This document shows, piece by piece, positions 1 through 47,331 of a stretch of DNA of 47,331 nucleotides. The notes under the pieces were generated by a model, which worked only from the letters and a program-made list of their open reading frames with translations, searched no databases and was not told where the DNA came from. Source of the stretch: an uncultured Clostridia bacterium (GTDB taxonomy: Bacteria > Bacillota > Clostridia > TANB77 > CAG-508); contig CANQJG010000002.1 in assembly GCA_947624185.1 (NCBI GenBank), forward strand, positions 1-47,331. Direction: 5' to 3'. A program made the translations under genes and the position numbers. Position 1 is the stretch's first letter; every line of letters starts with the position of its first letter.

Positions 1-170
1 TGTTCACCTCTTTTCTTAAATGCTACAATCAATATAATACCATTTTATTCCAAGGTTTGTCAAGTCTTTTTTCAAAAAATTTTTACATTTTTTTCTATAT
101 TTTTTTGTAAATTCTTGTAATTATCTGTTATCAACACTTTACAGATTTTAGTATATAAAAATTTATGGTA

Positions 171-557
171 TTATGTTAACGATTTTTTAATTTTGATATT
201 ATTTTTTATGATTACTTCTCTTGCTACTCCTATAATAAATGCTTTAGTCGTTGGCTTTACTGACTTATATGTGTTAAAGTATGTGTTAATTATCTCTTCA
301 TCTGTATTAAAATACATCAATGTAATTAGCTTATTTAAGCACCATAACACATTATTGGAATTAGTATGAAACTTTTTGCCTATTGGTTTGTATACATAAT
401 TATTAAAATCCTTAATAACATACCTATTCTCTATTACTATTTTAATTGAGTCTATTAGATACTCATAAGCTAGTGAATTTCTTTTGAAATTAAAATTCCT
501 TAGTTCGAACAATATTTTTTCATATATTGAATCAACCACTTTTTCCAACTCCTTCAT
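171..557 (-). CDS. Spo0A C-terminal (DNA-binding effector) domain-only protein
   Basis: 128-aa ORF. The segment YEYLIDSIKIV...KPIGKKFHTNSNNVLWCLNKLI...KPTTKAFIIGVAREV follows the Spo0A_C helix-turn-helix layout. There is no receiver domain. Confidence 0.5.
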   Translation of the reverse strand: MKELEKVVDSIYEKILFELRNFNFKRNSLAYEYLIDSIKIVIENRYVIKDFNNYVYKPIGKKFHTNSNNVLWCLNKLITLMYFNTDEEIINTYFNTYKSVKPTTKAFIIGVAREVIIKNNIKIKKSLT

Positions 558-718
558 ACAATTTCTAATTATATTGAATTTTAATTTGAATAATAGTATT
601 ATTATATTGTAAATACATTATGTTACTATTTTGGTTATTACTATATCATAACTCTTGTTATGGTATGTAATAATAGAGATTCAGGAGCAAACAAAAAAAG
701 AGAATGGAGGAAAGTGCT

Positions 719-1156
719 ATGAAAAAATTGTTTGCATTGGTGTTCTCATTGGTTTTATGTGTTTCTATGTATGCAGTACCCGTTTCTGCGGCAACTGCAA
801 CGCCGGAAGAATCTAATCGGCAGGTTATAACAGTCGATGTGGTTTCTCCGATGAGTGTACCTGCTTCTACTGCTGGATACATTTCAGGCGGATATGGTAC
901 AAGGTCATGTACTTTAACACGACATTTGACTTCAGGTAGTATACAAGCCGCTGTCTCTTCAAGTACTGCTAGTGGTACTGTTGAATGCTGGGTTATTATA
1001 CCCAACGGGACATATCAGTATTTGGGTACTGTTCCAGCATCTGGTGGATCTACTCAAAAAGTTCCCTTTTACACTTTAGCAACTGGAACATATACCTTTG
1101 CTTTTGAGGCAACAACAGATGCTCAATTATACGTTTCTGGTTATATTTATGATTAA
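719..1156 (+). CDS. small secreted protein, unknown function
   Basis: ATG at 719 lies 8 nt after GGAGG (706-710). Signal-peptide-like N-terminus MKKLFALVFSLVLCVSMYAVPVSA. G+C is visibly higher than in neighbouring genes. Confidence 0.6.
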   Translation: MKKLFALVFSLVLCVSMYAVPVSAATATPEESNRQVITVDVVSPMSVPASTAGYISGGYGTRSCTLTRHLTSGSIQAAVSSSTASGTVECWVIIPNGTYQYLGTVPASGGSTQKVPFYTLATGTYTFAFEATTDAQLYVSGYIYD

Positions 1157-1165
1157 AAAATATTT

Positions 1166-1189
1166 GGCTTATGGGATTCCCCATAAGCC
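1166..1189. terminator. stem-loop between convergent genes
   Basis: GGCTTATGGG-attc-CCCATAAGCC, a 10-bp perfect stem. Confidence 0.55.
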
Positions 1190-1195
1190 TTATCT

Positions 1196-2095
1196 TTAGT
1201 TTATTTTAGTGTAATCTAATGGAACTTTAACATCTTCATCATTTACTGCATTTAACTCAATATTATAGGTATTTACATTAAGTTGTGCATTCTTATTTTC
1301 TTGCATTTCTATATTTTGAACTATTGGCAAATAAGTATCTTTAGCAAATTCAATTTCTTCATTATTTATTTTTAAAGTTACCGAATCCTTTTTTATTGTA
1401 TATAGTACAAGATTTAATTTTAATGCCAATTCTTTAAAATCCGTTACATCTTTTTTTATTATAGTTGGAAATAAACTATACATATATATACCATTTTCAT
1501 ATGGAGCTAACATATGAGTCTTTGCTTCACTATATGTTTTTTGTACATCATTAACCATATATCTATAATTTTGATTTAAATCAATATATGTAACAACTTT
1601 ACTTTCTATTGAATTAATATAATTTGATTGTATTATTTTGTAATATCCATCTTTATACCATACTTCTTTGCTTTCTGTTAAGTTTCCATCAATTGCGGAT
1701 TCAATTTTACAATGATAATTATTTGCGTTCATATACTGCTCTATTTTAGAGCTTATTGAATTAAGTACTATCATCTTGTAGCCAAAATATAATAGGTAAA
1801 GTACTATTAAAATTAAAAGAATAACGGCTATGACCTTAAAAAATGTTTTCAGATTAACCTTTATGAAAGTTACTGGACTATTTTTTTCATTTTTATCATT
1901 TCCACTTAATAACTCTTCTATGGAAATGTCAAGGATTTCGCTAATTTTCTTAATCTTTTGCATTCTAGGCATAGCCGTATTCAATTCCCACCTAGAAACC
2001 ATTTGTCTACTAACACCCATCATGTCAGAAAATGCTTCTTGAGACATACCCTTTTTCTTTCTGCCCTCAATGATCTTATCACCAAAAGTATTCAT
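1196..2095 (-). CDS. membrane-anchored XRE-family HTH regulator
   Basis: N-terminal HTH (KGMSQEAFSDMMGVSRQMVSRWE), one hydrophobic span (FFKVIAVILLILIVLYLLYF), then an extracytoplasmic domain of about 190 aa. Confidence 0.65.
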   Translation of the reverse strand: MNTFGDKIIEGRKKKGMSQEAFSDMMGVSRQMVSRWELNTAMPRMQKIKKISEILDISIEELLSGNDKNEKNSPVTFIKVNLKTFFKVIAVILLILIVLYLLYFGYKMIVLNSISSKIEQYMNANNYHCKIESAIDGNLTESKEVWYKDGYYKIIQSNYINSIESKVVTYIDLNQNYRYMVNDVQKTYSEAKTHMLAPYENGIYMYSLFPTIIKKDVTDFKELALKLNLVLYTIKKDSVTLKINNEEIEFAKDTYLPIVQNIEMQENKNAQLNVNTYNIELNAVNDEDVKVPLDYTKIN

Positions 2096-2342
2096 TTTTT
2101 TCTCCCCCTATTTTAATAGTACCTCCTTATAGAAATCTCTACAACTATAATTATAATATTTTTCATTTTGAAACACAATCAACTTACGGTTTGCAATTTG
2201 TCAACTTTCAGTTGTCAAAACGGAAATTTTATACTTTGTTGTAAAAAAATGTATAAAAAGAGGTCCACTTATATAATAACATAAAATCTAGAAAATTAAA
2301 GTCTATTTTTCGTCATATTTTAAAAAAGTTTACGTTTACATA

Positions 2343-2380
2343 AAGACAAAGTTTGCATTTTTTCATGCAAACTTTGTCTT
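2343..2380 (-). terminator. probable native terminator of tRNA-Arg, displaced by the prophage
   Basis: 15-bp perfect stem AAGACAAAGTTTGCA / TGCAAACTTTGTCTT. It lies just outside the distal att copy, downstream in the tRNA orientation. The following U-tract is weak. Confidence 0.5.
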
Positions 2381-2396
2381 CGTTTGATATTGAATT

Positions 2397-2410
2397 TTTG
2401 GTGTCCCCGA
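2397..2410. repeat. att core repeat (copy distal to the tRNA)
   Basis: TTTGGTGTCCCCGA is identical to 42080-42093, which is the 3' end of tRNA-Arg. Confidence 0.8.
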
Positions 2411-2521
2411 ACATTTATATATTATTTTATAATATTTATTATTATTAATTAATATCTAAAATGTTGATATTTCGGGCTTTTTTAATTTGTAATATTTTTT
2501 ATTATTTGAAAATATTTCTGC

Positions 2522-2543
2522 TATTGCATTATTTATTGCATTA
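2522..2543 (+). repeat. two TATTGCATTA repeats (candidate integrase arm-type sites)
   Basis: TATTGCATTA at 2522-2531 and 2534-2543. The same 10-mer occurs twice at 42000-42020 next to int. Confidence 0.45.
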
Positions 2544-2570
2544 ATTTTCTTGGAAAGTAATACCAATTCA

Positions 2571-3923
2571 TTACACTTTACTACAATAATTTAAACATAT
2601 CCAACCACTTGCTGTCAACCCCCAGTTGTTTTTTATTTGTGTTACAGTACATATTACTCCGTTCATATATCCATTGCAATAATAATTACCACGTTGCTTA
2701 TTTTGGCTTTTTGCATTTGCAGACAACTGATTATATGTCTTTGCTTTATAATTCGTTTCTGGACCAAATCTAACGTTTAAAACTGAAGCTGTTACTTTAT
2801 AATTTCCAGTTGTGTAGATTGAGCTACTGTTAGAATATAATTTTGTGACATAATCTAAACATACCCAACCTCTATCTGTCTTTCCCCAATTTCTATTCTC
2901 AGATGTTATTGTAATGATTGTATTTTTACTGTATCCACCTAAAATAGAATAAGATGTACTAGCTCCACTTCTTATATTTAATCCACTATTAGCTGTAACT
3001 TTTGCCTTATAATTAACTTCCTTTACATCTGTTGTTACATTATTATCTATAACCGGTGTTGTAGGATTTTCTTTTACATCTTCTCTGTCATTTTTAAAAC
3101 AGAAATAACCTTTGGCATTTGCATAATTTCTAAAATTATCTATACTACAATATACTGTATTCCCTGAGACTGTTACTTTATTCCTTCTTGTACTTGTATC
3201 AAATTTGCCAGCATATAAATATGGATCATATATTTTTAATGTATTTCCTTCTATTCCAACTAATACAATAAAATGTCCTCCATAAGTAAATAAACCTTGA
3301 TTGCAACTTGCTATAACATAATGATTGTTTTTTAACTTTCCTATTACTTCATCTAATGAACTAGATTCTGAATATTCAATATTAAATACATCTGCAGTCC
3401 ATTTAAAAGCACTCCAATAAGTTCCACTATTGGCACTTCTATATCCATAACTTACATACAAATCTCCTAATACATTTGGAGTAATTGCACCTCTTATACT
3501 TGATACTACCATTGCAGCTGATGCTGGTCCACAACCTGATGTTCCTATAGTTTGTGAACTATCTCCAATACTTGTATAAATATGATTTTTCCACCTACTA
3601 TCTATTTGACTATAATATGTAAGACCTGCATAATCCCCTAATTCTATATGTGATAATTCTGTAGAACCATTGTAGGCAATTTCTCCTTGCTCTTCAAAAG
3701 CTTCAGATTCTGTTTCCTGAACTTCTATTGTTTGTTCATCTAATGCTGTTAATTCAGGAATTTCTGTTGTAGATAAATTATCTTCGATTATATTTGTTAT
3801 TGTTTCTACTCCTTCTGATATTTTATCTACATCTTCATTAGTATAATTAATACCAAAGATTGCTGTTGCAATAGCTAGTATTAATGTAATTACAGATGTT
3901 ATGATTATTTTTTTCCTATTCAT
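2571..3923 (-). CDS. endolysin-like cell-wall hydrolase: N-terminal membrane anchor, C39-like cysteine peptidase, two SH3b repeats
   Basis: Hydrophobic N-terminus IIITSVITLILAIATAIFGI. SGCGPASAAMV...GGHFIVLVG...DPY papain-like layout. Two SH3b-like repeats ending WGKTDRGWVCLDYV and WGLTASGWICLNY. It is the last gene before att. Confidence 0.7.
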   Translation of the reverse strand: MNRKKIIITSVITLILAIATAIFGINYTNEDVDKISEGVETITNIIEDNLSTTEIPELTALDEQTIEVQETESEAFEEQGEIAYNGSTELSHIELGDYAGLTYYSQIDSRWKNHIYTSIGDSSQTIGTSGCGPASAAMVVSSIRGAITPNVLGDLYVSYGYRSANSGTYWSAFKWTADVFNIEYSESSSLDEVIGKLKNNHYVIASCNQGLFTYGGHFIVLVGIEGNTLKIYDPYLYAGKFDTSTRRNKVTVSGNTVYCSIDNFRNYANAKGYFCFKNDREDVKENPTTPVIDNNVTTDVKEVNYKAKVTANSGLNIRSGASTSYSILGGYSKNTIITITSENRNWGKTDRGWVCLDYVTKLYSNSSSIYTTGNYKVTASVLNVRFGPETNYKAKTYNQLSANAKSQNKQRGNYYCNGYMNGVICTVTQIKNNWGLTASGWICLNYCSKV

Positions 3924-4341
3924 TATTTTTCTTCCTTTCTTTCTTTCTTAAATCTCTTATAATGCCTTTTTCTTCTAGCTCATCCCATTTATCATCAACA
4001 TAACTGTCTCCATCTCGATTATTGTATTCTTCCTTCATATCATAGGCGTTTTTCATTTGATTTTTTGCTATTGTTTGTCCATTTTCTGCTTGTGTAAGGA
4101 AATCAACTAAATATGTTTTATAATCTTGTATAATATGTTTATTTAGTTCTTCCTTATATTCTTCACCGTTCTTTTTTACTTCATCTAAGATTGGCTGTTT
4201 TACTTTTTGTTCTAATACCTGATTTACTTTTTTTAATATATATTTTGCCAATCCTACTATTGATATTAGTAAACCTAATAATCCTGAAAAAAATCCTATT
4301 AATACATTTATGTTTGATATGTCTTGCATAAATTCTCCCAT
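3916..4341 (-). CDS. putative holin / lysis membrane protein
   Basis: Single N-terminal TM (VLIGFFSGLLGLLISIVGLA) followed by a charged tail. It overlaps the start of the endolysin gene. Confidence 0.4.
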   Translation of the reverse strand: MGEFMQDISNINVLIGFFSGLLGLLISIVGLAKYILKKVNQVLEQKVKQPILDEVKKNGEEYKEELNKHIIQDYKTYLVDFLTQAENGQTIAKNQMKNAYDMKEEYNNRDGDSYVDDKWDELEEKGIIRDLRKKERKKNNE

Positions 4342-4369
4342 TGACTTGTTCCTTTCTTTTATTCTCTAG

Positions 4370-4711
4370 TTAAATATCTACTGAATCTTTATATTTCTCT
4401 GTGGTTTTTAAATATTCATAAGCATTTTTTATATTTGTATTTTCATCATATTCCATTTCTACATAATCAGCTCTAACCAATACATCAATACCTTTTTCTA
4501 ATTGTGACTGTTCTTCAGGTGTTAATTCTCCACCACTAGCACTTTTCTTTTGTAACAATTGATATTCTTTTTCTTTTTCTCTTTGCTCTTTATTTATATA
4601 TGAATTTATTTCAATTACATTTACCATATTAGTTATTTTATTGATTACTGCTATTCTATGGTAATTCAATATAATTCCATTTCTTTGTTCTATTTGTTTT
4701 TGTAAAGCCAT
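4370..4711 (-). CDS. hypothetical phage protein
   Basis: 113-aa ORF between the tail fibre and lysis genes. Confidence 0.55.
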   Translation of the reverse strand: MALQKQIEQRNGIILNYHRIAVINKITNMVNVIEINSYINKEQREKEKEYQLLQKKSASGGELTPEEQSQLEKGIDVLVRADYVEMEYDENTNIKNAYEYLKTTEKYKDSVDI

Positions 4712-4731
4712 TTATCTTTCCTCCTTCATAT

Positions 4732-6151
4732 TTAATATTTATATCCTATAATTTTATATACAGGTATTTCATTTCCATTATTGGTAAACGTATTCAAAGC
4801 AGAAACATCCCAAAAATTAAGTCCAGCTGTATGAACGTGTGTTAATACTTTTACACCAGCCAATTTCATAACTTTTGATTGAAATTGTTGCGTTGTTCCA
4901 TCACCTGCATAATATATATTTAATGGGATTTGAGCACCAGAAGTATAATAAAATTTAGTCATAAACCAATATGTATTTTTTAAATAATATATTTCAATAT
5001 AATCATAATTACCCATAGAATAATTTAAATTTATAGTTCCAGTTGTACCTGAAGCATTATCGTATAAAATAGTAGCAGTAGGTAATGTAGGTCTATCTCT
5101 TAAATCAGAATAATTTCCTGTTTTTGATACCTTATGAAGATTTATTGTTCCTGATATTGTTTCAGAACTATTTGCTGATTGACCACTTGTGTTACTTGTA
5201 TTTAATATTGGTTTGTCTGATAATCCTGAATAAGTAGTTGTCCCTGCTGAGCCTGTAGAACCTTTTGAGCCATTTTTAAATTGTAACTTTGACGTAGTTC
5301 CATTTGATAATGTAATTGTTGCTTCATTCGTTCCACCGTCTTCAGTTGATGTGGTTGTTTGTTCTATTTTTGTTATACCTACTCCGTCTTTACCATTTGT
5401 TCCATTTATACCGTCTTTTCCATTAGTACCATTTGCACCATCTTGTCCAGATGGACCTTCTTTTCCTTGTAAGCCTGTCTCTCCTCTTGGTATTGAAAAA
5501 TCAAATGTTGTTGTATTTCCTTCAGTTTTTGGTGTTACTTTTGCATCTGTTCCTGCATCTACTGTTGTTACTGTTCCAACTTTTATAATTGGAGTTTCTC
5601 CGTTGTGGTCCTGTTAATGCTAATAATTGTTCTGCTGTAAAGTCTTCATATTTAAAGGCATCTCCCTTTGGTAAAACAAGATTAAGTTTTTGATTTGGGC
5701 TATTTCCTGTAATACTTGCTTTTGCTTCATTACCTTTTTCAACCGTTCCTATTGAAAGTACATTAGGGTCGCCTTTAAATTCACCAGCATCAACTCTACC
5801 TTTTAAATCTGTTATGTATTGTTCTCTAGCTGTTTCAGCTGTTTCTCTTGCTTCTTCATTTGTGTTTCGTTTACTTTCTTCGGCTTTTCTAGCATCTTCA
5901 TTTGTTTTTCTTATTTCTTCTTGCTCTTGTCTAGTTGATTCATTGCTTTGTCTCGTTGTTTCTTGATTTTGTCTGGTTTCTTCATTAGCTTGTCTTATTT
6001 GTTCATTTTCTTGTCTTGTTGCTTCTTGGTTATAAACATAGTCATCTATTTTATCCCAGTTCTCGTTCAAAGATTTTGCTACATCAAATAAATTTTTGTT
6101 TGTTGCTGGATTATCATGTTTAAATAAGTTTAAATTTGGGGTACTACTCAT
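4732..6151 (-). CDS. tail fibre / receptor-binding protein with collagen-like Gly-X-Y tract, encoded in two frames
   Basis: Frame 1 runs 6151..5603 and ends ...LTGPQ. The +1 frame 5601..4732 is open with no start codon and reads GETPIIKVG...GLQGKEGPSGQDGANGTNGKDG...MGNYDYIEIYY. The two parts join only if the C at 5602 is skipped. Confidence 0.7.
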
Positions 6152-8246
6152 TTTTTACACCTCCTTCTAATTGCTTTATCTTTTTTCCTTGTTCTTGAAC
6201 TATTTTCCACAATACAGGTATTAATTGTGTATAATCTAATGAATATATTCCCATTTCATCTTGTTTTATAGGTATATAATCTATTTCGTTACTATCAAAC
6301 GCTTTTTTCACATTTTGAGCAATAAAACCTATATGTTCTTCTTTATTTCTTTTGTATCTAAATCTCACAGGTTTTATTTTTTCTAATAAGCTAAAATATT
6401 TCTCATCTAATTCTTTAATATTTTCCTTTAAATTTTCATCAGAATTAGTGTATGCATTACTTGTAGTTAAATCTTGTATTGTTGCACTATTTGCAGTAAA
6501 TTTGTCTGTACCCAAACTTTGAGTTTGCATGCCCAAAAGACCTATAGATGTAGAGATATTTCCGCCACTATCTCTCAATATAATTGTCCTTCGTGCATCT
6601 TTGGAATTTATTTCAAAAGTACCTTTTATATCTACTTTTCCGCCTTCTTGTACTGCTTGTGTAGCTATCATAGTATCATATAAATCAATTTCTCCGTCAT
6701 TATTTAAGTCATATAATTCTTTTTCTGTATCAGTCAAAGTAATACTTCCTGTGTTTGCTTGAGCAATTTTAATTGCATCTTCCTGTGTCAAAGTATATAC
6801 ATCTTCTACTTCTGTTTTGTAATTTACACTTTTACCTTCAATATCAACTTTATCACCTTGTATAACAATCCCTTCTGTACTCATGTTGATTTTGCTGATA
6901 ACTTCATCTTCTCCGACTTTTTTACTGACTTCTGCATTTATTTCATCTGCGGTCTGCTTTATTTGAGATTGTAATGTTTCAGTATTACCATCTACTTTCT
7001 TATTGACTTGACTTACTGTATCTTGAATTGTATCTATTGTTTGCTCATGTTTTGTTAGTCTATCTGATGTTTCTGTTTGATTTTCAATTAATTGCGTTAT
7101 TTTTAAGTTTTCTGCATCTATTTGACTTTGTATTTTTCTATTTATCGATTTTTGAGATTCTTTTTTTACTGTTGTTTCTGTTCTTTGTTTTATGCTTATT
7201 TTATTTTTTATATCAGCTAAAAACCTTCCATTAAGAGTCATTTCTCCTTGATATATAATCGTTTTTCCTGCTATTTTAATTTTATCTCCTATATCTATTA
7301 CAGGATTAATTATTACTGTTCCTTCGAAACTATTAATTGTTAAATCTTTTATTTTGTCATATATCTTTTCAATTTGTTGTTCATCAACAATGAACATATT
7401 ATCTTGACTTATCCATAATGTGTTTCTTATCTCGTCTCCAAATTTAAAACTTCTAATGCCGTCTTCATAAGCTACTTTCGTTATTTTATATTCTTCTCCA
7501 AATTTATAAGTTTTAAATAATTTTAAAGGTATTTCTGCCTCGTCTTCTCCAATTGATTTAAAATATATTTTTCCGTCTCTTCCTGCACAGCAAAATCCTC
7601 CTGCACTTTCTGCTATCATTCCCATATATTCTCTTGCACTTATATTATTATCATATACAGAAATTCTTTTATCACTATTTAGAAATGAATCAGTTCCTAA
7701 TTCTAACCCTTTTTGGTTGCATATATCTTGAGCTATTTCTCCTAAAGTTGCATATCCATTTTTATTTATTAATTCACTAGCATCATAATAACCATTATTT
7801 TGTTCTAGATTTATCATATTATCTAATGCCTTTATATTAATAACATTATCATCTTCATCATTATAGTCATCTACATTATATATTCCTATTGGTATCATTT
7901 CATAATCACTATCATCTCTTGATAGTCGTCTTACTGGAATTTTATCAAGTTCTTGTACTGGTAAAGAATTAACTTCTTCAACTCGTAAAGCGTAATTTAG
8001 TAGTACCCCATACTCAACTCTTATAATTTTAGGTATTTTGATATTAGCTTGCTTATGTATTTGTATTTCTATATATTGACTCGGTGTACTTCCTAAACTT
8101 AATTCTTCTTCAAACAATATGCTACCTATTTTAAAGTCTGTAATATACTTAGAATCAATTAGAACGTCATCACAATATACTTTTATAATTGACTGAAAAT
8201 TATTATATATGTTTTCATCCCACCTTTTACTCGTCTGTTTGTACAT
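6144..8246 (-). CDS. tail-associated protein with C-terminal intramolecular chaperone (peptidase S74-like) domain
   Basis: 700 aa, positioned after the tape measure gene. The C-terminus ...PVRFRYKRNKEEHIGFIAQNVKKAF...LDYTQLIPVLWKIVQEQ matches the endosialidase-chaperone type of tail fibre end. Confidence 0.65.
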   Translation of the reverse strand: MYKQTSKRWDENIYNNFQSIIKVYCDDVLIDSKYITDFKIGSILFEEELSLGSTPSQYIEIQIHKQANIKIPKIIRVEYGVLLNYALRVEEVNSLPVQELDKIPVRRLSRDDSDYEMIPIGIYNVDDYNDEDDNVINIKALDNMINLEQNNGYYDASELINKNGYATLGEIAQDICNQKGLELGTDSFLNSDKRISVYDNNISAREYMGMIAESAGGFCCAGRDGKIYFKSIGEDEAEIPLKLFKTYKFGEEYKITKVAYEDGIRSFKFGDEIRNTLWISQDNMFIVDEQQIEKIYDKIKDLTINSFEGTVIINPVIDIGDKIKIAGKTIIYQGEMTLNGRFLADIKNKISIKQRTETTVKKESQKSINRKIQSQIDAENLKITQLIENQTETSDRLTKHEQTIDTIQDTVSQVNKKVDGNTETLQSQIKQTADEINAEVSKKVGEDEVISKINMSTEGIVIQGDKVDIEGKSVNYKTEVEDVYTLTQEDAIKIAQANTGSITLTDTEKELYDLNNDGEIDLYDTMIATQAVQEGGKVDIKGTFEINSKDARRTIILRDSGGNISTSIGLLGMQTQSLGTDKFTANSATIQDLTTSNAYTNSDENLKENIKELDEKYFSLLEKIKPVRFRYKRNKEEHIGFIAQNVKKAFDSNEIDYIPIKQDEMGIYSLDYTQLIPVLWKIVQEQGKKIKQLEGGVKNE

Positions 8247-8658
8247 TAGTTGCCTCCTTAATTGTCTGTTTTTGTTGTTCAGTCAATTCTTTTTGCATCA
8301 TATTAAAAGATACTTGCCAACTCGATTTAGAAGTGTCTTCATCTTCTCCTGTTAAATGCATTTTTGATTTTCTTTTACTTACTCTAAACTTTGCGTTTTC
8401 TAACATTCCCCCCATTACACTAGGAACCTTTATCGTGACTATCATAGGATTTTGATATGTAGCCTGTAATAATTCTTCTGCTTCTTCTTCTGTTAAATAG
8501 TCCCAGCTCATGTTACATTTAAGCAATCCAATTGCAATTGGATTGTCTATTAAACTTGCATCTGTTATTGATGTATAACTATCTTTATCAGTATCTTCTA
8601 TATCATCATCATAGCTAGATGGTGATTTCATTAACTTACCATTTAATTTCCAAAGCAT
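8227..8658 (-). CDS. tail component (distal tail position), function unassigned
   Basis: 143-aa ORF directly after the tape measure gene. Confidence 0.45.
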   Translation of the reverse strand: MLWKLNGKLMKSPSSYDDDIEDTDKDSYTSITDASLIDNPIAIGLLKCNMSWDYLTEEEAEELLQATYQNPMIVTIKVPSVMGGMLENAKFRVSKRKSKMHLTGEDEDTSKSSWQVSFNMMQKELTEQQKQTIKEATNVQTDE

Positions 8659-8718
8659 TTTTTATCCTTTCCATAATAAAAAGACATCTGTTCAAGATGC
8701 CTTTCTATTATTTATTAT

Positions 8719-11700
8719 TTAACTACAGTATGCTTCAATTCCTTTTCCTGTTCTTCTTCTTCTATCTTGTAAATCTTCTATTAGTATTTCACCAAGTTTT
8801 TTATTTCCTACTATAACATTTATGTTTATAGGTCTATCATCATTATCATCATGTCTTGATAAAACTTCTTCAAATGTGTCTCTTAATATATTTTGTGGTG
8901 CTGTAATTTCAGGATTTGTTTTTGCTCCTGAATATTCTCCAAATACTGCTAAGGTTTCATTGTAAGCTACATTTCCTTTATCTAGTCTTGGTAAAGAAAC
9001 TTCATTAAGTAATCCTATATTAAATCCAAATTTCTTTCCACCAAAAACTGGAACCCAATCAGGAATATTGAAACTTAATTTATTTAATGCTTTAATTACA
9101 AAATTTATTCCTCTTACTACACCATTAGCCATTCCTTCAATTCCACCTAAAATTGAATTTATAATATTTTTAATAACATTCCATATACCATTAAATATAT
9201 TACTTACTGTTGTTTTTAAACCATTCCATATATTATTCCATACAGTCTTAATTGTATTTAATACATTAGAAATTGTATTTTTAATTCCATTTATAACATT
9301 CGATACTACAGTCTTTATTCCGTTCCAAATATTACTTATTACTGTTTTTATTGCATTAAATACTGTAGTTATTACTCCTTTAACTATATTTATCGCTGTT
9401 TCTATAATTCCCTTTATTGCTTCCCATACTCCTGATATAATTCCTTTTATAGTTTCCCATATTCCATTAAAAAATGTTTTTATTCCTTCCCAAGCTTTAT
9501 TCCAGTCTCCCGAAAACACACCTGATATAAATTCTATTATACCTTTAAATACACTGATAACTCCACTAATAGCATCTGCTATAAATCCACATACTTTGCT
9601 TAATGTATTCCATATACCTTCAAATATTGGAACTAAAACAGGTAGAATATTTTCTATGAACCAATCAATTAGAGGTTTTAATATATCATTCCATAAGGTC
9701 ATTATCAATTCTGATAAATTATCTATTAAAGGTTTTAAATGCTCATTCCATAATGTTGTAATACTTGATACAAGATTTTCTACAAATGGAGCTATATATT
9801 CATCATATATGGTCTTAAACTTACCAAATGTATCACTTAATGATGCTTTTAATTCATCAAAATGTGTTATTATTGTATATACTACTAAAGCTACTACTGC
9901 TATTATTGCAAGTAATGGTAAAGATAATCCTGAAAAAACAGTATCAAATGTTCCTTTTAATGCTGAAACTTTTTTTATTACATCATTTATTATTGAAAAC
10001 CTCTTTAATGCTGTCACTATTCCTAATATAACTGTTATAACATCAGGATGTTCTACTAACCATTTAAATACATCTACAAGTCCGCTCAATACATTTAAAG
10101 CCACTGTACCTACTGTAGTTCCTATTTGCATTAATGTATTTATTAATGGTTGCCAATCTATTTCTGATAATTTTTCTGATATTTCTCTGAATTTATCTGA
10201 ACACCAATTTAGGAAATCTTGAAATTTTTGACTTTGTACTACATTATTTATTGCTATTAATAAATTATTAAATGCATTTGCTAAGTTTTGTATTATTGCA
10301 TCTCCATTACCGTTATAATTCCATGCATTTGCAAAAGCTTCTGCTATATTTCCTATGATTGCTAATATATTCTCTAGTATAGAATAAACTGTTCCATTAG
10401 TTATAATTTTTTCAAAACTTCCCCATACTGATGCAATAAGTCCAGTCACTTGTCCTGCTGTTATTTTTATTTGTTCTACTAATTGTGATCCATAATTATT
10501 CCAACTTTCTTTAAGTGGTTTAAAAAAATCATATAATTTTTGTGCAAATGGGCTCATTTGATTATCTAATTTTGATAAATCCATATTAGGATTTATATCG
10601 CCACTATTTCCGGAATTATTATTTTCTGATATATTATTTATTTCATTATGAACTCCTGTTAATGATTTGCTTGCATCTTTTGCACTTTTTGAAGTTTTGT
10701 TCATTGATGAAGCTGTTGCTTTTGCAAATATATTTATTCCACTAAATGCATATACTACAGATTGAATTGCTTTCATTAACTTATAAACTAAATCAATTAC
10801 AAATTCTATTACTGGTGCAAATACACTACCCATAGCATATTTCATATATTCTATATTTGCACTAAGCTGTTTAGCTTGTGCATTTTGACTTGATAACCAA
10901 CTTTGAGCTGAATTACTTAATACACTATAGATTCCTCTTATTGAAAACAATGCAGCTGCGTATTTTAATACTTGTTTTAATCCACTTTTTACTTCTGTAC
11001 CTATTTTTTTTATATTATTTGTTATATTTTGTGTTATTTTAGGCATTTGGCCAAATGTCTGTTTTACTCCACTTAGTTGTCCTTTTGTTTGTGCTATTTT
11101 TCCTTTTAATACATCAAAAAAACTAGCCCACTTACTTTGACTATTAGATACTTGTTTAGTTTCTTGACTTACTTGTTCAGTTTCTTGACTTACTTGTTCA
11201 GTTTCTTGTTCTAATTGTATTACTTTACTTTTTGCATTTTCTAATTCTTTACTATATATTTCAATTTCTGTGTATAATTTTTGAGCTTGATTATTTAATG
11301 TTGTAAAGTCCTTATTTGAGGATAAAGCATTATTTACTACTTTATCCATGGAATTGCTATTTTTAGATACCCCATCTGGAACAACTTCATTTTTAGTATC
11401 ACTTACTATTTTGTCTATTTGAGGATTTATGATATCCAACTTCATTTGTCGGGCAGTTATTTTTTCTTGCAAACTATTTATTTGTTTTTCTAATTGTGTA
11501 ATTTGTTTTTTTGCATCTTGATTATTTACTTTTATTGCTATTTCATTATTTTTTGAGCTTTTCTTTAAATCTTGCACTTTCTTTTTAACAAATGTACTTA
11601 CATTTTCTATAGATTTTTTTATTGGTTCTGCATCTATCTTTTGAAAATTTTCTTTAGCTTGTTGTACTACCCTTTTAATTGCAGGTATTAATTTTGGTAA

Positions 11701-11760
11701 ATCTTTCAATGCTTCTTGTACTTTTGCAGTAACAATAATTTCAATTTCTTCAACAGTCAT
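8719..11760 (-). CDS. tail tape measure protein
   Basis: About 1013 aa from the ATG at 11760 (RBS AAAGGAG upstream). Coiled-coil N-part and hydrophobic core. The C-part has many GIWNxIKxxIS-type repeats. Position follows the chaperone pair. Confidence 0.85.
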   Translation of the reverse strand: MTVEEIEIIVTAKVQEALKDLPKLIPAIKRVVQQAKENFQKIDAEPIKKSIENVSTFVKKKVQDLKKSSKNNEIAIKVNNQDAKKQITQLEKQINSLQEKITARQMKLDIINPQIDKIVSDTKNEVVPDGVSKNSNSMDKVVNNALSSNKDFTTLNNQAQKLYTEIEIYSKELENAKSKVIQLEQETEQVSQETEQVSQETKQVSNSQSKWASFFDVLKGKIAQTKGQLSGVKQTFGQMPKITQNITNNIKKIGTEVKSGLKQVLKYAAALFSIRGIYSVLSNSAQSWLSSQNAQAKQLSANIEYMKYAMGSVFAPVIEFVIDLVYKLMKAIQSVVYAFSGINIFAKATASSMNKTSKSAKDASKSLTGVHNEINNISENNNSGNSGDINPNMDLSKLDNQMSPFAQKLYDFFKPLKESWNNYGSQLVEQIKITAGQVTGLIASVWGSFEKIITNGTVYSILENILAIIGNIAEAFANAWNYNGNGDAIIQNLANAFNNLLIAINNVVQSQKFQDFLNWCSDKFREISEKLSEIDWQPLINTLMQIGTTVGTVALNVLSGLVDVFKWLVEHPDVITVILGIVTALKRFSIINDVIKKVSALKGTFDTVFSGLSLPLLAIIAVVALVVYTIITHFDELKASLSDTFGKFKTIYDEYIAPFVENLVSSITTLWNEHLKPLIDNLSELIMTLWNDILKPLIDWFIENILPVLVPIFEGIWNTLSKVCGFIADAISGVISVFKGIIEFISGVFSGDWNKAWEGIKTFFNGIWETIKGIISGVWEAIKGIIETAINIVKGVITTVFNAIKTVISNIWNGIKTVVSNVINGIKNTISNVLNTIKTVWNNIWNGLKTTVSNIFNGIWNVIKNIINSILGGIEGMANGVVRGINFVIKALNKLSFNIPDWVPVFGGKKFGFNIGLLNEVSLPRLDKGNVAYNETLAVFGEYSGAKTNPEITAPQNILRDTFEEVLSRHDDNDDRPININVIVGNKKLGEILIEDLQDRRRRTGKGIEAYCS
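11151..11210 (-). repeat. 21-bp tandem repeat (about 2.8 copies) inside the tape measure gene
   Basis: CTTGTTCAGTTTCTTGACTTA repeats on the plus strand, encoding QETEQVS repeats. Confidence 0.7.
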
Positions 11761-11780
11761 GTTTTCTCCTTTCGCGCAAA

Positions 11781-11811
11781 ATAAAAACACTTCAAGCGAA
11801 GTGTTTTTTTT
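11781..11811. terminator. bidirectional intrinsic terminator between the moron and the tape measure gene
   Basis: AACACTTC-aagc-GAAGTGTT, flanked by an A-run on one side and a T-run on the other. Confidence 0.6.
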
Positions 11812-11829
11812 ATTATTTTAATATAATAA

Positions 11830-12354
11830 TTAATTCATTTTAAATGTTTTTGTTATTTTTTTACTATTTGAACTATTCAATAATTGACTTAATTCCACTA
11901 TTACATCACTTGTAGTATTACTTAATTTAAATGCTAAGTTAAATTCAAATTTTATTCCTTTTTGTACTTCTTTTGATTTATCTTGCCAATTATAATCGTT
12001 TATTCCATAAGTAGATATGGGTGGTTCTATTTCAATTCCATCTTGGAAAGCTTTACTGTTAATTATTGAAGAAAATGCTTTTGATTCTTCATTATTATTT
12101 GTAAATGAAACCTTTACTAATAATATTGGATTTCCTGAATAATCATTAGTAATTGCATAGTCTCCAATTTCAATATAGCAATTATTTATTTCTCCTTTGT
12201 CTGATTGTAAATATTTTTCTTCTATATCTTTAATAAGATTTTCATCTGAAGACATATCATTTACAAATGCTCCATATCCAACAAAGAATAAAATAACTAA
12301 AAAAATTAAACACCAAAACCACCATTTTTTATATATTGTTTTTTTATCGTTCAT
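11830..12354 (-). CDS. membrane-anchored DUF5067/DUF4352-like protein (moron inside the tail module)
   Basis: N-terminal TM WWFWCLIFLVILFFVGYGAF. DYSGNPILLVKVSFTNNNEESKAF...KAFQDGIEIE matches the family signature as I remember it. Confidence 0.6.
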   Translation of the reverse strand: MNDKKTIYKKWWFWCLIFLVILFFVGYGAFVNDMSSDENLIKDIEEKYLQSDKGEINNCYIEIGDYAITNDYSGNPILLVKVSFTNNNEESKAFSSIINSKAFQDGIEIEPPISTYGINDYNWQDKSKEVQKGIKFEFNLAFKLSNTTSDVIVELSQLLNSSNSKKITKTFKMN

Positions 12355-12386
12355 AATCTCATGCTCCTTTATTTATTATAAATAAA

Positions 12387-12415
12387 AGTATAAAGCATTT
12401 TAGACGAAAAATCAA
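12387..12415 (-). promoter_or_regulatory. candidate promoter of the moron
   Basis: Minus strand reads TTGATT, a 17-nt spacer, then TATACT, about 30 nt upstream of the ATG at 12354. Confidence 0.4.
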
Positions 12416-12426
12416 TATTTTTACAA

Positions 12427-12930
12427 TTATTTTAATTTTCTTAATCTTTCTAATTGTTCTTGTGGTGATTGATACTTAATTTTAGGTTCTTTCGGATATA
12501 AATTTGCGAATATTGTCTTTAATGAAATTACTTTAGGTCTTCTATTTCCTAAAGCGTCTGCTCTTATCATTTTATCCGTTACTGCTTCTTGCAACATTAT
12601 TTGAGACTTAAAATCATCTAACATTTTAACCATATTTACTTGTATATATAAATTAATTTGACTGTATTCACTATTCCAAAATTCATCAGGTTTAATTCCA
12701 AAATAATATGCTAGTGGTTCCAATGCATAAATCAATTTTTTTAAATTGTTCGCTTGCTTTATAGAATCTGTTAAATCATTTATGCTCTGTATCCTTGAAA
12801 TTCTTCTGTAGCTATTTGTGTTATTGCTTTCTCTGCTGATGATTTTATAACTTCGTTCATATTCATTGATGATAAAGGATTTGATATCTTTTCTTGCAAT
12901 GCTTCCTTTGTCATCTTGCTGTTGAAAAAA
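12427..12930 (-). CDS. gpT-like extension of the tail chaperone, reached by -1 frameshift
   Basis: The -1 frame is open from the heptamer at 12930..12924 down to the stop at 12427. No convincing RBS precedes the TTG at 12735. Confidence 0.55.
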   Translation of the reverse strand, partial: FFQQQDDKGSIARKDIKSFIINEYERSYKIISRESNNTNSYRRISRIQSINDLTDSIKQANNLKKLIYALEPLAYYFGIKPDEFWNSEYSQINLYIQVNMVKMLDDFKSQIMLQEAVTDKMIRADALGNRRPKVISLKTIFANLYPKEPKIKYQSPQEQLERLRKLK

Positions 12931-13229
12931 CCTTCTTTATTTATATCCTCTGCTATTTCATCAAAAATATCTTTATATGTTTTCTTTTTCTCTGTTTTAT
13001 AATCATCTAAAAAATCATATACTTCTAAATTACTTGTAAAAGCATCTTTTTTGTCTTCTGTTTCAGCTAATAAGAATATTATTTGCGATAATGCCTCTAA
13101 ATCATTTTCATTTACTGCTTTAAAATAAACATCTTCAAAGTTCTTTCCGCCTAATCTTTTGGTTATATCTACTATTTTTCTTGTTCTTAAAACTAGATTA
13201 ATTTTCTTTTTATTTGCTTCTAATATCAT
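12780..13229 (-). CDS. tail assembly chaperone (gpG-like)
   Basis: Lies between the major tail and tape measure genes. ATG at 13229 follows AAAGGAG. Contains a slippery heptamer. Confidence 0.65.
   Translation of the reverse strand: MILEANKKKINLVLRTRKIVDITKRLGGKNFEDVYFKAVNENDLEALSQIIFLLAETEDKKDAFTSNLEVYDFLDDYKTEKKKTYKDIFDEIAEDINKEGFFNSKMTKEALQEKISNPLSSMNMNEVIKSSAEKAITQIATEEFQGYRA
12924..12930 (-). promoter_or_regulatory. -1 slippery heptamer U_UUU_UUC
   Basis: 0-frame reads GG-T TTT TTC (GFF). I checked both frames by hand for codon phase and stops. Confidence 0.6.
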
Positions 13230-13330
13230 AATTTTCTCCTTTACAAAAGAGAGCAAGATGTTACTCTTGCTCTACATTTTTTATTTGTGTTATTTTCTTT
13301 CTTGTTCTACTCCTAACACTTAAAATAGAA

Positions 13331-13780
13331 CTAAGCTGTGGGTAAACCTTCTGATTCTTCTACTGCTGTTGATTTGTATAAAGTTAGTGTTTCTTGTAAC
13401 ATCTCATCAATAGCAATAGCATTCATTCCAAGTCTTACCTTAGCTTGAAAATAAAAACATGGTGGTTTCCCTGTTGGATTTACATCTTCAGGTAATAATA
13501 TAAACCAGTAGTAATCTTTCTTTGTATCTAATGCCTTTAGCACTTCATGTTGTTCTTTGGTAAATAGTACAGGTATTGCAATAGCATCTGCACTTCTTCT
13601 TCCTGGTACTTGTCCAGTATAATCTGTATCTACTGCACTAAATTCAATTCCTTCAGGTGCTGGATCAAATTCAGGTATTTCTTGTACCCAAGAAACTTGT
13701 TTCTTTTCTCCTTCTTTTGTTTCACAATAATATAATTTGCTCAAAATACTTGAGCTTGGTGTTCCTGCATTTTCAGCCAT
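13331..13780 (-). CDS. major tail protein (by position)
   Basis: 149-aa ORF immediately upstream of the chaperone pair. Confidence 0.5.
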   Translation of the reverse strand: MAENAGTPSSSILSKLYYCETKEGEKKQVSWVQEIPEFDPAPEGIEFSAVDTDYTGQVPGRRSADAIAIPVLFTKEQHEVLKALDTKKDYYWFILLPEDVNPTGKPPCFYFQAKVRLGMNAIAIDEMLQETLTLYKSTAVEESEGLPTA

Positions 13781-13793
13781 TTAATTTTCCTCC

Positions 13794-14207
13794 TTATCTT
13801 ATAAATTGAAAAGAGTTCGTTAGAGCATTCCAACGAACTTCATAAGTATTTATTATTCTGTACTTTTTTGTTATTGCATCAAATCCTATTTCATTTGGAT
13901 TTGCTTTTATAAAATTTCTTTTTTGTAATACTTTGTCTGTATTATCAGCCATCTCCATACAAAATCTTTGAGTATCGCTCCAACATTCAATTGTAACTTG
14001 AAATGTTTTTCTTATAGGTCTCGCATTATCTGTCATATTTACTGTTTCTAATGGTGTATGTAATACTCTACATGGAAAAATGCTTTCTGTCGTAGGCATT
14101 GTAAGTATTGTTTCGGTATCAGATTCTTTTATGTCCTGTATTTTTGATAAATCATCATATAATAAATCTGACATATCTTTTACTGTAAAATCATATATCA
14201 TTTGCAT
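13794..14207 (-). CDS. tail completion / head-tail joining protein (by position)
   Basis: 137-aa ORF in the connector cluster. Confidence 0.4.
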   Translation of the reverse strand: MQMIYDFTVKDMSDLLYDDLSKIQDIKESDTETILTMPTTESIFPCRVLHTPLETVNMTDNARPIRKTFQVTIECWSDTQRFCMEMADNTDKVLQKRNFIKANPNEIGFDAITKKYRIINTYEVRWNALTNSFQFIR

Positions 14208-14725
14208 ACCTCCTTAAGCATCTTGTTAATTTGCTCTTTTATTGCATTAACGTTATTTTCTCTAGTTTGAAATTCTGCATCTGTCATAAAATGGTTTGGT
14301 GTAACTCCATGAGCAATATAAAATTGATTATCGTTTATAGTAACTATAGGATAAGGTAAAGACCTTTCTACTTTATTTACTGGAATAAACCACTCTGTAT
14401 ATCCACTTTCAATAAAATGTTTTGTTTTTCCAACATGATTCATTTCTGCATATTGACCAGTTCCAAAATGTTCAAACATAGCAAAAGGAAGAGTTTCTTT
14501 ACTTGTATAAACCCTTCCCTTTATTTCCATTGTAGATGTATCTACCATTTCTACTAATATTCCATCTTCATGATGTCCTTTTTCAAGTCTTATTGCATAT
14601 CCTTGAATATTTTTTAATGTATCTTCTATTCCTGCAGATATAGTAGATGTTAATCTTTTAGTTATTTCTCCAAATCTTTTATAATTGTATTTTACTTTTA
14701 CTTTACAACTAAAATTACTTGCCAT
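14198..14725 (-). CDS. HK97 gp10-like tail component (by position)
   Basis: 175-aa ORF overlapping the neighbouring ORFs, consistent with translational coupling. Confidence 0.4.
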   Translation of the reverse strand: MASNFSCKVKVKYNYKRFGEITKRLTSTISAGIEDTLKNIQGYAIRLEKGHHEDGILVEMVDTSTMEIKGRVYTSKETLPFAMFEHFGTGQYAEMNHVGKTKHFIESGYTEWFIPVNKVERSLPYPIVTINDNQFYIAHGVTPNHFMTDAEFQTRENNVNAIKEQINKMLKEVCK

Positions 14726-15047
14726 TATATTTCTCCAGTTTATATAGTATTGTACTTCCTATTTTGGGATTATCTGTTACAGTATAGTCCGGAATAAATC
14801 CTTCAGTTCCTGAAATATCAGTTAATGATATTCCATTTCCTTTTACTATATCGTAACTCATAGTTGTTCTTGCATTAACTATACTATAATCAATTTCTCC
14901 TGCTGAATTTCTGTCTAATTCATTTATATCTTGTTGTAAATTTAACCATGCTACATTTTTAAACTTCCACTTTTTCGTTTTTTCTCCATGGTCATTTAGT
15001 ATTTCATATTCAGATATCCATGCTTTAGTTAAATCTCGCAACAACAT
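14715..15047 (-). CDS. head closure / head-tail adaptor (by position)
   Basis: 110-aa ORF in the connector cluster. Confidence 0.4.
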   Translation of the reverse strand: MLLRDLTKAWISEYEILNDHGEKTKKWKFKNVAWLNLQQDINELDRNSAGEIDYSIVNARTTMSYDIVKGNGISLTDISGTEGFIPDYTVTDNPKIGSTILYKLEKYNGK

Positions 15048-15358
15048 TACTTAATCCTCCTTAATCCTGATTTTATAATGTCATTTCTTAATTTTTCTAT
15101 AATGTCCTCAAATGAATTAGAAACACTTCCTTCTCCTCTACTTTGCAGACCTTCTCCACCTCTAGCTAAATACTCTGCCTTTACAGCTTTTTTTATGTAT
15201 GGAAATAGTTTCTTTTTATTATCTTCAGTATCTTTCATATTAGAAATATCAAAGGCAATAGAACTTACTTCTTCTAATATGTCTTTTAATACTTCTTCAT
15301 CTTCTCTAAAGTTTACAGATAAATCTGCTTTTATTTTTTTTATGTATTCTTCTTCCAT
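15047..15358 (-). CDS. gp6-like head-tail connector (by position)
   Basis: 103-aa acidic ORF downstream of the capsid gene. Confidence 0.45.
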   Translation of the reverse strand: MEEEYIKKIKADLSVNFREDEEVLKDILEEVSSIAFDISNMKDTEDNKKKLFPYIKKAVKAEYLARGGEGLQSRGEGSVSNSFEDIIEKLRNDIIKSGLRRIK

Positions 15359-15374
15359 TCTATTGCCTCCTTTA

Positions 15375-15536
15375 TTATTCTTTCTTTGGTAATAAACTTA
15401 ATAAATCTTCTTTTGTTGCTTTTTTATCATATTCAATATGTAATATATCTAATTGTTTTTTTATTTCAGCTACTGTCATATCTTTAAAACTTTTTTCTGC
15501 CTTTTTATTTCTCTTTCTTCCTATTACTGTTGCCAT
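15375..15536 (-). CDS. small protein with SAP/HeH-like motif (53 aa, absent from the ORF track)
   Basis: AAGGAGG lies 7 nt before the ATG at 15536. Sequence MATVIGRKRNKKAEKSFKDMTVAEIKKQLDILHIEYDKKATKEDLLSLLPKKE, followed by a double TAA stop. Confidence 0.55.
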   Translation of the reverse strand: MATVIGRKRNKKAEKSFKDMTVAEIKKQLDILHIEYDKKATKEDLLSLLPKKE

Positions 15537-15550
15537 TTTTATATCCTCCT

Positions 15551-15925
15551 TTATTCTGCTGGACTTAAAGTTACTCCTGTTAAGTCTAGTTTTTTACTTG
15601 TTTCTCCGTTCTTAAAGGTTACGGTTTGAGTATTAGAAGTTAGTTGTACTACTAAAATACCATCTTCATCTAGTGTGCCTTTACCTTTTTTAGTAGCTTG
15701 TGAAAGTTCCCATTCTATAGTTTCGCCTTTAGTAGCTTCTTCACATTTTAGTGCTAAGAAATTACCTTTAGCTTCTTTATCGAATTGTGGGAAACTTTGA
15801 ACATATTTAGATGTTCCAGTTACTTTAGTATCATTTAATTCAACTTCTTGTAATGTACTTACATCTACTCCTAATACATCACCTTCCGGCAAAGCCACGG
15901 TTACTTTTTTCGTGGCTGGACTAGG
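15551..15925 (-). CDS. Ig-like / beta-sandwich C-terminal extension of the capsid protein (+1 frame)
   Basis: The +1 frame is open for 123 codons past the capsid stop (SPATKKVTVALPEGD...LDLTGVTLSPAE). There is no RBS or plausible start of its own. Confidence 0.55.
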   Translation of the reverse strand, partial: PSPATKKVTVALPEGDVLGVDVSTLQEVELNDTKVTGTSKYVQSFPQFDKEAKGNFLALKCEEATKGETIEWELSQATKKGKGTLDEDGILVVQLTSNTQTVTFKNGETSKKLDLTGVTLSPAE

Positions 15926-16781
15926 GTGTAGCAGGAGCATACGAGCAATATACACCCGCAAGTTTATTTTCATATACGTGTCCATATAGATTATTACTTC
16001 TATATTTGAATACATTGTCATCTGCTTTTTGATCTTCATCAGGTGTAAAATATTTGATATATTGGTCTAATGCTGTTACTGCAGCTGATTTTTCTACACA
16101 TAAAAAGTTAATATCACTAGCACCATCATTCTTTTTGTATCCATAAGATTCTTTACCGTCATTTAATTTTACTTCTGTATACATTCTTGTTTGAGGTACT
16201 TCAATTATTGTAGAAAATCTTTCTAACACTTTTTTAGATTTAGTTGTATCTAAATCATCTACCATTCCTTTTAATGTTGGAGTGATAAACAATATTCTAT
16301 TTTCTGTAGAAACTTCGTCTTCATCCATTTTATTTGTGCATGCTCTTAAGGCTGTTATTACTCCTGCACCATCAGAAAGTGTTTCTTCTTTTTCTGATAT
16401 TCCTTCTACTCCTGCAATTTTTGCAATTCTTGCAGCATCAACTTCTGGAACAACCTTTGTTCTTAAAAATTCTGATGCTAATTTAGCAAAAGGTAATCCT
16501 AATGCTTCTTGATTGTCAAGTCTATCAACTCTCAACTCTTGAGAACGTTCTTTATCATATTTAACTGTTTCCCAAGTTAATTTTGTGCTTCCTGTTGTGT
16601 ATCCTGATTTTCTATCAAAATCACCTAATGCATCCATATCTAATTTGGCTATTTTTATTTCTCCATTTAATCCTTTTTGTACTGTTGTTTCATCTCCATC
16701 TAAAATAGATGTTTTCGCTTCATTTTTATATACCTCATCTAACATAGGCAAATAAATTGTTGATAATTCAATATTGTTCAT
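15921..16781 (-). CDS. major capsid protein
   Basis: 286 aa, directly after the scaffold gene. Ends ...YAPATP with CCC-TAG. Confidence 0.75.
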   Translation of the reverse strand: MNNIELSTIYLPMLDEVYKNEAKTSILDGDETTVQKGLNGEIKIAKLDMDALGDFDRKSGYTTGSTKLTWETVKYDKERSQELRVDRLDNQEALGLPFAKLASEFLRTKVVPEVDAARIAKIAGVEGISEKEETLSDGAGVITALRACTNKMDEDEVSTENRILFITPTLKGMVDDLDTTKSKKVLERFSTIIEVPQTRMYTEVKLNDGKESYGYKKNDGASDINFLCVEKSAAVTALDQYIKYFTPDEDQKADDNVFKYRSNNLYGHVYENKLAGVYCSYAPATP

Positions 16782-16798
16782 TTTTTATTCTTCCTTTC

Positions 16799-17383
16799 TT
16801 ATTTTAATCCCATTGCCTTTCTAATTGCTGGATCAATACTTGGCTTATTACCTGATGGGTCAGGATTATATGGTGGTTTTTCTTTTGACCACTCATTTAC
16901 TGTTTTTTCAACTATTCTGTCTTGAATAGATTTAATTAATTTTGTTTTTTCCTGTAATTGCTCTGCTGTCATGTTTTCATAATCAAATAAGTTTAGAAAT
17001 TCCGGGTCAAATGCCGTATCTTCTGTTGTTGCTATTTTTAATGCTTCATCTTTTAAATCTCTTGCATTTAACTTTTTTTGTATTTCTTGAATACTTTTAT
17101 CTTTTTGACTTAATTGATATTGTAATTTTTGTGTTTCGGTCATTTGAGCTAATTTTTCTGCTTCTGTCTTTTCTGTGTCTCTTTCTAATTCCCATTGTTT
17201 TCTTGCATTATCAATGGCTGTTTTATTAGAATTTGATATTCTGCTGTCTAAAAATGATTGAAGTTCTTTATCTGTTTTGATAAGTTCTTCATAATTTACC
17301 TTTTCAGGTTTTGCTTGTTCTGCTCCCTTTTGGTTCTCTGCCCCTAAGTTAGCATTATCTGAATTTTGATTTTCTCCGTCCAT
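16799..17383 (-). CDS. capsid scaffolding protein (DUF4355-like)
   Basis: 194 aa, highly charged coiled coil, immediately upstream of the capsid gene. Confidence 0.65.
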   Translation of the reverse strand: MDGENQNSDNANLGAENQKGAEQAKPEKVNYEELIKTDKELQSFLDSRISNSNKTAIDNARKQWELERDTEKTEAEKLAQMTETQKLQYQLSQKDKSIQEIQKKLNARDLKDEALKIATTEDTAFDPEFLNLFDYENMTAEQLQEKTKLIKSIQDRIVEKTVNEWSKEKPPYNPDPSGNKPSIDPAIRKAMGLK

Positions 17384-17473
17384 TTATTCCTCCTTGCCCC
17401 TTTAGTTCTCTGCCTAAAGTTGCTATTTAGATATTTCGTTTATTTTATAAAGCCTAACTATCGATAAAACGGC

Positions 17474-17501
17474 ATAAAAATAAGACGTATTTCTACGTCT
17501 T
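17474..17501 (-). terminator. intrinsic terminator after the MuF region
   Basis: Minus strand reads AAGACGTA-gaaa-TACGTCTT followed by ATTTTTAT. Confidence 0.55.
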
Positions 17502-17670
17502 TAAAATTTGTATATAGATTAGGATTTGCACCTAATATGAAGGTATCTTTTCTCGGCTACATACTCCCTGCAGAGAGTTTATGTATTTTAAACCTAGTGT
17601 CTACTATTTTTCCACTTGAAAAGTGTCTATTCCACCACTATATATTTTTATATTATAAAACTTTAATAAC

Positions 17671-17811
17671 TTATTTATTCAATTCTTTTAGAAGATATTC
17701 TTTATATTCAGCTAAACTATTCCATTCATCGTAATTAAATGGTAATGGTCTTTTATTATATTTATCCATATATTCATGAATCAATTTTTTTATTTCATCT
17801 GGTATAATCAT
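17671..17811 (-). CDS. 46-aa ORF overlapping the MuF stop (candidate immunity / partner protein)
   Basis: ATG at 17811 lies inside the last codons of the MuF gene. Sequence MIIPDEIKKLIHEYMDKYNKRPLPFNYDEWNSLAEYKEYLLKELNK. The RBS is weak. Confidence 0.35.
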   Translation of the reverse strand: MIIPDEIKKLIHEYMDKYNKRPLPFNYDEWNSLAEYKEYLLKELNK

Positions 17812-19390
17812 TATATTTTTTCACTACCTTTTCTTTAATTTCCTTTAATACATTTATTGAATTTATAATTTCTAGAGTATCTTTATTATTGGTTAAATAT
17901 GCTGACATTATATTGGCTGATAATTCCATATTAACCAATCTTTCATCTTTATTCCAATAATCAGTATCATGTGCTACATTGCCTGTTATTTTTCCATTTG
18001 TAATTGCTGAAAATATATCTCCCAATGTCATATTATCTTCATATTTACTGCTTTTGAACATTTCTATATATTTATCTTCATCAGTATCAATAACAAATTT
18101 AGCTCTTCTTAATTCATTATTTATATTTAATGATTTTGAAATGTTATTTCTATAGTCTATCATGTGTATTATTTCATGAGTAAAACTTTCTTGTAAATCA
18201 TAATACTTAAAATCAGGATGTTCAGGATTAACTAAAATTTTATCCTTTCCAGTATTATAACACATCACATTGGACATATTATTATCTATTTCTATATTTT
18301 CACTTGTTAAATATTTATTGAATAATTTCTTTGTTTTTTTGTTTAATGTTGTGTCTTTTAATAATGATTTTATTTCTTTGTTTATTTTAGGTATATCAAT
18401 ATTATAATCTGTTTTATCTTCTTTTTCAACTGATGGTAGATAAATAATATAACTCCTGCACCAATGAAATCCATCATTTATAGGCGGACAATTAAGTCCT
18501 ACTATTAATCCATAACATCTATATTTTACTAGGCTGTCATTTGTTTTACTATATCTTTTAAATTCGTTCCAGTCATGAACCGAAAACTCTTGACCATTTA
18601 AGCTAGCACACATTTTAGTAGTATTCTCATCCATAACTGATACAAATTTTACTTTGGCTTTATCTTCAAAACTATAAATTCCTTCTAATTTAGCTTGATT
18701 ATTTATTCCTATTAAAGTCAAATCTACATCTCCTGATATTTTATCTCCATTTATATTAAGCTTAGAATTGTTTTGTCGCTTAATTAAATTTTGATATATA
18801 TCATTTGTTATATCTAACTCTTTTTGTTGCTGTAAATCAATTGTGGCTTGTCTATATATTTGGTCTGCATTATATTTTATAATTGCCTCTATATATTCAT
18901 CCCATATATAGCCTTTTGCGTTAGGTGTTGCTAATAAAGCTAAAAAAATAGCATCAGGTATTGCTGACGTCTTTCTTCTTTTCTTTTTAGGTAATATTTG
19001 ATTAATTTCATCTTGTCCTTGCTGATAGTAATAATTTGCAACATCTTTAAAAGTATTTAGCTCTGTTTCTTCCAGTTTGCTTTGTTCTTCTATATAGGCT
19101 CCATATATAAGCAGTTCTAATATTTCGTTGTTTTTTACTCTTGTTCTTTTATAGATATTGTTTACCATGGTTCCAAAATAGCCTTTTAATAATCCTTTAT
19201 CTCGCCATTCAGATATTTTTATATCTATCATATCTTTTGTTTTTTTAGATGCAATATTATACAACTCTTTAAAACTAAAATTAAATGTATTAAATATAGT
19301 TTGCAATTCTAATTGTTTCTGCTTATCTATTTTATTATATGTCTTTTTAAGTTCAATCATTTTTGAATCATGGTATCGCCAATTATTCAT
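17795..19390 (-). CDS. MuF / SPP1 gp7-family head morphogenesis protein with C-terminal HExxH domain
   Basis: The central part VSVMDENTTKMCASLNGQEFSVHDW fits the Mu F-like motif. The C-terminal 200 aa or so carry FTHEIIHMIDY. Confidence 0.7.
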   Translation of the reverse strand: MNNWRYHDSKMIELKKTYNKIDKQKQLELQTIFNTFNFSFKELYNIASKKTKDMIDIKISEWRDKGLLKGYFGTMVNNIYKRTRVKNNEILELLIYGAYIEEQSKLEETELNTFKDVANYYYQQGQDEINQILPKKKRRKTSAIPDAIFLALLATPNAKGYIWDEYIEAIIKYNADQIYRQATIDLQQQKELDITNDIYQNLIKRQNNSKLNINGDKISGDVDLTLIGINNQAKLEGIYSFEDKAKVKFVSVMDENTTKMCASLNGQEFSVHDWNEFKRYSKTNDSLVKYRCYGLIVGLNCPPINDGFHWCRSYIIYLPSVEKEDKTDYNIDIPKINKEIKSLLKDTTLNKKTKKLFNKYLTSENIEIDNNMSNVMCYNTGKDKILVNPEHPDFKYYDLQESFTHEIIHMIDYRNNISKSLNINNELRRAKFVIDTDEDKYIEMFKSSKYEDNMTLGDIFSAITNGKITGNVAHDTDYWNKDERLVNMELSANIMSAYLTNNKDTLEIINSINVLKEIKEKVVKKYNDYTR

Positions 19391-19399
19391 TTACAACAC

Positions 19400-20998
19400 C
19401 TACTTTTCTTCTTTATCTGTCTTTGTAACTGTGTCTGTTTGCTTTATATTTTCTTGTTTTACTTCATCTTTTCGCTCAAACTTTTGATTAGGATTATCCT
19501 GGTCTGTATTTAAGGCAACATTGCTTACGTCTTGTCCCATTTTAGCCATATTTTGAACATTCTTTTCTATGTTTTCTTGATTCTGTTTATCTACTTTTTC
19601 TAGTTCTGAAATTGCATCTAAATCATCCGGAAGCATATCTATTACACTTTCATCACTTAATAGCCCTCTTAATTTTAATGCTCTATCTGTTTCTGTTCCT
19701 TTGTCCGTTGGTAAATTTCTTAATAAATCTATTTTTATACTTCTAAAATCATAATTTTTATGTTTTCTTTTATTAATTCTATCTATAATTGTTTCCCATC
19801 TTCTTAAAAAAGCTTTTTTGAATTGTTTATCTGCTTGCGTTATCATTTGTTCTAATGCAAAGAATTTTCTATCCAATGCACTTGCATTGTCTGCTGTAGT
19901 AAATCCTAAATCTGTTATATTAGGCACTCCACTTATCATAGCAATTAAATCAATCAATGTCTTTTTATGATTTTGTAGAGCAGTATCTTGCACTGTTTTT
20001 TCTACCCATGCTATATCTCCACTGTTATCCGGGGTATAGAAAACTTTTGCTTTTAATAATGTTTCATCAAATTGTTTTCTTAAAGGATTTTCTATCATTT
20101 TTGGATTTCCTTTTTCATCTACTGCAGGTGTACCTTTTTCGTCAACTTCTTGAATTAGAGAGTCCTCATCAGGTTCAAATCCTGTTATTTTTAATTTAGC
20201 ATCATCATTATATTGAAACGTATTTCTACTATTCTGTATTACCCTTTCATAAGCACAAATTAAAGAGACTACCAATTCAAAAATTGATAATCCCATTTCA
20301 TTTTCTATTGCTATACAAGGTAGCATATTCCATTTTCCTTCTTCTTCTCTTTCAGTAAGTTCTTTCATTTTTGCCTTAGGAGTTGGAGAATAATATTTTT
20401 TTCCATTTATTGTTGTAAGTTCTACTATAGTTATATCTGAATTATTTTTATCTTTTTCTGTCCACTTTCTTAATTGTCCTATTTGATTCACTGGAGTAGA
20501 ATAATCAAAAATTCCTATGGTATTTAAAGCACTTTGTTTTGCATATACAATTTCATTGTCATCATTTTCATAAAGTACTTCATAACAAGCCCTCATACCA
20601 AAATAATCAAAAGCTAAATCAAAAAATTCTGTTGCATCATCATTATATTTACTTATATAATCTATTAATACTTTTAGTTCTTCGTCTTGTTTAGCATCTA
20701 ATTTAAATATTTTGTTTAATAATTTTTTTATAATTTTTAACTTATCAGGATCAGATATTTTTTCGATATCATATACAGGTGCCTTTCCTGCAAAGTATCC
20801 TGTTGTCATTGCAGTAATGTAATTTTCAAATCCAACTTTTATATTTTCATCATTTTCACTAACTATTTCAGAATTAGATACTTTTCTTCTTATTCTTTCA
20901 TAAAGTTTTTTTCTATTATTCCATTCCGTATCTGCTAGTGATAACATTTGTGCAACACTATCAGGATTTTCTAATGTTTCTTTGTTCCATTGTATCAT
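19400..20998 (-). CDS. portal protein
   Basis: 532 aa, located between terL and MuF, with an acidic C-terminal tail. Confidence 0.75.
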   Translation of the reverse strand: MIQWNKETLENPDSVAQMLSLADTEWNNRKKLYERIRRKVSNSEIVSENDENIKVGFENYITAMTTGYFAGKAPVYDIEKISDPDKLKIIKKLLNKIFKLDAKQDEELKVLIDYISKYNDDATEFFDLAFDYFGMRACYEVLYENDDNEIVYAKQSALNTIGIFDYSTPVNQIGQLRKWTEKDKNNSDITIVELTTINGKKYYSPTPKAKMKELTEREEEGKWNMLPCIAIENEMGLSIFELVVSLICAYERVIQNSRNTFQYNDDAKLKITGFEPDEDSLIQEVDEKGTPAVDEKGNPKMIENPLRKQFDETLLKAKVFYTPDNSGDIAWVEKTVQDTALQNHKKTLIDLIAMISGVPNITDLGFTTADNASALDRKFFALEQMITQADKQFKKAFLRRWETIIDRINKRKHKNYDFRSIKIDLLRNLPTDKGTETDRALKLRGLLSDESVIDMLPDDLDAISELEKVDKQNQENIEKNVQNMAKMGQDVSNVALNTDQDNPNQKFERKDEVKQENIKQTDTVTKTDKEEK

Positions 20999-21009
20999 TA
21001 TATTTCCTC

Positions 21010-22300
21010 CTAAATTATCTTGTTATATCCAAAACTAATGGTCTTTTTATTTATAAATCTTTCCACTGCATATCTCATAGCATCCATCAAATGATTAAAA
21101 TCATCTATTGGTTTATTAATTTTGTTTCCAAATTTATCTTCATCCCAAGTATAATTACTTATTTCTGTTATAAAATTTACACATCTAGGATGGATGATTA
21201 TTTCAAAATCTTGTATAAATTGTATTCCATTATTTATACTGTCTTTTCCTTTTACTGCACTTGTTATTCTTCTTAATCCTAATCCTTGTAACTCATCTAT
21301 TGACTTTGGCTCTGCACAATCTGCAGTTATTTTTTCTTTTGAATATCCCATTTGATTTACTTTTTCATATATTATTTTATTACTCATTCCTTTTTGATAC
21401 ATTTCATCAAATACATATATCTTTTTATTTTTCAAATCTATTGCACCGCAAAAAAGTGCTGTTGGGTCATTTGTATATCCAAAATCTAACCCAAAAGCAC
21501 TTTCTAGATTCCTTATTATATCTAAATCAAACTTTTCTTCTTTCCAGTTTTCATATATTAATCCTTCGACAATTCCCCAATTACCCAAACCTGCAACTTG
21601 ATATCTTCTAGGATTATTTATTTTCATCCTGTCAAATACTTTCTTGTCTGCTTCATCTAACCACTCATTACACATATAATTAGTAGTTATAGCAAATATA
21701 TCATCATCTTTTATATCATAGAATCTATGCTTTAACCAATGATGCTCATTCCACGGATTAAATGTTAATGTTATTTGCTTAAATAGTCCTTCGGGAACTT
21801 CTCCGTCTTATGCTTTCATCTATGATGTCAAAGTCTGATTCTTTTGTTATTTCATAAGCTTCTTCTATCCATAACCAACATAACACACCTACTTCTACTG
21901 TTATTGATGTTATTTTTAATGGATCATCTAAACCTCTAAAGAATATTTTTTGTCCTGTTGGCTTATACTTCATTTCTAATGGACTTTCTTTTATTTCCCA
22001 AAACTCATCTACTTGTAATCTATGTATTGCCCATTTTAATTCTGCAAAACAACTATCTTTCAAAGTTCTATATGTTTTTCTTATTACAAGAGTATTTGCT
22101 TTATCATATTTCATCATATTTGCTATTATCCATAAAGCTGTGGTCTTTGACTTCTTACTTGCTCTTGAACCTTTACACACTCTATATCTGCATTTACAAT
22201 GCCAATATTCTGCATATCCTTTTCCTACAATACTTTGTAATGATAATCTATTTACTTGCTTTTGTTGTTCTTTTGCTAATATTTTACTCTGTAATATCAT
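21010..22300 (-). CDS. terL: terminase large subunit (PBSX/Terminase_3-like), encoded in two frames
   Basis: Part 1 is 22300..21806 (...CWLWIEEAYE...DESIR). Part 2 in the +1 frame is 21804..21010 (GEVPEGLFKQITLTFNPWNEHHWL...). Together they give about 429 aa, but only if the C at 21805 is skipped. Confidence 0.8.
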
Positions 22301-22679
22301 CTTGTATTACCACTGGAATGCTTCCACTATGCTCCACTTTTTCTTTAAATGTTCCCCATCTTTTGCCTAACAATTCTGCACATTTGGTTCTCTCTTGTAA
22401 TGATGCATCTAATCCAAATTGGTCTTTTTCCTCTCCTCTCATTACAGCAGTTAAATATTGTAATACTTCTTCCTGTGAGGCTATTCTTTTATCTTCTTTT
22501 TCTTGTAGTTTTGCTTGAATAAAAGTGTCAAGTTTTGTAAGGTTTTCATTTCCAATACTTCTTGCTGTCTTCTTACTATATCCTGCTCTTCTTGCACTTT
22601 CTGTTGCATTGGCAGTTTCAATATAGTAATCTATAAATCTTTTCTGTTTTTCTGTTAGAACTTTATTCACTTGCCTCAC
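22284..22679 (-). CDS. terS: terminase small subunit (Terminase_2-like)
   Basis: LTEKQKRFIDYYIETANATESARRAGYSKKTARSIGNENL signature. The ORF overlaps the terL start. Confidence 0.75.
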   Translation of the reverse strand: MRQVNKVLTEKQKRFIDYYIETANATESARRAGYSKKTARSIGNENLTKLDTFIQAKLQEKEDKRIASQEEVLQYLTAVMRGEEKDQFGLDASLQERTKCAELLGKRWGTFKEKVEHSGSIPVVIQDDITE

Positions 22680-22944
22680 TTCCTATCTTCTTATATTCCC
22701 CTGCTAAATACTTCATTAAATCTATTTTGCTATAACATTCATAATCTTGTTTATATCTTTCAACTAATTCTATTTTATCTTCTTTTATATTATAGATTTC
22801 TTCAAATATTCTTTTTAATACTTGATATTTGATACTATATTTTTCTTTCTTTTCTGAATAAAATTGAAAGCTATTTATTTTATATAATTGTTCTTTTTGT
22901 TTTAATGCGTATAATAATTTATTTATGTTTTGATTTATATTCAT
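22663..22944 (-). CDS. hypothetical protein, first ORF of the packaging operon
   Basis: 93 aa, with AAAAAGGAAG upstream of the ATG. Confidence 0.55.
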   Translation of the reverse strand: MNINQNINKLLYALKQKEQLYKINSFQFYSEKKEKYSIKYQVLKRIFEEIYNIKEDKIELVERYKQDYECYSKIDLMKYLAGEYKKIGSEASE

Positions 22945-22959
22945 TTTTACTTCCTTTTT

Positions 22960-23670
22960 TATAAGACACTATGTAAGATATATTGGATTTATCAAGCTAG
23001 CTTCACTTGATTTATAAGGCATCTTGAGAACTTTAATAATCTAATCCTTCTGAAATATTAAAGAAACCATAACCCCAACTATTTTTATATATCCTACATA
23101 CTACCTTATAATTAAACAAATATATTATTAGAGTTTCCCCTTACAAACTATTACCTACTTAATTGTTCAACCACTGTGAGAACAAGTCTGAGCATATAGT
23201 AGCGACCCATACACTTCTTGCCCCTTTCTAGCACATACAAGATTGATTACTTGTAAATTTCACTCATCATTCAGATAATTTGTCTTTTTGTATTAATGCC
23301 TAATACATCAAAATGTTTTACTGTACTTATCTCGTTTGAGCTACTTTAACCTAGTTATGTCTTATAGGCACTTTTCAGTACCTTCACGAGAAATAGTCTT
23401 ATTTAGCATTACCTACATTGCTTCATTGTAGCTAACAATGAGATATAGGCTTATTGACTACTAGTCCGTCTATTGCGACTACGACAACTCTAGTGTTTTA
23501 TTAAGCGATAATATTTGCACATTACCCATTATTGATTTTTACATCTTCTCTACATATATTGCTATATATAGAAAGCAACCTTCCAAAAGTATCCTTATGG
23601 CTGACTACTTATCGGGTAATTCCAAGCCGTATGATCTTACGGTTTAGCACTTGGGTAATAATATATTTAA
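22960..23670 (-). ncRNA. candidate large structured RNA, part downstream of the tRNA-like element
   Basis: No credible ORF on either strand. Two hand-counted 60-nt lines give 38-42% G+C, against about 20% in a nearby coding line. Nested hairpins are present, for example CCAAG-CCGTA-tgatct-TACGG-tttagca-CTTGG (23622-23654) and ATCAAG/CTTGAT (22991-23011). Strand is inferred from context. Confidence 0.45.
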
Positions 23671-23745
23671 TGGTGGAAACATTAGGACTTGAACCTACAT
23701 CTCTTGCTTATAAGCAAGTACTCTAACCAATTGAGCTATATTTCC
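23671..23745 (-). tRNA. tRNA-like gene with aberrant anticodon arm (undetermined or pseudo)
   Basis: GGAAATA/TGTTTCC acceptor stem, D arm GCTC-AATTGGTTA-GAGT, T arm with GGTTCAAGTCC, encoded CCA. The anticodon arm is the perfect palindrome CTTGCTTATAAGCAAG, leaving at most 6 loop nt (UUAUAA). Confidence 0.65.
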
Positions 23746-24084
23746 ATATAACAGAAAATGTATACTAAACTCTTAGTCAATCGGACACTAAGCCGTCCGT
23801 TTTAGTCATACATTTCCAGGAACCTTTTCTACTTCTTGGTAGATAGGTAATTTGTGTTAGAATAAGATTTGCACTTATTATGACAATAACATACTATTAC
23901 TGGCATTACGAACTCACCTTCCCTTTATCAGAGGGCTGTTATTATCTACTCTGCGTCTACTATTAAGTAGGCTTATTATTCCATACTTTTTACCAAACTA
24001 AAGCTTTAGCTTGTCTATTCCGCCACTAACACATATATTTCACAGCTCTTTAACTATATTTACATAGTTAGTAACTGTTGAAAA
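23746..24084 (-). ncRNA. candidate structured RNA, part upstream of the tRNA-like element
   Basis: ORF-free with raised G+C. Hairpins include CGGAC-actaagcc-GTCCG (23782-23799) and CCCT-ttatcag-AGGG. Confidence 0.35.
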
Positions 24085-24255
24085 CTAATTTTCTTTTGTT
24101 TTCTTACAAAATTCTGAGCATTTGTAATTTATACAATCTGCTTCATTTTTTATATTTAATGTTATATTACATTCTTCATACCCTTTATCCACATAATGTA
24201 CACATTTTGGGCATATCTTTTCTTTATATTTATTTATTATTTCTTCTGTACTCAT
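24085..24255 (-). CDS. small Cys-rich protein (56 aa, absent from the ORF track)
   Basis: TAAAGGAGAAAAAAT precedes the ATG at 24255. Sequence MSTEEIINKYKEKICPKCVHYVDKGYEECNITLNIKNEADCINYKCSEFCKKTKEN, with six Cys including CxxC. Confidence 0.5.
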   Translation of the reverse strand: MSTEEIINKYKEKICPKCVHYVDKGYEECNITLNIKNEADCINYKCSEFCKKTKEN

Positions 24256-24665
24256 ATTTTTTCTCCTTTAGACAAAAATTAAAAGCCTATCATAAGATAG
24301 ACTTATAAATTTATTATTTATTTTTTTACAATTGTAATTAAAAAACTAATTGCAGACATCCAAAATGAAAAGTAATTATATACTTCTCTATACTTTTTCA
24401 TATGTTTTTCTAATCTTTCTAGCCAACTTTTCTTTCGTGTTACTCCTATGAATTTCCACTTCCTATATCATCACCTCCTTTTTTAATGAATTTTAGAGGT
24501 AATGACAGCTTTACTAAATAAGTATTCCTATAGATTTCTCCTTTGCAAAAAATTATATATTATTTGGGACTGTTTTTATTATAACACATTATATCATATA
24601 TTTTCGCAAAATTTGTTTTATGTATACCAAAAAGAAAAATATTTATTATTTTGTCGAATAAAATA

Positions 24666-24694
24666 TTGACTTATTTTCCATTTTTTGATACTTT
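24666..24694 (+). promoter_or_regulatory. candidate promoter of the plus-strand small membrane protein cassette
   Basis: TTGACT, a 17-nt spacer ending in TGa, then TACTTT. Confidence 0.4.
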
Positions 24695-24725
24695 ATAATT
24701 AATTATTTAATTTAGTCACTTCTTT

Positions 24726-24807
24726 ATATGTGTAGGTGTAATAATCAGCAGTATAAATGCTGATTATTGTAGCAGTTATATACTGCTGATAAACTGCACC
24801 TACATAT
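24726..24807 (+). promoter_or_regulatory. structured 5' leader (three-helix junction with an alternative 12-bp helix)
   Basis: P1 is TGTAGGTG (24731-38) with CACCTACA (24797-804). P2 is AATAATCAGCA (24740-50) with TGCTGATTATT (24758-68). P3 is AGCAGT (24771-76) with ACTGCT (24782-87). The competing helix is ATCAGCAGTATA (24744-55) with TATACTGCTGAT (24779-90). Confidence 0.5.
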
Positions 24808-24844
24808 TGCAGTTTAATTATTACATAGAGAGGAGGTGAACAAA

Positions 24845-25021
24845 TTGGAGACATCTATGTTGTTAGCAATTCGACTTCTTGGTATTGCTTTAATTATTTT
24901 AATTATTGGAATAGTTGTATGTTTGCTAGCTAGTTTAGGCTATAATACATATATACGATATAAAACCAACAATAAAAAAATTGAAGTTCACGCCAAGAAC
25001 TCCAATTCAAAAATTAAATAA
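24845..25021 (+). CDS. small hydrophobic membrane protein (58 aa), type I toxin-like or exclusion-like
   Basis: TTG at 24845 lies 8 nt after AGGAGG (24831-36). Sequence LETSMLLAIRLLGIALIILIIGIVVCLLASLGYNTYIRYKTNNKK... It runs opposite to the flanking phage genes and has its own terminator. Confidence 0.6.
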   Translation: METSMLLAIRLLGIALIILIIGIVVCLLASLGYNTYIRYKTNNKKIEVHAKNSNSKIK

Positions 25022-25027
25022 GATCTG

Positions 25028-25061
25028 TGACAAGGACTTTGTTCCTTGTCATATTTTTTTT
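25028..25061 (+). terminator. intrinsic terminator
   Basis: TGACAAGGA-ctttgt-TCCTTGTCA followed by T8. Confidence 0.75.
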
Positions 25062-25430
25062 ATTTAAATAATGGAATAGGTTAGGACTTATGTCCTGACA
25101 TTATTTATTTCTTCTGTATATTTTATACATTTAATCTTCTTGTTTGTCAAAAACAATTACATTACAATTTCATTTCATTTTCTTGTATAAAATGTAACTA
25201 GATTGCAATATTTGTATTAGTATTATATACGACTTTATTAGAAATTTCAATAATTTCTATATAAATTTTATATAATAATTATATAATAATTATGTAAATT
25301 TGTCAAATTTAATACTCATAACTAGAATTGAGCTACATAATTAGGAAGCACTATAGACAATTCTACGCGTCATCAAATAATTAGCAAACCAATATAATTT
25401 ATCTAGTATCATTATATTTAGCCTTCTAGT

Positions 25431-25468
25431 CAAAATAAAAGAATTATCTATGATGCTTAGATAATTCT
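25431..25468 (-). terminator. intrinsic terminator downstream of the late activator gene
   Basis: Minus strand reads AGAATTATCTA-agcatca-TAGATAATTCT followed by TTTATTTT. Confidence 0.6.
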
Positions 25469-25562
25469 TCAGGAATATTCACAATTCTAGTCATCTCGGG
25501 ATTACCCACACACATTAGTATGAGTGATGACTTTTTGACTTACTAACATTTTAACATATTTC

Positions 25563-25580
25563 AACCGGACAAACCGGACA
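25563..25580. repeat. 9-bp tandem direct repeat AACCGGACA x2
   Basis: Perfect tandem copies right after the stop of the 25584..26030 ORF, forming a local GC-rich patch. Confidence 0.7.
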
Positions 25581-25583
25581 CTT

Positions 25584-26030
25584 TTAAAAATTTTTTAAAA
25601 ATCTTTTTAATTTTTTTCTAATTCCTTCTTCTGTATATTCTTTTTTGCTTAATTTATTCATTTTATGTGCTATTTGTATGTAACTTAAATTGTCTTCATA
25701 TTTATATCTTATAATCTGTTTAATCTCACTATCATCTATTTTATTTAATTCATACTCTAGCTCATTTATTAATTTATCTAACTTTTGTATTTTTGATTTG
25801 ATTTGCTTTTTATATGTGTTCCTTGTCTTTCTATTCCTTATGTATCTATAATTGTTGTATCCCTCAACTTTAATAGTATGTTGTATATATGGATATTCTT
25901 TTGAACTAGCTTGCACACTATCTACTGTTGTTGGTATTCTTTCTCTTTCTAAGCTCTTTATCCTGTTTTCTAAATCATGTTTTTCTGCTTTAATAGAATC
26001 TATTTGTTCTAATAAAGTTCTCATTTGCAC
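25584..26030 (-). CDS. late-gene transcriptional activator (DUF1492 / RinA-ArpU superfamily-like, sigma region-4-type HTH)
   Basis: N-terminal coiled coil. The C-terminus SEIKQIIRYKYEDNLSYIQIAHKMN...GIRKKLKRFLK resembles a region-4 HTH. It is the last early-side gene before the packaging region. Confidence 0.55.
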   Translation of the reverse strand: MQMRTLLEQIDSIKAEKHDLENRIKSLERERIPTTVDSVQASSKEYPYIQHTIKVEGYNNYRYIRNRKTRNTYKKQIKSKIQKLDKLINELEYELNKIDDSEIKQIIRYKYEDNLSYIQIAHKMNKLSKKEYTEEGIRKKLKRFLKNF

Positions 26031-26281
26031 CTCCTATTTCTTATACTTTTATATCTTAAATAGTCACTAATCAGTCCTTGAGTGCCGATATATTCTATTA
26101 AGGTTTTATTCTTTTCTTGTAAATTATTTAATTCTTGGAGAACTATGTTTATAGCTTTTGCTATTTTTTTAGTATCTTCAAATTCGGAATTATCTAAATC
26201 GCCGTATATATTATATTCTTTTTCTATATTCTTTAAATGTATAATTGCATCTTCTAATTTCATTTTATCATTTTTAATCAC
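26021..26281 (-). CDS. hypothetical early protein (paralogue of 26478..26879)
   Basis: 86 aa. KLEDAIIHLKNI...AKAINIVLQELNNLQEKNKTL parallels ELEEAIKTIKNI...IQAIETVLQALKKLQDDNYKL. Confidence 0.55.
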   Translation of the reverse strand: MIKNDKMKLEDAIIHLKNIEKEYNIYGDLDNSEFEDTKKIAKAINIVLQELNNLQEKNKTLIEYIGTQGLISDYLRYKSIRNRRCK

Positions 26282-26476
26282 TTATTTATCCTCCAAACTA
26301 TCTATAAATTCATCCAATATATTACTATGTTTATTTTGCATAAATTCCCACAGTTCACTATAAGCTTTTGTTAATGTTCTCATACTTTCTTTTAATTTTT
26401 CATTATTATAATTATAAATATGATATTTTCTTGCAACAAAATCTTCTTGTATTTGTATTGCTTCTGATACTTTCAA
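26282..26476 (-). CDS. hypothetical early protein
   Basis: 64-aa ORF tightly packed in the operon. Confidence 0.5.
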   Translation of the reverse strand: MKVSEAIQIQEDFVARKYHIYNYNNEKLKESMRTLTKAYSELWEFMQNKHSNILDEFIDSLEDK

Positions 26477-26477
26477 T

Positions 26478-34740: not shown

Positions 34741-35561
34741 CTTAAATCCTCACTTTCATATTTAATATTTGAGAGATTTAAAAATTGTTTTAATCTTTTT
34801 TCTTCTTCATTATTTATGTAAAATTTAACTATTATTTCTTTTTTAGTAGGTACTATAACAAATTCATCAGATTTATTATTTTCTATTAATTTTTTTTGAT
34901 TTAAAGTATTTACTTCATTTGAATTACTAACAATTTCTTGATTTTTCTTTTCTTCTTCTATAGCTTTATATCTGTTTGTTACCGTTGCTATAGCTTGATT
35001 TACATTTAATGTTTCCTTATATTCAACCATTATTTCTTCTTTATGACCTTGCGTATTTATTAGATTTACATCATCAAATACTTTGTCTATAAAAATTTGT
35101 ATTTGCTTTTTTAAAGATGTTATAGTATCACTCAACCCAACTTTTATATTTGCCTGTTCAAATATAATAAACCTTATATTTTTAAAATTTTTATATTCTT
35201 CAAAATATTCTTTTAATTCTTGTTCTTTTTCTTGTTTTATTTGATTTTCTACTTCATCTATTTTTATTTTTAATTCTTTATCGGCTGATTTATATTTATC
35301 AGATATATAGGTTTTATAAACTTCTTCAAATCTTGTATATGGTGCTAATACTTTTTCTTTAACGTCCTTCCTCATCTTTTCAAATTCTTCTAGTTCTTTG
35401 TTTAATTCAGCTCTTATTTTTTTTATAGTTTGTTTATTATCTTCATTGCAAACTAATGTCTTTGCTGTATCGACTTTTTTATCAATCTCCATTGAGACAT
35501 CTTTCAAGTGCTCTTCTATTTCAGGCAATTGTTTAATAACAATTAATTGATTATTCTCCAT
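34737..35561 (-). CDS. DUF1351-like phage protein
   Basis: ATG at 35561 follows AGGAGG. It is charged and helical and sits upstream of erf, as in many Firmicutes phages. Confidence 0.45.
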   Translation of the reverse strand: MENNQLIVIKQLPEIEEHLKDVSMEIDKKVDTAKTLVCNEDNKQTIKKIRAELNKELEEFEKMRKDVKEKVLAPYTRFEEVYKTYISDKYKSADKELKIKIDEVENQIKQEKEQELKEYFEEYKNFKNIRFIIFEQANIKVGLSDTITSLKKQIQIFIDKVFDDVNLINTQGHKEEIMVEYKETLNVNQAIATVTNRYKAIEEEKKNQEIVSNSNEVNTLNQKKLIENNKSDEFVIVPTKKEIIVKFYINNEEEKRLKQFLNLSNIKYESEDLR

Positions 35562-35572
35562 ATAGTTTCCTC

Positions 35573-35806
35573 CTAACCAGCCCATACGGCCTTTTCATAT
35601 TCTAAATTTTCAAATTTCATTTCTTGTTTTTGTTTCTTTATTAATCTGTCATTTACTTCTTCAAACTCTGATGTATATTTAATTATTAAATCTGTAATAT
35701 CTTCTATAATATCTTCAGATATACAGTCTTGCTTAATGTCTTCTAGTTTGCTTAACATTTCTTCTAATTCACTGCATCTTTCTTCATCATCAAATAAAAT
35801 TTTCAT
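35573..35806 (-). CDS. acidic hypothetical protein
   Basis: 77-aa ORF. Confidence 0.5.
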   Translation of the reverse strand: MKILFDDEERCSELEEMLSKLEDIKQDCISEDIIEDITDLIIKYTSEFEEVNDRLIKKQKQEMKFENLEYEKAVWAG

Positions 35807-36129
35807 TTTTTCTCCTTTACAAATTTATAATTTTTTATATACTCTTCTGCTTGATTTATGTGTTCTGTTCTAAGTTCTGAAACTCTTCTTACTCTAATAT
35901 TCCATAATAAATCTCTCATTAGTTGCCTTTCATATTGTTGTCTTTTATGTTTACGTTGCCAACCTTCTTCATAAATCGTTAAATCAATTTCTTTTGCTAC
36001 TTTGTTTATTATCATTCCTCTTATATTGTTATAAGCTCCACTATTTCCTGAATTGCCTCTGTTTATAATAGCTTCTAATTCTGCTATTCTTTCTTTTAAC
36101 TTACTATTTTCTTCTAATAACTCTTCCAT
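35803..36129 (-). CDS. hypothetical coiled-coil protein
   Basis: 108-aa ORF with a TAGGAGG RBS. Confidence 0.55.
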   Translation of the reverse strand: MEELLEENSKLKERIAELEAIINRGNSGNSGAYNNIRGMIINKVAKEIDLTIYEEGWQRKHKRQQYERQLMRDLLWNIRVRRVSELRTEHINQAEEYIKNYKFVKEKK

Positions 36130-36161
36130 TTAAAAATACCTCCTATCATACCCACAACGGC

Positions 36162-36190
36162 TTGACAGAAGGTCATAAAAATCGTATAAT
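36162..36190 (+). promoter_or_regulatory. consensus sigma-A promoter (plus strand)
   Basis: TTGACA (36162-67), exactly 17 nt of spacer, then TATAAT (36185-90). Confidence 0.6.
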
Positions 36191-36196
36191 AATTGT

Positions 36197-36294
36197 ACGA
36201 CTATTAGACTTAGTCTATATAGCTCGTTGGGGCTACTAAAACTGAACAGATTACCAGTCAATGCAGTTTTAGTAGTTTCTTTTTATTTATTTTT
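36197..36294 (+). ncRNA. candidate small RNA A (about 90-100 nt)
   Basis: Runs from the promoter at 36162 to the 12-bp stem CTACTAAAACTG/CAGTTTTAGTAG (36233-36275) plus a T-rich tail. Its 3' end is antisense to the end of the AbrB-like ORF. Confidence 0.4.
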
Positions 36295-36457
36295 CAATTA
36301 TAATTTGCTTTTTTTCTTTGTCATATTTTATATTTACTTCACGTTTTTCTTGCGATAATCCCATATCTTTAATCCAAGACATAGGTAAACTTATTCTCGG
36401 AGATATTGAGCCACTACCACTTTTATTCCATAATACTTTCAATATTCTCTCCTCCAT
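36287..36457 (-). CDS. AbrB/MazE/SpoVT-type DNA-binding protein (56 aa, absent from the ORF track)
   Basis: MEERILKVLWNKSGSGSISPRISLPMSWIKDMGLSQEKREVNIKYDKEKKQIIIEK. AAGGAAGGGAG RBS upstream. Confidence 0.6.
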   Translation of the reverse strand: MEERILKVLWNKSGSGSISPRISLPMSWIKDMGLSQEKREVNIKYDKEKKQIIIEK

Positions 36458-36464
36458 ATTTATT

Positions 36465-36519
36465 CTCCCTTCCTTGACAGTACGTGATATTTAATATATA
36501 ATACTATCAAGGAAGGGAG
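36465..36519. repeat. 13-bp perfect inverted repeat CTCCCTTCCTTGA / TCAAGGAAGGGAG
   Basis: The arms are at 36465-77 and 36507-19. They bracket a promoter on the plus strand and contain the RBS of the AbrB-like ORF on the minus strand. Confidence 0.7.
36474..36502 (+). promoter_or_regulatory. consensus sigma-A promoter (plus strand)
   Basis: TTGACA (36474-79), exactly 17 nt of spacer, then TATAAT (36497-502). Confidence 0.6.
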
Positions 36520-36648
36520 TGGGGATTTTAGTATCCCCTTTCCTCTAAACCTTTAAGAATTAAATCTCGTTGTTTACGATTATTTAATTCTCTTAGGTTT
36601 TTAGCCTTGAGTGCTTGGTTTCGTTGGTGGCGGGCAAGCACTTTTTTT
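36509..36648 (+). ncRNA. candidate small RNA B (about 140 nt), fully antisense to the 44-aa ORF
   Basis: Runs from the promoter at 36474 to the stem AGTGCTTG/CAAGCACT (36610-42) plus T6. Internal hairpins are GGGGAT/ATCCCC and AGAATTAAAT/ATTTAATTCT. Confidence 0.4.
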
Positions 36649-36662
36649 ATGAATTTTTTCAT
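36528..36662 (-). CDS. small basic protein (44 aa, absent from the ORF track)
   Basis: GAAAGGAGGG lies 7 nt before the ATG at 36662. Sequence MKKFIKKVLARHQRNQALKAKNLRELNNRKQRDLILKGLEERGY. Confidence 0.45.
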   Translation of the reverse strand: MKKFIKKVLARHQRNQALKAKNLRELNNRKQRDLILKGLEERGY

Positions 36663-36686
36663 AGGCTATCCCTCCTTTCGAGTATT

Positions 36687-36715
36687 ATATTATCATAACG
36701 TTACGTCATTGTCAA
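36687..36715 (-). promoter_or_regulatory. promoter for the 44-aa / AbrB-like operon
   Basis: Minus strand reads TTGACA, a 17-nt spacer, then TAATAT with an upstream TGa. Confidence 0.55.
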
Positions 36716-36749
36716 TACTTTTTTCAAACTTTTTTAATATATTTTTTTG

Positions 36750-36780
36750 CAATAGAAAAAACCTTGCTTTTTCAAGGTTT
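36750..36780 (-). terminator. intrinsic terminator after the Panacea-type pair
   Basis: Minus strand reads AACCTTG-aaaaag-CAAGGTT followed by TTTTTTC. Confidence 0.65.
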
Positions 36781-36792
36781 ATCAGGTATTTA

Positions 36793-37197
36793 TTAACTCC
36801 CATGGTCGTACGCACTATAATCCCAATCATATCCTATTATGTATAATATAGAATTACATTCTTTAGAACGTACACCCAATAATCTATTATTTTGATTATT
36901 AAATCTAAAAACTATAATTTTACTATCGTCTGATAATTGTAATTCTCTCTTTATGCTTTCAAGACTTATCTTAAATTCACTGATTGGTATCATTTCATAA
37001 CCTGTTTCATGTGGTCTATTTTGTAGTTCTTCCCATGTTAGTTTTGATATTTCTTCTAGCTTTTTAAATAACTTATCAATTATTTTATTGCATTTTTCTT
37101 TAGCTTTTACAACTTTTTCTATTGTATAATCTTTATTACTTATAGAATATTTAAAAGATAGTATTATATGATTGTTGTTTGCTATACATTCCTTCAT
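36793..37197 (-). CDS. candidate toxin partner of the Panacea-domain protein (family unassigned)
   Basis: 134 aa. Its start overlaps the upstream stop (TAATG). The C-terminus IIVFRFNNQNNRLLGV...ILYIIGYDWDYSAYDH is faintly RelE/ParE-like. Confidence 0.45.
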   Translation of the reverse strand: MKECIANNNHIILSFKYSISNKDYTIEKVVKAKEKCNKIIDKLFKKLEEISKLTWEELQNRPHETGYEMIPISEFKISLESIKRELQLSDDSKIIVFRFNNQNNRLLGVRSKECNSILYIIGYDWDYSAYDHGS

Positions 37198-37652
37198 TAT
37201 GCAACCTTTGTTTTAAAGTAATTCTTAATTTTGTCCTTTGCTATTATTTCATTTCTTGGAGTAGTTCTCCATGGTTCTTCTTCATGTGTCATGTTTCTTA
37301 ATTTCCATGCCGAATATTGGCTATATTCATTATATACTTCTTCTAATATTCTTTCTGTTTCATTATTTATTTCTGCTTTAAAGTCTTTGTCATATTTGAT
37401 ACCATTTGCTCCATTTTCTTTATATTTATTATATATTTTTCTTATTACTGGTCCATGTTCCCATGCTACAAAATCATCATTAAATAATGGTATATCCTTT
37501 TTGGCTAAAAAATATCCTTGTGCATAATATAATAATTTCTGCAATTTTAAGTTTGTAATATATTCTGCATCTTCAAAATTCATTTGTGTTCTGTTCTTAT
37601 TTAAAAACCACTCTGCTATATCTTCTACTCGATAATACTTTTTAGTAATCAT
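37197..37652 (-). CDS. Panacea (DUF4065, SocA/GepA-like) antitoxin-domain protein
   Basis: ITNLKLQKLLYYAQGYFLAKKDIPLFNDDFVAWEHGPVIRKIYNKYK matches the DUF4065 core. Confidence 0.75.
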   Translation of the reverse strand: MITKKYYRVEDIAEWFLNKNRTQMNFEDAEYITNLKLQKLLYYAQGYFLAKKDIPLFNDDFVAWEHGPVIRKIYNKYKENGANGIKYDKDFKAEINNETERILEEVYNEYSQYSAWKLRNMTHEEEPWRTTPRNEIIAKDKIKNYFKTKVA

Positions 37653-37685
37653 GACAATACCTCCTTTAATTTTTTTACTACTAAT

Positions 37686-37713
37686 ATTCTATCACAAATA
37701 AAGATTTTTACAA
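37686..37713 (-). promoter_or_regulatory. candidate promoter of the Panacea pair
   Basis: Minus strand reads TTGTAA, a 16-nt spacer, then TGaTAGAAT (extended -10). Confidence 0.45.
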
Positions 37714-37790
37714 GTGATTATTATTAATTTTTCTAAGTATTGTGGCTACTGCATTTCGTCTGATAAACTTATTCAATTTTCAATGTACTA

Positions 37791-37819
37791 TTGTATTTTT
37801 TTCATTTTTGTGTTATTAT
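37791..37819 (+). promoter_or_regulatory. candidate plus-strand promoter
   Basis: TTGTAT, a 17-nt spacer, then TGtTATTAT. Confidence 0.35.
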
Positions 37820-37848
37820 AAAAATAGTTTAATTACATAAACGATTTT

Positions 37849-37892
37849 ATATGTTGTTCTAATTTTCGGTTGGTACAACATATATTTTTTTT
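37849..37892 (+). terminator. plus-strand intrinsic terminator (end of candidate small RNA C)
   Basis: ATATGTTGT ... ACAACATAT stem followed by ATTTTTTTT. Confidence 0.55.
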
Positions 37893-38038
37893 AGAGTTTC
37901 ATTTCTTAATGTATTTAATTCTAATTTGCCTATACCTTTATTGAAAATGAGTTGTTTTAAAAAGTCTTCATATCTAAATAGCTCTGTCAATTCATCTTCT
38001 CTAAATTCTTTTCCTTGTATATCTATAAATCTTGGCAT
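37859..38038 (-). CDS. 59-aa hypothetical protein (absent from the ORF track)
   Basis: ATG at 38038 follows AGGAG. Sequence MPRFIDIQGKEFREDELTELFRYEDFLKQLIFNKGIGKLELNTLRNETLKKIYVVPTEN. Confidence 0.4.
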   Translation of the reverse strand: MPRFIDIQGKEFREDELTELFRYEDFLKQLIFNKGIGKLELNTLRNETLKKIYVVPTEN

Positions 38039-38228
38039 TTTTCTTCATCTCCTTTCTTTCTAAATAATTTATTCTTAATAGGATTATTAATAATATTGGT
38101 GCTAATATGTATAAGATTGTCATTATTGCATCCATAGTAATTAATTGGCTTATTGCTTTAGCTATAATACTTGCAATAATAGGTAACCATATTATTGATG
38201 TTCCTAATAAAAATCTAATAAATTTCAT
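38001..38228 (-). CDS. small membrane protein
   Basis: 75 aa with two hydrophobic spans. Confidence 0.5.
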   Translation of the reverse strand: MKFIRFLLGTSIIWLPIIASIIAKAISQLITMDAIMTILYILAPILLIILLRINYLERKEMKKNAKIYRYTRKRI

Positions 38229-38234
38229 TGTACT

Positions 38235-38477
38235 TTACTCCTTTCCTAATAAAGTTCTATTATTTTGCAATATTTCTTTAAACTTGTCTGATTCAATACA
38301 ATATCCTCCAAAATTAGTCCCATACTTTTTACAAAACTCTGTTGCTTTATTTCTATTCACATTGTATTTTTCAGCTATTTCTTTTGCATAAATCAATTTT
38401 GGTAATTCTTTGTTTTTCTTTAAATCTTCTAAATTTTTATTTATACTTTCTAAAATTGTTATTGCTTCTTCTGTCAT
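38235..38477 (-). CDS. small HTH protein (excisionase-like or regulator)
   Basis: 80 aa. AKEIAEKYNVNRNKATEFCKKYG is HTH-like. GAGAGGAG RBS. Confidence 0.45.
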   Translation of the reverse strand: MTEEAITILESINKNLEDLKKNKELPKLIYAKEIAEKYNVNRNKATEFCKKYGTNFGGYCIESDKFKEILQNNRTLLGKE

Positions 38478-38550
38478 TTTCTCATCTCCTCTCTATTTAT
38501 TGTTTTAATTTACCACCTATGTTATAATCCTGTCGAAAGGTGGTACATTT

Positions 38551-38931
38551 ATGAAAAATTTTTTTGATTTTATTTCTAATAATTTAGCTAGTTTTGGTTT
38601 ATTTCTAGTTTCCATAATAACTGCTTGTTCTCCTATCTTTGTTGCTCTTATAAATAATAAACATGATATTCAAAATAAAAAATTAGAAATGTATGAAAAA
38701 TCAAAGCAAGATGCTTTAAAACATTTTATTGATTGTTGTTCTAAATATTTTACTGTTGATCCTAATGAACAACTTAGAGTTGAAGTTCTCTCTGCTATGC
38801 ACTCTCTATTAATTTATTTTGATATTGATGATGTTTTACAAAATAATTTGCTTGATGCTATTAATAATCGTCAACATAAATTATTAAATAGTGCCGTAGT
38901 ATCTTTAAGTACTCAAATAAAGAAATTATAA
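38551..38931 (+). CDS. membrane-anchored protein on the lysogeny strand (moron)
   Basis: 126 aa with an N-terminal TM. It has its own promoter (TTGTTT, 17 nt, TGtTATAAT, ending near 38529) and an AGGTGG RBS. Confidence 0.55.
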   Translation: MKNFFDFISNNLASFGLFLVSIITACSPIFVALINNKHDIQNKKLEMYEKSKQDALKHFIDCCSKYFTVDPNEQLRVEVLSAMHSLLIYFDIDDVLQNNLLDAINNRQHKLLNSAVVSLSTQIKKL

Positions 38932-39067
38932 AAGCTATTATCATAATATATATGAAATTTAATATTGCTATAAATGTTCCATATATTCCACACATTCTTT
39001 TTAGATTGAAACTACTTATTATAGCTAAAATTAGAAATAGTAAAAAATATAAAATGATTTTTACCAT
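38861..39067 (-). CDS. small hydrophobic protein downstream of the cro-like gene
   Basis: 68 aa with an AAGGAGG RBS. It overlaps the 3' end of the plus-strand ORF convergently. Confidence 0.4.
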   Translation of the reverse strand: MVKIILYFLLFLILAIISSFNLKRMCGIYGTFIAILNFIYIMIIAFIISLFEYLKILRHYLIIYVDDY

Positions 39068-39076
39068 ATATCCTCC

Positions 39077-39313
39077 TTATGTTTCAATGTGTTCTTTATT
39101 TGTCGTACTCTTTGTTCGTTGTATTGCCAAAAAAATTTGAACAATAGGTACATTAAATATTTTGGCAAATGTTTCTTTGGCTTTATCACTTGGATTCCTT
39201 TCTCCCCTTTCTAGCATTGAAATGTAATCTTTAGAATATCCTGATAATTCAGCTAGTTTTTCTTGTGTCATATTTTTATCTAATCGCATTTCTTTAAATG
39301 ACATTTCTTTCAT
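39077..39313 (-). CDS. Cro-like XRE-family HTH regulator
   Basis: MTQEKLAELSGYSKDYISMLERGERNPS. It is divergent from the repressor gene. Confidence 0.7.
   Translation of the reverse strand: MKEMSFKEMRLDKNMTQEKLAELSGYSKDYISMLERGERNPSDKAKETFAKIFNVPIVQIFLAIQRTKSTTNKEHIET
39105..39118. promoter_or_regulatory. fifth copy of the operator-like motif, inside the cro-like ORF
   Basis: GTACTCTTTGTTCG. Confidence 0.35.
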
Positions 39314-39329
39314 TATTTCACCGCCTTTC

Positions 39330-39492
39330 GTACTATTTGTTCGTTATGATAAATAGATTATATAGTACAATATGTTCTTTGTCAACACTTTTTAAAAAAA
39401 AATTTTAGTAAAACCCTGAAAGTCTTGCAGCTCTAGCAAAGAAATTTGTACATTTTGTTCTTTTTCTCTTTACAAATCGTACAATTTGTTAT
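39330..39492. promoter_or_regulatory. four operator-like repeats, consensus GTAC(A/T)NTTTGTT(C/A)
   Basis: Copies at 39330-43 (GTACTATTTGTTCG), 39365-78 (GTACAATATGTTCT), 39448-61 (GTACATTTTGTTCT) and 39479-92 (GTACAATTTGTTAT). Two of them sit in promoter spacers. Confidence 0.6.
39357..39385 (-). promoter_or_regulatory. early lytic promoter (PR-like)
   Basis: Minus strand reads TTGACA, exactly 17 nt of spacer, then TATAAT. The spacer contains operator copy 2. Confidence 0.7.
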
Positions 39493-39497
39493 ATAAT
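39469..39497 (+). promoter_or_regulatory. repressor promoter (PRM-like)
   Basis: TTTACA, a 17-nt spacer, then TATAAT. The spacer contains operator copy 4. Confidence 0.6.
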
Positions 39498-39525
39498 CAA
39501 TTTATCTTAACTGAAAGGATAAAAT

Positions 39526-39864
39526 ATGAATAGATTAAAAGAACTAAGATTAGAAAAAGGATTACTACAATCTGATATAGCTAAAATAATAGATAAAAGT
39601 GATAGAATCGTTGGTTTTTATGAAACTGGTGAAAGAGATATGAGTACAGATACACTATCCAAGCTTGCTGATTTTTTTAATGTATCTATAGACTATCTTT
39701 TAGGAAAATCAGATATAAGAAATTCAATAGATGTAAACAATGTCTCTTTTGCTAATCATAATGGTATAGATACTGCTGGATTAAATAAAGAAGAAATTGA
39801 TGAGATAAAGAAACAGGTTGAATATATGCGTTGGAAAAAAGAACAAGACAAAAAAAATAATTAA
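39526..39864 (+). CDS. CI/ImmR-like XRE-family repressor
   Basis: RLKELRLEKGLLQSDIAKIIDKSDRIVGFYETGERDMSTDTLSKLADFFNVSIDYLLGKSD. Confidence 0.75.
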   Translation: MNRLKELRLEKGLLQSDIAKIIDKSDRIVGFYETGERDMSTDTLSKLADFFNVSIDYLLGKSDIRNSIDVNNVSFANHNGIDTAGLNKEEIDEIKKQVEYMRWKKEQDKKNN

Positions 39865-39877
39865 TTTTGGAGTAACA

Positions 39878-40309
39878 ATGAATTTAAGTAGTTTATATGA
39901 AATAATAGATAGAGAAAATATTGAAGTAAATAGTTACAAAATGCAAAATGCTAAAGCTAGGATAATTAATGATTGTTACACTTGTATATTTATAGATTAT
40001 TCAAAAATACACTCTTATATTGAAGAAAAATGTATTCTTGCTGAAGAATTAGGTCATTATTATTATGATAGTTATTATTCCATAAATTCTAATCAACAAT
40101 TTATAGACAAGCAAGAGTATAAAGCAAAAAAATGGAAAGCTTTACATTTATGCTCTCCACAATCGATTTTAAAGTGTTTTCAAAAAGGAATATATAATTT
40201 ATATGATATTGCCGACGAATTAAGAATAGAGCCTAATATTGTAACTTTTGCATATAAGTATTATATTAATAATGATATATTAAGAGCTAATTATAAAATT
40301 TGTGGCTAA
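39878..40309 (+). CDS. ImmA/IrrE-like (DUF955/M78) protein with a non-canonical metal motif
   Basis: Follows the repressor gene, as in ImmR-ImmA pairs. ILAEELGHYYYD sits where HExxH (HELGH) is expected. ATG at 39878. Confidence 0.55.
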   Translation: MNLSSLYEIIDRENIEVNSYKMQNAKARIINDCYTCIFIDYSKIHSYIEEKCILAEELGHYYYDSYYSINSNQQFIDKQEYKAKKWKALHLCSPQSILKCFQKGIYNLYDIADELRIEPNIVTFAYKYYINNDILRANYKICG

Positions 40310-40407
40310 AATAAGACAAATATTGAATAAAATATTTTATTAAATCTTAGTTATTTATATTAAAAATATATAAATAAAATATTAAAAAAATAAAAGGAGG
40401 AAAAATT

Positions 40408-40659
40408 ATGAGATGCCCTAAATGTGGAAGTGAAAATGTAAATATCAGTTTTGAAGAAACTGGCAGTAAAACAAAAAAAACGGGAAATTCAATAGCACAA
40501 AAAACTGGACATAGTATGGTAAGAGGAACTGCTGCATTATTTACTTTTGGATTTTCAAACCTTTTTATTCCTAAAAAATTAAAAGGTCAAGAAAAAACAA
40601 AAAGTAAACTTGAAAAATTTTGTCTTTGTCAAAATTGCGGACATTCTTGGAAACTATAA
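40408..40659 (+). CDS. zinc-ribbon protein
   Basis: CPKCGS ... CQNCGH. AAAGGAGG RBS. Confidence 0.55.
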   Translation: MRCPKCGSENVNISFEETGSKTKKTGNSIAQKTGHSMVRGTAALFTFGFSNLFIPKKLKGQEKTKSKLEKFCLCQNCGHSWKL

Positions 40660-40792
40660 AAAATAGATAATGTATAAAGTTTGGCGACCACATACATTAT
40701 CTACACTCGTTACTACTTGTTTTAGTAGTTTATTATATTATACTATAATAAATCTCCTAAAACAAGTCCGAAACATTTGTTTAGGAGGTATT

Positions 40793-41995
40793 ATGGAAAG
40801 AAAACAAGGAAATAAATCTAGAGGAAATGGAGAAGGAACTATTTATTATAGTAATACCCTTCAAAAATGGGTTGCTCAATATATTGAGCCATCAGGAAGC
40901 AGGAAAACTTTGACTCAAAAGAAAAACGAAAAGGTTACTGATTTTAAAAAGAGATTTACAAAGGCTATTAATGAAATAAATCAAAATACATACATTTCTG
41001 ATTCAAATATATCTTTATACACAATTATTTCAGAATATGTTGAAAATAAGCATAATACTGGAATAACATCAGACAGAACATATATAAGAGATAAAGAAAC
41101 TTTAAAATTATTAAATAAAATTTGTATTGATTTTATTAATAAACCTATTCAAAAAGTTAGTCTTTTAGAAATAAAAAGATGTTTGCCTAATTTTACCAAA
41201 ATAGAAATTAAACATAAAAATGGAACTAAAACAAGATTTTATTCTCAAAATGTTATTGATAAAACTTTTAGATTTTTAAAACTAGGTTTTAAAATTGCTT
41301 CTTCTGAAAGAATTATAGCTTTTAATTTAATGGATAATCAATCAATAAAAAAACCAAAAGCTAAACAAGAGACAAAAGCAGTAGAAGCTCTAACTATTGA
41401 CGAAGAAAAAGAACTAATTAAAATATTAAATAGTATAAAACATAAATATAAAGATATTATTTTACTTGACTTGTTTACTGGAATGAGAATAGGAGAATTA
41501 CTTGCCTTAACAAAAAATGATATTAATTTAACAAATAATACTATAACTATTAACAAGACTTTAACTAGAGATAAAAATGATAAAGTTATTTTAGGTTCTA
41601 CTACTAAAACTCTCGCAGGTCAAAGAGAAATTATAATGTCCATGAAAGCAAAACAATTATTAAAAAAAATTATTAATAGAAAAATAAATAATATTTATAA
41701 TCTTATATTTTTTGACTATGAAAATAATACTTTTATCACACCAAATGAAATTAATTTATTTTTAAAGAGATTAAATGATAAAAATCATTTTTGTAAAAGT
41801 ATTCATACTCATATGTTAAGACATACATACGCAACAAGATGTATAGAGGCAGGTATGTCTCCTAAAGTTTTACAAAAAAATTTAGGGCATAAAAAAATTC
41901 AAACCACACTAGATACTTATACAAGTGTTTTTGAAAAATTTAATAAAGATGAAAATGAAAAATATGATATCTATATGAAAAATTTAGGAATGTAA
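40793..41995 (+). CDS. int: tyrosine integrase
   Basis: ATG at 40793 follows AGGAGG. The C-terminus is HTHMLRHTYATRCIEAGMSPKVLQKNLGHKKIQTTLDTYTSV. It lies adjacent to att and the tRNA. Confidence 0.9.
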   Translation: MERKQGNKSRGNGEGTIYYSNTLQKWVAQYIEPSGSRKTLTQKKNEKVTDFKKRFTKAINEINQNTYISDSNISLYTIISEYVENKHNTGITSDRTYIRDKETLKLLNKICIDFINKPIQKVSLLEIKRCLPNFTKIEIKHKNGTKTRFYSQNVIDKTFRFLKLGFKIASSERIIAFNLMDNQSIKKPKAKQETKAVEALTIDEEKELIKILNSIKHKYKDIILLDLFTGMRIGELLALTKNDINLTNNTITINKTLTRDKNDKVILGSTTKTLAGQREIIMSMKAKQLLKKIINRKINNIYNLIFFDYENNTFITPNEINLFLKRLNDKNHFCKSIHTHMLRHTYATRCIEAGMSPKVLQKNLGHKKIQTTLDTYTSVFEKFNKDENEKYDIYMKNLGM

Positions 41996-41999
41996 GTCC

Positions 42000-42020
42000 T
42001 ATTGCATTAATATTGCATTA
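42000..42020 (+). repeat. two TATTGCATTA repeats (candidate arm-type sites)
   Basis: Copies at 42000-42009 and 42011-42020, the same 10-mer as at 2522-2543. Confidence 0.45.
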
Positions 42021-42034
42021 ATTCAAAATTAAAA

Positions 42035-47331: not shown

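What the first reader, a model, noticed from the sequence alone, without database searches (positions are those of the whole stretch)
22960..24084. About 1.1 kb ORF-free, GC-enriched, hairpin-rich tract in the late-operon leader: candidate large ornate ncRNA
Between the small Cys-rich ORF and the first packaging ORF, no frame on either strand is credible. The phage is otherwise almost gap-free. Two hand-counted lines give 38-42% G+C, against about 20% for a tape-measure line. Nested helices are easy to find: 22991-23011, 23622-23654, 23782-23799 and CCCT/AGGG near 23930. No terminator separates the tract from terS/terL, so it would be co-transcribed with the late genes. The setting recalls ROOL and GOLLD RNAs as I remember them: a Firmicutes prophage, a tRNA-type gene embedded, late expression. 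I cannot verify their consensus from memory, so this may be a member of those families or something new.
Basis: partly seen in the sequence, partly recalled or inferred. Interest (0 to 1): 0.75.

Follow-up and report, generated by a model that had tools for sequence, protein, structure and literature searches.

The report
ROOL RNA gene with tRNA-like leader
The gene-free stretch ahead of this prophage's DNA-packaging genes holds a full-length copy of ROOL, a known large phage RNA that builds hollow RNA cages, joined to a slightly defective tRNA; it is a new copy of a known family whose function is still unknown.

Summary
Rfam's ROOL model (RF03087) matches window 23110-23678, minus strand, over its full length (328 bits; cut-off 99; E 6e-75). 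GOLLD does not match.

The 1.1-kb tract is a five-part RNA cassette, not one RNA:
- a conserved promoter-like element (24012-24084);
- a ~266-nt leader;
- a tRNA-Ile(UAU)-like gene with a 6-nt anticodon loop (23671-23745);
- ROOL itself;
- a ~160-nt structured leader of the packaging operon (22945-23109).

Across 35 homologues the Rfam structure covaries strongly. The window also keeps complementarity for kissing loop B4, a subunit contact in the solved ROOL nanocage.

In related viral contigs ROOL sits flush between tRNA genes. That suggests its ends are made by tRNA-processing enzymes.

None of 80 prophage loci related by terS carries ROOL, so the cassette is accessory.

Verdict: a new member of a known family, of modest interest. 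Separately, terL needs a conserved +1 frameshift.

The parts
24012..24084 (-). Block 'upA', the conserved 5' element of the RNA cassette. It holds a promoter-like TCAACA (24076-24081), a 17-nt spacer and TATAGT (24053-24058), overlapping the inverted repeat TAACTAT-N6-ATAGTTA (24051-24070).
   Evidence: 85-95% identical in the same orientation in viral contigs whose held stretches show no homologue of the window's packaging genes (L054, L024, L004, L005, L010, L046, L138). It also precedes a lone tRNA-Thr in the ROOL-less terS relatives L071 and L080. The palindrome occurs once in the window and once in each of 18 of 139 loci. Promoter function is inferred, not shown.
23854..24011 (-). A ~158-nt leader segment with no counterpart at this position in the compact cassettes (L004, L005, L010, L046). 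It contains the hairpins at 23921-23935 and 23955-23972.
   Evidence: In L004, L005, L010 and L046, upA abuts upB directly. L054 has a different ~190-nt segment here. No Rfam match at E<=1. The whole leader 23746-24052 folds no better than shuffles (z = -1.45).
23746..23853 (-). Leader block 'upB' (conserved core 23809-23851, a small hairpin) plus a ~60-nt spacer containing the hairpin 23782-23799.
   Evidence: The core is 91-95% identical just upstream of the ROOL-adjacent tRNA in L004, L005, L010, L024, L046 and L054. Function unknown.
23671..23745 (-). A tRNA-like gene derived from tRNA-Ile(UAU). The acceptor, D and T arms are intact and CCA is encoded, but the anticodon loop is 6 nt (UUAUAA; anticodon arm 23703-23718). 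Its 3' CCA abuts the ROOL 5' end.
   Evidence: Rfam tRNA 57.3 bits. ARAGORN reports 'tRNA-?(Ile|Tyr)(at)'. It aligns best to the tRNA-Ile(UAU) at the same junction in L002, differing by loss of C32. No second copy was found to cross-check the deletion.
23110..23678 (-). ROOL RNA gene. The mature RNA is probably about 23670 to 23110. Landmarks: B1 loop 23632-23638; CAAUAGACG 23467-23475; B4 loop 23426-23438 and its partner 23401-23413; variable linker about 23276-23336; UCUGAAUGAUGAGUGAAA 23258-23275; GCUCAGACUU 23184-23193.
   Evidence: RF03087, model positions 1-574 of 574, 328.2 bits, E 6e-75. 159 of 191 well-conserved consensus positions are kept. 116 of 153 model pairs are canonical, against 60 +/- 6 in shuffles. 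MFE z = -4.03. Covariation is seen in 35 homologues. The B4 kissing-loop complementarity UUAGC/GCUAA is present.
22945..23109 (-). Structured leader of the orf93-terS-terL packaging operon. A long stem (arms 23087-23109 and 22961-22983) encloses two hairpins, including 22991-23011. A promoter-like TTGATA, 16-nt spacer and CATAGT lies at 22968-22995, followed by the RBS of orf93.
   Evidence: MFE -38 kcal/mol, z = -3.83. It is 87% identical in L103 (CANQGW010000020.1), where unrelated sequence precedes it and no ROOL does. It therefore belongs to the phage backbone, not to the ROOL cassette.

Best explanation
The tract is a non-coding RNA cassette on the minus strand. It sits between a small Cys-rich ORF and the orf93-terS-terL packaging operon of a prophage of a low-G+C gut Clostridia bacterium. 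Its core is a full-length ROOL RNA gene (23110-23678), fused at its 5' end to a tRNA-Ile(UAU)-like gene whose cloverleaf is intact but whose anticodon loop has 6 nt.

Shown:
- family membership;
- conservation and covariation of the ROOL fold;
- conservation of one inter-subunit kissing loop;
- the modular make-up of the flanks.

Inferred by homology with solved ROOL structures: the RNA assembles into a homo-oligomeric (hexameric or octameric) nanocage.

Inferred from anatomy:
- The cassette is transcribed from the conserved upA promoter-like element about 375 nt upstream, as a leader-tRNA-ROOL precursor.
- The ROOL 5' end is released by the tRNA 3'-end maturation pathway, acting just after the encoded CCA.
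- In relatives the ROOL 3' end is set by RNase P cutting at a downstream tRNA that starts 1-13 nt after ROOL.
- The window has no downstream tRNA. Its 3' end would instead be set at or before the long stem that begins at the ROOL 3' boundary.

The biological role of ROOL is unknown in the literature. The tight embedding in tRNA arrays, and tRNAs inserted in the cage-internal linker of some relatives, point to a role tied to tRNA or translation during phage growth. That part is speculation.
For: - Rfam ROOL match, full length, 328.2 bits against a gathering score of 99.1, E 6e-75. The next-best families in the tract are only the tRNA itself and a sub-threshold chance match (24.2 bits against 65.7) on the opposite strand of the tRNA.
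- 83% of well-conserved consensus positions are kept.
- Covariation on the Rfam structure in 35 sequences: 73.7% of cells paired against 59.3% shuffled; 123 pairs with double changes against 92 +/- 3.7; covariation score 0.423 against 0.09-0.18 with slid partners.
- Fold z = -4.03.
- B4 inter-subunit contact: 5 WC bp in the window. 94% of sequences have >=4 WC bp with their own partner, against 35% with non-self partners, with at least 7 distinct cores. The contacts are taken from the Kretsch et al. 2025 supplement.
- Flush tRNA junctions: ARAGORN finds an abutting upstream tRNA in 15 of 53 ROOLs and a downstream tRNA within 25 nt in 30 of 53. The Rfam tRNA model finds more. The upstream tRNAs have several identities, all ending CCA immediately before ROOL.
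- Degenerate tRNAs also occur at this junction in other lineages.
- L. salivarius ROOL is a discrete, stable 520-nt RNA whose promoter maps 225-450 nt upstream (PMC5643018). That matches the geometry here.
- ROOL is absent from all 80 terS-related prophage loci by nhmmer, and from the 18 of them checked with Rfam.
Against: - No expression data exist. The promoter, co-transcription and processing sites are all inferred from sequence.
- Promoter-like hits in the region are not more frequent than in shuffles (23 against 18.7 +/- 4.1). upA rests on conservation alone, and in L011, L014, L022 and L044 it lies downstream of ROOL.
- The upstream tRNAs encode CCA. By general knowledge this disfavours RNase Z, so the nuclease that separates tRNA and ROOL is unknown.
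- The window lacks the downstream tRNA seen in most relatives.
- Contact B1 keeps only 3 of 4 pairs, by hand alignment to the contacts listed.
- In the cmscan alignment the AU-rich outer helices are one nucleotide out of register.
- The 6-nt anticodon loop could be an assembly error.
Confidence: 0.9

Rival explanations
1. The ROOL copy is a decaying relic. The cassette has lost its downstream tRNAs and its tRNA has a damaged anticodon loop, so the RNA may no longer be made or used in this prophage.
For: The tRNA has a 6-nt anticodon loop. No tRNA follows ROOL, unlike 30 of 53 relatives. Contact B1 has one mismatched pair (hand alignment). The cassette is absent from the 80 terS-related prophage loci.
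Against: The window's ROOL scores as high as or higher than its relatives (328 bits against 287-330). It keeps 83% of conserved positions, the helices and the B4 complementarity. upA and upB are intact. A decaying copy should have accumulated disruptive changes.
Confidence: 0.08
2. The whole ~1.1-kb tract is one larger ornate RNA: a ROOL with functional 5' and 3' extensions, or a new class that includes ROOL-like parts.
For: The tract is contiguous, on the same strand, and has no terminator-like site inside. The 3' flank is strongly structured (z = -3.83). Blocks upA and upB are conserved next to ROOL in several contigs.
Against: The flanks are separable. upA occurs with a lone tRNA and no ROOL (L071, L080), and downstream of ROOL in L011, L014, L022 and L044. 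The 3' flank occurs in L103 without ROOL. 158 nt of the leader are missing from the compact cassettes. The leader folds no better than shuffles. A tRNA separates the leader from ROOL, and in relatives tRNAs abut both ROOL ends.
Confidence: 0.03
3. The tract is a degraded protein-coding gene, or a different known RNA such as GOLLD, a group I or II intron, or a riboswitch leader.
For: None found beyond the absence of ORFs.
Against: There is no credible ORF on either strand. All 4227 Rfam families were searched at E<=1 over 22600-24700. Only ROOL, the tRNA and one sub-threshold chance match came back. Covariation follows the ROOL RNA structure.
Confidence: 0.01

Closest known systems
ROOL RNA (Rfam RF03087; Weinberg et al. 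2017, PMC5737381). Solved structures: env-120 octamer PDB 9MDS (Kretsch et al. 2025, PMC12286853), E. faecalis octamer 9J3T and L. salivarius hexamer 9J6Y (listed in PMC12990946).
   Same: Full-length covariance-model match. Same helices, conserved motifs and position of the variable linker. B4 kissing-loop complementarity is kept. Size is 569 nt against a family mean of 581. Same context: a prophage, next to a tRNA.
   Different: The closest sequences found are only ~88% identical (L024, L138). The adjoining tRNA has a 6-nt anticodon loop. No tRNA follows the 3' end. B1 keeps 3 of 4 pairs. Oligomeric state is untested.
L. salivarius megaplasmid lncRNA, which is ROOL (Cousin et al. 2017, PMC5643018)
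   Same: A discrete ROOL-sized RNA whose promoter maps 225-450 nt upstream of the mature 5' end, so it is processed from a precursor. The geometry is similar here: the upA -10 box lies ~375 nt upstream.
   Different: That copy is on a megaplasmid, and its paper reports no tRNA next to it (tRNA is mentioned once). Its expression is measured. Here nothing is measured.
GOLLD RNA (Rfam RF01998)
   Same: A large ornate phage or prophage RNA that lies in tRNA arrays and forms nanocages. Some GOLLD RNAs carry tRNAs in the linker (PMC12286853).
   Different: Its sequence and fold are unrelated. There is no GOLLD match in the window at the gathering score, or at E<=1 in the tract.
Stable RNAs matured as part of tRNA transcripts, for example the species 1 and 2 RNAs in the phage T4 tRNA gene cluster, and MALAT1/mascRNA in mammals (from my own knowledge, not checked here)
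   Same: A non-tRNA stable RNA whose ends are set by tRNA or tRNA-like structures recognised by tRNA-processing enzymes.
   Different: Processing of ROOL by RNase P or other tRNA enzymes is inferred here only from 0-13-nt junction spacing. There is no biochemical evidence.

Membership tests
ROOL (RF03087) | Covariance-model score above the curated gathering score over the full model | tested here: met
   328.2 bits against 99.1, model positions 1-574 of 574, E 6e-75, minus strand 23110-23678. Reproduced with permissive filters.
ROOL (RF03087) | Conserved multi-junction secondary structure supported by covariation | tested here: met
   116 of 153 model pairs are canonical in the window, against 60 +/- 6 shuffled. 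In 35 homologues, 123 pairs show double changes against 92 +/- 3.7, and the covariation score is 0.423 against at most 0.18 for slid partners. The AU-rich outer helices (helices 1, 2, 11, 12) are poorly paired in this alignment because of a 1-nt register slip.
ROOL (RF03087) | Highly conserved nucleotides and motifs | tested here: met
   159 of 191 upper-case consensus positions are kept. The blocks invariant in the 35-sequence alignment are present: UCUGAAUGAUG.GUGAAA, AAUAGAC, AGUAGC, CAGAC.
ROOL (RF03087) | Length near 581 nt, with a variable unstructured linker at a fixed position | tested here: met
   569 nt. The unaligned variable segment is about 23276-23336, at the model's long loop.
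ROOL (RF03087) | Genomic context: phage or prophage, near tRNA genes | tested here: met
   Immediately upstream of terS (PF03592) and terL (PF04466/PF17288), with a tRNA-like gene abutting the 5' end. Context as described in PMC5737381 and PMC12286853.
ROOL (RF03087) | Complementarity of inter-subunit kissing loop B4 (env-120 307-310 with 332-335) | tested here: met
   Window UUAGC/GCUAA, 5 WC bp. It covaries across 36 sequences: 94% have >=4 bp with their own partner against 35% with non-self. Contact list.
ROOL (RF03087) | Complementarity of inter-subunit kissing loop B1 (env-120 38-41 with 465-468) | tested here: inconclusive
   Hand alignment by sequence context gives window loop GAUC against GAUG: 3 WC pairs plus one G-G. 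Most of the clade has U at that position, giving G-U. It was not scored automatically because adding env-120 to the alignment failed.
ROOL (RF03087) | Assembly into a homo-hexameric or homo-octameric nanocage | not testable with these tools
   Needs in vitro transcription with native gel, mass photometry or cryo-EM.
ROOL (RF03087) | The remaining predicted pseudoknots and tertiary motifs (Z-anchor, kink-turn, loop E) | not tested
   The Rfam structure line used here carries only nested pairs. The env-120 numbering could not be transferred reliably, because the PDF-derived sequence lost about 9 nt.
GOLLD (RF01998) | Covariance-model match | tested here: not met
   No match at the gathering score in the window, nor at E<=1 in 22600-24700.
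tRNA (RF00005), for the element at 23671-23745 | Cloverleaf with a covariance-model score above threshold | tested here: met
   57.3 bits against 29. 7-bp acceptor stem, D and T arms, discriminator A and encoded CCA.
tRNA (RF00005), for the element at 23671-23745 | Seven-nucleotide anticodon loop with a 3-nt anticodon | tested here: not met
   The loop is UUAUAA (6 nt). ARAGORN reports a 2-nt 'anticodon (at)'. The homologous tRNA-Ile(UAU) in L002 has CUUAUAA. The element is therefore filed as tRNA-like. An assembly error cannot be excluded.

The most novel reading that the evidence does not exclude
ROOL genes may be built as 'tRNA-punctuated' units. A tRNA or tRNA-like cloverleaf is fused to the ROOL 5' end and usually another follows the 3' end, and these serve mainly as processing signals. 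That would explain why copies unfit for decoding persist at the junction: the 6-nt anticodon loop here, and the mismatched acceptor and D stems in the L031, L010 and L050 lineages. The whole unit, with its own conserved promoter-like element (upA), would move as an RNA cassette between unrelated phage backbones. Some ROOLs carry a tRNA inside the cage-internal linker (L001, L048). Taken together, this would tie the unknown function of ROOL nanocages to handling of tRNAs.
Probability: 0.3. Interest if true: 0.5.

Novelty: new member of a known kind. Interest (0 to 1): 0.3.

Why it matters
ROOL is one of very few natural RNAs known to form protein-free nanocages, and its function is still unknown. 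One more copy adds little by itself.

This locus and its relatives do give a clear anatomical picture:
- ROOL lies flush between tRNA or tRNA-like genes.
- It sits behind a conserved promoter-like element.
- It behaves as accessory cargo just upstream of the packaging genes.
- An inter-subunit kissing loop covaries across the clade.

These points make two questions directly testable. How are ROOL's ends made? Is cage assembly under selection in vivo? The locus is also a compact natural construct (promoter, tRNA handle, ROOL) for expression studies.

Tried and rejected
- BLAST of the tract against 50,697 deposited phage genomes in distant mode: no match. A 15-kb 'near' search found only capsid and portal similarity to one phage, plus a short hit in a Streptococcus phage.
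- Exact-pattern scans for the window's tRNA anticodon arm, allowing either loop length, in genome, viral and metagenome collections: nothing. The 6-nt loop could not be cross-checked.
- A metagenome scan with a ROOL 3' motif gave four loci, at best 88% identical.
- Rfam at E<=1 on both flanks: nothing besides ROOL and the tRNA.
- More copies of the downstream leader: only the contig already held, so no covariation test was possible.
- Adding env-120 to the alignment with mafft --add misaligned it, and the PDF-derived sequence had lost about 9 nt. Contacts were re-anchored by sequence context instead.
- My first palindrome pattern used the wrong spacer and missed the window's own copy. This was corrected.
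- The idea that upA is a repeated phage regulatory motif was rejected: it occurs once in the window.
- The idea that the downstream flank belongs to ROOL was rejected because L103 has it without ROOL.

Full report
**1. Observation**

The interval 22945-24084 (1140 nt) has no minus-strand ORF of 50 aa or more. All flanking genes are on the minus strand:
- a 56-aa Cys-rich ORF at 24085-24255;
- a 93-aa ORF (orf93) at 22663-22944;
- terS at 22284-22679;
- terL from 22300 down to 21010.

Pfam confirms terS (PF03592) and terL (PF04466 and PF17288).

G+C of the tract is 32.4% against 27.1% for the window. That is the 98.5th percentile of same-sized windows.

Other gaps of 400-780 nt exist in minus-strand ORF coverage, so the phage is not 'almost gap-free'.

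**2. Identity**

A scan of the whole window with all 4227 Rfam models gives three matches at gathering score:
- ROOL (RF03087) at 23110-23678, minus strand: model positions 1-574 of 574, 328.2 bits against a gathering score of 99.1, E 6e-75.
- A tRNA at 23674-23745, minus strand, 57.3 bits.
- A second tRNA at 42085-42160.

A permissive search (E<=1) of 22600-24700 adds only a sub-threshold chance match on the opposite strand of the tRNA. GOLLD does not match.

The window copy keeps 159 of 191 well-conserved consensus positions. 116 of 153 model base pairs are canonical, against 60 +/- 6 in shuffled sequence. Most mismatches lie in the AU-rich outer helices. There a 1-nt register shift restores pairing, and the MFE fold shows that register (z = -4.03).

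**3. Homologues and covariation**

No deposited phage carries the tract.

A conserved ROOL motif found 55 viral contigs. A profile search finds ROOL in 52 of them, up to 87.5% identical to the window. Four metagenome contigs were added.

On a 35-sequence alignment I projected the Rfam structure and counted pairs.

| Measure | Observed | Control |
|---|---|---|
| Cells paired | 73.7% | 59.3% (shuffled) |
| Pairs with changes on both sides | 123 | 92 +/- 3.7 (0 of 500 shuffles reach the observed value) |
| Covariation score | 0.423 | 0.09-0.18 (3' partners slid by 1-3 columns) |

**4. Quaternary contacts**

Kretsch et al. (2025) list the inter-subunit contacts of the env-120 ROOL octamer.

Contact B4 (307-GGUA-310 with 332-UACC-335) corresponds in the window to UUAGC (in 23426-23438) and GCUAA (in 23401-23413), giving 5 Watson-Crick pairs. 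Across 36 sequences, 94% keep at least 4 WC pairs with their own partner, against 35% with partners from other sequences. At least seven distinct complementary cores occur.

Contact B1 keeps 3 of 4 pairs, by hand alignment.

So the sequence features needed for cage assembly are largely present. Assembly itself is untested.

**5. The tRNA-like element**

ARAGORN draws a normal cloverleaf: a 7-bp acceptor stem, D and T arms, discriminator A and an encoded CCA. The anticodon loop, however, is 6 nt (UUAUAA).

It aligns best with the tRNA-Ile(UAU) at the same junction in L002, whose loop is CUUAUAA. The difference is loss of one C.

I found no second copy of this exact cassette in any collection. 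A real deletion and an assembly error therefore cannot be told apart.

**6. Junction anatomy across the family**

In the close relatives, a tRNA ends exactly where ROOL begins. The upstream tRNA may be Thr, Phe, Ile, Trp or an imperfect Trp-like element, always ending in CCA just before UUAAAUAUAU.

- ARAGORN finds an abutting upstream tRNA in 15 of 53 ROOLs.
- It finds a downstream tRNA within 25 nt in 30 of 53, and 19 of those are tRNA-Arg(CCU).
- The Rfam tRNA model recovers further flush tRNAs that ARAGORN misses: L004, L031, L024, L055, L001.
- Several junction tRNAs are degenerate, with mismatched acceptor or D stems (L031, L010, L050).

The literature already says that ROOL lies near or within tRNA arrays and may be co-transcribed with them (PMC5737381, PMC12286853, PMC12990946). 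I did not find the exact flush spacing, or processing by tRNA enzymes, described in the papers I read.

In L. salivarius, ROOL is a discrete 520-nt RNA whose promoter maps 225-450 nt upstream (PMC5643018). That fits maturation from a precursor.

**7. The flanks**

*Upstream.* Block upA (24012-24084) is 85-95% identical in contigs whose held stretches show no homologue of the window's packaging genes. It carries TCAACA, a 17-nt spacer and TATAGT, overlapping a TAACTAT/ATAGTTA palindrome.
- It also precedes a lone tRNA-Thr in the ROOL-less terS relatives L071 and L080.
- The palindrome is single-copy in the window and in each of 18 loci.
- Block upB (core 23809-23851) is 91-95% conserved just upstream of the junction tRNA.
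- The 158 nt between upA and upB are absent from the compact cassettes.
- The leader as a whole is not unusually structured (z = -1.45).

*Downstream.* Segment 22945-23109 folds into a long stem enclosing two hairpins (z = -3.83) and contains a promoter-like TTGATA-16-CATAGT. It recurs at 87% identity in L103 with unrelated sequence upstream and no ROOL. It therefore belongs to the packaging-operon leader. No further copies were found.

**8. Accessory status**

None of the 80 prophage loci recovered through terS (up to 90% identical terS, with up to 4 kb of flank) contains ROOL by nhmmer profile. Rfam models on the 18 closest agree.
- Four of the 18 have a single tRNA at the equivalent place.
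- In the closest relative, L056, ORFs are listed there instead.

The region just upstream of orf93-terS is therefore a variable slot for RNA-gene cargo. The ROOL cassette is shared with viral contigs that otherwise look unrelated.

**9. Mechanism, with status of each step**

- Shown: the RNA is a ROOL, its fold is under selection in this clade, and B4 complementarity is kept.
- Inferred by homology: it assembles into a homo-oligomeric cage.
- Inferred from anatomy: it is transcribed with the tRNA-like element from upA. Its 5' end is released by tRNA 3'-end maturation. Its 3' end, which in relatives would be set by RNase P at the next tRNA, is set here by another event near the long stem at 23087-23109.
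- Speculative: a role linked to tRNA or translation during lytic growth.
- Co-transcription with terS/terL is possible, since no terminator-like site was found. It is not required, because the downstream leader has its own promoter-like site.

**10. Verdict**

Interest is modest. The junction anatomy and the covarying inter-subunit loop are useful to people working on ROOL, but they do not reveal its function.

**11. Side observations**

*terL frameshift.* terL is split over two frames at AUA-AGA-C-GGA (the C is at window 21805).
- The same extra C is present in 13 distinct relatives with synonymous variation around it.
- More distant relatives lack it and are in frame.
- Skipping the C gives a 429-aa TerL with one continuous Terminase_3 match: profile 3-200 of 201, 182.9 bits, against 119.6 bits for the truncated ORF.
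- This looks like a conserved programmed +1 frameshift.

*tRNAs inside ROOL.* Some ROOLs carry a tRNA inside the variable linker: L001 (1955-2026) and L048 (662-734). Kretsch et al. mention this arrangement only for GOLLD.

Noticed in passing
window 21010-22300 (-); shift site about 21798-21809, extra C at 21805: terL is split across two reading frames at AUA-AGA-C-GGA. Thirteen distinct relatives carry the same extra C with synonymous changes around it, while distant relatives lack it and are in frame. Skipping the C yields a 429-aa TerL with a continuous PF04466 match (3-200 of 201, 182.9 bits). This is a candidate conserved programmed +1 frameshift at a rare CGG codon. One literature search found no report of it.
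   Followed up: partly
L001:1955-2026 within ROOL 1600-2195; L048:662-734 within ROOL 495-1088; similar inserts seen by eye in L055 and L007: [quoted passage not shown] The papers I read mention tRNAs in the linker only for GOLLD.
   Followed up: partly
window 22945-23109 (-) and L103:254-408: A ~155-nt strongly structured leader (z = -3.83) lies upstream of the first packaging-operon gene. It is 87% conserved in a second MAG whose terS is only 57% identical. The few substitutions in its hairpins are A to G opposite U, which is compatible with RNA pairing. It could be a regulatory or processing RNA, or a DNA-level site. With only two copies there is no covariation test.
   Followed up: partly
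window 42082-42160 (-): A second tRNA, tRNA-Arg(CCU), has 59% G+C, much higher than the phage-borne tRNA-like gene (37%). It sits just past a block whose GC and AT skews are reversed (39.5-42 kb). It may be a host tRNA serving as the prophage attachment site. A 13-mer search found no convincing repeat of it elsewhere.
   Followed up: partly
window 24256-24698 and 24855-25583: Two further stretches upstream of the tract lack any minus-strand ORF of 50 aa or more (443 and 729 nt). A terminator-like hairpin lies at 24283-24304 (-). No Rfam family matches either stretch at gathering score, and the first has no match at E<=1 either.
   Followed up: no
L007:9774-10055 (+): A FuFi-1 RNA (RF02986, 77 bits) lies about 9 kb from ROOL on the same viral contig.
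   Followed up: no
L139:5965-6039 (-): A metagenome contig with a diverged ROOL also encodes a tRNA with anticodon CUA, which ARAGORN calls 'Pyl'. This is an amber-suppressor-type tRNA and hints at stop-codon recoding in that phage.
   Followed up: no

Follow-up and report, generated by a model that had tools for sequence, protein, structure and literature searches.

The window analysed here is a 47,331-nt stretch of DNA from an uncultured Clostridia bacterium, and positions 36130-36790 hold a cassette in which a minus-strand transcription unit faces two plus-strand promoters. The minus-strand unit begins at a promoter that we call P(-) (36687-36715), identified in a consensus scan as TTGACA-17-TAATAT with an upstream TG. 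A third promoter had been placed on the minus strand at 36715-36687 in the initial annotation; it is present and highly conserved, and is in fact the most conserved DNA of the region. Its spacer contains an operator-like ACGTAACGT at 36695-36709, and shares locus-specific motifs with the spacer of plus-strand promoter B. No copy of the P(-) operator was found elsewhere in the window, the cI-cro region included. The upstream unit, a Panacea-type toxin-antitoxin pair, is closed by an intrinsic terminator detected by scanning (36759-36780, minus strand), and resembling hairpins were found in three homologous loci (L001, L068 and L070). The plus-strand signals had been described as antisense to the early operon. 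The antisense orientation holds; the target, however, is a separate unit, with the 36780-36759 terminator behind it and a new start at the 36715 promoter.

The gene order in the P(-) unit is a small basic ORF, a 56-aa ORF, and then recombination and replication genes. The small ORF (44 aa, 36528-36662, minus strand) has a strong ribosome-binding site, AAAGGAGGG, and an ORF of 38-47 aa with such a site was found in 19/19 loci. The family includes at least 211 proteins of about 41 aa, all of them unannotated ("hypothetical"), and the ORF is sometimes missed by gene callers. The 19 sequences are rich in K, R, Q and E, about 40% charged, and lack a hydrophobic segment; searches of Pfam and PHROGs gave no match. 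The 56-aa ORF (36287-36457, minus strand) belongs to phrog_2329, of unknown function (match 1e-22), and its product is probably SpoVT/AbrB-like. It has 28 homologues, one of which carries PF04014, and its own match to Pfam MazE_antitoxin (E 0.005, 17.1 bits) lies below the 24.7-bit cutoff. The AlphaFold2 model has a pLDDT of 92.6, and its PDB matches are non-significant (SpoVT best, probability 0.75, E 0.6; Sso7c4, TM 0.60; VapB, TM 0.54). Conservation in 19/19 loci and in 28 homologues, respectively, indicates that both ORFs are real genes, as had been assumed.

The 108-aa gene at 35803-36129 (minus strand, from the ORF list; function unknown) is the first downstream of the target of RNA A, and leads into Erf-like and NinB/Orf-like recombination genes. 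Across loci, the cassette is always located upstream of ERF, DnaB_2, Phage_rep_org_N or DnaB genes. A promoter-like sequence at 36324-36297 (minus strand, 11/12) was considered as the start of the downstream operon and rejected, as its scores are background-like in 22 loci. One variant (L070-72) lacks both the small ORF and RNA B and keeps the remainder of the cassette.

On the plus strand, we confirmed the two TTGACA-17-TATAAT promoters of the initial annotation, both perfect 12/12 matches: promoter A at 36162-36190 and promoter B at 36474-36502. The window has four perfect TTGACA-N17-TATAAT matches on both strands together, compared with a mean of 0.06, and never more than one, in 100 dinucleotide shuffles. 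The other two are at 25306-25278 and 39385-39357 on the minus strand, the latter being the early promoter that precedes the cro-like gene. Promoter A scores at least 10/12 in 21/22 loci, compared with 2.5% of random 67-nt windows from this sequence. Promoter B reaches this score in 26/28 loci, with a full 12/12 in 17/28; in the two low-scoring cases the scanner took the wrong hexamers (L005 was inspected). Both promoters stay near-consensus amid unrelated-looking flanks. The -10 boxes of both are intergenic, and that of promoter B lies within the loop of a hairpin.

RNA A is a predicted transcript of about 95-100 nt (36195-36294, plus strand; covariance model R1, 80.6 bits, E 1e-11), with a predicted start near 36197 and a 3' end inside the T-tract 36280-36296. 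Its terminator hairpin (36229-36279, plus strand), recognised by folding and by a covarying lower stem, is followed by TTTTTATTTATTTTT to about 36296. The predicted fold of -30.5 kcal/mol (z -5.3) was equalled by 0/200 shuffles. Model R1 found 31 distinct loci, in which the stems are 96.0% paired and 10/14 pairs show compensatory changes; changes on both sides of a pair were counted in 47 cells (10.3 +/- 2.6 in shuffles). At 36249-36259 the terminator carries a conserved apical mini-hairpin, GAUU-ACC-AGUC, which across loci reads GUUU-ACC/CUC-AGRC. The apical loop sequence is kept in 31/31 loci above a stem that varies freely, and a 5' hairpin is also conserved or covarying. The hairpin is stabler on the plus strand in 20/20 loci (-19.4 vs -14.0 kcal/mol); after correction for composition the z-scores are -4.5 (plus) and -3.0 (minus), with plus better in 19/20 loci. 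RNA A does end antisense to the AbrB-like gene, as had been proposed, with a T-tract whose overlap with the 56-aa ORF (36457-36287) takes in the stop codon and no more than a few final codons. The start of RNA A lies 55 nt upstream of the next gene's ribosome-binding site, which it leaves uncovered. We found no conserved attenuator in the sense leader opposite RNA A, either in the window or in homologous loci. The leader in the window contains only a 5-bp stem with U5 (UCGUA..UACGA UUUUU), which is absent from homologous loci.

RNA B is a predicted transcript of about 140 nt (36508-36648, plus strand; covariance model R2, 119.6 bits, E 4e-23) that starts near 36509 and is antisense to the small ORF. 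Complementarity extends from about codon 5 of the 44-aa ORF (36662-36528) to 19 nt beyond its stop codon. The claim of an RNA antisense to a 44-aa ORF with an excellent ribosome-binding site is thus borne out over this span. The terminator (36610-36648, plus strand), supported by folding and covariation, has a stem at 36610-17/36635-42 and seven T at 36642-48, with compensatory changes in 5/6 modelled stem pairs. The fold (-48.7 kcal/mol, z -5.2) was again equalled by 0/200 shuffles. Model R2 found 30 of the 31 RNA A loci, with stems 94.9% paired, compensatory changes in 9/10 pairs, and 56 cells changed on both sides compared with 14.2 +/- 3.0 in shuffles; the 5' hairpin is conserved or covarying. 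A 9-codon GUG frame within RNA B is not conserved among loci. Folding gives the RNA B region the same degree of structure on either strand (z -5.1 vs -5.2), and its T-tract coincides with Lys-Lys codons. The stems could therefore serve the mRNA as much as an antisense RNA, and it is the promoter and the T-tract that argue for the plus-strand assignment.

A hairpin with a T-tract follows each promoter, whereas the complementary strand has no T-run after either hairpin, in agreement with the earlier description of terminators that work on the plus strand only. The consensus terminator scan missed both hairpins because their loops exceed its 8-nt limit. Every locus keeps the plus-strand T-tracts, including those in which the encoded residues are different. 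RNAs A and B co-occur in 30/31 loci, always antisense, in the same order and about 310-330 nt apart. The loci are only about 70% identical, and across about 30 of them both promoter-terminator units keep position, strand and strength. Sliding the partner columns, a stem control for both RNAs, lowered pairing to 27-61%; covariation was counted in alignments that had been fitted to the models, among related sequences. Coding tiles of this phage show much less structure than the two RNA regions (z -0.25 vs about -5). In independently retrieved loci that had no part in training, the models again detected both RNAs, in the position and on the strand expected.

Since the same arrangement occurs in about 30 other phages of uncultured Clostridia, A and B are genuine predicted RNA genes that form two undescribed families, rather than chance signals. 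As expected of cis-encoded antisense RNAs, each has its own predicted promoter and terminator opposite conserved genes, and full complementarity to them. Folding points to antisense-strand structure under selection for RNA A; RNA B covaries strongly, with a strand that folding does not set. All sequence-level evidence at hand supports the original proposal of two antisense small RNAs at an early regulatory node. Their synthesis, their pairing with the mRNA and the consequences of that pairing are what we infer.

No known family accounts for these RNAs. A cmscan of 35900-37000 against Rfam (4227 families, including C4 and type I antitoxin RNAs) at E up to 10 gave no credible match, only sub-threshold chance matches to miRNA and snoRNA models and to SraG (22 vs a 50-bit cutoff). 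At gathering thresholds, the whole window gave only ROOL and two tRNAs. Megablast and blastn searches of a phage database found the cassette in no named phage. The candidates phiCDKH01 and Clostridioides phage ES-S-0173-01 share only the region of the AbrB-like gene, in a different setting, and neither model R1 nor model R2 has a hit in them. All loci carrying the cassette are metagenome or MAG sequences, with no cultured host found among them, and a literature search found no description of the cassette.

Around promoter B we identified an inverted repeat (36465-36521) that the earlier reading had overlooked. In the minus-strand mRNA it forms a predicted hairpin between the ribosome-binding site of the 56-aa ORF (36465-77) and an anti-SD arm (36509-21); at the DNA level the same sequence is a palindrome that encloses promoter B in the hairpin loop. 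The hairpin covaries and is part of the predicted minimum-energy fold in 19/19 loci, with wobble pairs that mostly favour the minus strand. In the predicted folds of these 19 loci, the AbrB-like ribosome-binding site has a probability of being unpaired of 0.23, compared with 0.53 in controls. The stop codon of the small ORF lies 6 nt before the anti-SD arm. Sequestration of a downstream ribosome-binding site directly behind the stop codon of a short ORF, as predicted here, is the arrangement of plasmid R1.

Because of this sequestering hairpin, the closest mechanistic analogue for RNA B is the CopA/CopT-tap-repA system of plasmid R1, reportedly described by Blomberg, Nordstrom and Wagner in 1992. 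Both systems have a strongly expressed stem-loop antisense RNA against a short upstream ORF (predicted here) and a downstream ribosome-binding site held in a hairpin, with its translation coupled to the short ORF (again predicted here). Both also have a small DNA-binding protein in the circuit (CopB in R1) and gate replication functions. However, the controlled protein here is AbrB-like rather than an initiator, the small ORF belongs to a conserved family of 41-aa proteins and is no dispensable leader, and the antisense promoter sits inside the loop of the locking hairpin. The host replicon is a Firmicute phage instead of an enterobacterial plasmid, and there is no sequence similarity.

The initial annotation had invoked oop, sar and c4; the first two are good analogues for topology, while c4 fails by its different biogenesis and the lack of a credible Rfam match. 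Like lambda OOP, RNA A would be a short terminated RNA from a constitutive promoter (that of OOP), placed between a small regulator gene and replication genes, and both are transcribed opposite to the early operon and terminate over the 3' end of the regulator gene. For OOP the overlap with cII is about 50 nt, and its dependence on RNase III is known. In contrast, RNA A overlaps only the stop codon region, and no sequence, structural or Rfam match links the two. The likeness to P22 sar (arc-ant) is an antisense promoter in the spacer after a regulator gene of about 55 aa, firing back towards that gene. Sar, however, covers the ant ribosome-binding site, whereas RNA A begins 55 nt upstream of the corresponding site. 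The Inc18 and pT181 plasmids (pIP501 RNAIII with CopR; pT181 RNAI) offer Gram-positive antisense RNAs of about 100-140 nt that have terminator hairpins, oppose the leader of a replication operon and are paired with a small repressor protein. Those of pIP501 and pT181 induce a terminator in the nascent leader, but no conserved attenuator is present here. The P1/P7 c4 and P4 CI RNAs are also phage small RNAs that control early or antirepressor functions. They arise by processing of sense transcripts, and their targets are upstream sites in the same operon, whereas A and B each have their own predicted promoter and terminator and no Rfam match, C4 included, at E up to 10.

We give a probability of roughly 60% to the reading that, in this conserved cassette, antisense RNAs A and B control the P(-) unit of recombination and replication genes. 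The cassette would be the head of the delayed-early (recombination and replication) transcription unit of the phage, with P(-) driving the 44-aa basic protein, the AbrB-like protein and then the downstream genes. Promoters A and B would each yield a short terminated RNA fully complementary to the P(-) mRNA. RNA B would pair with the small ORF, from about codon 5 through the stop, and with the adjoining anti-SD arm. The AbrB-like ribosome-binding site would be locked in a 20-27-bp hairpin, so that its translation should need ribosomes finishing the small ORF, or cleavage of the RNA. Through translational coupling or processing, RNA B would then set the output of both proteins, as in R1 CopA-tap-repA. 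The target of RNA A would be the spacer that separates the AbrB-like gene from the next one, with pairing probably beginning at the conserved apical loop of RNA A. The downstream message would then be cleaved, degraded or uncoupled, as happens to cII mRNA with OOP. With that gene's ribosome-binding site uncovered and no conserved minus-strand attenuator, the route by which RNA A would affect downstream genes is a proposal. Convergent transcription would add interference. Together, A and B would keep leaky expression of the operon silenced, in a lysogen for instance, up to the point at which mRNA synthesis outpaces them.

Other explanations were weighed against antisense control by A and B. The convergent promoters might act as obstacles at the DNA level, by collision, by promoter occlusion or through RNA polymerase that, parked at promoter A, covers the start of the next gene, and the terminated RNAs would then be by-products of interference or insulation with no role in pairing. 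Promoter B and P(-) face each other head-on, their start sites separated by about 170 bp, the distance from promoter A to the next gene's ribosome-binding site is 22 nt, and both antisense units terminate just before the next upstream element, as insulators would be expected to do. Such a mechanism requires no conserved RNA structure beyond the terminator, however, and the apical and 5' hairpins of RNA A and the 5' hairpin of RNA B are conserved or covary; we consider it rather unlikely. Interference is compatible with the preferred reading. RNA A might also act in trans, its apical hairpin binding a protein or a distant RNA, as an immunity factor or decoy like P1 c4 or P4 CI; a host factor, a superinfecting relative and the AbrB-like protein are candidate targets. 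Pure cis-antisense pairing does not need, and cannot by itself explain, a loop kept in 31/31 loci above a freely varying stem, and this hints at a protein or trans partner. But conserved loops are also typical of cis-antisense kissing complexes, no conserved complementary site was found, and the loop type tracks no other variable element inspected; by eye, the ACC/CUC type correlates with neither the RNA B loop nor the P(-) operator. Pairing between RNA A and RNA B, which share a 13-nt complementarity in the window, was rejected as cognate duplexes are no better than non-cognate (-30.7 vs -31.3 kcal/mol) or shuffled ones. On balance, action in trans appears unlikely.

A type I system that stabilises the prophage, with the small basic protein as toxin and RNA B as its antisense antitoxin, is improbable. 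An ORF of fewer than 50 aa in a prophage, fully overlapped by a (predicted) strongly expressed antisense RNA, would suit such a system, and the neighbouring Panacea-type pair shows that the region collects such modules. However, a type I toxin is expected to be a small peptide that is hydrophobic, membrane-active or otherwise demonstrably toxic, whereas this protein, about 40% charged and matching nothing in Pfam or PHROGs, has no hydrophobic stretch. Nor does the small ORF stand alone: it lacks a terminator of its own, is found at the head of the replication/recombination operon in every case and is predicted to be coupled to the AbrB-like gene, and L070-72 does without both the small ORF and RNA B but retains the remainder. 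The structures could instead serve only the sense mRNA, in processing, stability or a translational lock, with incidental plus-strand signals; the strand-symmetric z-scores of the RNA B region and the wobble pairs of the SD hairpin fit this idea. It is made very improbable by near-consensus, correctly spaced boxes in 21/22 (A) and 26/28 (B) loci, by plus-strand T-tracts kept in all loci despite differing encoded residues, and by the better plus-strand folding of RNA A in 19-20 of 20 loci. The least probable is a role of the RNAs in activating or priming a nearby replication origin. The cassette adjoins replication genes, and in L070 RNA A lies 330 bp upstream of a DnaB_2-type initiator gene, but several genes separate cassette and initiator in most loci, both RNAs stop at efficient-looking terminators, and no iterons were seen.

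The antisense reading also allows a more elaborate form. The first 13 nt of RNA B have the sequence of the AbrB-like ribosome-binding-site region and are complementary to the anti-SD arm, so RNA B could open the lock, and could thereby activate the AbrB-like protein while silencing the small protein. One stretch of DNA may thus do two jobs, since the palindrome reads as a consensus promoter rightwards and as a ribosome-binding-site lock leftwards. It is a tentative and rather doubtful idea that this dual-use palindrome, a lock-opening RNA B, RNA A and the shared, co-varying operator of P(-) and promoter B together form a reciprocal switch. If true, the switch would time a temperate phage's commitment to replication independently of cI/cro.

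To our knowledge, nearly all examples of antisense control in the development of temperate phages come from a handful of enterobacterial models, namely lambda oop, P22 sar, P1 c4 and P4 CI. The cassette adds two well-delimited predicted RNA families and a 41-aa protein family of at least 211 members, assembled as one unit before the replication and recombination genes of many gut Clostridia prophages. Annotation gains from this, as the small ORF is at times missed and the RNAs are in no database; the covariance models R1 and R2 give a direct handle for finding further members. If the cassette works as proposed, these phages would have a second decision layer beneath cI/cro, one that follows a plasmid-like logic of copy control.

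Inspection of the sequence from 35700 to 37300, combined with a consensus scan, confirmed the two perfect plus-strand TTGACA-N17-TATAAT promoters reported in the initial annotation, promoter A (36162-36190) and promoter B (36474-36502), and the scan also recovered the third promoter, P(-), on the minus strand (36715-36687). We found four perfect sites in the whole window on both strands, against a mean of 0.06 and a maximum of one in dinucleotide-preserving shuffles. The other two are on the minus strand: the early promoter ahead of a cro-like gene (39385-39357), and a site (25306-25278) heading the 23000-25400 stretch with a ROOL RNA. No ORF in this stretch exceeds 76 aa, and the ROOL RNA (23110-23678, minus, 328 bits) adjoins a tRNA-like gene (23671-23745, minus) with an odd two-base anticodon call.

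As had been described, a hairpin with a T-tract lies downstream of each plus-strand promoter, and the opposite strand carries no T-run behind either hairpin. The predicted RNA A (~36197-36292) ends in a plus-strand hairpin (36229-36279) followed by TTTTTATTTATTTTT, and RNA B (~36509-36648) in a plus-strand stem (36610-17/36635-42) followed by seven T. The predicted folds of RNA A (-30.5 kcal/mol, z -5.3) and RNA B (-48.7 kcal/mol, z -5.2) are far better than those of shuffles.

The window represents a prophage from an AT-rich Firmicute. A cI-like gene (39526-39864) and a weak ImmA-like gene lie on the plus strand, and the cro-like gene (39313..39077), with the early genes after it, on the minus strand. 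The switch region (39300-39530) has divergent promoters (39385-39357 minus, 12/12; 39469-39497 plus, 11/12) and a GTACAWWWTGTT-like motif in three copies, probably the cI/cro operators. A 441-aa plus-strand ORF within 40670-42160, followed by tRNA-Arg(CCT) (42082-42160, minus), probably marks the integrase and the attachment end of the prophage. Two further minus-strand ORFs were recorded: one among the recombination genes (32976-33530), with the NUMOD4, HNH_3 and NUMOD1 domains typical of homing endonucleases, and a 75-aa membrane-like ORF (38001-38228) with a weak, below-cutoff similarity (E 0.006) to the SMODS-associated 4TM effector domain.

The minus-strand region 36793-37652 contains a SocA/Panacea antitoxin gene (37652..37200, Pfam 9e-26) overlapping a 134-aa ORF (phrog_8366, no annotated function), likely a PanA-PanT toxin-antitoxin pair; the same Panacea-type neighbour is present in the homologous locus L068. 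The consensus scan placed a minus-strand terminator at 36780-36759. Since this terminator ends the SocA/Panacea unit and the promoter at 36715 begins a new one, the RNAs oppose a separate delayed-early unit. This unit comprises a 44-aa basic ORF (the small ORF, 36662..36528), a 56-aa AbrB-like gene (36457..36287), a 108-aa ORF (35803..36129), an Erf-like annealing protein and a NinB/Orf-like protein. The target is thus the head of a recombination/replication unit, and not the immediate-early operon as such.

Related loci were retrieved from genomes, IMG/VR and metagenomes via the 56-aa protein, which has 28 homologues and belongs to phrog_2329 (no annotated function); further loci came from exact-protein look-ups and from a 22-base search pattern that targets the RNA A stem-loop specifically. 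When all 700 bp of the region were aligned with six loci (~70% identity), both plus-strand promoters proved to be kept, P(-) to be very strongly conserved, and both terminator stems to carry compensatory changes with T-tracts remaining on the plus strand. The cassette was not found in named phages by a phage database search, its description was not found in the literature searched, and no Rfam family was matched by RNA A or RNA B. In the related prophages L086-L088, the cro-like gene is separated from the cassette by a Tad2-like (anti-defence) gene (about 1300-1800). For the 56-aa protein, AlphaFold2 gave a confident strand-strand-helix-strand-strand model (pLDDT 92.6) whose best PDB matches were SpoVT, Sso7c4 and VapB, all SpoVT/AbrB folds. 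None of these matches was significant, and the Pfam MazE_antitoxin match (E 0.005) was below cutoff; the AbrB-like identity assigned initially is plausible but not proven.

A covariance model built from 20 distinct RNA A sequences detected RNA A in the untrained loci L082-L088, fetched via the small protein (E 1e-11 to 1e-12), and in nine further Clostridia MAG loci (E 1e-10 to 1e-16), always antisense to the AbrB-like gene and just downstream of it. Pairing across 31 sequences holds in 96.0% of 430 cells and falls to 27-49% when partner columns are slid. Double-sided changes occur at 10/14 pairs, and the 47 compensatory cells (10.3 +/- 2.6 in shuffles) were reached by 0/500 shuffles. In 20/20 loci, the plus-strand hairpin is the more stable one (-19.4 vs -14.0 kcal/mol) owing to its 1-6 G-U pairs, and the composition-corrected z is -4.5 against -3.0 for the complement, with plus better in 19/20. 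Promoter A matches at least 10/12 positions in 21/22 loci, compared to 2.5% of random 67-nt windows of the window sequence. At least six sequence versions of the lower stem occur. A small hairpin, GUUU-ACC-AGAC or GUUU-CUC-AGGC, caps the stem and is conserved, with two pairs invariant. A 13-nt RNA A-RNA B pairing at 92% complementarity (36229-36241/36526-36538) is not conserved in other loci and was rejected.

The model of RNA B, built from 19 delimited, aligned sequences, detected it in untrained L082, L086 and L087 (E 1e-19 to 1e-25). It also found RNA B in 9/9 loci fetched solely by the RNA A pattern, on RNA A's strand and ~310-330 nt away, matching the window spacing. Here, 94.9% of cells are paired across 30 sequences, with double-sided changes at 9/10 pairs and 56 compensatory cells against 14.2 +/- 3.0 in shuffles. 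Promoter B is 12/12 in 17/28 loci and at least 10/12 in 26/28. The T-tract is retained despite different encoded residues (IKN in L003, IIKR in L033). The z of the region is -5.1 for the plus strand and -5.2 for its complement, compared to ~-0.25 in typical coding tiles of the phage; since these two values are nearly equal, folding does not decide the strand, and RNA B is assigned to plus as a prediction from its promoter and T-tract.

The small ORF, noted earlier for its strong ribosome-binding site, is a real gene: it is open in 19/19 loci (38-47 aa), is preceded by an AAGGAGG-type site, and shares conserved motifs at both its N- and C-terminus. A profile search found at least 211 proteins of ~41 aa, none annotated. 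In the variant loci L070, L071 and L072, the small ORF and RNA B are jointly absent while P(-), the AbrB-like gene and RNA A are kept; P(-) lies immediately ahead of the AbrB-like gene. Past a 330-bp AT-rich gap comes a DnaB_2-type initiator gene.

We also identified a palindrome enclosing promoter B (36465-36521), which the initial annotation had not noticed. The AbrB-like gene has its ribosome-binding site in the left arm, whose partner on the right is an anti-SD starting 6 nt past the stop codon of the small ORF; RNA B is complementary to the small ORF and this anti-SD arm. The arms covary (TTTACA pairs with TATAAAGG in L019, and both arms are entirely different in L003), and wobble pairs mostly suit the minus strand (L005, L045, L075/76, L078 and L080, against L066). 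The sense-mRNA hairpin is in the minimum-energy fold of 19/19 loci tested, and the AbrB-like ribosome-binding site has P(unpaired) 0.23, compared to 0.53 for 12 other window genes. For its translation, the AbrB-like gene should thus require ribosomes finishing the small ORF, or RNA cleavage.

The P(-) spacer contains a locus-specific short palindrome or repeat (ACGTAACGT, CCGTACGG or GTCGTGTCG), and the promoter B spacer tends to share the motif of its own locus. Between these spacers (within 36687-36715 and 36474-36502; 28 loci), the mean longest common substring is 5.89 for cognate and 4.78 for non-cognate pairs, a similarity reached by 0/5000 permutations. The shared motifs therefore suggest that both convergent promoters are read by one regulator through a shared, co-evolving operator. 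L087 additionally shows a resemblance between the promoter B region and the cI/cro operator.

The proposal of two antisense small RNAs at a regulatory node is thus supported, as far as the sequence goes, by established signals, conservation, structures, genes, the strand of RNA A and the hairpin. Our reading is that RNA A and RNA B control in cis as antisense RNAs; we infer that they are expressed, pair, and cause cleavage or translational block. RNA B would act like CopA of plasmid R1, targeting a short ORF upstream of a coupled gene with a locked ribosome-binding site. RNA A would act like lambda OOP, opposing the spacer that separates a small regulator gene from the replication-side genes, and convergent transcription would contribute too. 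This cis-antisense reading is weakest where the strand signal of RNA B is symmetric and where RNA A has no clear route to the downstream genes; moreover, the conserved loop of RNA A may be for a protein or a trans partner. A conserved internal minus-strand promoter (36324-36297), tested across loci, and a conserved attenuator in the sense leader, tested on the window sequence and the six-locus alignment, were dropped.

Physiologically, the RNAs may silence leaky expression in lysogens or set timing after induction. Taken together, two new RNA families lie within a conserved cassette of predicted function, a new variation on the known phage/plasmid countertranscript theme.
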